From an uncultured Candidatus Saccharibacteria bacterium (GTDB lineage Bacteria > Patescibacteriota > Minisyncoccia > Phycocordibacterales > DATGWK01): a stretch of 64,000 bases of DNA. Positions 1-64,000 of this stretch are shown here, one piece after another (positions within the stretch are counted from its first letter, which is position 1; the number at the start of each line of letters is the position of its first letter). Made by a program: the position numbers and the translations under genes. The DNA is taken from NCBI GenBank assembly GCA_964428845.1, contig CAYRZH010000001.1:204445-268444 (forward strand), written 5' to 3'. The notes beneath the pieces were generated by a model. The model saw only the letters and a program-made list of their open reading frames with translations. It did no database searches and had not been told where the DNA came from.

Positions 1-523
1 GTCGGGGACATTCTCTCACAGATCAGTCCCTCGACTTCAGCATCAATAAAATCGTTCATCTTAAGTCCGAACTTTGCCAGAATATCAGCGTACACGCCGT
101 GCATGAAAGTGTCCGTACCGAAGCCAAGATGGGCCAGCAGATCGCGCTCAACTTTGCGGAGCTCGTCGATACCGCCTGGGGCCTCGAACTCGAACATGGG
201 GAAGATGAGATCATGCCGACCAGGGATCGGGTTCGGTTCCTGCCGGAAGCTTGTCGAAACACAGAAGACGCCCGGCAGAGTCGGATCCCGAAGAAGTTCT
301 TCCTCCAGATCCATCTGGCCGGTTTGTGGAAGCGACCAGAGACGTCCCGCGTAGCTGAAGGTTCCGATCGTTCTCGGGTCCTCACACGCCGCGAGAATGC
401 TTAGTCGATTCCCGGTGTGGACCTCGACGAAATCACGACCGAGAAAAAACTGCCGGAGACGTTGGACCACAAGGTTGAATTCCCGAGGGTTAATCGGCGC
501 GATGACTGTCATACCAGCTCCTT
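1..523 (-). CDS. Class II aminoacyl-tRNA-synthetase-like catalytic core paralog (EpmA/GenX- or AsnA-like), 5' part only; the gene runs off the left edge. Lies in a G+C-rich region.
   Basis: Reverse-strand translation from the ATG at 523 gives MTVIAPINPREFNLVVQRLRQFFLGRDFVEVHT ... SFRQEPNPIPGRHDLIFPMFEFEAP. This matches class II motif 1/2 architecture (compare EpmA RRFFADRGVLEVETP ... CRSFRNEE.GRYHNPEFTMLEWY). There is no anticodon-binding domain before the core. SD-like GGAGCTGG sits upstream of the ATG. Confidence 0.5.
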
Positions 524-645
524 CTTGTTTGGGGTTTCTGGTTATTCAGTTTTGAGGCACTTTCCTAATGCACGACGAGTGCAACAGTTCTAAAACTTAA
601 GTGTAGCATATGGCTTAGCTGGTACAAGGTGTGGTTTGTTTTGGT

Positions 646-662
646 GCGCGATGAGGGACTCG
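646..662. repeat. Partial copy of the tRNA-Val 3' end (GCGCGATGAGGGACTCG), att-like
   Basis: 16/17 nt identical to the 1747-1763 segment inside tRNA-Val and to the copy at 1596-1612. Confidence 0.5.
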
Positions 663-705
663 GTCATGACTAACTTTATAGCTCAATGTGGGTATTGTTT
701 TTACA

Positions 706-734
706 TTGACAACTTACCTTAAATCTGATACAAT
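706..734 (+). promoter_or_regulatory. Sigma70-type promoter TTGACA-17-TACAAT driving P1, followed by a ~160-nt leader with a 12-bp stem (gtcgccatagcc...ggctgtggcgac)
   Basis: Exact consensus hexamers with 17-nt spacer were read directly from the sequence. Confidence 0.45.
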
Positions 735-892
735 CAAAGGTGGAAAATATGCTCATTTAAAAGAACTACTTCGTTGTCGCCATAGCCTAGAGTGGCTTTA
801 CACAGGCCTTTCCCGGCTGTGGCGACAATGTGTTGCCCAGACTCTCATAATCCGCTGACCCAAATGGGAAAGCAAATCAAAGGAGAAATCCG

Positions 893-1495
893 ATGAATAC
901 GACGATGAGCACCAAGCAACTCCAGTCACTTCTGGACCTCGCTGAACAGAAGGGGCTCACTCCAGAGCGCATGACTGTGATTCTTGCCTCTGGAGTCCTC
1001 GCAGATGTCCTTGATGCCGGTGCGCTTCTTTCGAACCGTGGAGCGGTTCGTCGGGCCCTGGGTCTCGGACCGCTCGAGTTCCAGATCACCGTGGACTACA
1101 CCCTCGACCTCGCTGCGATGATCGCAGCCGGCAAGTACGACTACGTCAACCCCGACATCATGGCCGGCAGTTTCCCGATCAAGGGAGAAGGCAAGCGGGA
1201 ACTGACAGCCCAGCTCGTCCACTTCAACCGTGTCATCTCATCAGATGATGTGGAGAAGGAACTCTCCAAGAAAGGCCTGCGGCCCGCCACGATCGAGGAA
1301 CTCCTTGCCTTCGGGGCGACATTCCCTGAAGTGCAGCGCAGATTCCCGATCATCGCTCTTGGCTCTGTCGCCGAGGTCCGCGGCCGCCGGAGCGTTTCGG
1401 CTCTCGGCGGGGACAGGTCCGGGCGCAACCTCTACCTGTACTGGCGTGTCAGCGATTGGCTTGGGCTCTGCCGTTTCCTCGCCCTCCCCAAGTAG
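893..1495 (+). CDS. Uncharacterized protein, family member P1 (G+C-rich cassette gene)
   Basis: 200-aa ORF with SD AAAGGAG 8 nt upstream. Its core (YDYVNPDIMAGSF...LVHFNRVISSDDVEKEL) aligns with P2 and P3 (NPxIT.ENY ... F.VKVF.I...VSSDD.L). It is followed by a GC-clamp terminator. Confidence 0.5.
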   Translation: MNTTMSTKQLQSLLDLAEQKGLTPERMTVILASGVLADVLDAGALLSNRGAVRRALGLGPLEFQITVDYTLDLAAMIAAGKYDYVNPDIMAGSFPIKGEGKRELTAQLVHFNRVISSDDVEKELSKKGLRPATIEELLAFGATFPEVQRRFPIIALGSVAEVRGRRSVSALGGDRSGRNLYLYWRVSDWLGLCRFLALPK

Positions 1496-1514
1496 TTCTC
1501 TTCTCTGGTTCTCA

Positions 1515-1555
1515 CCCCGCGCGGGCTTAAATGTTCGCGCGGGTTTTCGTTTTAT
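1515..1555 (+). terminator. Rho-independent terminator (CCCGCGCG-loop-CGCGCGGG + T-tract)
   Basis: Perfect 8-bp GC stem followed by TTTTCGTTTT. Confidence 0.6.
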
Positions 1556-1595
1556 TAGCTACTCTCTCTTCACAGAGAAACGATACGTCTTTGTG

Positions 1596-1612
1596 CGCGC
1601 TGAGGGACTCGG
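1596..1612. repeat. Second partial copy of the tRNA-Val 3' end (GCGCGCTGAGGGACTCG), att-like
   Basis: 17/17 nt identical to the 1747-1763 segment of tRNA-Val. Confidence 0.55.
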
Positions 1613-1744
1613 TCACGCGTATTCGCCTGCTGGCGAATCGCGCGACCCCGGCTCGGCGCCGTCGCGCCTGCGCCCTTCTCGTCCCTCATCGCGTCCTAAT
1701 GATGCTTCGTTCGGAAGCCTCCCAGGCTCCCTCACGAATCATTA

Positions 1745-1817
1745 TGCGCGCTGAGGGACTCGAACCCCCGACCCACTGAGTGTAAATCAGTTGCTCTACC
1801 AACTGAGCTAAGCGCGC
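1745..1817 (-). tRNA. tRNA-Val (anticodon TAC)
   Basis: Reverse complement folds as a 73-nt cloverleaf. Acceptor GCGCGCT/AGCGCGC, D-loop AGTTGGTA, anticodon loop TTTACAC, T-loop TTCGAGT. CCA is not encoded. Confidence 0.85.
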
Positions 1818-1885
1818 GTATTTGTCTTGCGAAGTAACAATATTCTATAACCCCAACTTTTTCAACTCTGTGATAGTATCTCGGC

Positions 1886-2668
1886 ATGGATATTCCCATT
1901 CTCTTCGAGGACGAAAACTACATCATCATAAACAAACCAGCCGGTCTCGTGGTGCATCCAGACGGAAAAACCGACGAACCATCTCTTACCGATTGGCTTA
2001 TTAAAAATTACCCAAAAATGAAAGGGGTCGGTGAGCCACTCAAACTTTCAGGCGGCGAGACCATCGATCGTCCAGGAATAGTTCACCGGCTAGACAGAGA
2101 CACCTCTGGCGCTCTTGTGATAGCCAAAACCCAAAAAGCCTTCGAGGATCTCAAGGAAAAATTTCAAAACAGAGAAGTTTCTAAAAAATATCATGCGTTT
2201 GTCTATGGAGAGGTAAAGGAGAGCGAGGGCGTGATCGACCGACCTATCGGCAGGAGCAATAAAGATTTTCGAATGTGGTCAGCCCAGCGTGGTGCAAGGG
2301 GTGAGCTTCGCGAGGCGCTGACTCATTACCGTGTACTCGCGCGGGGGGTCACTGGACAGGTGGGCGAAGAGGGGAGCGCACCCGAGAAATTTACTTTCGT
2401 AGAGATCGAGCCAAAAACCGGCCGCACCCACCAGATACGCGTTCATTTTAAAGCTATAAACCACCCTGTGATTTGCGACCCACTCTACGCTCCAAAAAGG
2501 GAGTCCGCACTTGGTTTTAAAAGGCTCGCGCTGCATTCTCGGTCGATAGGTTTTGTTGGTATTTCAGGGAACGCGATCGAGGCTACCGCACCGTATCCGA
2601 AGGATTTTCAAGATTCTATAGAGGCTGCCGAAGAAGCCGCCGACCTTGAGCGAATTGCGAAAGAGTGA
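1886..2668 (+). CDS. RluA-family pseudouridine synthase
   Basis: HRLDRDTSGALVIAKT catalytic motif; 260 aa. Confidence 0.85.
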   Translation: MDIPILFEDENYIIINKPAGLVVHPDGKTDEPSLTDWLIKNYPKMKGVGEPLKLSGGETIDRPGIVHRLDRDTSGALVIAKTQKAFEDLKEKFQNREVSKKYHAFVYGEVKESEGVIDRPIGRSNKDFRMWSAQRGARGELREALTHYRVLARGVTGQVGEEGSAPEKFTFVEIEPKTGRTHQIRVHFKAINHPVICDPLYAPKRESALGFKRLALHSRSIGFVGISGNAIEATAPYPKDFQDSIEAAEEAADLERIAKE

Positions 2669-2693
2669 GGCCTGTGATACATTGGTGTCCATT

Positions 2694-3131
2694 ATGGAAA
2701 CGCACGGAATCACAATTTCACCGGTAAATATGGGAGAGCGAGCCAAGCTCGATATTCGTGCTGGTGACACTGTGAAAGTGTGGCAGAAGATTCAGGAAAA
2801 AGGCAAAACTCGTCTTCAGGGTTTTGAGGGTCTTGTTTTGGCCGTAAAACATGGCAAGGAAGCAGGGGGAACTTTTACTGTAAGAAAGGTGGCAAGTGGT
2901 GTCGGCGTTGAGAAAATTTTCCCAATCTATTCTCCAGTTATAGATAAAATTGAGATCACGAAGCGTTCAAAGGTTCGACGTGCCAAGCTCTATCATATTC
3001 GCGATAAGGCTGCTAAGGAGGTGAAGCGTCAGATGAGAAATATCAGGGTCAGCCGTGATGAGGAAGTAGCGGAGGCGCCAGCGACTCCAGCTGAAGCTCC
3101 GAAAGGGGAGGGGGAAAAGGTGGGGAAGTAA
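2694..3131 (+). CDS. rplS: 50S ribosomal protein L19 with a short acidic/Ala-Pro C-terminal tail
   Basis: METHGITISPVNMGERAKLDIRAGDTVKV ... FTVRKVASGVGVEKIFPIYSPVIDKIEI ... RRAKLYHIR matches the L19 consensus. Start chosen at the internal ATG that matches the family N-terminus. Confidence 0.85.
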   Translation: METHGITISPVNMGERAKLDIRAGDTVKVWQKIQEKGKTRLQGFEGLVLAVKHGKEAGGTFTVRKVASGVGVEKIFPIYSPVIDKIEITKRSKVRRAKLYHIRDKAAKEVKRQMRNIRVSRDEEVAEAPATPAEAPKGEGEKVGK

Positions 3132-3280
3132 GATCGATCACTGTAGTAGTGGAAGCGATTGTTCTTAGCCCCCAATAAAATGATGGTGGAAATAAAAGAG
3201 ATTTATTTACATTTTTTAAATATATATTGGTATACGCTATATGCTTGAGGGAATCCCCATTATTTGATACAATGCATTAA

Positions 3281-3964
3281 ATGGGGAATAGCGGGCCAAA
3301 ACCAAAAGGCAAAATAAAGATTAAATGGTCCTCAAATTTTGCCTATGCCATTGGGCTTATTGCCACAGACGGAAACCTTTCTCCAAGTGGTCGTCATATA
3401 GTCTTTACATCTAAGGACTTTGAACAAATAAATAATTTCAAGAAGATTCTACGTTTAACAAATAAAATAGGGAAAAAGGGAAATGGTAGTAGTAAGGAGA
3501 AAAAATATTATGTCTTGCAATTTGGAGACGTCCTATTTTATTCATTTCTCGGGAAAATAGGCATATCTCCTGCAAAATCCAAAACCATAGGCCCTATTCA
3601 AGTTCCAGATAAATTCTTTTTTGATTTTCTAAGGGGATGTTTTGATGGCGATGGGTGCAGTTATAGTTATTGGGATAAGCGTTGGAAATCCAGCTTTCTT
3701 TTCTATATTTCCCTAGCTTCCGCGAGCGAACCTTTTATTTCTTGGGTTAGAAAAAAAGTAAAGCAGTTTGTGGGCGTATCTGGCCACGTTAGCAAACTAA
3801 AAAATGCTTCAGGTTTTCAATTGAGATATGCAAAAAACGATGCAAAGAAGATTGTTTATGAAATGTACAGAAAACCTAATAGTGTTTTCTTGAAAAGGAA
3901 AAAGTTGAAAATCAACAGATCTTTGGCTATTATGAGCCAATTCCCCAAAAGACGACTAAAGTGA
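3281..3964 (+). CDS. LAGLIDADG homing endonuclease, free-standing, very AT-rich
   Basis: Two LAGLIDADG motifs: YAIGLIATDGNL and FLRGCFDGDGCS. Own promoter-like TTGAGG-17-TACAAT lies upstream. The gene ends 16 nt before tRNA-Leu. Confidence 0.8.
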   Translation: MGNSGPKPKGKIKIKWSSNFAYAIGLIATDGNLSPSGRHIVFTSKDFEQINNFKKILRLTNKIGKKGNGSSKEKKYYVLQFGDVLFYSFLGKIGISPAKSKTIGPIQVPDKFFFDFLRGCFDGDGCSYSYWDKRWKSSFLFYISLASASEPFISWVRKKVKQFVGVSGHVSKLKNASGFQLRYAKNDAKKIVYEMYRKPNSVFLKRKKLKINRSLAIMSQFPKRRLK

Positions 3965-3979
3965 TTTGGTAGGATAAAT

Positions 3980-4061
3980 GCGCGGGTGTTGTAATTAGTA
4001 GCCAAGCACGCTTGAGGTGCGTGTGCCGTAAGGCGTGGAGGTGCAAGTCCTCTCCCGCGCA
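3980..4061 (+). tRNA. tRNA-Leu (anticodon GAG), type II with long variable arm
   Basis: Acceptor GCGCGGG/CCCGCGC, 3-bp D-stem with 11-nt loop as in E. coli tRNA-Leu, anticodon arm CACGC-TTGAGGT-GCGTG, 13-nt variable arm, T-arm GGAGG-TGCAAGT-CCTCT. Confidence 0.8.
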
Positions 4062-4079
4062 CAGTTCTTGTTTTTATAT

Positions 4080-4154
4080 GGTGCCTATGGTGTAACGGTT
4101 AACACTGGAGCTTGTGGAGCTCTCGATACCGGTTCGATTCCGGTTAGGCACCCA
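4080..4154 (+). tRNA. tRNA-His (anticodon GTG) with G-1
   Basis: G-1 + GTGCCTA acceptor pairing with TAGGCAC, anticodon loop TTGTGGA, T-arm ACCGG-TTCGATT-CCGGT, discriminator C. Confidence 0.8.
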
Positions 4155-4288
4155 CGGTTTGACAGAATGCTTAAAAAGTTATATCGTCTAAGACAGAAAG
4201 GTCCTCTTACTATTTCGGTGTCGTGATAAAAGCATGTCGACACATGCACGACTACGCTCCACACTTGGAGTGTTGAGGGGATTGAAAA

Positions 4289-4676
4289 ATGAAGATCCGC
4301 GTCAATTTCCAGGTTAGATGCAAGAATATGAGATGCATTCCGGGCTATAAGGCCAAAGAGACTGAGGGGGAAGATGTTTGGTGGGGGAAGTGACTTCTCG
4401 GGTATCATCAATTCTCCCGCAATACCGCGTGTGGGGGAGATTATTTTTATCACTGACAAGACCACCTTATGGCCTGGAATCGTTGTTGTTGAAAATGTGC
4501 ATTATTTTCTGGAGGGAGGAATTCTTAAGCCTGAGCTTGAATGCAACGACAGTGTCATCGATCTCAGTCGATATGCCAATATTCCCTGGATGTCATCATG
4601 GTCCGGTGTGGAAAAGTGGTTCCGTGATATCGAAAGGGTACTGGGCGAAGTGGGGTTCAGAGAGGAAGAGGAATAG
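4289..4676 (+). CDS. Hypothetical protein, possibly frameshifted: ORF 4289-4393 continues in +1 frame as 4374-4676; acidic C-terminus
   Basis: Two overlapping ORFs would read as one ~130-aa protein if a +1 shift occurs near 4375. No recognisable motif. Confidence 0.2.
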
Positions 4677-4751
4677 TCATTAGAGAAAACTGTCCTTGTA
4701 TCTGATTCGGCAAGTGCCCAACCAGGTCCATTCAATTGAAAGGAGTAAGCC

Positions 4752-5399
4752 GTGGGTATCGGGACAAATATTTTCGGCTCTTTTCTCACATTGAATTTGG
4801 CAAATCGTCGCCGGCGGGGAATGGCTATGTTCGGACACAAAAAGCCTGATTCAGCCGCACGTATTTTGGGTAGGGGAACGACCGACCGCTTCAAACTCAT
4901 CGACGAGTTCGAGGTCGTCGTGCCGATGGATTATGTTCACGCCACCTGTCTCTCTGATCTTGCGAGGGATTTCGGACACATGATCTCCCCTTTTTACCCT
5001 GTATTGACTGACGACAACTACAGAAACGTGACGACCCGCATGGAGCCAGGGGAAAGATTTGTGGCAAAGATTTTTCACATTGTTGGGCTGGAAACTTCTT
5101 TTGCCTGTCTGGGTTTGCTTGATCGGGAGAGAGCCATTCTGGCCGGGGCCCAGGGGCTGGCTCTCGTTTTTCGGGTGGCGAAGGACAGACTACCTCCCGA
5201 TCTCTGGACAGTTTCTTTCGACAGACCAGACGCATTGTTCTTCGATAGCCACAACGGCTGTCACCGGGTGCCGACCATTGGGCCATCCAGACAAAATCCC
5301 GGCAAGGGAGAGTTCCACTCCGGCTTCTTTGAACCCTTCGAGGGGGATAAGGGTTGGGATGCTCGCTTCTGTCTTCTCTGTCTTGTTCGTCAAGGGTAG
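4752..5399 (+). CDS. Uncharacterized protein, family member P2 (G+C-rich cassette gene)
   Basis: GTG start 6 nt after AAAGGAG. Core FEVVVPMDYVHAT...YPVLTDDNYRNVTTRMEPGERFVAKIFHIVGLETS...AILAGAQGLAL...LWTVSFDRPDAL ... FCLLCL aligns with P3. Confidence 0.5.
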   Translation: MGIGTNIFGSFLTLNLANRRRRGMAMFGHKKPDSAARILGRGTTDRFKLIDEFEVVVPMDYVHATCLSDLARDFGHMISPFYPVLTDDNYRNVTTRMEPGERFVAKIFHIVGLETSFACLGLLDRERAILAGAQGLALVFRVAKDRLPPDLWTVSFDRPDALFFDSHNGCHRVPTIGPSRQNPGKGEFHSGFFEPFEGDKGWDARFCLLCLVRQG

Positions 5400-5417
5400 A
5401 TTTTCTAAGTGTTCCCG

Positions 5418-5452
5418 GCGGCCCCGCGCTCGCGCTCGGGGTCTTTCTTTTA
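5418..5452 (+). terminator. Rho-independent terminator (CCCCGCGC-TCGC-GCTCGGGG + TCTTTCTTTT)
   Basis: GC-clamp hairpin plus T-tract. Shares the GCGCTCGGGG half with the terminator at 19231. Confidence 0.6.
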
Positions 5453-5579
5453 TAAATAATGATTTTAAGGATGGGTAAAACACAAGTATGTAGATGTTGG
5501 TGCGTTTGTCTGTTTAAACTTGGTTTCAACTTCCTGATACTGCGGCACCCACAATTTTTCTTCTGATATACTTTTCCTA

Positions 5580-6209
5580 ATGGTTGAAAGCGCTGAATTT
5601 GGTGTAAAAAAAGATCAACTCCCAGACGACAAATTAAACAGTATTATAGAAAAATACTGCGCCTCCTTGGTGGTTCCAAAAGATAAACCAAAGAAACAAT
5701 TTTTTCTTTGCCCAGTCGGCCTTATTGGGTCTGGCAAGACAACGGTTTTAAAGCCTTTGGCCGAAAAATTGAATCTTGTGCGTATATCTGGAGATGAAAT
5801 TAGGAAGATACTTTATGACCTGGGTTTTGATTATGATCGAACGTGGGAGATAGGGAGTATGGTTGTTGAAAGATATGCCAGAGAAGGATACAGCATTGCT
5901 CACGATACTGATTGTGCTACTCCAAAAACTATTGAGGCGATAAATAAACTCTCTAAGGAATTGGGTGCCCAGGTAGTATGGGTGCACGTCAACCCTCCAG
6001 AAGAATTTATTTTAAATAAGTTAAGGAAATATAAACACACATGGCTATATCGTGACGGTGAACATGCCATATCCAATTATTTAAGCCGAAAAAAAGTGCA
6101 CGAAAATTTACCAATGAATTTTCTTTATTCGTTTGATACATCTAAACCCAATCTCGACGAACAAATAGAACAAGCTTCGGAAGTCATTTTAAACAAGACC
6201 CAATTTTAA
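5580..6209 (+). CDS. P-loop NTPase / small kinase-like protein (Walker A GLIGSGKTT), AT-rich
   Basis: Walker A motif and ~210-aa size typical of AAA_33/zeta-toxin-like or nucleoside-kinase-like proteins. Family not assignable by eye. Confidence 0.55.
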   Translation: MVESAEFGVKKDQLPDDKLNSIIEKYCASLVVPKDKPKKQFFLCPVGLIGSGKTTVLKPLAEKLNLVRISGDEIRKILYDLGFDYDRTWEIGSMVVERYAREGYSIAHDTDCATPKTIEAINKLSKELGAQVVWVHVNPPEEFILNKLRKYKHTWLYRDGEHAISNYLSRKKVHENLPMNFLYSFDTSKPNLDEQIEQASEVILNKTQF

Positions 6210-6365
6210 TGTCTTTAGCCAGCCATAACTCCTCTTTTTATAAAATCAATAGATTCTCTCATAAGAATCTATTGATCATATTCGAGGGATGTGTATGATG
6301 AGAACAGAATTAATTTATGGGCAAATAAGGTTTTAACCCCGACTGAAATCAACAGGAGCATAGAG

Positions 6366-6581
6366 ATGAAAGCCGCAAGCTTGTCCCACCGTCAATGGTT
6401 TACTCGAGAGGGGCCTGATCGTCGCGTTTACGAGAGACTCCCTGGCCTTCCGGAGATTGTAGAGGGGGTCATGGCGATTCCAGTCCGACCGATTACGCCT
6501 ACTGTAAGACAACCAGGCTACTACATTCCAGCGGATGAATCGGTCGAAGTATGTCCTTCGAGATGTGTTCGGGTCGCATAA
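6366..6581 (+). CDS. Small hypothetical protein (72 aa) in a moderately G+C-rich patch
   Basis: CAGGAG SD 8 nt upstream of ATG. No recognisable motif. The opposite-strand ORF 6333-6611 is an alternative. Confidence 0.2.
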   Translation: MKAASLSHRQWFTREGPDRRVYERLPGLPEIVEGVMAIPVRPITPTVRQPGYYIPADESVEVCPSRCVRVA

Positions 6582-6633
6582 GGGCGTCATCGCAGGGGGG
6601 CAGAATGCCACCCTTTTTTCTTAGCCAAAATAG

Positions 6634-6765
6634 TATTTATGGACACGACGGGAGTTGAACCCGCAGTATTTAGTTGGTAAAACAAAATACCTAAACCGTT
6701 AGCGTGCCCATGACGCGATATACCACTCCGCGCCTAGGCAGACTCTAACAAAGACACATTCAAAT
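6634..6765. repeat. 132-bp direct repeat, copy 1 (tRNA/tmRNA-3'-end-like: reverse strand reads GCGGGTTCAACTCCCGTCGTGTCCA)
   Basis: 130/132 identical to 8095-8226. Contains a T-arm-like GGGTTCAACTCCC and a D-arm-like GAGTGGTATAT. Confidence 0.7.
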
Positions 6766-6901
6766 ATTTATTAAGTATACCCACCCCTCATCCCACCGCC
6801 AATCTTTCTGGATTTTTGTGACAGTTTGGTTCTTGTAGTTAGTGTTCGGTAAACAGTTAATGCAGCTTGTACCCCCCATTTTCCTAGGGTATAATTTCCT
6901 T

Positions 6902-7312
6902 ATGAAAAAAATAATCATAATTATTATTGCAATCGTCGTTGTTGTTGGTGGGGTTTGGTTTTATAAAAATAATGTGACAAGAACAAATATGAGCCCAAAA
7001 GAAACATACAAAGTAATTAACGACGAGTTGGCAAGGACGAAGAGTTTTGATGAATATGTTGCCGTCATGCTAAAGTATACCTCCTCAAAAAGCGATAACT
7101 CTGAGTTCAAAGATATGGTTGCAAACATGGACGATACGGAGAAAGAGAATTTTTTTAAATACTTACAAGAAAACAACATTATCCCCACTGACGCTCAATT
7201 ATCAGAGAAACTGACTGATAGCGAGCATGCAACTGTGAGCTGGAATGATTCCGATAACAAGACCAAAAGTATTGATATGGAAATAGACGGCGGTTCTTGG
7301 AAGATTAAGTAA
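6902..7312 (+). CDS. Membrane-anchored hypothetical protein (single N-terminal TM helix, Lys/Asp-rich ectodomain)
   Basis: MKKIIIIIIAIVVVVGGVWFY N-terminus; AT-rich; lies between the 132-bp repeats. Confidence 0.45.
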   Translation: MKKIIIIIIAIVVVVGGVWFYKNNVTRTNMSPKETYKVINDELARTKSFDEYVAVMLKYTSSKSDNSEFKDMVANMDDTEKENFFKYLQENNIIPTDAQLSEKLTDSEHATVSWNDSDNKTKSIDMEIDGGSWKIK

Positions 7313-7583
7313 CTCTAAATACTCCCTTTTTGGGGTCCGGGTAGGGTTAAAAAAGAACCGAATTAAGCTAAAACTGCTATACTTTGCATGTCAGAAGTGT
7401 AGATCGTCGCATCGTTCCTTTTCTTAAATATAGTTCTGATTTCCTCTACGACGGCACCCAAATGATTTTGAATAAACACATATCAACTTGGTCTAGTTTT
7501 GCGTAACTCCTTTTCCAGTTTTGTTTTTGCTTTAAAAAATCTCTAAATCTAAAAAGAATACACCACAAAGAAAGGAGATCGAC

Positions 7584-7973
7584 ATGGATCTTTCGGTGGT
7601 CATGGCTCGCCGAATTGTTACGACAGCTCTTGGTTATGTCGGCACACCTTATAGTTGGGAGGAGTTTAATTGTGTTCACTTTATAAGAAAGGTATATCAG
7701 GATGTTGGAATTGTTTTTCCTCGGCTTGTTAAAGAGATGGATCCTCCTGCAGATTTCCATCTTTCAGAGGAAGAGTTCGAAGAAATGCCGCTTGGTCGGT
7801 CTGTGTTTTTTAAAAGAAAAACTAGCAATCTACCCAGGAGTTGGACTCACATTGCTATTATTGTTTCTCCAAATGAATTAGTTCATTGTGCTCGCCGTCT
7901 GGGGTTTGTAGTTGTGACGCCGAAGTTAGAATTCCTCGAGACATACGCACTCACCCCAAAACCACTCTCATGA
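7584..7973 (+). CDS. NlpC/P60 (C40) family cell-wall peptidase
   Basis: GTPYSWEEFNCVHFIRKVY (Cys of the catalytic dyad) and a downstream His (THIAIIVSPNELVHCARR). Confidence 0.6.
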   Translation: MDLSVVMARRIVTTALGYVGTPYSWEEFNCVHFIRKVYQDVGIVFPRLVKEMDPPADFHLSEEEFEEMPLGRSVFFKRKTSNLPRSWTHIAIIVSPNELVHCARRLGFVVVTPKLEFLETYALTPKPLS

Positions 7974-8094
7974 GGGTGGTTTTTTATAATGTGATAGAAT
8001 TTTTTGCTGGGGCTAGAGCAACAAGATGTGGATTTTTACGCAGAATTGGAGGTTTATTATTCTCGGGTATAGCGACTTTCCTTCTCGTATAGAA

Positions 8095-8226
8095 TATTTA
8101 TGAACACGACGGGAGTTGAACCCGCAGTATTTAGTTGGTAAAACAAAATACCTAAACCGTTAGCGTGCCCATGACGCGATATACCACTCCGCGTCTAGGC
8201 AGACTCTAACAAAGACACATTCAAAT
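8095..8226. repeat. 132-bp direct repeat, copy 2
   Basis: 130/132 identical to 6634-6765. Followed by a bidirectional terminator CCGCCTCGAAAGGCGG at ~8248-8270. Confidence 0.7.
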
Positions 8227-8517
8227 CTTTTTTAAGAAAAGATAAATACAAAAACCGCCTCGAAAGGCGGCTTTTGCGATATTCTGTCTTACCAACCTCT
8301 GAATTATATATAACTCTCTCTCACTGTCAAAAAAAGACCGCCCCTTCCCGACGGTTTTTCTGGGACCCAAACTCACCAATATGAAAAATATGCAAAAATA
8401 TTCTCTTCCGACAATTGGGGGAAGGTAATTTGACAAATCTGTAAAATAGTGTAAACTCCCGTCCAGAACATTCGTGGCTTGTGGCCACAATAGCCGATCT
8501 TTCAATGGAGAACATGG

Positions 8518-9000
8518 ATGAACTCGGGAACAAACCTCGACGATAAGTCATCTTCGACTGATGGTAGTTGGTTCCTTTTCAACTTCGTGATCGTTGCTCT
8601 CATTATTTTGGCATTGGGCATCTCTGTCCCATCCTGCCGTCGGTACGCACAGAATGAGAGTGTCCGTATCCAGACCAAAGAGGTAGCCTTGAGGTTGGAC
8701 ACCCAGACTACCGAGGCCGGTGTCTATGTGAGGGTGCCGGAGGAGGAATTGCCTGACACCGATCTGTGGGGAACCAAACTCCGGGTTCAGTACGCGCAGG
8801 GTGGGGTGGCGGAGACGATCAGAGTCACCAGTGCCGGGCGTGACAAGTTGTTCGGGACCACCGACGACATCTCTTCCTACTGCCTTTCTACCAACCTCAA
8901 GGGGATTGGCACAGGTCTTCGAGACAATGCCGAGGAGGCCTCACGCAATGTCGCCAAGGGTCTCGTCGAGGGGGTCAAGGAAGGTCTCAAGAAGAAGTAA
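8518..9000 (+). CDS. GspG-like pseudopilin / type IV pilin-like protein on a G+C-rich segment; N-terminal prepilin motif degenerate
   Basis: Hydrophobic N-terminal helix (FLFNFVIVALIILALGISVPSCRRYAQNESVRIQTKEVAL) like pilin alpha1. C-terminal DLWGTKLRVQY...IRVTSAGRDKLFGTTDDI resembles the GspG signature (DPWG..Y.Y....SLG.DG..GG..DDI). Confidence 0.45.
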   Translation: MNSGTNLDDKSSSTDGSWFLFNFVIVALIILALGISVPSCRRYAQNESVRIQTKEVALRLDTQTTEAGVYVRVPEEELPDTDLWGTKLRVQYAQGGVAETIRVTSAGRDKLFGTTDDISSYCLSTNLKGIGTGLRDNAEEASRNVAKGLVEGVKEGLKKK

Positions 9001-9084
9001 GTCTTTTGCTTGGTTTTCACCAACTCCGATTTTGTCGATACACCGTCCACCCCCCCGTGGCCGGTTTTTTCTTTTACGGGGAAG

Positions 9085-9129
9085 CTTCGTACGAAGGATT
9101 TGACATATACCCCCTGGGGGGTATATGAT
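9085..9129 (+). promoter_or_regulatory. csoR-copA promoter with embedded candidate CsoR operator. TTGACA(9100-9105)-18-TATGAT(9124-9129); the spacer is the inverted repeat ATATACCCCC-TG-GGGGGTATAT. A perfect 12-nt palindrome CTTCGTACGAAG lies at 9085-9096 just upstream.
   Basis: Read directly from sequence. C5/G5 inverted repeats are typical of CsoR operators. Confidence 0.5.
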
Positions 9130-9135
9130 ACCGAT

Positions 9136-9399
9136 ATGAACACAAATAAAATAAAAATGCTTCGTCGGTTGAAAATTATCGAGGGGCAGGTTCGTGGTCT
9201 GCAGGAAATGGTCGAGAAGGGTACTTATTGTATTGACGTTATTACCCAAGGTTCGGCGATCAAGCAAGGTCTATCAAATGTCGAAGATATGCTCATGGAG
9301 CATCACCTCTCACATTGCGTAGTCAAACAGATAAAAGAGGGGACTCCCGATAAAGCTGTAAATGAGGTTCTTAAAGTTTACAAACTCAAACGTAAATAA
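9136..9399 (+). CDS. csoR: CsoR/RcnR-family copper-sensing repressor
   Basis: [38 protein letters not shown]...HHLSHCVV contains the CsoR C-H-C ligand pattern. Confidence 0.75.
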
Positions 9400-9404
9400 A
9401 AAAT

Positions 9405-11729
9405 ATGAGCCAAATTAAAACTTACAGAATAAAAGGAATGCACTGTGCTTCGTGCGCGGGCATCATCGAAAGGACTTTGAGGAAGATACAAGGGGTCCAG
9501 TCTGCTGAAGTCAATTATGGTACCGAAAAAGCGAAGATAGTTCTTGATGAGTCAAAAACAAGTGTACGAGAACTTTCGGGGAAAATAGAGCCACTCGGCT
9601 ATTCTCTTTCTTTGGATCAAGAAAATCCACATAGTCACAACCCCCAGTCGGCTGACGAAATGGGAATGTCCGCCGATGAGCATAGCGGACATCTCGGAAT
9701 CAGTCAGTCAAAAAAAGAGAAGCTCGCCGAAGTTGCCAGTATGAAGACCAAGGTAATTTCTTCCATTCCTCTTGCCGCCGTCTCAATCTTTGTGATGGTT
9801 TGGGAAATTCTCATCAGGTATGGAGTGGCGACAGAGATGAGTGATATTGCCGAGGAATTTTTTCATCACCTCCTGCCTCTTATGGCGACCTATACACTCT
9901 TTGTGGTGGGTAAGCCCTATCTTCTAGGTTTCTTTAGGTTTCTCCGATACGGCAAGGCAAATATGGATACACTGATCGGTATTGGAACTACCGCCGCCTT
10001 TTTGTACAGCTTCGCAATAACCGCTTTCGAAGAAACACTCCGCCCTTTTATAAACGTCGACTATCAGTACTACGACGTGACGATCGTGGTTGTCACCTTC
10101 ATTGCTCTCGGCAAGTATCTTGAGGCACGCTCAAAGATAAAGACTGGTGATGCTATAGAAAAACTTCTTAATCTTCAAGCCAAAACAGCTTTGGTCGTTC
10201 GAGATGGGAAAGAAGTAGAGATTCCAGTAAATGATGTAAAACACGGAGATTTGATAATCGTAAAACCAGGGGCAAAGATTCCGGTAGACGGTCTCATTGT
10301 GGAGGGAGGCTCTTTTGTCGATGAGTCCATGGTTACTGGGGAGCCAATGCCTGCCCAGAAAAAGGTCGGCGATGGTGTGGTATCCGGAACCATCAATACA
10401 ACCGGCTCGTTTACATTCAAGGCTACAAAAGTCGGGTCCGAGACTTTGCTCGCCCAGATCATAAAGATGGTCGAGGACGCCCAAGGAAGCAAGGCACCTA
10501 TCCAGGCGCTTGCGGATAAGATCTCGGCAGTTTTTGTGCCTATCGTCCTAGTGATCGCATTTCTCACTCTCGGCGCATGGCTCGTTGTCGGCTCGCAGTA
10601 TCTAGGATTCTCTCAAGCCCTTTCATTTGGTCTTGTTTCTTTTGTAGGAATTCTTGTGATCGCATGCCCATGTGCTCTCGGTCTTGCCACACCTACGGCA
10701 ATCATTGTCGGGGTTGGTAAAGGGGCGAAAGAAGGGATTCTTATCAAAGACGCAGCTACACTTGAGAAACTTCATAAGGTAAACACACTCGTCGTCGATA
10801 AGACGGGAACTATTACCAAGGGCAAGCCAACGCTCGTCGATATAGAGAATCTATCAAAATTTAAAGAAGAAGAACTTGTCTCAATACTCACCTCGCTTGA
10901 GAAGAAGTCAGAGCATCCGATCGCACATGCTATTGTCGATTATGCGCGCACAAAGAATATACCGATATCCGACGTTTCGGGTTTCGAAAGTATTCGTGGT
11001 GGGGGACTTAAGGGAACGATCGGCAATACAGAGTACTTTGTCGGTAGTGCGAAGTTTATAACCAACTTAAGAATTCCTTTTGATATTACGAGACTGGAAG
11101 AGTTTACAGCACAAGGCAAGACACCGGTCATTCTTGCTACAAAAGAAAAAGTTCTTGCTTTTGTGATGGTGGCCGACGAGATAAAAAAGGAATCTGTTGC
11201 GGCGATAAAAGATCTAAAGGACCTTGGAATCAATGTAGTCATGCTTACTGGTGATGATGAGAAAGCTGCGAAGTACGTAGCGTCTCTTGTCGGGATAGAT
11301 GATGTGGTCGCCCATGTGCTTCCTGAAGATAAGTTGAAAAAAATTCAGGAACTCCAATCGAGAGGTCGGGTGGTTGCTATGGCTGGTGATGGTGTAAATG
11401 ACGCACCAGCTCTTGCCCAGGCCGATGTGGGTATTGCCATGGGAACTGGAACAGATGTGGCGATCGAGTCAGCCGGCATCACACTTCTTGGTGGTGATAT
11501 TTCAAAACTTGTAAAAGCTATCAGACTTTCGAAGATTACCATGCGAGGGATCAAGCAAAATCTTTTCTGGGCATTTATCTACAACATTGTCGGCATACCA
11601 CTTGCAGCAGGAGCTTTGTATCCGGTCTTCGGATGGCTCTTGAACCCCGTCTTTGCGGGTTTTGCCATGGCGATGTCGTCGGTGTCTGTGGTGTCGAACT
11701 CGCTTCGTATTAAAGCTAAAAAAATATAA
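9405..11729 (+). CDS. copA: Copper-translocating P1B-type ATPase with N-terminal HMA domain
   Basis: [11 protein letters not shown] (CxxC), CPC ([11 protein letters not shown]), [17 protein letters not shown]. Confidence 0.9.
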
Positions 11730-12161
11730 TGACCAAACTCTTCTCATTACTAATTATCACGAGTATCCTAGTAATAGGGGTTTTGGATTTACCTCAATGA
11801 ATCATGGAGCTGATCATACTACCGGTTGCATTGCTTCAGTTGTAAACAATACTCCATGTCCTGAAAACATTGTGGAGATGTCTGTCCATCACATACAGGC
11901 ATTCGTTTCATTCTTCAGTGTGGTTCCGTCAATTCCGTTTATCTTCTTGCTCGCACTTCTGTTCGCAGTATTTCTTGGTACGAGATTTCTTTATATAAAA
12001 CAGCAGAATTTACTTTCGATCAACCTAGGATTATTGCGGGTCCAGCATGGTCCCGAACGCCAACTAAGTCGTCCACGGAAAATTACTCGCTGGCTTTCAT
12101 TATTTGAAAATAGTCCTTCATTGCATAGGATTTCCATTACTATTTCTAATCTCAAAAACCT

Positions 12162-12362
12162 ATGCAAACAAAAAAATCTAAAGGCAGTAAAAAATATAAA
12201 ATTATCGATCCTGCGGTGGCATTCGACCTTGTCTGCGGAATGGAGCTTGATTCAGACAGTATTAAGGCAAGCGCAGACTACAAGGGCAAAACCTACTATT
12301 TTTGTGCCATCCACTGCAAGAATCACTTCGTAGCTGATCCTGTGAAGTATGCAGGAGAGTAA
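12162..12362 (+). CDS. YHS/TRASH-domain small metal-binding protein
   Basis: VCGMELD...GKTYYFCAIHCKNHF matches the YHS-domain cysteine pattern. The overlapping 226-aa ORF 11653-12333 is probably non-coding in the overlap. Confidence 0.6.
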   Translation: MQTKKSKGSKKYKIIDPAVAFDLVCGMELDSDSIKASADYKGKTYYFCAIHCKNHFVADPVKYAGE

Positions 12363-12385
12363 ATTATTAATCTAATAACAAAAAC

Positions 12386-13030
12386 ATGAACAACAATCAA
12401 AACAACAAAATCTTATACGGTATCGGTGGAATCGTAATCGGAATTCTCCTTGTTTCGGTCCTCACTCCAATGTTTCGCTATGGTGGCTATGGAATGATGA
12501 ACTGGGGAAGTAATTCGGCGTACGAGCAAAGAGTGGTTAGAAACAGACAAATTGCCAGCACAATCGATAAGCATTTCATTGAGCAGATGATTCCTCATCA
12601 TGATGGAGCAATTGCTATGGCAAACCTCGCACTCCAAATGGCAAAACGTCCGGAGATTAAAATCTTAGCAACATCCATTATTGCGGCCCAGACGGCAGAG
12701 ATTCAAGACATGAACGGTTGGTATAAGGATTGGTTTGGAGCGACTGTTCCGAGAGTAGGCGCGGGAATGATGAGTGGCGGCATGATGTCGCAGAGTGGTA
12801 TGCATATGGGCGGGCAGGAGGATATGAAAGCCCTAGAAAATGCCGCAGACTTTGATAAGGCATTTATCGAGCAAATGATTCCGCATCATCAGTTGGCAAT
12901 CATGATGGCGAATATGCTTCAGTTCGGAACAAACAGGCCTGAGATGCAGCAGCTCGCGAAGAACATTATCTCTTCTCAGTCAAAAGAAATTCAGCAAATG
13001 CAGACTTGGTATACGCTATGGTATAAATAA
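12386..13030 (+). CDS. DUF305-family protein (ferritin-like, copper-resistance associated), internally duplicated
   Basis: Two repeats of FIEQMIPHH..AI.MAN. Confidence 0.65.
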   Translation: MNNNQNNKILYGIGGIVIGILLVSVLTPMFRYGGYGMMNWGSNSAYEQRVVRNRQIASTIDKHFIEQMIPHHDGAIAMANLALQMAKRPEIKILATSIIAAQTAEIQDMNGWYKDWFGATVPRVGAGMMSGGMMSQSGMHMGGQEDMKALENAADFDKAFIEQMIPHHQLAIMMANMLQFGTNRPEMQQLAKNIISSQSKEIQQMQTWYTLWYK

Positions 13031-13047
13031 ATATTCAATTACTAACT

Positions 13048-14079
13048 ATGACTACACAAACACAAAAATACACCTTCCATGTCCATGGTATGCATTGCAA
13101 TTCCTGTGTTCTCCTGACCGAAAGTGTTCTTGGTGATCTCCCCAATATCACTCATGTCAAATCAAGTCTAAAAAAACATTCGGTAGAGGTTATCGGAGAC
13201 TTTGGCAATAAGACACCGGAGCAGATTGCAGAAGAGCTTACTCTTCCACTAAAGTCTCATGGCTACAGTGTTTCAGTCGAAAGGAAGAGACATGACGCCA
13301 AATGGAGTGATTTTAAGATTGCGGTCCCGGTCGCACTCGGCTTTGCCGCGCTTTTCGTGGTACTGCAGAAAATGGGGATCGTGAATCTAGTCAGTGCCGG
13401 TAGCGTTACCTACGGTACGGCATTTGTTATCGGTATAATCGCCTCGCTTTCAACTTGCATGGCGGTGGTCGGAGGTCTGGTCCTCTCGATGTCTGCCACT
13501 TTCGCCAGAGAAGGGGACAGGGTTCGACCACAACTCATGTTTCATGCGGGACGGATAGCCTCATTCTTTGTACTTGGAGGTGTGATAGGGGCGATAGGAT
13601 CGGCCTTCACGCTCAATACTTCTGCAACGTTCATCTTGAGTTTTTTGGTAGGGATCGTAATGCTCATCCTCGGCATCAATCTTCTGGATATTTTCCACTG
13701 GGCCAAGAAACTTCAACCATCCATGCCGAAGTTTATCGCCAAACATGCCCATGGAGTTTCAAAATTCAACCACACTCTCACACCGGTTCTTGTGGGTATC
13801 GCAACATTTTTCCTGCCATGTGGCTTTACTCAATCAATGCAACTCTATACACTTACGACCGGAAGTTTCTTGCGAGGTGGCTTGACCATGCTAGCTTTTG
13901 CCCTGGGGACACTCCCGGTCCTGGCACTTATTAGTTTCAGTTCATTTAGTATTCAAAAGAGTTCTGGGTCCGGAATATTCTTCAAGACTGCCGGGTTGAT
14001 TGTGATTTTGTTTGCCCTTCTCAACCTTATCAATAGCCTGGTGGTTATCGGGGTCGTGCCACCAGTATTTGATTTCTAG
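13048..14079 (+). CDS. HMA-domain (MHCNSC) protein fused to a polytopic membrane domain (DsbD/CcdA- or TauE-like permease)
   Basis: N-terminal HMA CxxC. At least 6 hydrophobic segments with conserved Cys (STCMAV, FFLPCGF). Confidence 0.55.
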   Translation: MTTQTQKYTFHVHGMHCNSCVLLTESVLGDLPNITHVKSSLKKHSVEVIGDFGNKTPEQIAEELTLPLKSHGYSVSVERKRHDAKWSDFKIAVPVALGFAALFVVLQKMGIVNLVSAGSVTYGTAFVIGIIASLSTCMAVVGGLVLSMSATFAREGDRVRPQLMFHAGRIASFFVLGGVIGAIGSAFTLNTSATFILSFLVGIVMLILGINLLDIFHWAKKLQPSMPKFIAKHAHGVSKFNHTLTPVLVGIATFFLPCGFTQSMQLYTLTTGSFLRGGLTMLAFALGTLPVLALISFSSFSIQKSSGSGIFFKTAGLIVILFALLNLINSLVVIGVVPPVFDF

Positions 14080-14095
14080 TATAATAATTCAATTT

Positions 14096-14482
14096 ATGAA
14101 GACAACCGTTATTTCTTTGGTCATAGCCGCAATACTTATCGTCGGGGCTTTCATGATTGCCCGAGGAGATTTTTCAAGAACTGGCCAGCCGGCAAACAAC
14201 ATCAGTGTTGTCGATGGGAAACAAATCATAGTGATCACGGCTAAAGGGGGGTACAAGCCACGACAAAGCGTGGCCAAAGCGGGGATTCCTACGATCATTC
14301 GTTTTAATACTAATGGCACTTTTGATTGCTCTTCTTCAGTTCGTATTCCAAGTATGAATATTAGTCAGATTTTGCCACGTTCTGGATCTACGGACATAGA
14401 TATCGGTAGTGGCACACTCGGAGTACTCAAAGGGTCGTGCGGTATGGGGATGTATCCGTTTGAAATTGTATTTGAGGGGTAA
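14096..14482 (+). CDS. Membrane-anchored cupredoxin-like protein (putative copper-binding)
   Basis: Single TM, then a beta-rich domain with Cys/Met/His candidates (FDCSSSVRIP ... GSCGMGMYPFE). Confidence 0.35.
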   Translation: MKTTVISLVIAAILIVGAFMIARGDFSRTGQPANNISVVDGKQIIVITAKGGYKPRQSVAKAGIPTIIRFNTNGTFDCSSSVRIPSMNISQILPRSGSTDIDIGSGTLGVLKGSCGMGMYPFEIVFEG

Positions 14483-14528
14483 AAAGGGGGTAGTTTTTTC
14501 AAAGATAGATTCCCAGCGGGTCGAGATA

Positions 14529-15050
14529 TCAATACTCGATATTTCTTGCTCCAATCAACCCTCTAGAAAAGGGGTGCTTAACCTCCATCATTTCTGTTAC
14601 CAAATCCGCTCTTTCCAAAAATTCTCTCGGGCAATAACGGCCCGTCATGATCAAATGATCAAGCTTGGGAAGATATTTGCAGATAAAATCACTGACAGAT
14701 TCTTTAGTGAGGAGCCCGAGTGAAAGGGCAACCCATATCTCATCAAGGATCAAAATATTCCATACCTTTCTTTCAACCTCTTTTGCGGAATATGCTAAGG
14801 CATCTTTGGCTGCCTTCACGTGATCTTCGAAAGGTATTTTATCGTTTTCTTTAAAAACAAAACCTTTTCCTTTTTTTGCAATCTTAAAATCCGGTGTGAT
14901 TTTTTTTGCGAGCTTATCTTCACCAGATTTCCAAGGTCCTTTTATAAACTGCACCATTAGGACTCTACTTCCATTTCCAACCGCCCTCATCGCCTGACCG
15001 ATAGCAGCTGTCGTTTTCCCTTTTCCGTTACCCGTAAAGATAATAAACAT
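14529..15050 (-). CDS. Cob(I)yrinic acid a,c-diamide / cob(I)alamin adenosyltransferase (CobA/BtuR family)
   Basis: MFIIFTGNGKGKTTAAIGQAMRAVG P-loop and ILILDEI. Sits 5 nt downstream of nrdJ. Confidence 0.8.
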   Translation of the reverse strand: MFIIFTGNGKGKTTAAIGQAMRAVGNGSRVLMVQFIKGPWKSGEDKLAKKITPDFKIAKKGKGFVFKENDKIPFEDHVKAAKDALAYSAKEVERKVWNILILDEIWVALSLGLLTKESVSDFICKYLPKLDHLIMTGRYCPREFLERADLVTEMMEVKHPFSRGLIGARNIEY

Positions 15051-15055
15051 GGTAG

Positions 15056-17371
15056 TTATATTGCTATTTCGCAGACACCACCCACACACGCAAGTTCTTT
15101 CTTGAGATCAAGCTCGTCAGTTTTTTCGTAAGTCACTATCTTCGAGTAGTCGATATGTTTCATACGTTCCGACAGTTCCAGATATTTTTTTTCATCGATA
15201 GCTTCATAGGGCGCCAGCTGATAGACGTGGTTGTCTCGCGGCAGGAAAGAGAGGCCGCCCACGATATCCCAATTTTTATAAATCCAGTTTGCCACCTCGA
15301 TCCATTCGTCATCTCCCACCGAGACAGTTACGGAAGGGTTGTGTTCGGTGTAGTTCGTCTTTACAATCTTCCAATATTCGAGCTGGTCTAGCGCGCTTAG
15401 ATCATCTTTAAAAATCGATCCTTCTGGGGCTTTGACTGGGAATTCGAGTACATAGGTGGTTGCCGATTCTTTGGGTTGGCCGATCTCTGGATGAAAGGGT
15501 ATTCCTTGATCCTTGAGCATCTTGAAAAGACCATCAGTCGCTGATATTCGAATTCTCCTTATATAGTATTGAGAGTGTCTTGGATGCATGCCAGAAGAGC
15601 AGTCGACCATCTGCGACAATGTCCCCGATGGTTTAACGCAGGTGATACACGTCGAAGGATTCACCCCGAATCTTTTAGAGTAAACTCGATTTATTTTTAA
15701 GGTCTCATCTTTTAGTTTTCTTAATACTTTTGGATTTCTTAAAATCTTTGAATCCCACTGGCCAGTTATCGAGACTCCGAGCAGGCGCTCGTTTTCACAT
15801 CTTTCCCTCCATTCCTTTGAGAGATAGGGGAAATTGGTTAGAGTGGCTTGATATGTGCCAAGTATTGTTGCCAGCCGAATCTTTTTCAAGAGGGAAGCTT
15901 CATCATCTTCGTCACGAGCGACGACTTCTGATAAATTACAAAATTGTTTCGATTGTAAAATAATCTCACCGCAAGGGTTTGTACCGATAGGACCGATGAT
16001 CGATGTTCCGGAAGAATCAAAATATCCTTCATATTTTTTTAAAGTCTCCAATCTTCTTTCTGGAAGGGTTTTGGCCAATGATCCGCGGTTGAAAATGCCT
16101 CTTTCGCCCGACCCAGACTTCATGAGCGCTGCCCACTCTTCAACAAACTCCGTATTTGATGGTTTTTGTATATAGACCGCAGAGTTGTTGGCGAGCATTC
16201 TTTGTGGCTCATTTACGTAAAAAGCACCCTTTTTTGCGTCTCGAATATCCACATCATCTAGATCTGACAAAGAAATCATAGCGCTACGTCTCACGCCTCC
16301 GGAGACAACACAATCGCCGATCATACAGATGATGTCGTGCACATCTATATTTCGCAATCTCTTCCCTTGGCGAGCAAGCATTTTTTCTCTGGTGAAGTCT
16401 AGCAATCTCTTCAAAGGTTCTGGTCCAGACGCCTTGCCTCCCATCGTTTTCAGGCGGGATCCGGCTGGGCGAAGTTCTGACAAATCAAAATCTATATCTT
16501 TACCTTCTGCCCAGGTCTTCATGCCTAGGGCTAGAGCGTCGGCCCAACCCTCTTTGTTGTCAGGAACTATATGTGTTGGAAGTTTTTTGCCGGTCTGAAG
16601 ATTTATCTGTGGGAACTTTTGAACATTTTGACTTTCCACAGACCAACCGGCGCCTGTGCCGCACATGGAGATATACATGATCTCGGCTAGATCCTGGAAG
16701 TTGGTCGGTGCAACATATGAACAATTGTACGCACAGACATTTGTTTTTTTTGCCGCGATCCCGGCAAACTGCAAGAGTCGCATTGAGGGCATGGCTCTCT
16801 GTTCAAGAATTCCTTCTCGGATTTCTTTATATTCAGATTCTTTTAGTTTTGTTCCAAGGTTTTCTTTCATGAAGCCCATATAACGGTCGACTGTCTCTAT
16901 CCAGGTCTCTCTGCGTTTCTCCTCATCGATCCAGCGAGAATAGCTGCGATAGTAAACAAATTCTCCAAGTGGATTTCTGAAATATTTTTTGCTGTCTTCG
17001 GAAAGTTTTCTTACTTTTGGAGGAACTTTTGTACCTTGAGCCCTAAGGCGGGCGCGTTTTTCGCGGTATAAAATATAGGCTTTTGCGGTTTTTACGTATT
17101 CGCTCAAGATGAGCTCTTTTTCTACCGTATCCTGTATACCTTCGACCGTCGGAACAAAGTTCTTGTATTTTTTTGTGATACGAAGTGCGTCCGCATAAAC
17201 CTTATTTGCCACCAGTTCGGCCTCCTTAAGCGAGCCTTCAGCCGAAGCGATCATCGCTTTGCGTATCGCGTTGACGATCTTCTGAATATCGAAAGGGACG
17301 ACCGACCCATCTCTTTTTTGAATACTTTTTACCACTGGCTCGACCATTAAGTTTCTTTTTTTTGGTGACAT
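15056..17371 (-). CDS. nrdJ: Class II (adenosylcobalamin-dependent) ribonucleotide reductase
   Basis: 771 aa; NPCGEI active-site motif; N-terminal ATP-cone-like region. Confidence 0.85.
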   Translation of the reverse strand: MSPKKRNLMVEPVVKSIQKRDGSVVPFDIQKIVNAIRKAMIASAEGSLKEAELVANKVYADALRITKKYKNFVPTVEGIQDTVEKELILSEYVKTAKAYILYREKRARLRAQGTKVPPKVRKLSEDSKKYFRNPLGEFVYYRSYSRWIDEEKRRETWIETVDRYMGFMKENLGTKLKESEYKEIREGILEQRAMPSMRLLQFAGIAAKKTNVCAYNCSYVAPTNFQDLAEIMYISMCGTGAGWSVESQNVQKFPQINLQTGKKLPTHIVPDNKEGWADALALGMKTWAEGKDIDFDLSELRPAGSRLKTMGGKASGPEPLKRLLDFTREKMLARQGKRLRNIDVHDIICMIGDCVVSGGVRRSAMISLSDLDDVDIRDAKKGAFYVNEPQRMLANNSAVYIQKPSNTEFVEEWAALMKSGSGERGIFNRGSLAKTLPERRLETLKKYEGYFDSSGTSIIGPIGTNPCGEIILQSKQFCNLSEVVARDEDDEASLLKKIRLATILGTYQATLTNFPYLSKEWRERCENERLLGVSITGQWDSKILRNPKVLRKLKDETLKINRVYSKRFGVNPSTCITCVKPSGTLSQMVDCSSGMHPRHSQYYIRRIRISATDGLFKMLKDQGIPFHPEIGQPKESATTYVLEFPVKAPEGSIFKDDLSALDQLEYWKIVKTNYTEHNPSVTVSVGDDEWIEVANWIYKNWDIVGGLSFLPRDNHVYQLAPYEAIDEKKYLELSERMKHIDYSKIVTYEKTDELDLKKELACVGGVCEIAI

Positions 17372-17540
17372 ATTTTATTTAGTTAATAAGTTAATTGATT
17401 ATGAAACTAGTATATCAAACGAATATAGTGAATTTCAAAAAAATAGGGGATAAAAATTTTCTGCGCGCCAAAGTGTTTGGTCTGTCAATTTGAGTTGCTC
17501 TGGAAGCTTGGTATACTACTATCAATAAATATCGAAATTA

Positions 17541-17845
17541 TGAAATCACCACTGCCACAAGAGGCGTATCATAGAAATGCTCATATCTATAAAATTCTTG
17601 CCAACTCAAAACGGCTTGAAATCCTAAATCTTCTGAAAAAGGGGGAACTTGGTGTCGAGCAACTGCTGAAAGTCACTAGATTATCCAAGGCAAATCTCTC
17701 CCAACACCTTGCGCTGTTGCGACACAATGGGCTGGTTCAAACAAGACGCGACGGTCTAAATATTTTTTACCGCATAGTTGACCCAAGAATTGTCGAACCT
17801 TGCAAAATTCTTCACAATTTGCGTCACAGACAGCTCGTGGTTTAG
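17541..17845 (+). CDS. ArsR/SmtB-family transcriptional regulator
   Basis: AHIYKILANSKRLEILNLLKKGELGVEQLLKVTRLSKANLSQHLALLRHNGLV wHTH. Promoter-like TTGAGT-16-TATACT upstream. Confidence 0.7.
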
Positions 17846-17857
17846 CCCCAACCCCTT

Positions 17858-18832
17858 ATGTCTAAAAATATTTTTATCACAAGGAAAATTCCCGAGGTTG
17901 CTGAAAAGATGCTTACCGGAAAAGGTTATGTGGTAGATGTAAATCCTCATGACCGAAGCTTGAGCCAGCGAGAACTTGTTCGTTTTCTGCGTAAAAAGCC
18001 CTATGATGCTGTGCTTTCTTTGCTTACCGACCATCTTGATGCCTATGTGTTTGATGCGGCGCCAAGTATAAAAATTTTTGCTAACTACGCTACCGGTTTT
18101 GACAATATCGATATCGCCGAAGCCAAGAAGCGTGGTGTTACGATCACAAATACGCCAGCACCACTTTTATCAGAGTCTGTGGCCGAACACACCATTGCTA
18201 TGATCTTGGCTTTAGCGACCCGAATCGTTGAAGCAGACAGATTTACTCGTCGTGGGAGATACAAAGGCTGGGAGCCTATGGGTTTTGTTGGGGTCGGAGT
18301 TGCAGGCAAGACCGTTGGTCTTGTGGGTGCTGGCCGGATAGGCGAGCGTGTGGCGATCTGTCTAAAGTCTTTTGGTTTGAAGATTATTTACCACGATGTT
18401 TCTCACAATGAAAGAATAGAAAAAGAATGCGGGGCGCAGTATATAAATACGATTGAGGAACTTTTGGCGCAGGCAGACTTTGTTACTTTACATGTTCCAC
18501 TTCTTGACTCTACTAGACACCTTATAAACGAAACACGTCTGCGTATTATGAAACCGACTGCGTTTATAATAAACACTGCCAGAGGGGCGGTTATTGACGA
18601 GTCGGCTCTCGAGAGGGCTTTGAAACAAAAAATCATTTCGGGTGCCGCGCTCGATGTTTTTGAATTCGAGCCGAAAATCACTCCAGGTCTTACTAAGTTG
18701 GATAATGTTATCCTCACACCGCATATTGGCTCGGCCAGTGCTGAAGCAAGGAATCAAATGGCAGAAATGGCTGCGCAGAATATTATAGATTTTTTAGAAG
18801 GGAAAACTCCGCCGAACATTGTGAGTTCTTAG
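17858..18832 (+). CDS. D-isomer-specific 2-hydroxyacid dehydrogenase (glyoxylate/hydroxypyruvate reductase or PGDH-like)
   Basis: GKTVGLVGAGRIGERVA NAD-binding site; catalytic R/E/H pattern (TARGAVID...HIGSA). Confidence 0.75.
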   Translation: MSKNIFITRKIPEVAEKMLTGKGYVVDVNPHDRSLSQRELVRFLRKKPYDAVLSLLTDHLDAYVFDAAPSIKIFANYATGFDNIDIAEAKKRGVTITNTPAPLLSESVAEHTIAMILALATRIVEADRFTRRGRYKGWEPMGFVGVGVAGKTVGLVGAGRIGERVAICLKSFGLKIIYHDVSHNERIEKECGAQYINTIEELLAQADFVTLHVPLLDSTRHLINETRLRIMKPTAFIINTARGAVIDESALERALKQKIISGAALDVFEFEPKITPGLTKLDNVILTPHIGSASAEARNQMAEMAAQNIIDFLEGKTPPNIVSS

Positions 18833-18876
18833 TCCAGATTTCCGAGTTTGTAGATATACACATCGTCGGTCGACAA

Positions 18877-18910
18877 CTGTTTGACAGTATATTTTGTGGA
18901 GCTATACTGC
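18877..18910 (+). promoter_or_regulatory. Promoter TTGACA-16-TATACT of mini-module 1
   Basis: Consensus-like hexamers, preceded by the repeated motif TAGATATACACA. Confidence 0.35.
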
Positions 18911-19009
18911 TCACAGATCAGTACCTGCTGGGCCGTTTTGTTCAGGGGTGTAGCCTCCTGATTGGAAGGATGTTACTTCTCAAAACGATTCAGCGAAAGG
19001 AGGTGATCC

Positions 19010-19162
19010 GTGTTCGACTCGATCGGATGGCCCGCCAAGGTCCCGAAGAGGCGTCATAGGCTCTGTGCGAGTGTCGCCGGCCACGCGATGCCGCGCCGGC
19101 ACGCTCGCCGCCGGAACGCGAACCCCGACACCCTCAACCCTGTGGCCACAACCACGTCCTGA
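19010..19162 (+). CDS. Small Arg-rich ORF 1 (50 aa, GTG start) with KVPKRR motif
   Basis: AAAGGAGG SD 6 nt upstream. Followed by the terminator at 19231. The motif is conserved with ORF 2 despite compensating indels. Confidence 0.3.
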   Translation: MFDSIGWPAKVPKRRHRLCASVAGHAMPRRHARRRNANPDTLNPVATTTS

Positions 19163-19230
19163 CACCGAACAACGCCCAACCAAAAAGAAAGGACCCTCTC
19201 TGCCGCCGATCTCGTGTCGGCGCGCCTTCT

Positions 19231-19265
19231 CCCCCGAGCGCTATCGCGCTCGGGGGATTTTCTTG
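19231..19265 (+). terminator. Rho-independent terminator CCCCCGAGCGC-TATC-GCGCTCGGGGG + ATTTTCTTG
   Basis: Perfect 11-bp GC stem. Confidence 0.65.
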
Positions 19266-19289
19266 TCGAAAAATCTAGATATACACAGC

Positions 19290-19320
19290 AGGGAATTGAC
19301 GCCTTTCTGCAGGAGCGCTA
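19290..19320 (+). promoter_or_regulatory. Promoter TTGACG-17-TACTCT of mini-module 2
   Basis: Preceded by the same TAGATATACACA motif as module 1. Confidence 0.3.
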
Positions 19321-19422
19321 CTCTCTCATGTAGAGAACGTATCGTGTAGGCGAGCGACGCCTAGTACGTTTCGGCCAAGACTGCACGCTTCGGCGTAAAG
19401 TCTAGTAAAAGGAGGATGAGCA

Positions 19423-19500
19423 TTGCAGATCACCCTGCAGATCGCGGCCTCTCTGCCGGACAAGGTTCCCCGAAGACGTCAGATCAGGATGACGGAGTAA
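19423..19500 (+). CDS. Small Arg-rich ORF 2 (25 aa, TTG start) with KVPRRR motif
   Basis: AAAGGAGG SD 7 nt upstream. The alternative ATG at 19416 gives a 43-aa ORF in another frame. Confidence 0.25.
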   Translation: MQITLQIAASLPDKVPRRRQIRMTE

Positions 19501-19609
19501 GCGGTGGACGCGTGGACACAACCTGTGTCCGTGTGGTTCTCGCGTGACCTTCGGTGACTCCTGGTCTCCCCGGTATCAACCGGTTCACACAACGGATGTG
19601 TAACGGCGT

Positions 19610-19655
19610 ACTCACCCCCCTAATGCCTATCGGCTCTTAGGGGGGTTTCATTTTT
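19610..19655 (+). terminator. Rho-independent terminator CCCCCCTA-loop-TAGGGGGG + TTTCATTTTTT
   Basis: GC stem plus T-tract. Confidence 0.55.
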
Positions 19656-19703
19656 TATATATCCAATATAATCTTTATGCAGAACCATGAAAGGAGATGA
19701 AGA

Positions 19704-20291
19704 ATGGCACGAGCGCGAGAAAGTGTGTTGAGGGTCTATGTGGTTCCGGGTGGCAAAATGCCAGAAAGGAAGACCCCCGGAGCAATCGGTTTTGATGCGT
19801 ATCTTCGAGCCGTTGTTTCGCCTACGGAACTCGATCCCGATAACCCAAACCTACGAAAAACTCTTTTTGATTTCAGAGAAAGACCCAAAGAAAAGAAGGT
19901 TAGTCAGCGGGTAAAGAGGGTGGGTGGTGAGCTTGTCTATCGGATGAGGCCGGGTGAATCTGTTCTTGTTGCTATTGGTTTCGTATGTGAAATGCCATTC
20001 CCGATGTTTTATTGGGTGGCCCCAAGAAGTGGTCTTGCCTCGAAGTGGGGTATCACAGTTACAAATGCTCCTGGTACTGTCGACCCCGACTATCGAGGTG
20101 AAGCCGGTGTTCTAGTCTACAACAGGAACAGAACCACTTTCGATCTGAAGCATAGAATGAGAATTGCCCAGGTCATTTTTCAGGAAGCACTTATCCCTAG
20201 GTTGAGTCGGGTAATGAAGTTCGGTGCCCTTTCTGGCACAGAGCGTGGTGTCGGGGGCTTCGGTTCCACAGGTTTGCGTGATAACAGGTAA
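19704..20291 (+). CDS. dUTPase/dCTP-deaminase-family protein (second dUTPase homolog in window), intermediate G+C
   Basis: GTVDPDYRGE and RGVGGFGSTG motifs. Terminator CCGGC-TCTAT-GCCGG-T5 at ~20289-20316. Confidence 0.65.
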   Translation: MARARESVLRVYVVPGGKMPERKTPGAIGFDAYLRAVVSPTELDPDNPNLRKTLFDFRERPKEKKVSQRVKRVGGELVYRMRPGESVLVAIGFVCEMPFPMFYWVAPRSGLASKWGITVTNAPGTVDPDYRGEAGVLVYNRNRTTFDLKHRMRIAQVIFQEALIPRLSRVMKFGALSGTERGVGGFGSTGLRDNR

Positions 20292-20445
20292 AAACCGTCC
20301 GGCTCTATGCCGGCGTTTTTCTTTTATTTTGAGCCATATTATCTACAGACTTTTATTGACAATGATTTTCCAGGGGATACACTTTTTAACAGATAGACTG
20401 GAGAGTGCGGACCAATTTTATCAATATGGTGGATTGGGTAAAAAT

Positions 20446-22128
20446 ATGAAATATTCCAAGAACTTGTCGACGTTTGTTGTTATTGCCGGGATTTTTGCGA
20501 TTCTTTTTGTTGCGGGAGGTCTTCAGGGGCAGATTTCGTATGGAGAATTCGCGGCTGTTGTAAGCAGGGAAGAATCTGGGGAGGACGATGATTTGGAGCA
20601 AGATTTTGAGGAGATGATTCAGTACCAGGCCGAGATAGCAAAGGAAGAGGCTCTTGAAGCCCAGGGTGTGCCATCTGCCGCAACCACCATGGCTTTACCA
20701 GAGAGTCCCCAGACTCCAGAAAATATTGTCGTAGATAACGAAACTCCGAATATTGTTGTCATTGTCAATGACGACCTTCCCGCCCTCGACGGTAGGCTTT
20801 TCAACTTTATGCCGATTACTAAAGATATTTTTGTAAATCACGGCATAACCTTCTCGGATTTTCATTCCTCAAACCCGGTTTGTTGTCCCGGTCGAGCCAG
20901 TCTCTTGAGTGGTCAGCATTCTCACAACCACGGCCAGACTAGTAACACAGGAATGAAATTTGACGCAACCATCGCTCTCCCTAAACGGTTGGATGATATC
21001 GGGTACCACACTATTCTTGTTGGAAAATATCTGAACCCATATGGTTCTAAATGCTCCGGTCCGTTCAAGATCTATTGTTGGCCGAATAAACCCACTGGGT
21101 ATGATGAATGGGCTGCGGTAAAAGAAAGGGAATATTATACGTACGATATGGTTGTATGGAATGAATCTCTCGCTTCCACGACGATAGAGCACTACGGCTC
21201 TGCACCGGAAGACTACTCAACGGATGTCTTTGCCCAAAAAGCAGTAAATTATATCCAGAACGCACCAACAAGCACACCTCTCTTTTTGTGGGTTGCGCCG
21301 TACGCACCTCATGCTCCTACGCTTGCCGCACCCAGATATACTGGGACCAACTGTAAACCGACGAAATGGAAGCCGGCTAGCTGGCACGAAGCTGATGTGA
21401 GCGATAAGCCGTTATGGATCAGACTTAAGGCCAATACAAGCACGGGCAACGGCAAGGATCTTGCTAAGATATGTAAAAGCATGCTTGCCGTGGATGACCT
21501 TGTGGGAAATGTTCGGGACGCCCTGATCCAGACTGGACGGCTAGACAACACAATCTTTATTTTCACGAGCGACAACTCTATGTTGAATGGTGAACATGGT
21601 CTAGAGCAGAAGGGAATTCCACACAACACACTCGTTCCGTTCATCATTTCTTGGCCACAACAGTATGGCACTGTGGCAAGAACTATTACCGAAAGGGTAC
21701 AAAACTACGACCTTGCCCCAACCCTCTGTGAGATAGTGGGATGTACCATGCCTGATCCCGATGGACTAAGCTTTAAAGCTCTTCTTGACGGCACGGCTAC
21801 TAGCTTAGGCAGGGATGTGGTCTTGGACGAAGCTCCAAAGAAAAATAGCTACATACCGATCTGGTACGCCGTAACCACCACATCTGTCTCACCTCTGGCG
21901 TCAGAAGGATGTGCAGCAGCTTCCACCGGAGGATGCAAATGGCACTACATAGAGTATCCAACTACAGGAGAAAAGGAACTCTACGATATCTCAAATGGTC
22001 CATGTTGGGCGTGGTCAGTAGGACAACCAGGAGACCCTTGCGAGCTCGATAACCAGATAAACAATCCTGCCTATGCTTCTATCATAAGTACTCTACATAC
22101 GCGACTTGAGCAGCTAAAGGCGGAGTAG
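20446..22128 (+). CDS. Cys-type sulfatase (formylglycine-dependent), secreted
   Basis: Signal peptide MKYSKNLSTFVVIAGIFAILFVAGG. Sulfatase signature NPVCCPGRASLLSGQHSHNHG (C-x-P-x-R). Confidence 0.75.
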   Translation: MKYSKNLSTFVVIAGIFAILFVAGGLQGQISYGEFAAVVSREESGEDDDLEQDFEEMIQYQAEIAKEEALEAQGVPSAATTMALPESPQTPENIVVDNETPNIVVIVNDDLPALDGRLFNFMPITKDIFVNHGITFSDFHSSNPVCCPGRASLLSGQHSHNHGQTSNTGMKFDATIALPKRLDDIGYHTILVGKYLNPYGSKCSGPFKIYCWPNKPTGYDEWAAVKEREYYTYDMVVWNESLASTTIEHYGSAPEDYSTDVFAQKAVNYIQNAPTSTPLFLWVAPYAPHAPTLAAPRYTGTNCKPTKWKPASWHEADVSDKPLWIRLKANTSTGNGKDLAKICKSMLAVDDLVGNVRDALIQTGRLDNTIFIFTSDNSMLNGEHGLEQKGIPHNTLVPFIISWPQQYGTVARTITERVQNYDLAPTLCEIVGCTMPDPDGLSFKALLDGTATSLGRDVVLDEAPKKNSYIPIWYAVTTTSVSPLASEGCAAASTGGCKWHYIEYPTTGEKELYDISNGPCWAWSVGQPGDPCELDNQINNPAYASIISTLHTRLEQLKAE

Positions 22129-22253
22129 CGTTTTCTTGTCCACTTTTTTTCGAGATAAATTAATCTACTTTATTAGAATAGAGATATAATGGGGGTGGAA
22201 AGTAAGAGTTCTTTTCTGGTTTGAGCGTACTCGAACAAACAAGAGGAGAGCAC

Positions 22254-22901
22254 ATGTTGGCAGCCCTACCCCCCGTCCCAGCTAGAAGCAATGGACTCCT
22301 GGCGCACACCACAGATGGGAAAGGAGAAATTCAGACAGTTGCGGTAGACATCGAGGGGAAAAATCATCGTGGACAGGTCGACCCTCTTGGTATCCGAGAG
22401 CGGTTTCCGATCCGAGCGAGTGTAAGGCTCGGGGCTACTACGTGTGGAGTTGGCAGTTTCTGCCAGGCTTTGTCACGAGACCCATTCGACATAAGCATTG
22501 GCGCTAACCGACTTCTTAGCCATCCCGGCTTCCAAGTCACCAGGCACGCACTGTCACTTGATTTGGCGATGCCCACCCCAAGAGAGCTTGGGTTTGGGAG
22601 CCCCGTCTGTTGCGAGAGGATCATTGTCAAGGCTTTCGATCATGGCTTGTTGCCGTGTCCTCATGATCTCGGTCCTGAAACGGTTCTCCAATGCAAAGCC
22701 CTACCAAACTGTGTTTGTATGGGTATGTGGCCACTGTACACAAAAGAAGGGGGCTTTATCTTTTGTGTCAGAAGCGTGACCGTGGAGACTGCTTCGCGCA
22801 TCAAGGTACTGCGTGAACTCTGCTGTGGCAATGCCAACCCAGACTCTCTCTGGCCTCTCGATCAGCCCTTTGCTTTCGCTCTTCCGCATCTTCCGACATA
22901 A
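22254..22901 (+). CDS. Cys-rich hypothetical protein on a G+C-rich segment
   Basis: AAGAGGAG SD. CC, CxxxC and CVC clusters. No recognisable family. Confidence 0.3.
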   Translation: MLAALPPVPARSNGLLAHTTDGKGEIQTVAVDIEGKNHRGQVDPLGIRERFPIRASVRLGATTCGVGSFCQALSRDPFDISIGANRLLSHPGFQVTRHALSLDLAMPTPRELGFGSPVCCERIIVKAFDHGLLPCPHDLGPETVLQCKALPNCVCMGMWPLYTKEGGFIFCVRSVTVETASRIKVLRELCCGNANPDSLWPLDQPFAFALPHLPT

Positions 22902-22925
22902 CTAGTTTCCAGTTGTGCTCTGCTA

Positions 22926-22960
22926 CCCCGCACGATCAGTGCGGGGCTTTCTTTTTGGTA
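22926..22960 (+). terminator. Rho-independent terminator CCCCGCAC-GATCA-GTGCGGGG + CTTTCTTTTT
   Basis: Perfect 8-bp GC stem plus T-tract. Confidence 0.65.
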
Positions 22961-22981
22961 AATGTCTTGTAGGATAGGATC

Positions 22982-23902
22982 ATGTCTGATCTCAAGATCC
23001 TCATAACCAAACCCACCAAAGACTACGAGCTCTTGGACAGCGGAGAAGGTGAGAAGCTCGAGCGTTTTGGGAAAATTGTGCTATCCCGGCCAGACCCCCA
23101 GGCCCTGTGGTCCAAAAAACTTCCTGATTCGGAGTGGCAAAATACCAACGCTGTTTTCGTCCATGCTGGGAAAGCAGGCCGTTGGCAGATCAGAGGAGAG
23201 ACACCAAAATCCTGGAATATAGAGTTGGGCGGATTAAATTTTCTTATTAAACTTTCTTCTTTTAAGCATACTGGTGTTTTCCCGGAGCAGCAGGGAAACT
23301 GGGATTGGATAAGAGAAACTATCAAAAAAGCCAGTGGTGCCAGTCCTCGCGAGGAGGCGACTGGTGTCGGTAATTCGCGCGAAATATCTGTTCTAAATTT
23401 ATTCGGTTATACCGGCGGCGCCACACTTGCCGCAGCTCGTGCCGGAGCCAAAGTTTGTCATGTCGATGGTTCAAAGATTTCTATAGATTGGGCGTGTGAA
23501 AACGCTAAGCTCTCAAATCTAGAAGCGAAACCTATCCGCTGGATACTCGATGATGCGATGGCCTTTGTGAAGAGGGAAGTAAGGCGCGGCAATCTCTACG
23601 ATGGCATCATTATGGACCCGCCTACTTATGGTCATGGGCCAAAGAAAGAGTTGTGGCAAATAGAGAAGAATCTTCCAGAACTCATAAGAGAATGCAAAAA
23701 AATCCTTTCACCTCGCCCACTCTTTGTCCTCATAAATGGCTATGCCTCGGGCTTTTCTGGTACAGCTTATAGAAACAACTTGGCCGAACTTGTCTCGGGC
23801 CGCGAGGGAGAGATAGAAGCAGGAGAGCTTGCGATAGAAGAGGCAAAAAGTGGTCGACTTCTTCCCGCCGGTATTTTTGCTAGATGGAGGAGTGTTGGGT
23901 AA
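22982..23902 (+). CDS. Class I SAM-dependent rRNA methyltransferase (RlmI/RlmK-like)
   Basis: LNLFGYTGGATLAAARAGA ... DGIIMDPPTYGHG SAM-MTase motifs I and IV. Confidence 0.7.
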   Translation: MSDLKILITKPTKDYELLDSGEGEKLERFGKIVLSRPDPQALWSKKLPDSEWQNTNAVFVHAGKAGRWQIRGETPKSWNIELGGLNFLIKLSSFKHTGVFPEQQGNWDWIRETIKKASGASPREEATGVGNSREISVLNLFGYTGGATLAAARAGAKVCHVDGSKISIDWACENAKLSNLEAKPIRWILDDAMAFVKREVRRGNLYDGIIMDPPTYGHGPKKELWQIEKNLPELIRECKKILSPRPLFVLINGYASGFSGTAYRNNLAELVSGREGEIEAGELAIEEAKSGRLLPAGIFARWRSVG

Positions 23903-23983
23903 TAGTTGTGAGATTGTAATAGAAATGATATTTTGACGTCGAAGTAAGCACTGTATTAATTTAATTATAATTAGAATAAAAAC

Positions 23984-24784
23984 ATGATTGAATCTGTTGA
24001 AATCAAAAGACTTTTGAAAATTGGCCAAGTTTTTTTAATCATCTTGACTATATTTGTTCTTGCGGGCGTTTTCTATGTTTTCCGACTCTTCGGCAACGTC
24101 GAGCGCAATACTCCGATCAGTAATCTTGTCACCGTAAACGGGCAAGGGGAAGTGTTTGCTCTACCAGACATTGCCACTTTCTCGTTTGGTGCTACCGCCA
24201 ACGCAAAGACAGTTACGGAAGCTCAAGCTCAAGTGACAAAAAAGATCAACAAGGCCCTCGACCTCATGAAAGCAGCGGGAGTTGAGGAGAAAGATATAAA
24301 AACAACTGATTATAGCGTCTATCCGAAGTACGAATATTCAAATTATATCTGTACTCAAGCTTACTGTCCTTCACCAAACCAGAGACTGGTTGGCTATGAA
24401 GTAAGTCAGAATATCTCTGTGAAGATAAGGAAAATAGAGGATTCCGGAAAAATTCTAGAGTCTCTCGGTTCGACCGAAGTTACAAATATCAGTGGTTTGC
24501 AGTTCACTATTGATGATGAAGACAAGCTTATGGCTGAAGCTCGGGCTTTGGCTATCGCAGACGCTAAAGAAAAGGGAAAGATTTTGGCGCGAGATCTGGA
24601 TGTGAAGCTTGTTAAGATTGTAAACTTCTATGAGTCCGGCAATCAGCCAATCCCTTATTATCGAGATGGTATGGAGTTTGGGATGGGTGGAGACAATCCA
24701 TTACCAACAATTGCTAAAGCCGAAATCCCTACTGGCCAGAGCAAGATCGTCTCAAACGTTTCTATCACCTACGAGATAAGGTAA
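23984..24784 (+). CDS. SIMPL-domain (DUF541) protein, membrane-anchored
   Basis: N-terminal TM. Beta-rich domain with layout typical of SIMPL/oxidative-stress-defence proteins. Judged by eye only. Confidence 0.45.
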   Translation: MIESVEIKRLLKIGQVFLIILTIFVLAGVFYVFRLFGNVERNTPISNLVTVNGQGEVFALPDIATFSFGATANAKTVTEAQAQVTKKINKALDLMKAAGVEEKDIKTTDYSVYPKYEYSNYICTQAYCPSPNQRLVGYEVSQNISVKIRKIEDSGKILESLGSTEVTNISGLQFTIDDEDKLMAEARALAIADAKEKGKILARDLDVKLVKIVNFYESGNQPIPYYRDGMEFGMGGDNPLPTIAKAEIPTGQSKIVSNVSITYEIR

Positions 24785-24865
24785 CCCAGGTTTCCAAGTT
24801 GACTTTCTATTCCAAAGGCGTAATATACCTTTACGCCTGCGGGCGTTTTTTAATACAATAAAAAG

Positions 24866-25045
24866 ATGAAAATCGTTGATTACGTCAAAGAAACAAGGAA
24901 TGAATTGCGGCACGTAAGCTGGCCTACAAGGAAGCAGGCTTTTGTTTTCACTGCGATTGTTATTGCTATCTCTCTAGCCGTGGCGGGGTTCTTGGGCCTT
25001 TTCGACTTCATTCTATCGCTCGTTTTGAGTAAGTTTGTGATTTAG
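24866..25045 (+). CDS. secE: Preprotein translocase subunit SecE (59 aa; below the ORF-track length cutoff)
   Basis: MKIVDYVKETRNELRHVSWPTRKQAFVFTAIVIAISLAVAGFLGLFDF. Position immediately upstream of nusG is conserved. Confidence 0.65.
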   Translation: MKIVDYVKETRNELRHVSWPTRKQAFVFTAIVIAISLAVAGFLGLFDFILSLVLSKFVI

Positions 25046-25082
25046 GATTATCGGCATTTAGAGTTCTTTTGTTTAATTCAAT

Positions 25083-25628
25083 ATGTCAAAGCAAAAAATA
25101 GAAGAAGGGCGAAATTGGTATGCTATCCATACATACGCTGGTTATGAAAACGCTGTGATGAGAAATCTCAAACAGCGAATAGAGTCGCTTGGTATGGAAG
25201 GTAAAATTTTCAATGTCATAGTTCCAACCGAAAAGAAGATCAAGATAAAAGCAGGGAAGAGAGTCGAAGAAGAGGAAAAAATATATCCAGGATATATTTT
25301 GGTGGACATGATCGTTACTGATGATTCTTGGTACGTAGTGAGGAATACTCCTCGCGTGACAGGCTTCGTAGGATCTGGGGTCTATCCTGTGCCTATTAGT
25401 AAAAGTGAGGTGGAGAACCTATTTTCTCGTATGAATGCTGATACTGCCAAGCACAATATTGATCTTGTCTTGGGAGACGCCATAAAGATTGTCGATGGGC
25501 CGTTTAAAGATCTTGAAGGTAAAGTAAGTGAGATAGATACAGAACGCGGGAAAGTGAAGGTTTTGGTGGCGATGTTTGGTCGCGAGACGCCCGTAGAACT
25601 CGACTTCTTGCAAGTAAAAAAGATATAA
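25083..25628 (+). CDS. nusG: Transcription termination/antitermination factor NusG
   Basis: NGN and KOW (GDAIKIVDGPFKDLEGKV) domains. Confidence 0.9.
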   Translation: MSKQKIEEGRNWYAIHTYAGYENAVMRNLKQRIESLGMEGKIFNVIVPTEKKIKIKAGKRVEEEEKIYPGYILVDMIVTDDSWYVVRNTPRVTGFVGSGVYPVPISKSEVENLFSRMNADTAKHNIDLVLGDAIKIVDGPFKDLEGKVSEIDTERGKVKVLVAMFGRETPVELDFLQVKKI

Positions 25629-25659
25629 GGTATCTTTTAGTTTCTAAAGGAAAACAAAT

Positions 25660-26085
25660 ATGGCCAAAAAGGTAGTTAAAAAAGTAAAAATCCTAGCGCC
25701 TGCGGGTAAGGCAACCCCCGCACCGCCAATCGGCCCGACACTCGGTCAGGCTGGTATCAACATTGGCGACTTCGTGACGAAGTTCAATGCGGCCACTTCC
25801 AAAATGGCTGGAGACATGATTCCGGTAGAAATCTCTGTCTACGAGGATCGAACATATTCTTTTGTTTTAAAAACTCCACCTGCTTCGAGCCTCATTCTCA
25901 AAGCGATCAAGGCTCCAAAAGGGTCGGGGACCAATCTAACCGTGAAGGCTGGCAAAATTACTAAGGCTCAAATCCGCGAGATCGCTGAAAAGAAGATGCC
26001 AGATCTAAATGCCCATGACGTGGAGGCGGCTATGAAGATCATCGAAGGATCTGCCCGATCCATGGGGGTTGAGGTGAAGGGATAG
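25660..26085 (+). CDS. rplK: 50S ribosomal protein L11
   Basis: [14 protein letters not shown]...; terminator AACTCGC-TGGCAC-TGCGAGTT-T4 downstream. Confidence 0.9.
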
Positions 26086-26169
26086 AGACAAACAAAAACT
26101 CGCTGGCACTGCGAGTTTTTGTTTGTAGCCCGTGGTACTTTTTGGTATTCTTTAAACAAATAAACAGTC

Positions 26170-26772
26170 ATGAAACATAAAGAAATCACTTTAAGCAAGG
26201 GTATTTTTGGTCTAGAATCGAATTTTAAGGACAGGTTTTTTAATGATTATGAGAGAATGCACCATCTTGTAAGCCACTTTCGTGGTTTAGGTTGCAAGAT
26301 CGTTCTAACCCAGGGCAGTTATGACATGGTTCATATCGGGCATGCTCGTTATCTCGAAGAGGCAAAACGACACGGAGATTTTTTGATTGTTGGTGTTGAT
26401 AGTGATGAAAAGATAAAACACCGAAAGGGACCAGATAGGCCGGTGGTTCCGCAGGAGGAGAGACTGGAAATGCTCACACATTTGAGATGTGTTGATGTTG
26501 TTATGTTGAAAGAGCTCAAAGATAAAAAGTGGCAACTTATAAAAACAGTCCGCCCTGATGTGCTTGTAGCCACGAAAGAAACCTACAACAAGTCCCAATT
26601 AAAAGAGTTGAAAAAATATTGTGGGAAGGTAGTAGTTTTAGATCCTATGGCGACGACGACTACAAGTGCAAAGATCAGACTTTTGCAGATAAAAACTGCA
26701 AAAAAATTGGAGAATTCTCTCACACCAAAACTGATCGAAACCATTCAGCAGGTCCTTAGTGGAGTTAAATAA
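26170..26772 (+). CDS. Cytidylyl/adenylyltransferase-like nucleotidyltransferase (HldE domain II / TagD-like)
   Basis: KIVLTQGSYDMVHIGHARYLEEAKRHGDFLIVGVDSDEKIK HxGH motif. Confidence 0.6.
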   Translation: MKHKEITLSKGIFGLESNFKDRFFNDYERMHHLVSHFRGLGCKIVLTQGSYDMVHIGHARYLEEAKRHGDFLIVGVDSDEKIKHRKGPDRPVVPQEERLEMLTHLRCVDVVMLKELKDKKWQLIKTVRPDVLVATKETYNKSQLKELKKYCGKVVVLDPMATTTTSAKIRLLQIKTAKKLENSLTPKLIETIQQVLSGVK

Positions 26773-26774
26773 AA

Positions 26775-27608
26775 ATGGAGACGATTTGCATTGCCTATGT
26801 CCCGGTATTACACGACGGATATAGAAAATTTTTTGAAAAATACAAAGGATCTACGCTCTATGTCTTTGGGCCAGAAATTATCTCTGAATTTACCCATCTT
26901 TCAAAAGAGATACGGCAGTTGGACCCCGCTCTTATCAAAAAGGCGATTGAAAGCTGGGGTATTTTTGAGGTCGTAAAGGTTTTGGGTAAGGAAGATCTGA
27001 AGACAATCGCGGAAACTACTGCACTACTCGTATTCCCTGACGAAGACGTGTCGAGAGATCTGGCCGCGAAATATTTTCCTGATAAGAAAACTGTATTTGA
27101 GCGTATTTTCCTGCGCTTAGACAAACACAGATCAATGGAAGAAAAGCCGGTCGAAGCAGACCAAAAAATATCTTCAGAACAATTTGATAGGGAAATTATC
27201 TCCAAACTGAAAGATGAAGCAAAAAAAAGTTCCGACTGGTGGAGAGGGATCGGAGCCGCCATTATAAAAAATGGGGAAATTATACTCATGACCCACAATA
27301 AGCATGTGCCATCGGAACATACCCCGTATGCTATGGGTGATCCAAGGAACAATTTTCATAAAGGAATAGGTATTGAATACTCATCTGTTCTTCATGCTGA
27401 AGCCGGACTTATTGCCGAGGCGGCGAGAAAGGGGATCTCTCTTGAGGGCGCCACCATGTATGCGACCACATTCCCTTGTCCTCCTTGTGCAAAACAGGTC
27501 GCTTATTCAGGTATAAAGAAACTTTATTATGCCGGTGGGTACGCTATTTTAGACCAGGAAGTAATTCTCAAAAGTCAGGGTGTGGAAATAATTTTTGTGC
27601 AGATGTAA
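26775..27608 (+). CDS. dCMP/cytidine deaminase-family protein with an N-terminal extra domain
   Basis: HAEAGLIAEAARKG ... PCPPCAKQV zinc-binding motifs. Confidence 0.7.
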   Translation: METICIAYVPVLHDGYRKFFEKYKGSTLYVFGPEIISEFTHLSKEIRQLDPALIKKAIESWGIFEVVKVLGKEDLKTIAETTALLVFPDEDVSRDLAAKYFPDKKTVFERIFLRLDKHRSMEEKPVEADQKISSEQFDREIISKLKDEAKKSSDWWRGIGAAIIKNGEIILMTHNKHVPSEHTPYAMGDPRNNFHKGIGIEYSSVLHAEAGLIAEAARKGISLEGATMYATTFPCPPCAKQVAYSGIKKLYYAGGYAILDQEVILKSQGVEIIFVQM

Positions 27609-27653
27609 AAGAAAACCCGTTCCTGTTGGAACGAGTTGTTATCAAGAATGGTG

Positions 27654-28232
27654 TCAGGTTCTGCCTGCTACAAGTGCTCGTTCTTCTGGGCTCAGGTCGC
27701 TTTCTTGGGTTCCCGTGCGGAGCTTCTCGAAGACTATTGCTCTGGCGAGACTCTCGGCCTCGGACTCGGCGCCCTTGAAGAATGGGGGTGCTACACGTCC
27801 ACTTCCGTCAGGTACCATCATGTGTACATGAAGATGCTCGATGCTGCCCGCGGATAGTGTCGCATCTCCATCTCGGATCAGAACTCCACAACTCTTGATC
27901 CCGTATTTGGTCAGGATTGTGAGGTAGGCCGTGATAGCGGACGACATTTCGTCTTGCCGAAGTTGCTGTATGCCAGTCACATGTCGTCTTGGTACAATCA
28001 AGAAATGTTTCGCCGTGTGGTCCTCGGGGGGTCTACAGGGCCAGGCCATGCAGTTAGGATCTTCAAAAATTATCTGATTGTAGTCTCTGTCGATTTGACA
28101 GAAAGGACAGCGTCCCGCCAACATCTCTTCGACCCCTCGACAATACTGTGCATATCTACGAGCTCGCGAAAGGCAAGCGAGCTTGTTTCGGTCTGTGATC
28201 CCCGAGATTACCAGGGCTGTTTGTCCATCCAC
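27654..28232 (-). CDS. HIT-family hydrolase/nucleotidyltransferase, G+C-rich xenolog
   Basis: GRCPFCQI and HLHVHMMVPDG histidine triad. Aligns with the adjacent AT-rich HIT gene. Confidence 0.7.
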   Translation of the reverse strand: MDGQTALVISGITDRNKLACLSRARRYAQYCRGVEEMLAGRCPFCQIDRDYNQIIFEDPNCMAWPCRPPEDHTAKHFLIVPRRHVTGIQQLRQDEMSSAITAYLTILTKYGIKSCGVLIRDGDATLSAGSIEHLHVHMMVPDGSGRVAPPFFKGAESEAESLARAIVFEKLRTGTQESDLSPEERALVAGRT

Positions 28233-28289
28233 CTCAAATCTCCTTTGTTAATGGTTCCGGGACCAATCTAGTCTATTATTAAAGAATTA

Positions 28290-28751
28290 TCAAGTCGTTA
28301 ATTTCTTGTAATTCTTCGGCTGGCCAAATTTAAATTTCCAGGCTTCACTTTCGCCAAGCGCCTTGAGGTCCGGCTCTATCAGATGGGCATGAATATGAAG
28401 GACACTACTGCCATAGTTTCCGTTTTCTGGGTCACTACCAAATCGGATTGCAATCCCGCCGCCCGGGATTTTTCTTTTTTTAGTCTGCTTAGCAAACATC
28501 TCTATTAGTTCTTTACCGGACTCTGGATCCATCTCCTCTATGTGCTCGATATGCGTCTTATAAATCGCCAGCAACTGGTGCTTTATTTTCTCATAAGGCC
28601 ACTGGTTGTCTGTAAGCAACCAAAATTTCCCCTCGTCGATGATTGGGTTTTTGTGATATTTGTCCAAGTTTTCGATACAAAATGGACAGTGGCCCTGTTT
28701 TTTTATTTCTTCCATTACTGCTTTCTGATCTTCACGCCTCACCGAATCCAT
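28290..28751 (-). CDS. HIT-family hydrolase/nucleotidyltransferase, native AT-rich copy
   Basis: GHCPFCIENL and HIHAHLIEP. Start set after the folA stop; the upstream ATG at 28799 would overlap folA. Confidence 0.6.
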   Translation of the reverse strand: MDSVRREDQKAVMEEIKKQGHCPFCIENLDKYHKNPIIDEGKFWLLTDNQWPYEKIKHQLLAIYKTHIEHIEEMDPESGKELIEMFAKQTKKRKIPGGGIAIRFGSDPENGNYGSSVLHIHAHLIEPDLKALGESEAWKFKFGQPKNYKKLTT

Positions 28752-28761
28752 ATTTATGTAT

Positions 28762-29253
28762 CTATTTTTTTCGTTCATATGTATAGAATGTACAGTCAAA
28801 CTTATTTTTCTCGTCTTTCTGGTGAAATTCCTCTGAAATTAAATTCCACTCATCTTTGTCGAATGTGAAGTAGACATCTCCGTCGGCAACTGTGTCGATA
28901 ACAGTAAGCATCAACCTATCCGTGAAAGGTAGAGCGAGCTTATATACTTCCGCTCCTCCGATTACGAAGACATCCTCTCCTTCTGCTATTTTTGCCGCTT
29001 CGTCCCACGAATGGATGACGACACAACCAGACGCCTGGAAGTCTTTTTGTGTTGTAAGGATTATATTTTTTCGCTCGGGGAGTGGCTTGCCAAGACTTTT
29101 TAGTATAGATTCGTAAGTCTTTCTTCCCATCAAAACAGTGTGCCCCTTTGTGGTTGAAGAAAAATGTTTTAAGTCCCTCGGTAAATGCCAAGGGATTTCA
29201 TTGGCGTGACCGATAACACCATTTTTGGAAGTGGCGACAATGATAGAAATCAT
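28762..29253 (-). CDS. folA: Dihydrofolate reductase
   Basis: MISIIVATSKNGVIGHANEIPWHLPRDLKHFSSTTKGHTVLMGRKTYESI. Confidence 0.85.
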   Translation of the reverse strand: MISIIVATSKNGVIGHANEIPWHLPRDLKHFSSTTKGHTVLMGRKTYESILKSLGKPLPERKNIILTTQKDFQASGCVVIHSWDEAAKIAEGEDVFVIGGAEVYKLALPFTDRLMLTVIDTVADGDVYFTFDKDEWNLISEEFHQKDEKNKFDCTFYTYERKK

Positions 29254-30161
29254 ATTGCGACAGGAATGGCTTTTATGCCCGGGTGAGGGTTGTAGTCGGA
29301 AAGTTCAAAGTCTTCTCTTCTGAAATCAAAAAGATTATTTTTGTTTGTATTTAGGGTAATGGTCGGCAGAGCTCTAGGTTCGCGCCCGAGCATCGTTTCT
29401 ACGGCGGGAATCTGGTCTACATAGATGTGAGCATCAGAAAAACTGTGAACATATTCGTAAGGAATCGTCTTGGTAATGTGGGCGATCATCAAGAGAAGAG
29501 ACGCATATTGGATCATGTTGGAGGGCACTCCCACCGGCACGTCTGCCGACCTCTGAATCATGTGGAGGGTTAATTTTCCATCAATAATTCTTAAATGAAC
29601 CCAGCCATGACATGGGCACACGACCACCTTTTGCTGCTTGCCTTTTCCTCTGCCCATATATTGGGGGATCCACGGCGTGACGAAATGTGTTCGAAGTTGG
29701 GGTTCTTCGATCATCTGTTCGATTATGTGCTTCCACTGGTTGAAAGAGGTTCCTTCGGAAGTCGGAAAATCATGAAATGCCGGACCGTAGGATCCCGGAC
29801 CAAGATCACCAGTCTCAAGGCCGCGTTTGGCACATTTTTCTGGAGTTGCCCAAGACTTCCACCAAAAGCACCCAAATTTTTCCAGCTCGTCGAGGGTTCG
29901 AGCTCCGTTTATGAAGCCGCATATTTCAGCAATGGCTTGCTGCCAGACAGTTACAGCCAAAGTCTCTGAAACTTTTGGATTCATATTCCGCTCCGTGATC
30001 ATCGGGAAACCGTTTTCAATCTTGAATCGCATCGGTTCTGGCCCGATAAGAGTGACGGCGTCGACGCCTTGCTGGCTAGGAGAACGGACACCTTTTGTAA
30101 GTATATCTCTAAGCAATCTCTGGTATTGACCGTCTGGTTGTCGTTCCGAATATGGTTTCAT
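29250..30161 (-). CDS. thyA: Thymidylate synthase (ThyA)
   Basis: CPCHGWVHL nucleophile region; 4-nt overlap with folA. Confidence 0.9.
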   Translation of the reverse strand: MKPYSERQPDGQYQRLLRDILTKGVRSPSQQGVDAVTLIGPEPMRFKIENGFPMITERNMNPKVSETLAVTVWQQAIAEICGFINGARTLDELEKFGCFWWKSWATPEKCAKRGLETGDLGPGSYGPAFHDFPTSEGTSFNQWKHIIEQMIEEPQLRTHFVTPWIPQYMGRGKGKQQKVVVCPCHGWVHLRIIDGKLTLHMIQRSADVPVGVPSNMIQYASLLLMIAHITKTIPYEYVHSFSDAHIYVDQIPAVETMLGREPRALPTITLNTNKNNLFDFRREDFELSDYNPHPGIKAIPVAI

Positions 30162-30252
30162 GGTCGCTAAATTCTAGCACTTTTATTTTATTTACGGCAG
30201 TAGTACCACCGACTTTTTTCTGATATCCTGAACTCAACTTAAATAAACATGA

Positions 30253-31428
30253 ATGAAAGACAAACAAATTGAAAAACTCATTCAGTCCGAGAAAAAGCGC
30301 CAGAAATCGGTAATAAACCTGATAGCTTCAGAGAATTATGTTTCGGATGATGTTCTGGAAGCACTTGGTTCTGAACTTACAAATAAATATGCTGAAGGAT
30401 ATTCGAGCCTCCGCTACTATGGGGGGAATGAGTTTTCGGACAAAATCGAGACTCTCTGCAAAGACCGGGCCCTAAAACTTTTTGGACTTTCAGAAAAAAA
30501 ATGGCACGTAAATGTCCAGCCGCTCTCCGGTTCACCGGCCAATCTCGCTGTCTACGCCGCCCTTGTTTCGCCCCATGGAAAAATAATGGGGATGAGCTTG
30601 GATCATGGTGGTCATCTGACGCATGGCCACAAAGTTTCTATTACTGGGAAATTTTGGAATCAGATTCCCTATGGAGTAGATAGGAGTAGTGAGATTATAA
30701 ACTATAAAGATCTTAAAAAAATAGCTGTAGAACACAAGCCAGATATTATTGTGGCTGGTTTTACTGCCTACCCGCGCACTATAGATTTCGATAAGTTTCG
30801 AGAGATAGCCGATGCTTGTGGCGCGTATCTTCTAGTAGATATGTCTCATATTGCTGGTCTCATTGCTGGAGGTGCGTACCCGAGTCCATTTCCATACGCT
30901 GATATTGTCACCACCACAGTACACAAGACCCTGCGCGGACCGCGAAGTGCCATGATTTTTGTCAGAAAGGATGAGCGAAACCTAGACAAACTTATCGACA
31001 AAGCAGTTTTCCCCGGTCTCCAAGGTGGGCCGCATTTGAATCAGATCGCCGCAGTCGCCGTGGCACTTAAAGAAGCAGATTCTCCAGCCTTTAAAAAATA
31101 CATCTCACAAGTTGTTAAAAATGCCAAAGTTCTTGCTAACGAGCTTATGCGCCTAGACTGGCGCGTGGTTTCTGGTGGTACGGACAGCCATCTTGTCTTG
31201 GTGGATACATGGATGGGAGGGAAGGGGATCCCGGGTAAAGAGGCTAGTAGTCGACTAGAGAAAGAGGGGATCATTGTAAACAAGAATACTATTCCTTTCG
31301 ACAGCCGTTCCCCGTTTGATCCTTCCGGGATTCGCTTGGGTACAGCTGCAGAAACTACCCGCGGGAAAAAAGAAAAAGATATGCTTGAGATTGCACGAAA
31401 GATCAATAAAATTTTGAGAAAGAAGTAA
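30253..31428 (+). CDS. glyA: Serine hydroxymethyltransferase
   Basis: ASENYVSDDVLEA...VTTTVHKTLRGPR PLP-Lys region. Confidence 0.9.
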   Translation: MKDKQIEKLIQSEKKRQKSVINLIASENYVSDDVLEALGSELTNKYAEGYSSLRYYGGNEFSDKIETLCKDRALKLFGLSEKKWHVNVQPLSGSPANLAVYAALVSPHGKIMGMSLDHGGHLTHGHKVSITGKFWNQIPYGVDRSSEIINYKDLKKIAVEHKPDIIVAGFTAYPRTIDFDKFREIADACGAYLLVDMSHIAGLIAGGAYPSPFPYADIVTTTVHKTLRGPRSAMIFVRKDERNLDKLIDKAVFPGLQGGPHLNQIAAVAVALKEADSPAFKKYISQVVKNAKVLANELMRLDWRVVSGGTDSHLVLVDTWMGGKGIPGKEASSRLEKEGIIVNKNTIPFDSRSPFDPSGIRLGTAAETTRGKKEKDMLEIARKINKILRKK

Positions 31429-31857
31429 ATGTCGACTATCCTAAAAATCATCCGGCTCGACAAAAGCATGAAAATGCCAGCTTACGCCTATCAGGATGAC
31501 GGAGCCTTCGATCTGTACTCGAGAGAGAGGATAACGATAAAACCTGGCGAACGTCTTTCTATCCCCACTGGTCTTAAAATGGAAATTCCTCCAGGATACG
31601 TTGGTTTTATTTGGGATAAAAGTGGGCTCTCACATAAGTTTGGTCTCAAAACTTTTGGTGGCGTGGCTGATGCCGGTTATCGCGGAGAGATTTTGGTTGG
31701 TATGATGAATTTGGGTACCGAACCATACACATTCGAGAAAAACCATAAGTTAGCGCAAATGACTATCCAACTCCGCGAGAAAGTGGACATCGTCGAGGTA
31801 GAGGAGCTCGGGGAATCTACTCGCGGTGAAGCTGGTTTTGGCAGTACGGGAAAGTAA
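31429..31857 (+). CDS. dut: dUTP diphosphatase (canonical, AT-rich)
   Basis: AGYRGEILV and RGEAGFGSTGK motifs. Confidence 0.85.
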   Translation: MSTILKIIRLDKSMKMPAYAYQDDGAFDLYSRERITIKPGERLSIPTGLKMEIPPGYVGFIWDKSGLSHKFGLKTFGGVADAGYRGEILVGMMNLGTEPYTFEKNHKLAQMTIQLREKVDIVEVEELGESTRGEAGFGSTGK

Positions 31858-31872
31858 CGGGGCACTGCAATT

Positions 31873-33600
31873 ATGTTCAATATTCAAGAGATAATTAAAA
31901 AAGAATTAGAGAAACTGGGACTCGATCTAGGGTCCGGCGTCCCTACCAGCGCCGAGACTTCTTCAAGTCTACTTGAACATCCAAAAACGCTTGAGCATGG
32001 CGACTATTCTTTTTTTATAAAAGACAAGGCGATAGATGTTTCGAAACTTCCAATCGACAAAATCAAACATAAATATATAGAAAAGGTAGTGGTGGTCGGA
32101 AAATTTATAAATTTCTATCTGTCGAAGCAGTTTTTTACCGATTCTCTTGAGGAAATTCTAGAAAAAAGCGATCAATTTGGGAGAAATAAAAATCTGGATG
32201 GAGAAAAAATAATTATAGAGTACACTGACCCCAATCCATTTAAAGAGTTCCACATCGGCCACCTCATGAGTAATGCCATTGGGGAGTCTCTTTCTCGTCT
32301 TCTCGAGTGGGGTGGGGCAAATGTAAAAAGAGCTTGTTACCAAGGAGATGTCGGACTCCATGTGGCCAAAGCTATTTGGGCCATGAAAAAACTCACTCTC
32401 GAAATGCCGGACATATCGGCGAACCTCTCCCAAAAGGTAGAATTTCTCGGCAAAGCCTATGTCTATGGGGCACGATCATATGAAGAAGACCAAAACTTTA
32501 AAAAAGAAATCGATGAGCTCAATAAGATTATCTACGAGAAGAGTAGTCTGGAAATAAACAAACTCTACGAATGGGGGAGAGAGGCCAGTCTCAAACATCT
32601 CGACTCTATATATAAAAAACTTGGAACTACTTTCGACTACTTTTTCTACGAGAGTGAGGCAGGCAAGGTCGGAATGTTTCTTGTTGAGGAACTTTTAAAA
32701 AAGGGAATACTAGCGAAGAGTGATGGGGCCGTGATATTTAAGGGTGAAGAGTATGGCTTGCACACCAGGGTTTTTGTTACATCTCAAGGCCTTCCGACAT
32801 ACGAGACAAAAGAGCTTGGTCTCGCCAAGATGAAATCTGATCGCGAGGACTTCGATCGTTCTATCGTTGTCACAGCAAGTGAGCAGGGCGACTATTTCAG
32901 AGTGGCTCTCAAAGTTCTTGGATTTGTCGATTCGACTGCTGAAAACAAAACTCGTCATGTTTCTCATGGGATGCTCCGGTTTGCCGAAGGCAAGATGTCT
33001 TCGAGGAAGGGCAATATTATTACTGGGGAATCTCTTGTCACTGACGTCGAGGAGCTTGTTTTAGAAAAAGTCCGAGACCGAGAACTTGGTGCTGAAGAAA
33101 AAGAAGAAATAAAAGAAGCGGTAGCGGTCGGAGCCATAAAATACTCTATTTTAAAACAGTCGCCAGGGCACGATATCATTTTCGATTTCAACAGATCTCT
33201 CTCGTTTGAAGGTGACTCGGGGCCATATTTGCAATACACCTACGCTCGAGCCAATTCTGTTTTGGAAAAAGCTAAAAAAGAAAATATAGAAGTGATTGGG
33301 GAAAGTGGTGCTGTGAGCAAGACTGCCCCTGAGGCGGCCGCCAAAACTACCGAAATCGAAAAATTACTTTATCGTTTCCCAGAAATAGTCTCGCGTGCTT
33401 TAAATGAGCAAGCTCCACAGTATATAACCACGTACTTGACCCAGATCGCTTCAGCATTCAACAACTTTTACGCCAACAACCAAATAGTCAATGTAAAAGA
33501 TGAAGAGTCTCCGCACAAAATCCTCCTGACAGAAGCTTTTAGGATTGTTATGAAGAATGGGCTCTATTTACTCGGCATTAGGGCACTAGATAAAATGTAG
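31873..33600 (+). CDS. argS: Arginyl-tRNA synthetase
   Basis: FKEFHIGHLMSNAIGESL HIGH region; 575 aa. Confidence 0.9.
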   Translation: MFNIQEIIKKELEKLGLDLGSGVPTSAETSSSLLEHPKTLEHGDYSFFIKDKAIDVSKLPIDKIKHKYIEKVVVVGKFINFYLSKQFFTDSLEEILEKSDQFGRNKNLDGEKIIIEYTDPNPFKEFHIGHLMSNAIGESLSRLLEWGGANVKRACYQGDVGLHVAKAIWAMKKLTLEMPDISANLSQKVEFLGKAYVYGARSYEEDQNFKKEIDELNKIIYEKSSLEINKLYEWGREASLKHLDSIYKKLGTTFDYFFYESEAGKVGMFLVEELLKKGILAKSDGAVIFKGEEYGLHTRVFVTSQGLPTYETKELGLAKMKSDREDFDRSIVVTASEQGDYFRVALKVLGFVDSTAENKTRHVSHGMLRFAEGKMSSRKGNIITGESLVTDVEELVLEKVRDRELGAEEKEEIKEAVAVGAIKYSILKQSPGHDIIFDFNRSLSFEGDSGPYLQYTYARANSVLEKAKKENIEVIGESGAVSKTAPEAAAKTTEIEKLLYRFPEIVSRALNEQAPQYITTYLTQIASAFNNFYANNQIVNVKDEESPHKILLTEAFRIVMKNGLYLLGIRALDKM

Positions 33601-33672
33601 TTCTAAAGGTGAGTTATCGAGAGCCTCTCTTTTTGCATAAATGTCTAAAAATGCTAGTATTTTCCTTATATT

Positions 33673-36600
33673 ATGGCCGAAGAGACTAAAAAAAATGTGG
33701 GGAAAAGTGAAGTTGCGCTTGCGGAAGAAAAAATTCTAAGGTTTTGGAAAGAGAACAAAATTTTTGAGAAAACTCTAGCGAAAAAATCGCCTGGCGGTGA
33801 GTATGTCTTCTACGATGGCCCACCATTTGCCACTGGTCTTCCTCATTATGGTCATATTTTGGTGAGTGCTATCAAAGATACGGTGCCGAGGTACTGGACC
33901 ATGAAAGGCAAACATGTAGGGCGACGTTGGGGTTGGGATTGTCATGGTCTGCCTATCGAGAATATTGTCGAAAAGGATTTAAAAATTTCTGGGAAAAAGG
34001 AAATAGAAGCTCTCGGTGTAGAAAAATTTAACGAATACGCTAAAAGTAAAGTGCTTGATTATGTGAACCAATGGAAAGAAACGGTCGAGCGTATCGGCCG
34101 TTGGGTGGATTTTGATGGTTCATACAAGACGATGGACAACACCTTCATCGAGTCTGTCTGGTGGGCACTCAAAGAGATTTGGGATAAAGATTTAATTTAT
34201 GAAGGTACCCGAGTATTGCCATACTGCCCGCGCTGCGAGACTCCTATCGCCAACTCCGAGATCGCCATGGACAACAGCTATAAAGATATCACCGACATTT
34301 CGGTGTATGTGAAGCTCGAGCTCGTGCCTGAAGAAAAAACGGGTCAAGAAAGTGAACTTAAAACATATCTCCTGGCCTGGACGACTACTCCCTGGACCTT
34401 GCCAGGCAATACTGCCGCGGCAGTAAACAAAGACTTAATGTATGTAAAAGCAAAAGTCACGCCCGCTGCTGGTGGTGGAGCCACTCCATACTTCCTAATT
34501 TTTGCTAAAGAAAAGCTCGCCGCTATTTCTAGCCTGGCAAAGGACGCGAAGCTTGAGGTTGTTTCCGAGATTAAGGGCAGTGATATCGTCGGCAAACCCT
34601 ACAAACCACTTCTAGAATATTTTTCTGGAAAAAATATTAAGAATAAAGAAAATGGCTGGAAGGTTTATGCGGCGCCATATGTCACAGCCGAGACCGGAAC
34701 AGGCATCGTGCATCTCGCGCCTGGATACGGCGAAGAGGATATGGAGTTGGCAAAAGATAATAACATTCCATTTGTGATGCATGTTGGTGCCGATGGTAAA
34801 TTTGTTTCTGAAGTGGGAGATGGCCTCGCTGGGCTCAAGGTAAAACCGAAACCGACTCCAGAAGATCCACAAGGACACCAGTCTTCAGATATCTTGATTA
34901 TCAAAATTTTAGCCGCTCGTGGTGCGCTCTTTGCCAAAGAAAAGATTGTTCATTCGTACCCACACTGTCACCGTTGCGAAACCCCCCTCTACTATTTTGC
35001 TATTCCAGCTTGGTTTATAAAAATCAGCGAAGTAAAAAAACGCATGATTGCCTTAAACGAGAAGATAAACTGGGTTCCCGAACACTTGAAACACGGCAGA
35101 TTTCTCAAGGGACTTGAGGGTGCGCCCGATTGGAATATTTCTAGAAACCGTTATTGGGCTTCGCCTCTGCCTATTTGGAAATGTGACAAATGTCCAGAAA
35201 CTACTTTCCTCGGTTCACTCGAGGATATAAAAAAACATGCTCCAGCCAAAAACAAATACTTCGTGATGCGTCATGGAGAGGCGGAGAACAATCTTCTTAA
35301 GGTTTTATCTTCTGACCCAAAGAACAATCATCGACTTACTGATAAAGGAAGAAACGATGTGGCTGTGTCGGCTCGGCTTTTAAGAAAGAAAAAAATCGAT
35401 GTTATCTACGCATCATCTTTTATCCGTGCCAAAGAGACCGCACAGATCGTGGCCGAGGCACTCGGTCTTTCTAGCGACAAAATCGTCGTTGACGATCGAT
35501 TGGTAGAAATAAACTTCGGTGAGCTTAGTGGTAAGCCGATCAAAGCCTATCCAGAGTTTTACGGCTACTCATATAAAGAGGCTTTTGAAAAGTCGATGCC
35601 TGGCGGTGAGAATCTTTCTCTCGTGAAAAAGAGAGCGGGTGATTTTATTTCCGAAATTGAGGAGAAGGAGAATGGTAAAAATATTCTCATCGTCAGTCAC
35701 GAAACTCCGATCTGGATGCTCGAGGCGGCTGCCGCGGGTGCCACCATAGCCCTGTCCGTAAAGATCCGCGAAGCGAAAGATGATGTCATCGGAACCGCCG
35801 AGTTGCGCACGCTCGATTTTTCACCTATCCCTCACAATAAAGATTACGAGCTTGATTTCCATCGGCCATATATCGATAAGATTATTTTCCCTTGCGTTTG
35901 CGGAGAGGGACAGATGCGGCGTATTCCCGAAGTGATCGACTGCTGGTTCGAATCTGGTTCTATGCCGTTTGCCCAAAGCCACTATCCCTTCGAAAATAAA
36001 AGAAATTTCGATAAGAATTTCCCGGCGCAGTTTATCGTCGAATATATTGCCCAAACGCGAACCTGGTTTTACTATACCCACGTTTTGTCGGCAATTCTTT
36101 TTAAAGATATTTCATTTGAAAACGTCATTGCTCATGGGACGGTGCTTGCGGAAGATGGACAGAAAATGTCTAAATCTAAGGGAAATTTCCCAGACCCATC
36201 TCATGTTTTCGACAAATACGGTGTGGACGCATTGCGATTCTATCTTCTGTCATCGCCCCTGATGAAATCCGAAGATCTTAGTTTTTCTGAAAAGGGAGTC
36301 GATGAGGTATACAAGAAAATAATTTTGCGTCTGCGAAACACCCTATCTTTCTATGAGATGTATAAAGGGAACCACACTCCGACGCATTCTCCAAGAGCCG
36401 AGACCATCCTTGATCGATGGATTCTCTCGCGTCTAGCCGAGGTCAATCAACAAGTCGGGCGGGCCATGGATTCATACGAGATCGACCAGGCCCTGCGCCC
36501 AATCGATGGATTTATCGAGGATCTGTCGGTCTGGTTTTTGAGACGCTCGCGTGAAAGGCTAAAAAGCGATGATGCCACAGAAAAAAATTCTGCACTTGAT

Positions 36601-37227
36601 ATCTTCCACTCCGTTCTACTAGAACTCTCAAAAATTATCGCACCATTCACTCCTTTTATTTCCGAAGATTTGTACAAGAGACTTGGCGGGGCCTTAGAAA
36701 GTGTTCACCTCGAAAGCTGGCCAAAGGCAGGGCATACAGATCAGGGTGTCATCGAGGAAATGGCAGAGGTTCGGAGAATAGTAGGCTTCGGACTCGAAGC
36801 ACGCGCCAAGGCGGGCATAAAGGTGCGTCAGCCGCTCTCGGAGCTTAAAGTTAGAAACTCCAAAATTAGAGACAAAGAAGAACTTCTAGGTCTTCTCAAA
36901 GATGAAATAAACGTTAAACAAATTTCTTTTGACGAGAAAATTGCAGACGAAGTTTCTTTAGATACAAATATTACCGAGACTCTCAAGGAAGAAGGGGATT
37001 TGCGAGAGTTTATTCGATTTGTACAAGATCTTAGAAAAAAGAAAGGCCTCAAGGCAGGAGAAGGGGCTACACTAGAGATGCATACCGACGAGTCAGGAAA
37101 AAGATTTGTTACTAAATTTGAAAAGGAAATATTAGGAAGTGCCTTTATAAAAAATATTTCTCACTTAGAAAGTTTGGAGGGCGAAACTTTCGAAATGAAT
37201 GGTACTAAATTTGTACTCTCTTTTTAG
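33673..37227 (+). CDS. ileS: Isoleucyl-tRNA synthetase with an in-frame ~200-aa histidine-phosphatase (phosphoglycerate-mutase-like) domain inserted in the zinc-knuckle loop
   Basis: HYGH and KMSKSKGN class I motifs. Insert YFVMRHGEAENN ... LTDKGRNDVAVSARLL ... ILIVSHETPI lies between IWKCDKCPETTF and FPCVCGEGQMRRIPEVIDCWFESGSMP. Confidence 0.9.
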   Translation: MAEETKKNVGKSEVALAEEKILRFWKENKIFEKTLAKKSPGGEYVFYDGPPFATGLPHYGHILVSAIKDTVPRYWTMKGKHVGRRWGWDCHGLPIENIVEKDLKISGKKEIEALGVEKFNEYAKSKVLDYVNQWKETVERIGRWVDFDGSYKTMDNTFIESVWWALKEIWDKDLIYEGTRVLPYCPRCETPIANSEIAMDNSYKDITDISVYVKLELVPEEKTGQESELKTYLLAWTTTPWTLPGNTAAAVNKDLMYVKAKVTPAAGGGATPYFLIFAKEKLAAISSLAKDAKLEVVSEIKGSDIVGKPYKPLLEYFSGKNIKNKENGWKVYAAPYVTAETGTGIVHLAPGYGEEDMELAKDNNIPFVMHVGADGKFVSEVGDGLAGLKVKPKPTPEDPQGHQSSDILIIKILAARGALFAKEKIVHSYPHCHRCETPLYYFAIPAWFIKISEVKKRMIALNEKINWVPEHLKHGRFLKGLEGAPDWNISRNRYWASPLPIWKCDKCPETTFLGSLEDIKKHAPAKNKYFVMRHGEAENNLLKVLSSDPKNNHRLTDKGRNDVAVSARLLRKKKIDVIYASSFIRAKETAQIVAEALGLSSDKIVVDDRLVEINFGELSGKPIKAYPEFYGYSYKEAFEKSMPGGENLSLVKKRAGDFISEIEEKENGKNILIVSHETPIWMLEAAAAGATIALSVKIREAKDDVIGTAELRTLDFSPIPHNKDYELDFHRPYIDKIIFPCVCGEGQMRRIPEVIDCWFESGSMPFAQSHYPFENKRNFDKNFPAQFIVEYIAQTRTWFYYTHVLSAILFKDISFENVIAHGTVLAEDGQKMSKSKGNFPDPSHVFDKYGVDALRFYLLSSPLMKSEDLSFSEKGVDEVYKKIILRLRNTLSFYEMYKGNHTPTHSPRAETILDRWILSRLAEVNQQVGRAMDSYEIDQALRPIDGFIEDLSVWFLRRSRERLKSDDATEKNSALDIFHSVLLELSKIIAPFTPFISEDLYKRLGGALESVHLESWPKAGHTDQGVIEEMAEVRRIVGFGLEARAKAGIKVRQPLSELKVRNSKIRDKEELLGLLKDEINVKQISFDEKIADEVSLDTNITETLKEEGDLREFIRFVQDLRKKKGLKAGEGATLEMHTDESGKRFVTKFEKEILGSAFIKNISHLESLEGETFEMNGTKFVLSF

Positions 37228-37228
37228 T

Positions 37229-37825
37229 ATGTTCTATCATACCCACAATACAGAAGCTTTCGTTCTGACTGCATTGCCTTCAGGAGAATCTAGCAAATAC
37301 GTATATCTATTTACAAAAGACCTCGGCCTGGTCGGAGCGCATGCTCAAGGAGTGAGAGATGTGAAGTCGAAGTTGCGTTATGCCCTCGACAACCTATCTT
37401 ACTCGAGAGTTTCTTTGGTGAGAGGTAAAAACTCCTGGAGACTCACCAACGCTGTGCCCCATAAGAATTTCTTTCTCGAGTTTCGCGATGACCAACCCAA
37501 GCTCATCTTATGTGCCAATACTCTTGCCCTTATAAAAAAGCTTGTTGCCGGCGAAGAAAAAAACCACAAACTTTTCGAAATTCTCGACAGTGGCTTTTCT
37601 TTCTTAGAGAGAGAAAGGCTTTCGTCTGACAACATAAAAAACGTCGAGGCGATCTTTATGTTGAGAATTCTAGATAACCTCGGCTATCTAGGTGACGAGG
37701 CCGTGCTCGAGCAGTTTGTCTTGGGCGACGCTTGGAGCCATGAAATGCTCGTAGAGATGGAGAGGGAACGACGAAATGCCGTTTTTGCTATAAATAAATC
37801 TCTCGAAGCGAGCCATATGATATAA
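37229..37825 (+). CDS. recO: DNA repair protein RecO-like (short form)
   Basis: N-terminal OB fold: EAFVLTALPSGESSKYVYLFTKDLGLVGAHAQGVRDVKSK...YSRVSLV. Confidence 0.55.
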   Translation: MFYHTHNTEAFVLTALPSGESSKYVYLFTKDLGLVGAHAQGVRDVKSKLRYALDNLSYSRVSLVRGKNSWRLTNAVPHKNFFLEFRDDQPKLILCANTLALIKKLVAGEEKNHKLFEILDSGFSFLERERLSSDNIKNVEAIFMLRILDNLGYLGDEAVLEQFVLGDAWSHEMLVEMERERRNAVFAINKSLEASHMI

Positions 37826-37833
37826 TTTTTGTC

Positions 37834-39771
37834 ATGGCGTTAAACTCTAAAGGCGGAAAGATAGAAAAGCTTGAAAAAGATCTTTATTCACGAGAGGCCC
37901 CACAAATAAGCGGTTTTGAGCGTGAACCTCTCAAGCCTCAAAGGAAAGGTAACAGTGCTGGTTGGAGTGAAAACGAGGACTTGGCCAAGGAACTTGCCAC
38001 CGAATACAGCGAGCCAAAGAAAACCTCTTTTTTCACAAAAGTTTTCATTGCTTCCATAATATTTTTCGTGGTGGCTGCGGGTATCGCCGCCTATATCCTT
38101 CTCGGTGGTTTCAACGTAATTTCTTCAAAAAATGTAGATATTCTCGTCGAAGGACCGATCGCCGCGGCGGCAGGGGAAGAGTTGGTCCTCGATATAACTG
38201 TCTCCAACAACAATAACGTCCTTCTCGAGCAAGTGGAACTTTTTGTAGAGTACCCCGAAGGTACCAGGATGTCGGAAGATCTAACAAAAGAACTTGTCCG
38301 AGACAAGATATTGTTTGACGATATACCATCAGGGAAGACGGGAACAAAAACGATCAAAGCTGTTCTTTTTGGCGAAAAAGATAGCGCCAAAGATATAAAG
38401 ATGACTCTTGACTATAAAGCTCGTGGAGCCAACGCCTCATTTTCTAAACAAAAAACCTATAGCATTGTTATAAAGTCGTCACCGATTCTTATGGAAGTGG
38501 CGTACCCCAAGGAAGTCAACGCTGGCCAGGAGATAACCTTCACCCTAAACATAACCTCAAATTCTGCGGCTCTTGTCCGTAATCTTATCCTCCGAGCAGA
38601 GTATCCGTTTGGCTTTAGTTTTACGGGTTCAGTTCCAAAGACGAGCTCTGATAATAATGTCTGGCGTGTTGGCGATCTCAATCCCAAAGAGAAACGAACA
38701 ATAGTCATAAAGGGAAAAATAGAGGGGCAAAATGAGGAAGAGAGGACTTTTAGATTCAACACCGGGATTGCCAAAGAGAATGACGAAAACCAAATTGGGG
38801 TTGATTTCATCTCTCTTTCCCAATCAATTTTAATTAAAAAACCATTCATCGATCTTGCTGTAAAGCTAAATCAAAGCAACGAAAAAGAATACTTCACCAA
38901 GATAGGTGAGCACGTGAGAGGGGAAATTTCTTGGTCCAACAGCTTACCGATTACGATCAACGACATCGAAGTTTTGGTCAAACTTTCTGGAAGTGCCTTG
39001 GACCGCAATACAGTAAGGCCGAGCCGCGGAGGTTTTTACCGATCGGCAGACAACACTATCACCTGGGACAAAAACAGTCTTCCAGAGCTTCGCTCTATCG
39101 GTCCAAACGATACAAATTCTGTCGGTTTCGAATTTAGTTCTATTCCGAGTTCACAGAATCTCATTGCCACTGGCAGGAATCTAGAAATGAATGCAAATAT
39201 TTCTGTCAAAGGAACTCGCATAACCGAAGATGGTGTCTCGCAGACAGTGACCACTTCATTTGATAGGAAGGTCAAGATACTAACCAATCTCTCGCTCAAT
39301 GGCCGCACTCTTTATTCGACAGGACCGTTTAGAAATACGGGGCCTGTGCCGCCCAAGGCTGAAGTTCCAACCTCGTATACTATCGTCTGGACGCTCTCCA
39401 ACACTTTCAATGATGTCACCGGGGCATCCGTCAGTGCGACACTGCCGCCATACGTCAAGTGGCTAAACGTCTTTAGTCCTACGAATTCGAACATTGTTTA
39501 TAACGCAGAGAATCGCACTATTGTTTGGAACAGTGGGGAAGTGAAGGCCGGTAGTGGTTTTAGTTCGCCTGCACAGGAAGTTTCTTTCCAGATTTCTCTT
39601 GAGCCGAGCTTAAGCCAAGTCGGAACAGTGCCGGCTTTGGTAGAAAATATTCAGTTTACAGGCACAGATCGATTTACTGGTAAAGTTATCGGTGAGTCGA
39701 AGTTGCCTCTCACGACCAGAGCAAGTACGGACCCTACCTACAATATCGGCAATGAGACGGTTGTGAGATAG
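37834..39771 (+). CDS. Large membrane-anchored extracellular protein with repeated beta-sandwich (CARDB/DUF11-like) modules
   Basis: N-terminal TM (FFTKVFIASIIFFVVAAGIAAYILL) then repeated ~100-aa beta-rich units. Typical CPR surface protein. Confidence 0.45.
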   Translation: MALNSKGGKIEKLEKDLYSREAPQISGFEREPLKPQRKGNSAGWSENEDLAKELATEYSEPKKTSFFTKVFIASIIFFVVAAGIAAYILLGGFNVISSKNVDILVEGPIAAAAGEELVLDITVSNNNNVLLEQVELFVEYPEGTRMSEDLTKELVRDKILFDDIPSGKTGTKTIKAVLFGEKDSAKDIKMTLDYKARGANASFSKQKTYSIVIKSSPILMEVAYPKEVNAGQEITFTLNITSNSAALVRNLILRAEYPFGFSFTGSVPKTSSDNNVWRVGDLNPKEKRTIVIKGKIEGQNEEERTFRFNTGIAKENDENQIGVDFISLSQSILIKKPFIDLAVKLNQSNEKEYFTKIGEHVRGEISWSNSLPITINDIEVLVKLSGSALDRNTVRPSRGGFYRSADNTITWDKNSLPELRSIGPNDTNSVGFEFSSIPSSQNLIATGRNLEMNANISVKGTRITEDGVSQTVTTSFDRKVKILTNLSLNGRTLYSTGPFRNTGPVPPKAEVPTSYTIVWTLSNTFNDVTGASVSATLPPYVKWLNVFSPTNSNIVYNAENRTIVWNSGEVKAGSGFSSPAQEVSFQISLEPSLSQVGTVPALVENIQFTGTDRFTGKVIGESKLPLTTRASTDPTYNIGNETVVR

Positions 39772-39816
39772 GGCAGCGAGCGGTATAGTAGACACCATTA
39801 AACATTCTAAATATCC

Positions 39817-41226
39817 ATGGAAGACAAGAAGAAAAAGGGAAAGGCTGGCAGCGTCAGTGAAGGAAGACCAGACTCCGGCGGCGAAAATAGCGGAAAAATG
39901 GAAAAAATAATCTCTCTTGCTAAAAGGCGCGGCTTTATCTACCAAGGTTCGGAAATATACGGTGGCTTGGCCGGTACCTGGGACTACGGACCACTGGGCG
40001 TGGCACTCAAGAATAATATAAAGAATTTGTGGTGGAAAAGGTTCGTGAGCGACCGGGAGGATATGTATGGAGTGGATACCGCTATCCTCATGAACCAGAA
40101 AGTTTGGAAGGCTACCAAGCATACAGAGGTTTTCGCAGATCCGATGGTGGAGTGTAAGAAATGCAAGCACCAGTTCAGGGGTGATCAGGTAGAAGGGAAT
40201 AAGTGTCAGGACTGCGGTGGGATGCTCGGAGAAGTGAAGACGTTTAACACAATGTTCAAAACCCACGTCGGCGCGTCAGAAGATGCTGCCGCCACTTCCT
40301 ACCTTCGCCCCGAGACCGCACAGGGCATGTTTGTAAATTTTAAAAATGTCGTCGACTCATTTCACCCGAAGCTTCCGTTTGGCCTCGCACAAACAGGGAA
40401 GGCTTTTAGGAACGAAATAGCTCCACGCGACTTTCTCTTTCGAGCCCGCGAGTTTGAGCAAATGGAAATAGAATATTTTATCCGAGCGGGCGAATGGGAA
40501 AAATATTTTGAGTACTGGAAAACTGAAATGATCTCATGGTTTGAGCAACTTGGAGTCGCTCGTGGCACTGTGCACGAGCTTGAGGTGCCAGCAGAAGATC
40601 GGGCGCACTACTCGGAACGCACTATTGATTTTGAATTCGACTTCCCGTTTGGAAAAAAAGAACTAGCCGGCCTTGCCTACAGGACCGACTTCGATCTTAA
40701 AAACCATGCTTCGGCTAGTGGTGTGGACCTGTCGTATTTTGATGAGGAGACGAAGGAGAGATTTACTCCTCATGTTATTGAACCTACATTTGGTCTCGAC
40801 AGACTTATTCTTGCCATTTTCTCGAGTGCTTACAGTGAAGATGACTTGGGTGGAGAAAAAGCAGATATGAAGGAAGAAGTGGCCGACAAAATTGAGAAAG
40901 CCGAGAAACGTGTTTTTCTGAAACTCGCACCCGCAGTCGCCCCTGTGCGTGTTGCAGTTTTTCCTTTACTTAAAAATAAGCCGCAACTAGTCGAGAAGGC
41001 TCGCGAAGTTTACGGTATGCTCAAAAAAGAAATTTCAGGAGCCGTAGTTTTTGACGACAACGGCAACATCGGCAAGCGCTACAGAAGGCAGGATGAGATC
41101 GGCACGCCGCATTGTGTCACTATAGATTTTGATACTTTAGAAAATGACACGGTCACACTCCGCGATCGTGATACGGGGAAGCAGGAGAGGGTGGAGGTAA
41201 AAGAGCTCAAAAAAGCTTTACTTTAG
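39817..41226 (+). CDS. glyQS: Glycyl-tRNA synthetase (class II, dimeric alpha2 type)
   Basis: FRNEIAPRDFLFRAREFEQMEIEYF motif 2; 469 aa. Confidence 0.9.
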   Translation: MEDKKKKGKAGSVSEGRPDSGGENSGKMEKIISLAKRRGFIYQGSEIYGGLAGTWDYGPLGVALKNNIKNLWWKRFVSDREDMYGVDTAILMNQKVWKATKHTEVFADPMVECKKCKHQFRGDQVEGNKCQDCGGMLGEVKTFNTMFKTHVGASEDAAATSYLRPETAQGMFVNFKNVVDSFHPKLPFGLAQTGKAFRNEIAPRDFLFRAREFEQMEIEYFIRAGEWEKYFEYWKTEMISWFEQLGVARGTVHELEVPAEDRAHYSERTIDFEFDFPFGKKELAGLAYRTDFDLKNHASASGVDLSYFDEETKERFTPHVIEPTFGLDRLILAIFSSAYSEDDLGGEKADMKEEVADKIEKAEKRVFLKLAPAVAPVRVAVFPLLKNKPQLVEKAREVYGMLKKEISGAVVFDDNGNIGKRYRRQDEIGTPHCVTIDFDTLENDTVTLRDRDTGKQERVEVKELKKALL

Positions 41227-41252
41227 GGCATATTTCTTCTGCAGCGCTACTA

Positions 41253-41282
41253 TTGACTCGAGCACCGTTTGTATGATATAAT
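41253..41282 (+). promoter_or_regulatory. Promoter TTGACT-18-(TG)TATAAT of P3, followed by a conserved structured leader (stem GCACAG..CTGTGC, then GCTTC-TTCG-GAAGC just upstream of the SD)
   Basis: Promoter plus leader are ~85% identical to 42880-42990 upstream of P4. Confidence 0.45.
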
Positions 41283-41366
41283 TTCGCACAGAAAGAGTAT
41301 GGCACTGTGCTGTATTCTAGTTCTCTGAACCGCTTCTTCGGAAGCACAGCAAGAAAGGAAAATGTC

Positions 41367-42071
41367 ATGAGCGCGAAACGCGTGTGTGACATGAGCCCAA
41401 GAAACGTGTGTGACATGAGCTGTGGGGCGATGCATGAGTTTGCATTGGCCCTCGACAAGGCCGGTTTTACCGCTAGTCTTGTACAACAGGTCATCAACTC
41501 GGGTGGCAACAAGCTCGCGAGAGCAATGCGTGCTGCTCTCACAACAGGAGTCGTGGTGGATGACCGGTTCGAACTGGTCGACTCCTTCGATGTCGTTGTG
41601 CCCGACGGCTACGACCACGCAACCCGTTTGGGGACGTTCTGGAGAGAACACGGCGAAGAGTTCGATTGCTACAACCCCTCCATCACCGACGAGAACTACA
41701 GCGGAGCGACAAACAAACTCGTCCCTGGTCGGGGGTTCAGGGTGAAGGTTTTCCAGATCAGGGGGGTCGTGTCATCCGACGATTGCCTGGCTCACCTGCG
41801 TTCGCAGAAGGCTGTACTTGTTGGCGCCCAAGGTGCGAGTCTTGCCTACGAACAGGGCAAGAACATGCTACCAGTCAACCGGTGGTCAGTCTCCTTCGAT
41901 GATAAGGATGCGCTTTTGGAAGACCCCAGTGGCTGGCATTGGGTGCCGGACGTGCTCCGCCACTCGGACGGTAGCTTCAGGTTCAATCTTGGTCAGTTCG
42001 AGTTAAACTGGAACGACGGCTTCTGCCTTCTCTGCTTCTGCGGCTTTGAGCCCGAGTCCTCTGGCGCCTAG
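41367..42071 (+). CDS. Uncharacterized protein, family member P3 (G+C-rich cassette gene)
   Basis: FDVVVPDGYDHAT...YNPSITDENYSGATNKLVPGRGFRVKVFQIRGVVSSDDCLAHL...AVLVGAQGASL...RWSVSFDDKDAL...FCLLCF. Tandem 16-nt duplication near the N-terminus (VCDMS x2). Confidence 0.5.
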   Translation: MSAKRVCDMSPRNVCDMSCGAMHEFALALDKAGFTASLVQQVINSGGNKLARAMRAALTTGVVVDDRFELVDSFDVVVPDGYDHATRLGTFWREHGEEFDCYNPSITDENYSGATNKLVPGRGFRVKVFQIRGVVSSDDCLAHLRSQKAVLVGAQGASLAYEQGKNMLPVNRWSVSFDDKDALLEDPSGWHWVPDVLRHSDGSFRFNLGQFELNWNDGFCLLCFCGFEPESSGA

Positions 42072-42086
42072 GCCGCTCGAAGCCTT

Positions 42087-42800
42087 CTTCGAACCCATAA
42101 CCCTTAGACCCTCAATCCCCAGTTTGCCAAACGGCAGGCTGGGGATTTTCTTTTACGGGAAACCAACATTATCTGTAAAACCTATAAGCCCTTGACTTTT
42201 TATATAATTATGCTAAGATCCAGGCAGAAATCAGCGGCGAAATGGTGTTCAGAGTAGCCACATAAACAAGATCTTTCAAGGGAGAAGTGTCATGAATAGC
42301 CTCTCGTGTCGTCGGGGTTTCTCGTTTGTCGAGCGTGTGATCGTGATCATCATTGCTTGCATCCTGGTATCGATCGTCATTTCGCGCTTCGGGCCCAACG
42401 GCCCGGCGCCGCAGGTGATGGTTACCACCCCGAGCGGTGAGGAGGCGGAAGTCAAGGTCGGCGAGATCATTATGGTGACCTTGAGGAGAGGCAAAGGCCT
42501 CAGCTATCACCTCGAAGAGGGGACCTACCTGATCAGTGCGATCGAGTACAATGGAGTGAACTGGGAAGTTGGTCTCCGCAAACTCGGGAAACCCGGATTC
42601 CCCAGACTCACTTACTTTCTGAGTGACTATGTGTTCAAGAAGGAGACGAGTACCTATATCTGGGTTCAGGTGATCGAACCCACTGATCCGCAGTACAAAG
42701 ATCTCATGGTCGAGTTCGCCAAGGGGGGTGGTAAGTAGGAAGAAGGGAGTGTGACACAAGTCGCCGACCATGGGGTTGGCGATTTTCTTTATCCATCCAT
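42087..42800. repeat. Copy A of a ~715-bp 100%-identical direct repeat (terminator + prepilin-like gene); part of a 1.6-kb tandem duplication
   Basis: Identical to 43684-44398 at an offset of ~1598 bp. Begins with a strong terminator (12-bp stem CCCCAGTTTGCC-AAAC-GGCAGGCTGGGG + ATTTTCTTTT). Confidence 0.85.
42292..42738 (+). CDS. Prepilin-type N-terminal cleavage/methylation-domain protein (pseudopilin-like), copy A
   Basis: RRG|FSFVERVIVIIIACILVSIV matches G-F-x-x-x-E with hydrophobic helix; 148 aa. Confidence 0.5.
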   Translation: MNSLSCRRGFSFVERVIVIIIACILVSIVISRFGPNGPAPQVMVTTPSGEEAEVKVGEIIMVTLRRGKGLSYHLEEGTYLISAIEYNGVNWEVGLRKLGKPGFPRLTYFLSDYVFKKETSTYIWVQVIEPTDPQYKDLMVEFAKGGGK

Positions 42801-42822
42801 TTCTTTATGCCGCACTCTCTTC

Positions 42823-42870
42823 ATGAAATTTAATAAAAAGATACTAAAGAGTGGTTTGCGTCTCATTACT
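42823..42870 (+). pseudogene. Duplicated 5' fragment of the M16 peptidase gene (MKFNKKILKSGLRLIT) left at the duplication junction. It runs in-frame through the P4 promoter/leader.
   Basis: Near-identical to the N-terminus of the intact gene at 44421. Confidence 0.55.
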
Positions 42871-42879
42871 GCGCTACTA

Positions 42880-42909
42880 TTGACTTGTGTACCATTCGTA
42901 TTATATAAT
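42880..42909 (+). promoter_or_regulatory. Promoter TTGACT-18-TATAAT of P4 plus the conserved structured leader
   Basis: Paralogous to 41253-41366. Confidence 0.45.
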
Positions 42910-42990
42910 CTCGCGCAGAAAGAGTATGGCACTGTGCTGTATTCTAGTTCCCTCAAACCGCTTCTTCGGAAGCAAAGGAAGGAAATGCCC

Positions 42991-43698
42991 ATGAGTAGTG
43001 GGAATGTCCGACTGATCACGTCTGGTCAAAAGTTCGAATTAGCGGCGGCGCTCGTCAAGGCGGTTCCGGAATTAGATTCGATGCCATTTGAGACTGCCCG
43101 GCGATGGATCGGCGATCAGAAGGCTATTGCCTGCGCCCTGTCGCAGGCTCTCATGCCGGCCGAGGTCGTTGGGGCACAGAAGACTATCCTCCGTCTGATT
43201 CCCGGTGCCGAGGCTCTCACCCTCGGACCCACCGACGGCCAGGCAACGATCGCAGAGTCAAGGGGCGTCTTCAACAACGTCGACCCCGGCTTCACGACCT
43301 GGGGAACAAACGTCCCCGGAGTCGCCACCGGGGAGATCGCTGTCTCTGTCTACGAATTGGTTGCAGACGCTTCCTTCGAGCAGATGTTCGGGTCGCTCCC
43401 CGCACGCCTCGGCGCGCTCTGTCTCACACAGGCTCAAATCATCAAGTTCGTACTAACACGCCAGCGTCACCTCCGCACCGACGGCTACGCCACGTTCTTC
43501 CTTTTCGAAGTGGGAAGCGAGTTTTTCGTCGCGCACGTGTACCTGCCCGCCGGTGGCGACCCCCATGTGCACTTCTACCGCCTCTCGGGCGCCTTCGGCT
43601 GGCACCGCGAGCACCGCCATCGCATCGTGGTTCCGCAACTCACCCCTGCCCGTCCCGGAATCCTGCCCCCAGCTCGATTCTCTGCTTCGAACCCATAA
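42991..43698 (+). CDS. Uncharacterized protein, divergent family member P4 (G+C-rich cassette gene)
   Basis: SD AAAGGAAGGAA 8 nt upstream. Retains only parts of the family core (FNNVDPGFTTWGTNVPGVATGEIAVSVYEL vs YNPSITDENY...LVPGRGFRVKVFQI). The C-terminus runs into repeat B. Confidence 0.4.
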   Translation: MSSGNVRLITSGQKFELAAALVKAVPELDSMPFETARRWIGDQKAIACALSQALMPAEVVGAQKTILRLIPGAEALTLGPTDGQATIAESRGVFNNVDPGFTTWGTNVPGVATGEIAVSVYELVADASFEQMFGSLPARLGALCLTQAQIIKFVLTRQRHLRTDGYATFFLFEVGSEFFVAHVYLPAGGDPHVHFYRLSGAFGWHREHRHRIVVPQLTPARPGILPPARFSASNP

Positions 43699-44398
43699 CC
43701 TTTAGACCCTCAATCCCCAGTTTGCCAAACGGCAGGCTGGGGATTTTCTTTTACGGGAAACCAACATTATCTGTAAAACCTATAAGCCCTTGACTTTTTA
43801 TATAATTATGCTAAGATCCAGGCAGAAATCAGCGGCGAAATGGTGTTCAGAGTAGCCACATAAACAAGATCTTTCAAGGGAGAAGTGTCATGAATAGCCT
43901 CTCGTGTCGTCGGGGTTTCTCGTTTGTCGAGCGTGTGATCGTGATCATCATTGCTTGCATCCTGGTATCGATCGTCATTTCGCGCTTCGGGCCCAACGGC
44001 CCGGCGCCGCAGGTGATGGTTACCACCCCGAGCGGTGAGGAGGCGGAAGTCAAGGTCGGCGAGATCATTATGGTGACCTTGAGGAGAGGCAAAGGCCTCA
44101 GCTATCACCTCGAAGAGGGGACCTACCTGATCAGTGCGATCGAGTACAATGGAGTGAACTGGGAAGTTGGTCTCCGCAAACTCGGGAAACCCGGATTCCC
44201 CAGACTCACTTACTTTCTGAGTGACTATGTGTTCAAGAAGGAGACGAGTACCTATATCTGGGTTCAGGTGATCGAACCCACTGATCCGCAGTACAAAGAT
44301 CTCATGGTCGAGTTCGCCAAGGGGGGTGGTAAGTAGGAAGAAGGGAGTGTGACACAAGTCGCCGACCATGGGGTTGGCGATTTTCTTTCTCCCTATCT
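43684..44398. repeat. Copy B of the ~715-bp identical direct repeat
   Basis: See copy A. Confidence 0.85.
43890..44336 (+). CDS. Prepilin-like protein, copy B (identical to copy A)
   Basis: Identical ORF translation. Confidence 0.5.
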   Translation: MNSLSCRRGFSFVERVIVIIIACILVSIVISRFGPNGPAPQVMVTTPSGEEAEVKVGEIIMVTLRRGKGLSYHLEEGTYLISAIEYNGVNWEVGLRKLGKPGFPRLTYFLSDYVFKKETSTYIWVQVIEPTDPQYKDLMVEFAKGGGK

Positions 44399-44420
44399 CC
44401 CTTTATGCTACACTCCCTTC

Positions 44421-45689
44421 ATGAAATTTAATAAAAAAACTTTGAAAAGTGGCCTGCGTCTCATTACTGTGCCACTCAAAGACAGTCCTGCTGTCACAGT
44501 ATTGGTGATGGTTGAGGCCGGTTCAAAATATGAGACCAAGGAGATAAATGGACTTTCACATTTCCTCGAGCACATGTGCTTCAAGGGGACAAAGAAACGC
44601 CCCAACTCCATAGACATAAGTCGCGAGCTCGACTCTATCGGTGCCCAATATAATGCATTTACTTCTCAAGAGTACACTGGCTACTATGCGAAGGCTCATC
44701 CCAAGCATTTAGCAAAAATCCTCGACGTTATCTCCGATATGTATCTCGATCCTGTTTTCGATAGTCGTGAGATAGAAAAAGAAAAAGGAGTAATCGTGGA
44801 AGAGATAAATATGTATGAGGATATGCCCCAGCGCCACGTCCACGACATTTTTATGGAGCTTCTGTACGGCGACACTCCTGCTGGTTGGAACATTGCCGGG
44901 ACTCGCCAGCGGGTCAAAGCTATGACCCAGAAACATTTTATTGACTATCGCTCCAAACACTATGTGGGGAAGGGAACTGCGGTGATCGTTGCCGGAAGCT
45001 TCGATGAAAAAAAACTTGCAAAAGATGTCGAAAAAGCTTTTGAGAAAATCAGCACAGCAAAAAAGCATTCGAAGATAAAAGTTGCAGAGAAGCAAAAAGA
45101 ACCGAAAGTATTTATAAAAGACAAAAAGACAGACCAGACCCATCTAGTTCTCGGCGTGCGGGCTTTCGATATTTTCAATAAAGATATTGCCAAGCTGAAG
45201 GTTTTAAGTGCCGTGCTTGGTAGTGGCATGAGCTCGAGGCTATTTCAGAAACTGCGCGACGAAATGGGTGTCGGATATTATGTGAGATCTGGTAGCGACG
45301 AATACACCGACCACGGCTATCTAGCTGTCTCTACGGGCGTCGACAAGTCACGTGTTGTGGAAGTTATTAAAGCTATTCTAGAAGAATTTAGGAGACTCAC
45401 CCGCGAGACCGTTCCACCAGCCGAGCTTGCGAAAGCCAAAGAATATCTTGTCGGTAACATGTATTTGGGCTTGGAATCTTCTGATGCACTCGCCGAATTT
45501 TATGGTTTTCAAGAAATTTTAAAACATAAAAATGAAACTCCCGCCGAAATTGCAAAGCAGATCGAGAAAGTGACAGCACAAGATGTGAAAAATATAGCAA
45601 AAAAAATATTCAAAAATCAGTCTCTAAATCTTGCACTTATCGGTGAGATAAAGGATAAAAAAGATCTTTCCAGATCATTTCGTCTTTAA
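44421..45689 (+). CDS. M16-family zinc metallopeptidase (insulinase/pitrilysin-like)
   Basis: HFLEHMCFKGT inverted zinc-binding motif HxxEH. Confidence 0.8.
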   Translation: MKFNKKTLKSGLRLITVPLKDSPAVTVLVMVEAGSKYETKEINGLSHFLEHMCFKGTKKRPNSIDISRELDSIGAQYNAFTSQEYTGYYAKAHPKHLAKILDVISDMYLDPVFDSREIEKEKGVIVEEINMYEDMPQRHVHDIFMELLYGDTPAGWNIAGTRQRVKAMTQKHFIDYRSKHYVGKGTAVIVAGSFDEKKLAKDVEKAFEKISTAKKHSKIKVAEKQKEPKVFIKDKKTDQTHLVLGVRAFDIFNKDIAKLKVLSAVLGSGMSSRLFQKLRDEMGVGYYVRSGSDEYTDHGYLAVSTGVDKSRVVEVIKAILEEFRRLTRETVPPAELAKAKEYLVGNMYLGLESSDALAEFYGFQEILKHKNETPAEIAKQIEKVTAQDVKNIAKKIFKNQSLNLALIGEIKDKKDLSRSFRL

Positions 45690-45791
45690 TTGTTTACAAT
45701 CTCATCGTCTTTCTTTCGTCTTCTGATTCAGTTTTGCCAACCCACTTTACAGGGTTTTTAAAAATTAGCTCTGGTGCTATGATATTCGTAT

Positions 45792-46886
45792 ATGGATTCT
45801 GACAAAAACGGTCTTCTTTTCCGAGTCAGTAGTGGTACGATCGCCAAAATTATCCTCATCGGTATCATTTTTTGGTTAGCATTTTTCCTGCGAGACATGG
45901 TCTTTGTTGTTCTTATGGCGGTGGTCGTAGCTTCTTCGATGGAGCCCTCGGTAAGATGGTTTATTGAAAGGAGGATCCCACGTCTCCTCGCTGTGCTCAT
46001 TATATATTTTTCCCTAGCCATTCTTCTCATCGGGATGTTCTATTTCCTCATCATTCCGCTTCTTGGCGATCTTCAGGGTTTCCTTAGCGCTCTGCCCGGC
46101 TACCTCGGATCGTTTAGCTCTTCCTACACTGCCACATCGAACATTCTAGATGGATCAGCGCTCGGACCAAGCTCTCGTAGCACGGTAGAAAATCTGATCG
46201 GCAATCTCCCTATCTCGGAAATTGTTTTGAAAGCCAATGCGACCATCTCGGCCCTTTCCAAAAATTTCTTCGGGGCCGCGAGTGCCGTCTTTGGTGGTGT
46301 TTTGAGTTTCGTTCTTATCATCGTCCTATCTTTTTATCTCTCTGTTCAACAAGACGGTATTACAAATTTCCTCAAGACAGTAACCCCATCCAAACATCGA
46401 AAATATGTCATAAACCTCTGGAGTAGGGCAGAGAAGAAGATCGGTCTTTGGATGCAGGGCCAGCTACTCCTCGGTGTGATTGTTGCCGTTCTTGTGTATC
46501 TCGGCCTAACTCTCCTTGGAGTAAAACACGCTCTACTTCTAGGCTTTCTTGCTGGTGTCTTCGAACTCATCCCTCTTTTTGGTCCGATTCTTTCAGCCAT
46601 TCCTGCTGTCGCTGTGGCTTTCGTAGACAGTGGTTTTACCATCGCTCTCGTGGTTGTCGGTCTTTATCTTATAATCCAGCAATTTGAAAGTCAGCTTATC
46701 TACCCACTTGTCGTAAAGAAAGTCGTGGGAGTTCCGCCCATTATCTCTATCGTTGCCTTGGTAGTCGGAGCCAAGCTCGCCGGTTTCATCGGTCTTCTCC
46801 TTTCTGTGCCGCTCGCGGCCATTCTTATGGAATTTTTCAATGACCTTGAAAAAGATCGTATCTTGGAAGAGAGCAAAGGTAAATGA
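45792..46886 (+). CDS. AI-2E family transporter (PerM/YhhT, UPF0118)
   Basis: 8 TM segments; conserved FELIPLFGPILSAIPAV region. Confidence 0.7.
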   Translation: MDSDKNGLLFRVSSGTIAKIILIGIIFWLAFFLRDMVFVVLMAVVVASSMEPSVRWFIERRIPRLLAVLIIYFSLAILLIGMFYFLIIPLLGDLQGFLSALPGYLGSFSSSYTATSNILDGSALGPSSRSTVENLIGNLPISEIVLKANATISALSKNFFGAASAVFGGVLSFVLIIVLSFYLSVQQDGITNFLKTVTPSKHRKYVINLWSRAEKKIGLWMQGQLLLGVIVAVLVYLGLTLLGVKHALLLGFLAGVFELIPLFGPILSAIPAVAVAFVDSGFTIALVVVGLYLIIQQFESQLIYPLVVKKVVGVPPIISIVALVVGAKLAGFIGLLLSVPLAAILMEFFNDLEKDRILEESKGK

Positions 46887-48331
46887 AGTCTAAAAAATTT
46901 TATATAACTACCACGCTGCCGTACGTGAATGCCGACCCGCATATCGGATTTGCTTTGGAAATTGTTCAGGCCGATGTTCTGGCACGTTACCACGCACTTA
47001 TGGGAGAAGAAGTTTTTTTCAATACTGGTACGGACGAGCACGGTTTAAAGATTTATCGCAAAGCTATAGAAACAGGCAAAGATCCCCAAAGTTACACAGA
47101 CGAGTATGCAGAGAAATTCAGATCGCTTAAAGAAAAATTGAATCTGTATCCTGGTTTGCACTTTATTCGCACGACAGACCCACACCACAAGAGTGCCGCC
47201 GCAGAGTTTTGGAGGCGCTGTAAGAACAACGGAGACATTTACAAGAAGAATTATAAAATAAAATACTGTGTTGGTTGCGAGCTAGAAAAAACAGAATCGG
47301 ATCTTCTGGAAGGCAAATGTCCAATCCATCCGAGCCTAAAGATTGAAATTATTGAAGAGGAAAATTATTTTTTCCGCTGGTCGAAGTATCGTGACGCTCT
47401 CTTGAAAATGTATGCCGATAGACCAGATTTTGTAGTGCCGCACTTTCGGTTCAATGAGATCAAAGCTTTCATCGAACGTGGTCTTGAAGATTTCAGCATC
47501 TCTCGCCTGAAAGAGAAAATGCCTTGGGGTGTCTCTGTGCCCGATGATCCTGATCACGTTATGTACGTATGGTTCGACGCCCTCGTGAACTATATTTCCG
47601 TGCTCGGCTGGCCAGAGGACGAAGTAAATTTTGAAAAGTTTTGGGGGACGATCAAGTCGCCTGTGGCTCTTCAGGTGGCCGGCAAAGACAACCTCCGCCA
47701 GCAGTCAGCCATGTGGCAAGCCATGCTTATGTCTGCTGGGTTACCGACATCTCGACAGATTGTCATCCATGGCTTCATCACGAGCGGGGGACAGAAGATG
47801 AGCAAATCCCTAGGCAATGTCATCGACCCATACGAGATCGTAGATGAGTACGGCATCGACGCTCTGCGATATTTTCTGATGCGTCATGTCCACCCTTTCG
47901 AGGATAGCGATTTTACTATCGCTCGCTTTAGAGAGGCATATAATGCCGATTTGGCCAACGGGCTAGGGAATCTTGTGGCTCGTATTACCACCCTTGCCGA
48001 AACCAATCTACCGAAGCCGATCAAACCGCCGAAGGAGGGTAAATTTGAGAAAGAATACACAATGGCTTTGGAGTCATATAAATACGACCAGGCTCTCGAT
48101 TTTGTTTGGAGGAAAATCCAGGCTCTAGATCAGAAAATAAATGAAACGGAACCTTTTAAACTTGTAAAAAGAGATTTGGAGGCTGGCCGCAAGTTGATTA
48201 TCGAGCTTGCAGAAGAACTCTATGGGGTAGCCTGTATCTTGATGCCATTTATTCCGGCCACGGGGGAGATTATAAAGAAAACAATATTAGAAAACAAAAA
48301 ACCGGGAACTCTTTTCCCTCGCAAGGATTAA
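46883..48331 (+). CDS. metG: Methionyl-tRNA synthetase (short form)
   Basis: PYVNADPHIGF (HIGH) and KMSKSLGN motifs; CxxC-x-CxxC knuckle. Confidence 0.9.
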   Translation: MKSKKFYITTTLPYVNADPHIGFALEIVQADVLARYHALMGEEVFFNTGTDEHGLKIYRKAIETGKDPQSYTDEYAEKFRSLKEKLNLYPGLHFIRTTDPHHKSAAAEFWRRCKNNGDIYKKNYKIKYCVGCELEKTESDLLEGKCPIHPSLKIEIIEEENYFFRWSKYRDALLKMYADRPDFVVPHFRFNEIKAFIERGLEDFSISRLKEKMPWGVSVPDDPDHVMYVWFDALVNYISVLGWPEDEVNFEKFWGTIKSPVALQVAGKDNLRQQSAMWQAMLMSAGLPTSRQIVIHGFITSGGQKMSKSLGNVIDPYEIVDEYGIDALRYFLMRHVHPFEDSDFTIARFREAYNADLANGLGNLVARITTLAETNLPKPIKPPKEGKFEKEYTMALESYKYDQALDFVWRKIQALDQKINETEPFKLVKRDLEAGRKLIIELAEELYGVACILMPFIPATGEIIKKTILENKKPGTLFPRKD

Positions 48332-48400
48332 GTTTTTCGATTGCCTGGTTTTGTCCACTGCCCCGCCTCGTTGGCGCCAAAAAATTATCAAATAAAAACC

Positions 48401-49246
48401 ATGCCAGATTTCATTGATATCCACTCCCATCTGAACTTCGATAACTATGCCGCCGACTATGATGCCGTGGTGGCACGCCTCAAGGCGACAAACACCTGGA
48501 CTATCACGGTAGGTACGGACTACGAGAGTTCTCTTCGTGCCTGTGAAATCTCCGAAAAATTACCAGAATCATTTGCCTCTGTTGGTCTCCACCCCAACGA
48601 TACAGGGTCGGCCGAAACAACCTCCAACGACGCAACTTCCAGTAACACAGCTTCTAACCCTGAATCCCACCAAACTTTTGACGAAGAGAAATTCGCCACT
48701 CTTCTGTCTCGACCCAAGGTCGTGGCAGTGGGGGAGTGTGGGCTCGATTATTCTCGTATAGAAGGTGCCGATACTTCAATAAAAAACCAACAAAAAGAAA
48801 TCTTTGAAAAGCATATTGATCTTGCCTTGAGGCACGACAAGCCACTTATGATTCATTGCCGCGACGCTTACGATGATCTTCTAGAAATAATTTCCTATCA
48901 CAGAAGATCGGCGGGCGACAAACTTCGCGGCAACGTTCACTTTTTTGCTGGCACAGTAGAGATTGCTGAAAAATTTCTTGATCTTGGATTTACACTTTCT
49001 TTTACCGGCGTTGTTACCTTTGCTAGAAATTACGATGAGGTAATCCGCTTCGCCCCTCTGGAGATGATAATGTCTGAAACAGACGCCCCATTTGTTTCTC
49101 CGGTACCGTACCGTGGTAAAAGAAATGAACCTTCTTATGTTATTGAGATTGTAAAAGCCATCGCAGACATAAGAAACGAACCATTAGAAAAAGTAAAAAA
49201 AGCCTTTGTTTCTAATGCTTTTAGGGTTTTTGGTCTAAAAAAATGA
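48401..49246 (+). CDS. tatD: TatD-family metal-dependent hydrolase with a Ser/Thr-rich insert
   Basis: IDIHSHL, GECGLDY, HCRDAY motifs. Confidence 0.8.
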   Translation: MPDFIDIHSHLNFDNYAADYDAVVARLKATNTWTITVGTDYESSLRACEISEKLPESFASVGLHPNDTGSAETTSNDATSSNTASNPESHQTFDEEKFATLLSRPKVVAVGECGLDYSRIEGADTSIKNQQKEIFEKHIDLALRHDKPLMIHCRDAYDDLLEIISYHRRSAGDKLRGNVHFFAGTVEIAEKFLDLGFTLSFTGVVTFARNYDEVIRFAPLEMIMSETDAPFVSPVPYRGKRNEPSYVIEIVKAIADIRNEPLEKVKKAFVSNAFRVFGLKK

Positions 49247-49404
49247 AGCGGACGCAATCTGTTGCAAAGGGCTTTTATATGTGATAGTCTTTCAAAACTC
49301 GGGTTTAGTAATTCTTAATTTATTTTTTAACACCGACAAGTATATTGGTTTAGGATTTGATCAAACAAATGAAGGCAACCGAACACAAAGACACAGGAGA
49401 AAAA

Positions 49405-49875
49405 ATGCATGTATACGAAGTGGGTTATCTTGTGGTACCCAATCTCACCGAAGAGAAGGCTACTTCAGAAGCTTCCGCTATCCGTTCACTTGTTGAGGGG
49501 AATGGTGGTGTTGTCATCTCCGAAGAATTTCCTAAAATAAGGGATCTTGCATATTCCATGTCTAAAGTCGTCGAATCGGTAAAAACAAACTACAACCAAG
49601 CCTACTTTGGTTGGATCAAATTCGATTTGCCAGTTCTTAACTTGGCTAAAATTGAGTCACAGTTGCGAGAAAGCAAAAATATCCTTCGTCATCTCATTAT
49701 AAAGACTATCCGCGAAAACACTATTTTTTCTCCTCGCGTAGGGGAGTTGACGGTAAAAAGGCCAGACGAAGAAGCTCCAAAAGAGGGTCCAATTTCTCCA
49801 CCTGTGACTGAAGACAAGAAACCTGTCTCTCAAGATGAAATAGATAAAAGTATCGACGCATTAGTTATAAGTTAA
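49405..49875 (+). CDS. rpsF: 30S ribosomal protein S6 with C-terminal extension
   Basis: MHVYEVGYLVVPNLTEE matches the S6 N-terminus. AGGAGAAAAA SD. Confidence 0.8.
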   Translation: MHVYEVGYLVVPNLTEEKATSEASAIRSLVEGNGGVVISEEFPKIRDLAYSMSKVVESVKTNYNQAYFGWIKFDLPVLNLAKIESQLRESKNILRHLIIKTIRENTIFSPRVGELTVKRPDEEAPKEGPISPPVTEDKKPVSQDEIDKSIDALVIS

Positions 49876-49888
49876 ATCTCAAATAAAC

Positions 49889-50359
49889 ATGTATCTAAAC
49901 AAAGCTCTTATTATAGGAAATCTTACAAGAGATCCTGAAGTTAAATCGCTACCATCAGGGATTCAAGTTGCGACCTTCTCGGTTGCCACAAACCGTGTCT
50001 GGAAAGACAAAGCTGGGGCTAAACAAGAGAATACAGATTTTCATAACGTCGTAGTTTTCGGCCGCCAAGCAGAGATTGTTGGTCAGTATCTAAGAAAAGG
50101 GGCATCAGTGTTGGTCGAAGGTAGAATGCAGACGCGAAGTTGGGACGGACAGGATGGTGTCAAAAAGTATAGGACAGAGATTGTCGCCGATCGAGTCCAG
50201 TTTGGCCCTAGGCGCGATGGTGCCGCGGGAGGAGTAGGAGAAAGCGGCGCAGGAAAGTCTCCTTCCAAGAAAGGAAAGGAAAAAGTTGACAGTGCTGATA
50301 CGATTGATACTATAGAGTATCCTTCAGAAGAAATTAAGCCGGAAGACATCCCATTTTAA
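49889..50359 (+). CDS. ssb: Single-stranded DNA-binding protein
   Basis: OB fold plus acidic C-terminal tail ...EDIPF. Confidence 0.9.
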   Translation: MYLNKALIIGNLTRDPEVKSLPSGIQVATFSVATNRVWKDKAGAKQENTDFHNVVVFGRQAEIVGQYLRKGASVLVEGRMQTRSWDGQDGVKKYRTEIVADRVQFGPRRDGAAGGVGESGAGKSPSKKGKEKVDSADTIDTIEYPSEEIKPEDIPF

Positions 50360-50376
50360 GTTCAATTTCAAAAAGT

Positions 50377-50583
50377 ATGGAAAAAAAGCAGTGCTTCTTC
50401 ACCCAAAATAATATAAAACACATCGACTATAAGGATGTCGAAATTCTAAAGAAGTTTCTAAATCCTCACGGCCGAATGATCTCCCGAAAGAAAACGGGAG
50501 TGTGTTCCAAATCCCAGCGCCAGTTGGCTGTTGCTGTTAAACAAGCAAGGTTTCTAGGCCTTCTTCCATACGTCGCGAGGTAG
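50377..50583 (+). CDS. rpsR: 30S ribosomal protein S18
   Basis: CFFTQNNIKHIDYKDVEILKKFLNPHGRMISRKKTG. Confidence 0.85.
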   Translation: MEKKQCFFTQNNIKHIDYKDVEILKKFLNPHGRMISRKKTGVCSKSQRQLAVAVKQARFLGLLPYVAR

Positions 50584-50802
50584 GGTTTGTATATCTAACT
50601 TTGAGCTTGTAGGTCTTCGAATAGACACCGAGATGAAGTAGAGGAAGGTGTCGTCGGAGGGGGCTCTCGGAGGCCGCGTAGGCGGCCGAGAGGGAGCAAA
50701 AAGCCAGTAGGCTTTTATACGTACCCCGAAGATGATACCTTCCTCTATTTCGTTTAAAATATCCGTGCGAGGTGAGGTGGCCTATTCGAGTTCGAGGGTC
50801 TC

Positions 50803-51366
50803 TTAGCTAACTCTGTCAGTATACTCGCCGGTTTCTGTATTTATTCTTACTACGTCGCCTTCCTCTACGAACATCGGTACTAGGAGTGTCGCTCCCGTTT
50901 CAAGCTTTACTTGCTTATTGCCACCCTTAACGGTGTCACCACGGACAGCTGGATTGGCCTCGGTCACTTTCAAATCCACTTTTATCGGTAGTTTTACCCC
51001 AATAATTTTTTCATCAAATACCAGTGCCGGTATTACAGAGTTTGCTTTCACGAAACGCATCTGTTCGCCGAGCACGCTTTCTGCAAGCATGAACCGTTTA
51101 CTTGGATCTGAAGTCTCGCAAAACCAGAACTCGCCACGGTTTGTGTAGAGATATTTTATTTCCTTTGTGGAGATGTCGGCTTCTTCTACTTTATCGGACA
51201 CGTGAAACGAGATTTCAGATACTTTTCCTGTCACCAAATTCTTCAGCTTTACAGCATTAACAGGTTTCCGCTGTTGTTTTCTAAAAACGTGTGAGCTTAG
51301 AACCTCGTAAGGTTCTTTTTCGACGACAATATATTTCCGTTCTACAACTTCGTTATATTCGAGCAT
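50803..51366 (-). CDS. efp: Elongation factor P, with the modification loop KPGKG replaced by RKQQRKP
   Basis: Three-domain EF-P. Loop VFRKQQRKPVNAVKLKNLVTG versus E. coli [21 protein letters not shown]. Confidence 0.85.
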   Translation of the reverse strand: MLEYNEVVERKYIVVEKEPYEVLSSHVFRKQQRKPVNAVKLKNLVTGKVSEISFHVSDKVEEADISTKEIKYLYTNRGEFWFCETSDPSKRFMLAESVLGEQMRFVKANSVIPALVFDEKIIGVKLPIKVDLKVTEANPAVRGDTVKGGNKQVKLETGATLLVPMFVEEGDVVRINTETGEYTDRVS

Positions 51367-51390
51367 AGTAGGGATATACTAACCGAAGTC

Positions 51391-52407
51391 CTATATTTCA
51401 ACAAGTCTCTTTCGGATTTCTTTTAGTATGTCGTCGGCAACCTTCTTGTTTTCGTGTAAGTACTGTCGAGTGGCATCATAACCCCTGCCGAGCTTTGTCT
51501 CTCCGTGCGCGTACGAGGTTCCAGTCTTAGTTATAATCCCCATTTTTTCACCAAGGGCAATTATCTCACCCTCTTTCGAAATTCCTTCGTTGTACATGAG
51601 GTCAAACTCCGTTTGTCTGAAAGGCGCTGCTACCTTATTTTTTACAACTTTGGCTCTAATACGTGAACCCATAACCTCTTCACCTTTCTTTATTTGAGCA
51701 ATGCGGCGAATATCGATACGGACTGAAGTATAGAACTTCAGGGCTTTCCCGCCCGGGGTCGTTTCTGGATTACCAAACATCACCCCGATCTGCATGCGTA
51801 TCTGGTTTATGAAGATAATTATAGTTTTAGACTTGGCAACTATTCCAGTAAGCTTCCTTAGCGCTTGAGACATGAGTCGCGCTTGTTTGCCTACATGTTG
51901 AGCTCCCATATCGCCTTCTATCTCGTCCTTTGGTGTTAGGGCCGCTACCGAGTCGATAACAATGACGTCGATCTTGCCAGAACGAACCAGACTCTCAGTT
52001 ATCTCAAGAGCCTGTTCTCCAGTATCGGGTTGAGAGATAAGCAATTCTTCAATTTTTACCCCGAGTTTCTTGGAGTATTCTGGGTCCATGGCATGCTCTG
52101 CATCTATGTAGGCGCAGATGCCACCCTTTTTTTGAGCTTCAGCTACGACGTGGAGTGCTAACGTAGTTTTTCCAGAAGACTCCGGCCCAAATATTTCTAT
52201 AATTCTGCCGCGCGGCAAGCCACCGACCCCTAGGGCGGCATCAAGCCCAATCGATCCAGTCGGGATTACATCTACTCCCACCCGCGCCTTTTCACCCAGC
52301 TTCATGATGGCGTCTTCACCAAATTTCGTCTTTATCTGATCAATCGTGTCTTTTATATTTGCTCCCACTACTTTCGGCTCTTTCGGTTCTTTTGTTTTTT
52401 TATACAT
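51391..52407 (-). CDS. recA: Recombinase RecA
   Basis: GPESSGKTT Walker A; full-length conservation. Confidence 0.95.
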
Positions 52408-52408
52408 T

Positions 52409-52774
52409 TTATTTTCTTACCAATTCATTCGGTTCTTTAAGGATTAATTCAACCAATCTTTCTTTTTCTCTGCCGAACTTGTCGTGAACTGAAATCTTAA
52501 ATATGTTGTAGCCAGAGGAAAGTATCACTTTTTCTTTAAACCACCCGGCTTCATCGACTGTGATTTGCCGGTCGTTCAGACTGATAAAAGAAATATTTTT
52601 GACTTTTCCCACTATTTCTACGACAGAGTTTTCGGTGGTAAAACCGCTTGTTGGCTCTTTGATCTCAAGCCCAGGACCATTTATAAGATTTCTGGACTCG
52701 TAAGCGGCATATCCACCGATTATAAAAAGCACCAGTGTCACTGTTATCGACCTTAGGACAATGCTACGTTTCAT
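52409..52774 (-). CDS. Small secreted/membrane-anchored hypothetical protein
   Basis: N-terminal TM/signal sequence; no recognisable motif. Confidence 0.35.
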
Positions 52775-52799
52775 GGATAAATTATCTTTAAATTATATA

Positions 52800-55037
52800 T
52801 CAATTTTGGGTGTCTTGATCTTCACTCGTTGGAGCTTCCGTTGCGTAACCTTCACTGCCGATAACATCACGTGGTTTTGCCCCAGAACCGCCGCTTATCA
52901 CTCCACGTTCTTCGAGCATATCGATGAGTCGAGCCGCCCTGGCATATCCGATCCGAAGTTTTCTCTGCAGATATGAAGTAGATGCTTTTCCGGCTTTCAT
53001 TATTATTTCTCTGGCTTCTTCGTATAATTCATCATCAGCATCGTCGCCACCGTCCGCGCTGTCAAAGAACGAATCAGAACCAGCACTTTTGGATTCGGCT
53101 GTAACATCGATCTCTTGGGGTATCTCGTCCTTATAGCTATCCTTTAGAAACTTAACAACATTTTTTACTTCATTTTCTCCGATAAAGGCCGATTGGACTC
53201 GCTGTGGATTCGACATATCACCCGAGATATACAACATATCGCCGGCTCCGAGTAGTTTTTCTGCTCCTCCAGCATCTAAGATCGTTCTCGAGTCGATCTG
53301 GGATGCCACCTGGAAGGCAATTCTTGTTGGGATATTGGCCTTGATGATTCCTGTAATGACGTTTACCGATGGACGTTGGGTCGAAAGAACAAGGTGTATG
53401 CCGACAGCCCGGCTCATCTGGGCAAGTCTAATGATTCCAGCTTCTAGTTCGCGTGGATAGACCTGCATAATGTCAGCCAATTCATCAATAATGATTACGA
53501 TGTAGGGCATATTTTCGGGAGTGTTTTCGTCTTGTTCTGCATTCCTGGAGCCTTGTTTTTGGACTTTTGAAAGGGCCGGCTCGAGAATATTCTTGTGATA
53601 AGACTCGATATCTCTGACATGAGCCGCCTCTAGGATATCAAAGCGACGATCCATTTCCTTTGCCGCCCACTTCAAGGAAAGGATAGTCTTTTTAGGGTCA
53701 GTTATGACAGGAGTGAGAAGATGTGGAATCTGATTGTAGAGAGTTAGTTCCACTCTCTTTGGATCGATCATTATGAACTTAAGATTTTCGGGGGAGTTTC
53801 TGTACAAGAGTGAAGTAATGAGCGAGTGGATCGCCACCGATTTTCCGGAGCCAGTTGCTCCAGCGAGAAGGACATGAGGCATTTTGGCTATGTTTCCGAA
53901 ATGGGATTTACCAGAAACACCCTTCCCAAGCGTAATTAGAAGTGGCTTTTCTGATCTTGTGTATTCTTCGCTACTCAAGAGACTCCCGAGACCAACGACA
54001 GTCTTTACACTATTTGGAATTTCAATACCAACAAGTGATTTCCCTGGTATCGGAGCTTCAATGCGTATAGGATGAGCCGCGAGTGCCAACGACAAATCGT
54101 TTTGAAGCCCGACTATTCGAGAGAGTTTGACTCCCTCGGCTGGTTTGAGTGCATATCTGGTTACGGATGGCCCGATAGAAATTTCATCCATCTCGACATT
54201 GATACCGAAGTTCTGAAGTGTCCTTTTTATTATGTTCGAGTTGGCTTTTATGTCACCGACACCAGGTTTCCCTCTATCGAATTCCAGGAGGCTCAACGGC
54301 GGTGGAGTATAGGGCTTTTGGCTCGAAAATCTGAACAATGCACCCTTAGTCGATTTGCCTCTTTCTGTAGCGTCCATAGATGGATTCTCAACCACCCTTC
54401 GGTCGAAACTTTTAGCCGTGGCCTCCTCTGTAGTGGCTCCATTGTACGAGACGTCTGCACCAATGATCTTGCCGAGGTTGGTATTTTCAGTTCCCATGGC
54501 TCCCGCCTCGGCTACCAGTTTCTCCTTCTTTTTGAAAATCCTGGATACTGGTTTTAAGATGAATTGCAATCTAAGGGCCGAATCAAAAATCAAAAGAAAG
54601 GAAATTATGACGAGCCCGATTAAGATGATCACCGTGACTGGGGTATCAAATAGTTTTACAAGAGGAGCCGAGACGAAGGAGCCGACTATTCCACCCGCCT
54701 TTAGACTTATGTTGATAAGGCCCAACCCGGAAAAGAAAAAGATCAAGGCTCCAATTATCTGGGTCGCTGCCATACTCCTTTCTCTTGGTTTTAGAAATGA
54801 AATTCCTAAGACTATGAGAACCACTGGAAGTAGGAAGTAGCCCGTACCAACTAGATGCGAAAAGAAAGAGTAAAATTTCTCTCCAGCCCACCCAGCCTTC
54901 TTAAATGAGGCCAGAAATAGGAAGATTGCGATAATAAAAAACGCGATAGCCAAGACTCCTTCTCCAGTCTCGCGTTTTACACTTTTGAATACGTTTAGTT
55001 TTGAGGGTGGTTTATTCTTTCCGTTCTTGCGTGCCAT
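52800..55037 (-). CDS. ftsK: DNA translocase FtsK/SpoIIIE
   Basis: N-terminal TM domain, Walker A LLAGATGSGKSV, IIIDELADIM, C-terminal gamma (wHTH) domain. Confidence 0.9.
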   Translation of the reverse strand: MARKNGKNKPPSKLNVFKSVKRETGEGVLAIAFFIIAIFLFLASFKKAGWAGEKFYSFFSHLVGTGYFLLPVVLIVLGISFLKPRERSMAATQIIGALIFFFSGLGLINISLKAGGIVGSFVSAPLVKLFDTPVTVIILIGLVIISFLLIFDSALRLQFILKPVSRIFKKKEKLVAEAGAMGTENTNLGKIIGADVSYNGATTEEATAKSFDRRVVENPSMDATERGKSTKGALFRFSSQKPYTPPPLSLLEFDRGKPGVGDIKANSNIIKRTLQNFGINVEMDEISIGPSVTRYALKPAEGVKLSRIVGLQNDLSLALAAHPIRIEAPIPGKSLVGIEIPNSVKTVVGLGSLLSSEEYTRSEKPLLITLGKGVSGKSHFGNIAKMPHVLLAGATGSGKSVAIHSLITSLLYRNSPENLKFIMIDPKRVELTLYNQIPHLLTPVITDPKKTILSLKWAAKEMDRRFDILEAAHVRDIESYHKNILEPALSKVQKQGSRNAEQDENTPENMPYIVIIIDELADIMQVYPRELEAGIIRLAQMSRAVGIHLVLSTQRPSVNVITGIIKANIPTRIAFQVASQIDSRTILDAGGAEKLLGAGDMLYISGDMSNPQRVQSAFIGENEVKNVVKFLKDSYKDEIPQEIDVTAESKSAGSDSFFDSADGGDDADDELYEEAREIIMKAGKASTSYLQRKLRIGYARAARLIDMLEERGVISGGSGAKPRDVIGSEGYATEAPTSEDQDTQN

Positions 55038-55248
55038 ACGAAGAATAATAACACACAGGTTTTGCTGCCAGATTTGTTGATTATTCAAGGGTCCGAGGTA
55101 GGAGATACATGAAAACGAAAAAAGAATAAAGAAAGCAAAAAGAGAAGGTCTAAAAGGACACTTGATTTTTTGTCCTAAAAGGCATACACTTCCATAAAAG
55201 ACACATAAAGGACACTGTTTTGTCTTTAATTATAAAGGACAAAAAATC

Positions 55249-56061
55249 ATGAATGAATTTTCTCAAGGTGATTTGGATAATAGCAAGAATATCCTTAATA
55301 TAGAACATAAAAGTGCAGGTATGAATAATACAGAATCGCTAAAATTGTCCTATAAAAGAATCCGCGGGATAGTAACTGCGATCTACATGGTGACCAATTT
55401 CTTGCCAGAAAATGACCCTCTTCGCAAGTCGTTGAGAGGCCAGGCACTAAAGCTTTTGTCTTTTATAAACCTCTCGATATTTTCATCTCAAGCAAGTATT
55501 AGAGACGTCGTCCAAAACATTTATTCTTGCTCAAATGAGATTGTCTCGCTTCTAGAAATTGCTTTTTACTCTGGGTATATCTCCGAGATGAACTATCAAA
55601 TATTGCGAAGAGAGATGGATGCCTATACTGACGAATCAGGGCTATTTTATAAAACTGTAAAAAACAATCCGAGTTTGCCGGATCATCTAAAGGACATTTT
55701 TCGAGATCAGCAGGGGAATCAGTCCGGGGTTGATATAAAAGACAAAATCGACAAATATAAAGGACAAAAAAAGTCTCTGGCTAAACAGGTAGTTGGCTTG
55801 TCGAGCAGTGGACTGAAGGACAATATAAAAACTCTCCCAAGTCTCAATAAATCAAGCCCTGTATATGCAAAAAAGCAAAGCAGAAAGGACCAGATAATAT
55901 CAGTTCTGCAGAAAAAGGGTGAGATAACCATAAAGGACATATCTAGCAATATAGTTGATTGTAGCGAGAAAACGATTCAGCGTGAGCTCATTTCGATGGT
56001 GAAATCCGGTATTCTAAAAAGGAATGGGGAAAGGAGATGGAGCACATATTTGTTGGCCTAA
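55249..56061 (+). CDS. Hypothetical protein with C-terminal winged-helix (DeoR/HTH_11-like) domain
   Basis: ISVLQKKGEITIKDISSNIVDCSEKTIQRELISMVKSGILKR. Confidence 0.35.
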   Translation: MNEFSQGDLDNSKNILNIEHKSAGMNNTESLKLSYKRIRGIVTAIYMVTNFLPENDPLRKSLRGQALKLLSFINLSIFSSQASIRDVVQNIYSCSNEIVSLLEIAFYSGYISEMNYQILRREMDAYTDESGLFYKTVKNNPSLPDHLKDIFRDQQGNQSGVDIKDKIDKYKGQKKSLAKQVVGLSSSGLKDNIKTLPSLNKSSPVYAKKQSRKDQIISVLQKKGEITIKDISSNIVDCSEKTIQRELISMVKSGILKRNGERRWSTYLLA

Positions 56062-56545
56062 TCGTTAGCAAAGGTCTATACAACCAGATCAATTTGATCG
56101 AAAACTTACCGAAAAGTCTAATTTTTCAAAAAGCCAAAAAAAGCCAGGGTTATCCACAGATTTTCTTTGCGTCTAGATCTTGTAAGGGCTAGTATATACC
56201 CTAGGCACGGAGTGTTTTGCAATGCTTTTGCCTTGTGATATACTCTCGCCTATACCAGAGATTCTGGGTGTAAGAATATGGCCCTTTTGGCGTCATCATT
56301 CTTAGACCACTGTCCGAACTCAAGGACTTTGAAAATTAAATAGAGTTCAATTGTTTACTCTACTGTAACTCCTATTTCCTCAATTCATGTCAAGACTGAA
56401 TTCCATTAGTATTTGTCCTCTAGACTCACACATCTTGTGTCGATGAAAAAATATGAGGTGTGTGGGATTTAGGAAACGTCTGGAGAAATCCAGGCGATTG
56501 AAATTTATTATTAGTTTATTTATTAGAATAGAAATTTACCAATTT

Positions 56546-58606
56546 ATGAATTTAACTAAGTCAACAAGTGCGAAAGTTATCGCTGGTCTTGTTGGTTTGG
56601 CTCTTGCGATAGTTTTTGTTGTAACACCAGTTACTACAAAGGCTCAAACAATTGCTGAACTACAGGCGCAAATCAATGCGCTTCTAGCAACAATCGCATC
56701 ATTACAAGGATCAGTTGGCGGTACAAGTGGCAGCATGTCATATACCTTCAATTCTGATTTAACTGTTGGTAGCACAGGATCTGATGTCGTTGCCCTTCAA
56801 ACTTATTTGGAGGAACGCGCTTTCCTAACCATGCCATCTGGTGTTGCTAAGGGATATTTCGGTCCTCTTACACAGGCAGCTACCAAGTCTTGGCAAGCTA
56901 GCGTAGGACTTCCGTCAACAGGTTACTTTGGCCCTCTTTCGAGAGCTAAAATCAACGCTGTTGCTCCGGTAGTTCCACCGGCAACCAGCGGCTGTCCAGC
57001 AGGCGCAATGTACAATTCAGTAACGGGCGCACCATGTACAACAACCCCAGCTCCAACAGCAGGCTGTCCAACAGGTGCACTCTTCAATTCACAGACAGGC
57101 GCACCATGTACGACAGTTCCACCAACGGGCGCCACTGAAGGTTCAATCACAACAAGATTGGCCGCTACACCTCCAGACAATGCCAACGTTCGCCAAACAA
57201 CGGACGTTCTTGTTTATGGAATCGAGGTGGAAGCTGTAGGTTCAGATATGCTAACTGACCGTGTAGATTTGCAGGTTTCTGTTACGCCAACGGGCGGTTC
57301 AGCTTCAAATCCTGGAATCTTCATCAATAAAATTGCAGCTTGGCAAGGAAGCACGATGTTGAAGTCGTGGCCTATTAGTTCAACAAGTTTCTCTAAGGAT
57401 TCTGCAGATCGTTATCACATAATCCTTAGCGGTCTTGGTGTGAATGTTCCTAGGGGAACAAAGAAGGATATAACCTTCAGTTTCAGTGTTAACGCTCTCA
57501 ACTCTACAGATGCTAACCGCGCTGTTACTGTCCAGGGTTATGCTGGAAACACACAGAACGTTCGTGCAATGGATACCGCTGGATTCGCTTCTTACGCTGA
57601 TATGTCTGGTTCGGCCAATACCCGATCTCACACATTCAAGCCAGCAGGTTCCTCTACACTTACGGTTTCTTTGAACAACACCTTGACACCAAAGGCGGCA
57701 AATCACAAACTAAGTACGACAAACGGAATCACAAAGTTGATTATGCAAGGATTCTCGGCTAAGTCTGAATCTGGTGATTCTAAAATCACTAAGGTTATCG
57801 TAGCTTCAAACGCTACAGCTACAGCCGGTATGCCTTCAACACTTTATCTTTGTGATGGTGCTGATACTGCCTGCGCAAGTCCTCTTGGCAGTGTTACTGC
57901 CGGAAATGCAGATGGAGTTCAGTCACTATTCAGTAGTTTGAGCCTTTCGGTTCCACAGGACACAACTAGGAATTTCTTGATTGCTGCTGATTTCCCAACA
58001 ACAGGTGGAGGTCAACAGGCAAGTACATCCCTTATGACAAACAGCGTCCAGTGGGAACAACCTGATGGTTCAACGTCAAGTACTACCCCTTCAAGTGAAA
58101 TTGCTGGTAATGACCACTATAACGCCGCTGAAGTACCAATCTGGACACTTATCAGTGCTCCAACACCAGTTATTTCAGAGCCTGGTTTTGCTACTGCCGC
58201 TTCAAGCTCGATCTCTGCAACCTTGACGTTTACAGTTAAGGGAGAAGGAGGCGCTTTGACAAAGCCTGTTATTGGAGACTTCGGTCTATGTTTTGCTTCT
58301 AGTACCCAGACTACTTACACCGCTGGTGGTGTAAATTGTATTGGTGCTGGCGCTTCAGGATTCACTTCAGTAATTGAAGGCATCTCTCCATCGGACAGCG
58401 AAGTTGGCGATGGTGGAATGTACACGGTAACTGTTAAAGCAACCTTGAGTACAACCGGTGCAGCAGGGGCAAACGTTCCTCCTGCTTCGGCCAACTACAT
58501 GCTCGTGGCCACATCGACCCGTGCAACAGTTGGAAGCAACAACTTAAGGCAGACTTGGAACGTATCGGATTGGCACACACCATTCGCTTACCTAACAAGA
58601 AACTAA
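56546..58606 (+). CDS. Secreted cell-surface protein: signal peptide, peptidoglycan-binding domain, Cys-containing GCP.GA.(Y/F)NS.TGAPCTT repeats, long Ser/Thr/Gly-rich region
   Basis: GSTGSDVVALQTYLEERAFL...GYFGPLTQAATKSWQASVGLPSTGYFGP matches the PG_binding_1 pattern. Confidence 0.55.
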   Translation: MNLTKSTSAKVIAGLVGLALAIVFVVTPVTTKAQTIAELQAQINALLATIASLQGSVGGTSGSMSYTFNSDLTVGSTGSDVVALQTYLEERAFLTMPSGVAKGYFGPLTQAATKSWQASVGLPSTGYFGPLSRAKINAVAPVVPPATSGCPAGAMYNSVTGAPCTTTPAPTAGCPTGALFNSQTGAPCTTVPPTGATEGSITTRLAATPPDNANVRQTTDVLVYGIEVEAVGSDMLTDRVDLQVSVTPTGGSASNPGIFINKIAAWQGSTMLKSWPISSTSFSKDSADRYHIILSGLGVNVPRGTKKDITFSFSVNALNSTDANRAVTVQGYAGNTQNVRAMDTAGFASYADMSGSANTRSHTFKPAGSSTLTVSLNNTLTPKAANHKLSTTNGITKLIMQGFSAKSESGDSKITKVIVASNATATAGMPSTLYLCDGADTACASPLGSVTAGNADGVQSLFSSLSLSVPQDTTRNFLIAADFPTTGGGQQASTSLMTNSVQWEQPDGSTSSTTPSSEIAGNDHYNAAEVPIWTLISAPTPVISEPGFATAASSSISATLTFTVKGEGGALTKPVIGDFGLCFASSTQTTYTAGGVNCIGAGASGFTSVIEGISPSDSEVGDGGMYTVTVKATLSTTGAAGANVPPASANYMLVATSTRATVGSNNLRQTWNVSDWHTPFAYLTRN

Positions 58607-58654
58607 GCTTCTTGTGGTCTTCTGGTAAACTTAGGTTTATCACTAGATTAGCTT

Positions 58655-58690
58655 AACAAAACCGCCCCCTCGTGGGGCGGTTTTGTTTTG
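58655..58690. terminator. Bidirectional rho-independent terminator AAAACCGCCCC-CTCGT-GGGGCGGTTTT
   Basis: Perfect GC stem flanked by A/T tracts. Confidence 0.7.
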
Positions 58691-59019
58691 TCTGGAAAGT
58701 TCAATCGGAGAGATTTTTGGGCACTTTTTTTGTATAATAGTTGGTATGGAGAAGTATTTTAATAAGACCTTTTTTAAATTCCTAACAACTTTTTTGGTAA
58801 TCCTCTTTTGTAGTCTTATTGTTTTCTATATAGCATCTATGGCTTGACTTCGACATAGGTTTCGTTATAGTTCTATCTGTTGAGGCCGAAGACAATAGGC
58901 AGCTCGAAGGCTTAGTGACAAGACGGAGAATAAGCTAGAGCAGAGGTCCTATCGAGGTTTACCACCCTAGTCTTTTGTGTGGCCTTTATAAAGGTCGTTT
59001 TGTTTATTAGAAAAAAATT

Positions 59020-59508
59020 ATGGCAGTATCAAAATCTAAGAAAAAAGAAGTGCTCGAAAGTTTAAGCCCAGTTCTTAAGAATTCAGAGTCTGTGGTCTTT
59101 ATAAATTTTCATGGCCTTTCTTCTAACGATGCAAATTCATTCAGAAAAGCACTGAAGAATAAAGAAGTTAGACTAACAGTTGCCAAGAAGACCTTGGTGA
59201 AGAAAGCTCTTGAGGAAGCCAAGATCCCCGGCACCATGCCAGAACTCAATGGAGAACTTGCCTTGGCCTACGGCGCTGACGCCATTTTGCCGGCAAGCGA
59301 AGTGTATTCATTCCAAAGGAAACTAGATAATAAGATATCTATTTTGGGGGGAATTTTCGGGGGAAAGTTTGCTGGTAAGGACGAGATGGTGACGATCGCC
59401 CAGATTCCACCACTCCCTGTGCTGTATGGGCAGTTTGTAAATCTTATAAATTCTCCAATTCAAGGGTTTGTGATGGCACTAAGTGAGATAGCTAAAAAGA
59501 AAGCTTAA
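59020..59508 (+). CDS. rplJ: 50S ribosomal protein L10
   Basis: Family-typical length and composition. Upstream 300 nt may be the L10 leader. Confidence 0.85.
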   Translation: MAVSKSKKKEVLESLSPVLKNSESVVFINFHGLSSNDANSFRKALKNKEVRLTVAKKTLVKKALEEAKIPGTMPELNGELALAYGADAILPASEVYSFQRKLDNKISILGGIFGGKFAGKDEMVTIAQIPPLPVLYGQFVNLINSPIQGFVMALSEIAKKKA

Positions 59509-59529
59509 TAATTAACTAAAAGAAAAAAT

Positions 59530-59952
59530 ATGGAAGAAACAAAGGTAACTGATGGTGGAGCTAGCGCAGAAACGGCAGAGACCCCCTCAAAGTTCAAATC
59601 AATAGTCGAAAGCATAGAAAAGATGTCAGTTCTAGACTTACACGAACTCGTCAAGTTTCTAGAGAAGAAATTTGGAGTTTCTGCGGCTGCGGTAGCTGTG
59701 GCTGCCGCACCAGGTGCCGCTGGTGCCCCAGCTGAAGAGAAATCAACATTTAACGTCAATCTAACTGACGGTGGTGCCCAGAAGATTGCTGTTATTAAGG
59801 TTGTCAAAGAGTTGCTTGGTTTGGGCCTTAAGGAAGCAAAAGATCTTGTTGACGCCGCTCCTTCTAAACTTAAGGATGGTATGAAAAAGGAAGAGGCAGA
59901 AGCCCTCAAGAAAAAGATCGAAGAAGCCGGTGGAAAGGTAGAATTGAAGTAA
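59530..59952 (+). CDS. rplL: 50S ribosomal protein L7/L12
   Basis: Ala-rich hinge and [11 protein letters not shown]...KVELK C-terminal domain. Confidence 0.9.
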
Positions 59953-60015
59953 CAAAAGGTTTCAGAAGGGTGGTCTTCTAAGACGGGTGTTTGTGCTATA
60001 CTGTCGCCAATAATT

Positions 60016-60636
60016 ATGGACATCTTGGAGAAAATCTTTGGAAGTAACGCTAAGGTTAAAATAATGAGGATTTTCTTGTTTAATCCTTCTGTTCCTTATG
60101 ACTTGATGTCCGTTTCCTCGAGAGCCAAGGTTACGAAAGAAACAGCCCGCAAAGAGCTTAAACTTCTACAGGAAATTTGTCTTATTAAACCAAGATCTTT
60201 CTTCAAAGATTTTGTGGTCAAAGATGGGAAGAGGCGCTTGGTAAAGAGGAAAAAAGTTAGGGGGTGGATATTGAATGAAGAATTTTCGTATCTTATCCCT
60301 CTTCAGAATCTTTTAATCCACACCAGTCTTCTTGGGGATAGAGAAATAATCAATAAATTCAGTAAAGTTGGCCGTGTTCGATTGTTGATAATTTCTGGTA
60401 TTTTCATCCAAGAGCGAGAAAGTCGGGTGGATTTGCTCATTGTTGGAGACAGTCTAAAAAAACCCGCCATAGACTCGGTTATTAAACGTATTGAGTCTGA
60501 AGTTGGGAAAGAGCTCGCCTACGCGGCTTTTGAGACCACGGACTTTCAGTATAGGCTCGGCATGTACGACAAGCTCATACGCGATATCCTCGATTATCCT
60601 CATAGAAAAGTCATAAATAAACTAGGTATTGCCTAA
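60016..60636 (+). CDS. Hypothetical protein with N-terminal winged-helix-like region
   Basis: No recognisable catalytic motif. Confidence 0.35.
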   Translation: MDILEKIFGSNAKVKIMRIFLFNPSVPYDLMSVSSRAKVTKETARKELKLLQEICLIKPRSFFKDFVVKDGKRRLVKRKKVRGWILNEEFSYLIPLQNLLIHTSLLGDREIINKFSKVGRVRLLIISGIFIQERESRVDLLIVGDSLKKPAIDSVIKRIESEVGKELAYAAFETTDFQYRLGMYDKLIRDILDYPHRKVINKLGIA

Positions 60637-60766
60637 AACGCGCCATAAACCCGTTATCCACAAGTATTTTTTACTGACTTGGGAGCCTTTTAGGTAGTGA
60701 TATAATAAGTACGTAGGTTATTAATTAATTTATTAGTATTAATGAGCATATTGGCGTGATTGTCAT

Positions 60767-61474
60767 ATGTCTCACCAAACGCGTATGATAGTAGAAACAT
60801 GGGGGAATGTGCTAACTGCTACATTCCAGAATCTTTGGGGGGGTATTGCAAATTTTGTCCCAAACTTGATTATTGCCATCCTTATAGTTGTTGTCGGTTG
60901 GCTAATCGGAGCACTCCTCGGAAGAGTTATTTCTCAAGTTATAAGATCACTTAAGATCGATGAGGCTTTGAGAAAAGCTGGTGTTGAGGACGCTCTTGCT
61001 AAGGGCGGGATGATGCTAAACTCGGGCAATTTTGTCGGAGGACTTGTAAAATGGTTTGTCATTGTTGTATTTCTTGTCGCTGCCTTTGATGTTTTGCAAC
61101 TCACACAGGTGAATGCTTTCCTACAGGAAGTAGTTCTTGGCTACCTACCACGAGTAATAGTTGCCGTATTAGTTCTTCTAGTGGCTGCTGTAATCGGTGA
61201 CATTATGCAGAAAGTTGTCACCACGTCAGCAAAGACTGCAGAAATAAGATCAGCTCGCTTCCTTGGCGTTGTAACAAAGTGGGCAATCTGGATCTTCGCG
61301 ATTCTTGTGGCGATGGTTCACCTCGGAATCGCTTCTGTGTTTATCCAAACACTCTTTACTGGTGTTGTTGTGGCTTTGTCACTTGCACTCGGCCTTGCTT
61401 TTGGACTTGGAGGACAGGATTCAGCTTCAAGGTTTCTTGAAAAAGTTAAACACGACATTTCTCACAAAGAATAG
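60767..61474 (+). CDS. Polytopic membrane protein (MscS-TM-like / CPR-conserved hypothetical)
   Basis: Six hydrophobic helices; terminator AAAACCCCG-TTTCTTA-CGGGGTTTTTT at 61497-61530. Confidence 0.45.
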   Translation: MSHQTRMIVETWGNVLTATFQNLWGGIANFVPNLIIAILIVVVGWLIGALLGRVISQVIRSLKIDEALRKAGVEDALAKGGMMLNSGNFVGGLVKWFVIVVFLVAAFDVLQLTQVNAFLQEVVLGYLPRVIVAVLVLLVAAVIGDIMQKVVTTSAKTAEIRSARFLGVVTKWAIWIFAILVAMVHLGIASVFIQTLFTGVVVALSLALGLAFGLGGQDSASRFLEKVKHDISHKE

Positions 61475-62004
61475 TAGTTTTTAAAGTTTTCGATCAAAAA
61501 ACCCCGTTTCTTACGGGGTTTTTTGATTTATTAGATGTTTACCCTCCAAAATTTGACAGTTAAAATACAATGGCTATACTATCCCTACAGCTTTATGAGT
61601 AATTACTTCAGAACTTTAACAAAGCGGAAAAGATAACGCGTGTCATTTTGTTGTTATCTTCGGCCGCTTCGAGCGGTTTTTTTGTTTCTTGTCGTCGTGA
61701 GAGTTGAGGTTTGCGAGACCCCTGGTACACTCGCGGTCTGAAAGCTTACGACGGTACGAAACGGTTTCCACGATTGAACTGATTGAATTTTGAAAATTGA
61801 ATTCTGTCGCACATCTTGTTTTCTGAGGTCTTATAGATGTGCAGACAGACGCTCCGGCATGAGTAATGCTGGAGCATGCCGAGCTATCCGCGAGCAAGCG
61901 GGTGGTTCGGCAACAGGTGAAAAATAAGTATCGTGTTGTGTCGGGTTGATAAAAATGATTCTACACAACAGGTTACAATGGAAAATTGTGGTTTTTACAT
62001 TTCC

Positions 62005-64000
<1,996 letters not shown>

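Follow-up and report, generated by a model that had tools for sequence, protein, structure and literature searches.

A Duplicated Promoter and Non-Coding Leader Upstream of Two DGR Variable-Protein Genes of Patescibacteria

Results and Discussion

Organization of the Tandem Array

The window, i.e., the whole stretch of 64,000 nucleotides that was analyzed, contains a two-unit tandem array that is bounded on the left by an aminoacyl-tRNA synthetase gene and on the right by an intact M16 peptidase gene. The array comprises the following features:

39817-41226: glycyl/class II aminoacyl-tRNA synthetase gene; left boundary of the array
41367-42071, + strand: gene A (234 aa), assigned to DGR variable-protein family A; variable region about 41904-42068
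42087-42790, + strand: first copy of a 704-nt block with terminator, promoter, 148-aa prepilin-type gene (42292-42738) and second terminator
42114-42147, + strand: intrinsic terminator 3' of gene A, within the 99.9% identical block
42791-42870, + strand: peptidase remnant (promoter and first ~16 codons of the M16 peptidase); inter-unit junction
42991-43698, + strand: gene B (235 aa), assigned to DGR variable-protein family B; variable region about 43516-43644
43685-44388, + strand: second copy of the 704-nt block; prepilin-type gene at 43890-44336
44421-45689, + strand: intact M16 peptidase gene; right boundary of the array

Each unit of the array is ordered as promoter and leader, variable-protein gene, intrinsic terminator, second promoter, 148-aa gene and second terminator. 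Since a terminator follows each gene, each variable-protein gene constitutes its own transcription unit. The two 704-nt blocks (42087-42790 and 43685-44388) are identical at 703 of 704 positions (99.9%), and this identity begins just past the stop codon of A or B and reaches as far as the second terminator. The peptidase remnant at 42791-42870 is less similar to its counterpart at 44389-44468 (77.5% identity). The product of the 148-aa gene passed the prepilin N-terminal model TIGR02532 with 16.6 bits (cutoff of 16.3), and a homologue search with this protein matched only itself. Genes A and B have a G+C content of 57-63%, as compared to about 45% in the flanks.

BLASTP revealed no similarity of A to B. 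In Patescibacteria, 171 matches were obtained for A and 162 for B, with the best non-self match showing 71% (A) and 51% (B) identity, and the homologues of A and of B each formed their own set at 40-70% identity. As judged from these matches, A and B are members of different DGR variable-protein families of Patescibacteria rather than diverged copies of one gene. A reverse transcriptase was found 1-1.5 kb downstream of the family-A gene in 28 of 55 loci; in 25 of 55, the last ~40 residues recur about 350 nt downstream as an Asn-rich near-copy, the hallmark of a template repeat; at one family-A locus (L137), bAvd and RVT_1 were called. For family B, a reverse transcriptase was found in 32 of 80 loci and a template-repeat copy in 25 of 80, and the alignment of this family revealed a hypervariable C-terminus, as expected of DGR variable proteins. 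Since the 64-kb window contains neither a reverse transcriptase nor a template-repeat-like copy, A and B would, judged on the window, be remote or orphaned DGR targets. A 160-nt repeat at 6616/8077 was considered as a template repeat and rejected, being tmRNA- or tRNA-like. The annotation of the two hypothetical genes is thereby changed to DGR-type variable proteins, each with a prepilin-type partner, in a tandem array.

A Promoter and a Leader Are Present in Two Copies

Upstream of genes A and B, the following elements were located:

41253-41282, + strand: promoter of gene A; TTGACT, 18-nt spacer, TATAAT and an upstream TG; 11/12 matches
41283-41366, + strand: leader copy A, non-coding; predicted transcription start near 41289
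41355-41359, + strand: Shine-Dalgarno sequence AAGGA of gene A, 7 nt before the ATG
42880-42909, + strand: promoter of gene B; TTGACT, 18-nt spacer, TATAAT; 11/12 matches
42910-42990, + strand: leader copy B; predicted hairpins 42921-42945 and 42960-42973; Shine-Dalgarno sequence 42979-42983

Promoter and non-coding leader occur together in two copies (41244-41366 and 42871-42990) that are 85% identical, with 106 of 125 columns agreeing in a global alignment. For the leader alone, with a length of 81-84 nt (copy A, 41283-41366; copy B, 42910-42990), 73 of 86 columns are identical, including two runs of perfect identity of 35 nt (41289-41323) and 19 nt (41328-41346). A repeat search of the window returned a direct repeat of 86 nt (41244-41329 and 42871-42956; 88% identity). 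This repeat starts 40 nt upstream of the leader as delimited in the earlier note on this DNA, so that the promoter TTGACT-18-TATAAT is included. In the window, exactly two occurrences of the 25-mer AGAGTATGGCACTGTGCTGTATTCT were counted, while shuffled sequences gave an expectation of 0. Thus, the duplicated feature is real and beyond chance, and the conserved, duplicated leader that the earlier note had reported was recovered at its coordinates.

The sequence motifs were recovered as well. GCACAG (41286-41291) in copy A and GCGCAG (42913-42918) in copy B are each followed by AAAGAGTATGGCA and then by CTGTGC, and both leaders contain the motif TATTCTAGTTC(T/C)CT. The element GCTTC-TTCG-GAAGC (41332-41345 and 42960-42973) is also present in both, but it does not lie directly upstream of the Shine-Dalgarno sequence, as had been stated; a distance of 9 nt (copy A) or 5 nt (copy B) separates its end from AAGGA.

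The leader was described as untranslated, and this description held. Because of a 1-nt indel, the two copies differ in reading frame, and the alignment of the homologues of gene A fixes the start codon at 41367, the ATG from which these homologues begin. Among the N-terminal extensions of annotated homologues, none shared the translated sequence of this leader. The annotated protein models span the leader, with 254 aa from 41307 and 291 aa from the peptidase-remnant ATG at 42823; in both deposited models, the start is placed too far upstream.

It had been argued that conservation of the leader next to completely diverged coding sequences indicates function. This argument fails, because the same module precedes two distinct genes that have separate sets of homologues. 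The shared leader on unlike genes reflects modular recombination and not differential selection.

Predicted Fold of the Leader

Three hairpins were considered for the leader, and their positions in copy A are:

41294-41318, + strand: predicted 5'-proximal hairpin AGAGUAUGGCA-CUG-UGCUGUAUUCU; 11 bp; the same in both copies
41332-41345, + strand: predicted GCUUC-UUCG-GAAGC tetraloop hairpin; 5 bp; -6.6 kcal/mol, pair probability of 0.99
41286-41310, + strand: hairpin GCACAG-13 nt-CTGTGC of the earlier note; disfavoured; begins 3 nt after the -10 hexamer

RNAfold predicted the same two hairpins (41294-41318 and 41332-41345) in 4/4 constructs. For the 11-bp hairpin, a free energy of -11.1 kcal/mol and a pair probability of 0.98-0.998 were calculated; the UUCG hairpin proved robust, with a pair probability of at least 0.98 in both copies. 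The leader thus probably forms these two small RNA hairpins. The 11-bp hairpin begins 11 nt after the -10 hexamer and would be located about 5 nt downstream of the 5' terminus of the transcript, the start being predicted at about 41289, 7 nt after -10.

The GCACAG/CTGTGC hairpin did not compete with this fold. It was calculated at -7.6 kcal/mol compared to -11.1 kcal/mol, with a pair probability of at most 0.008 compared to at least 0.98 for the 11-bp hairpin, and the two are mutually exclusive. Moreover, with transcription starting at the usual distance, half of the 5' arm of this hairpin would be lost. The A-to-G change between the copies, which had been read as pairing retained through a G-U wobble, carries little weight as evidence of pairing, since this hairpin would be truncated by the likely start and out-competed by the 11-bp hairpin; as the start is predicted here, the change may lie at or before +1.

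Since both favoured hairpins are identical in the two copies, the window gives no covariation test of this fold. The folding energy of the leader is ordinary (z of -0.3 to -1.7). In the minimum-free-energy folds, UUCU or UUCC can pair with GGAA of the Shine-Dalgarno sequence over 4 bp. A compensatory change from U-A to C-G in such a Shine-Dalgarno-masking helix was considered and rejected, since the helices predicted for the two copies fall on different columns of the alignment.

Leaders of the Same Build Precede Homologous Genes

Homologous leaders elsewhere, whose absence the earlier note had named as a refutation of its reading, were not found at the sequence level in three collections or at 138 related loci; only leaders of the same build were found. 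An exact 20-mer from the leader core gave 0 matches in the viral, genome and metagenome contig collections. Searches with the two-copy leader by blastn-short and nhmmer, at 55 and then 138 loci of A and B homologues, returned chance matches only.

Upstream of the homologous genes elsewhere, a consensus promoter is followed by a 5'-terminal hairpin, another hairpin and then the Shine-Dalgarno sequence. At least three covarying or recurrent leader classes (type A, type X and type Y) were distinguished besides private variants. None of them is in Rfam: types A, X and Y gave no Rfam match, and the type A covariance model (R1) is absent from Rfam 15.

In type A, the consensus promoter is followed by a hairpin, GA, CUGA, a second hairpin with GCAG as closing pair and loop, AGCACAUUG and the Shine-Dalgarno sequence. 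The first hairpin begins at a median of 7 nt after -10, i.e., at the 5' end of the transcript. With model R1, which was built from nine seeds, about 20 members were retrieved, each of them located immediately before a family-A gene; one type A member was found upstream of a family-B gene. True members scored 15-69 bits on R1. In the alignment of 25 type A sequences, 94.9% of cells were paired and 9/10 pairs changed on both sides, figures that are somewhat inflated because the alignment was fitted to the model, while the compensatory stems are plain in the raw sequences. None of 500 shuffles was as good, and slid controls reached 21-59%. The window itself contains a type A copy at 4685-4745 (E=2.9e-4, full-length profile), before a third variable-protein paralogue at 4752-5399.

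Type X is a long hairpin upstream of many family-B genes, for which RNAalifold gave 21 pairs, 13 of them compensatory. Within the window, the type X profile matched only the leader designated P1 (777-833; nhmmer E=6e-9). The hairpin of P1, which had been described as a different and highly structured leader, was found at 777-826 and not at 756-810. Type Y recurs upstream of other family-B genes. A check for covariation had also been proposed; covariation was strong in the leaders of homologous genes, and none came from homologues of the studied leader itself. At one locus (L044), two tandem family-A genes share a module of promoter and 5' hairpin with a compensatory change from A-U to G-C between the copies. 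This is the organization seen in the window, i.e., tandem variable-protein genes each with a copy of one module.

The studied leader resembles type A in its position before a family-A gene and in the order of its parts, with a hairpin, a linker and another hairpin between a consensus promoter and an A-rich Shine-Dalgarno region. The distance of 11 nt between -10 and the favoured hairpin falls within the range of 5-16 nt in related leaders, whereas that of the GCACAG hairpin (3 nt) lies outside. Shared words are CUGA before the second hairpin (copy A only), GGAAGCACA after it, and AAGAAAGGA. In the closest homologue of gene A (71% amino acid identity), the leader shares GGAAGCACA, AAGAAAGGA and GTCATG with copy A. 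The first hairpin of the studied leader, however, differs from that of type A in sequence and size, and the linker has 6-14 nt instead of 2 nt. The invariant GCAG at the loop of the second type A hairpin is absent, its place being taken by a CUUCUU/UUCG loop, and copy B, with CUCA instead of CUGA, also lacks the CUG that is invariant before the second hairpin in type A.

Assignment of the leader to type A was rejected, with 2.5-2.7 bits on R1 (E about 3 in a 1.9-kb search with filters off). Against the type A profile, its 3' half gave 8.2 bits (nhmmer, E=0.16, window-wide) for copy A and 5.7 bits (E=1) for copy B, about the level of generic Shine-Dalgarno regions. Assignment to type X was rejected as well, since the profile was silent at 41283 and 42910 and the long covarying stem UUCGCCACAGC...GCUGUGGCGAA was not matched. 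On these comparisons, the studied leader was treated as a private variant of the common architecture and not as a demonstrated member of any class. The accessibility of the Shine-Dalgarno sequence is heterogeneous across the related leaders, and a common mechanism of Shine-Dalgarno sequestration was rejected since it varies so widely.

The Leader as a Tentative Constitutive Element

The reading preferred here is that the leader is a constitutive cis-acting element that sets mRNA stability or translation, and not a riboswitch or attenuator. It is held tentatively, at a probability of about 0.45. A near-consensus sigma-70-type promoter, a leader of about 78 nt and the Shine-Dalgarno sequence AAGGA would form one expression module that is present twice, on unrelated DGR genes. 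The 5'-proximal 11-bp hairpin would shield the message against nucleases requiring a free 5' end; the second, UUCG hairpin would frame or delimit the ribosome-binding region, and both together would provide the same strong expression for two interchangeable variable-protein genes.

Hairpins that stabilize bacterial mRNAs at the 5' terminus are known from the 5' UTR of E. coli ompA and from the B. subtilis aprE leader. The studied leader resembles these in combining a stable hairpin a few nucleotides from the predicted 5' end with a strongly promoted monocistronic message and an accessible ribosome-binding site downstream. Related leaders likewise keep the structure by covariation, while the stem sequence is free. 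The hairpin predicted for the studied leader differs in lying about 5 nt from the predicted +1 and not at +1. A stabilizing role is suggested because of the positions of the hairpins, because the relatives keep the structure of the 5' end and not the stem sequence, and because of the analogy to ompA and aprE. The ordinary z-scores, the 2.5-2.7 bits on R1 and the lack of a leader homologue in the searches weigh against it.

A second comparison concerns the target-site elements of DGRs. These consist of the IMH sequence and a hairpin/cruciform downstream of the variable region (Guo et al. 2011, PMC3240598). They share with the studied leader the gene class, DGR variable proteins, and a short GC-rich hairpin; they differ in being located at the 3' end of the variable region and in acting on DNA in retrohoming. 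The studied leader is situated at the 5' terminus of the mRNA, about 540 nt before the variable region, in a window without template repeat or reverse transcriptase.

Alternative Explanations

The alternative that survives best, itself judged somewhat unlikely, is that the leader is a passive hitch-hiker. The similarity of the two copies would then be due to a recent duplication, to gene conversion of the promoter region in the recombining array or to the assembly of strain variants, and the leader would have no function of its own beyond carrying promoter and Shine-Dalgarno sequence. Recent exchange or gene conversion operates in the array, since the nearby 704-nt block, which belongs to the same repeat unit, is almost identical in both copies, and such exchange could yield perfect runs without selection on the RNA. 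That different gene families lie between conserved flanks also makes it clear that the locus was shaped by recombination; the ordinary folding energy and the lack of homologues in three collections or at related loci are in line with a leader of no particular function. About 700 nt of non-homologous gene sequence, however, separates the module from the 99.9% identical block, and the differences between the copies are not spread uniformly. Only 3 of 58 columns differ in the leader core (41289-41345), whereas 6 of 18 positions differ in the promoter spacer (Fisher p=0.004 compared to the leader core) and 18 of 80 in the peptidase remnant (p=0.007). The -35 and -10 hexamers are identical, and the differences cluster in the spacer and around the Shine-Dalgarno sequence. 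This pattern would fit purifying selection on the promoter hexamers and the leader; since there are only two copies, selection and recency are inseparable here. The leaders of homologous genes in other genomes keep their hairpins by compensatory change, which argues that leader structure matters for this gene class.

A responsive cis-regulatory RNA, which the earlier note had proposed in the form of an attenuator, a riboswitch or a target site of a small RNA, is considered improbable. As a riboswitch, an attenuator or the binding site of a protein or small RNA, it would switch between the 5' hairpins, or its CU-rich stretch GUUCUCU or GUUCCCU would mask the Shine-Dalgarno sequence. Two mutually exclusive hairpins do share CUGUGC, but the alternative one has a probability of at most 0.008 and is truncated by the likely transcription start. 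Similarly, UUCU or UUCC can pair with the Shine-Dalgarno sequence, but the masking helix has only 4 bp, and its register differs between the two copies. Loops and linkers, too, are perfectly conserved between the copies, which would fit recognition of a specific sequence. On the other side, the leader consists of two short hairpins without a multi-helix junction, and an aptamer conserved across genomes was not found in the three collections or at the 138 related loci. With regard to an expression platform, no terminator-like site was found in the leader, where the UUCG hairpin is followed by ACAGCAAG and not by a U-run, and pairing with the Shine-Dalgarno sequence was the only candidate.

An Rfam scan, as the earlier note had proposed, was also performed. 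At the gathering threshold, the whole window gave only rRNA and tRNAs, and the leader was not matched by any family. In E-value mode, nothing was found at any leader of 25 related loci, and in the leader region of the window only the sub-threshold family PhotoRC-I (RF01716) appeared, with 27.7 bits (42927-42973) and 24.4 bits (41300-41345), as compared to a gathering score of 45 bits. PhotoRC-I denotes a candidate cis-regulatory motif that precedes the photosynthetic reaction-centre gene psbA in cyanobacteria or cyanophage and in marine samples (PMC2864571). The leader resembles it in GGCA...UCC, AAACCG, a 5-bp stem closed by CUUCGG and the location in a 5' UTR. This resemblance would favour a responsive RNA, but both scores are far below the threshold, and the taxon and the downstream gene differ, these being DGR variable-protein genes of Patescibacteria. 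Furthermore, the match rests largely on the generic UUCG hairpin, and the first helix of the model conflicts with the 11-bp hairpin. The identification of the leader as PhotoRC-I was rejected on the grounds of score, taxon and gene context.

Less probable again is an element that acts at the level of DNA. GCACAG-N13-CTGTGC could be the operator of a dimeric repressor; its inverted repeat spans -1 to +22 of the predicted start, a typical operator position, but the A-to-G change leaves the half-sites of copy B unequal. Alternatively, the module could be a homology arm or recombination site for cassette exchange. Conserved flanks enclose the variable genes exactly, the identity block on the right starts within the 3' arm of a hairpin after the stop codon of gene A, and both units start with GCGCTACT, a sequence similar to GTGCCACT of the peptidase at the right junction of the array. 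Exchange by homologous recombination, however, needs no specific site, and no recombinase, integrase or regulator gene adjoins the array. Covariation in the stems of the related leaders involves G-U pairs that are formed only on the sense strand, which argues for RNA rather than for a double-stranded DNA site.

An upstream ORF can be read directly from the sequence, as ATG 41300 encodes MALCCILVL* in copy A and opens a 22-codon frame in copy B whose TGA stop overlaps the ATG of gene B in the classic coupling arrangement ATGA, and its first 8 codons lie in a perfectly conserved run, but a leader peptide, or coupling of translation to gene B, is very improbable: the purine-rich AAGAG is poorly spaced at 1 nt from the ATG, the ATG is inside the 11-bp hairpin, the indel makes peptide length and C-terminus completely different between the copies, and no equivalent was seen in the related leaders.

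Leaders as Proposed Expression Modules

If the leader is a constitutive element that sets stability or translation, the "conserved leader" would be a shared expression module and not a sensor. As an element, the studied leader is a new sequence member of a familiar kind. A broader proposal is that the DGR variable-protein genes of Patescibacteria carry dedicated modular structured 5' leaders, i.e., specific regulatory RNAs that travel as promoter-leader cassettes. This proposal is regarded as unlikely; if true, the leaders, e.g., when bound by a factor linked to the DGR or to pili, would coordinate the expression of hypervariable proteins.

To our knowledge, almost nothing is known about gene regulation in ultrasmall Patescibacteria. 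The uncatalogued covarying leader classes before hypervariable-protein genes are the more interesting by-product of the analysis. Being compact and easy to synthesize, these leaders offer practical experimental entry points in such organisms.

Structured Leaders Upstream of the Variable-Protein Genes

Among the structured 5' leaders found before the DGR variable-protein genes of families A and B, three recurrent types were named A, X and Y. Their positions in the window and in related Patescibacteria loci (L-numbers) are as follows.

Type A leader: directly upstream of family-A genes in L004-L052 and others, e.g., L033:2731-2777 and L030:2731-2777; window 4685-4745
Type X leader: window 775-833 (the structured leader P1 of the earlier note); L061, L072, L130, L133, L062, L074, L096, L108, L122, L126 and others
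Type Y leader: within the roughly 60 nt that precede the start codon in L093, L099, L105, L110, L117, L082, L087, L068, L127 and L130
Shared promoter and 5'-hairpin module: L044:2700-2796 and 3560-3656, at two tandem family-A genes

Type A is a two-hairpin leader that adjoins family-A genes on their upstream side and has the layout GCAAG-loop-CTTGC, GA, CTGA, TYCGG-CAGATTT-CCGRA, AGCACATTG. Covariation was strong (9/10 pairs), and no Rfam match was obtained for this leader. The window's own copy precedes a paralogue at 4752-5399. The long-hairpin leader of type X, with the stem UUCGCCACAGC...GCUGUGGCGAA, precedes many family-B genes as well as the window gene 893-1495; 13 of its 21 predicted pairs were compensatory. 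In some members, GUGG of the 3' arm could pair alternatively with a downstream CCAC. Other family-B genes carry the recurrent type Y leader, GGCAAGUCUGGGG-hairpin-GAGGGACGAGCCAAA, which abuts the Shine-Dalgarno site and has no Rfam entry.

At L044, a locus of another genome, one promoter and 5'-hairpin module is common to both tandem family-A genes, an organisation that is the same as that of the window's array. The two module copies differ by a compensatory change (GACTAG/CTAGTC versus GGCTAG/CTAGCT). In a subfamily with proteins starting MNTIID (L033, L035, L007, L030, L041 and L036), the start codon was predicted to be fully paired within a hairpin, the predicted partner being codons 4-6 (CGAUGA...UCAUCG).

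Organisation of the Tandem Array

The array comprises two units, with gene A (41367-42071) in one and gene B (42991-43698) in the other.

Window 42791-42870 versus 44389-44468: M16 peptidase remnant, comprising promoter and 5' codons (77.5% identity)
Window 41244, 42871 and 44468: array junctions
Window 42292-42738 and 43890-44336: a pair of identical genes, each for a 148-aa product with a prepilin-type N-terminus

The units are separated by this M16 peptidase remnant. Both open with GCGCTACT, a sequence similar to GTGCCACT in the peptidase. A 704-nt block adjoining the remnant is 99.9% identical between the units. Unequal crossover, insertion, conversion and an assembly join are candidates for the origin of the array.

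The public protein models P0002 and P0122 (41307-42071 and 42823-43698) start too far upstream. The reading frame of the former begins at 41307 and passes through the leader, and that of the latter runs from the ATG in the peptidase remnant across promoter and leader. The N-terminus of gene A (41367-41440) contains a short internal duplication, RVCDMS-PRN-VCDMS, which homologues lack. Immediately 3' of the gene A stop codon lies an inverted repeat (TCGAAG-CCTT-CTTCGA, 42075-42095), the 3' arm of which contains the start of the 99.9% identity block. It might be the counterpart of the hairpin downstream of the variable region in DGR targets.

The 148-aa products carry the prepilin-type N-terminus RRG|FSFVE, with a TIGR02532 score barely over the cutoff, and homologues beyond the protein itself were absent from a set of 5.8 billion proteins. 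Each of the two genes lies after a variable-protein gene, an arrangement that hints at a connection of pili with the hypervariable proteins.

A 160-nt Repeat Elsewhere in the Window

Window 6616-6775 and 8077-8236: direct repeat of 160 nt, the copies 93% identical and spaced 1461 nt apart

On the minus strand, the repeat gave a partial tmRNA match at 6637-6709 (30.5 bits), together with a weak tRNA match at 8101-8170; ARAGORN called no gene at either copy. Insertion of an island at a tmRNA or tRNA-like gene could have left the two copies as its duplicated ends.
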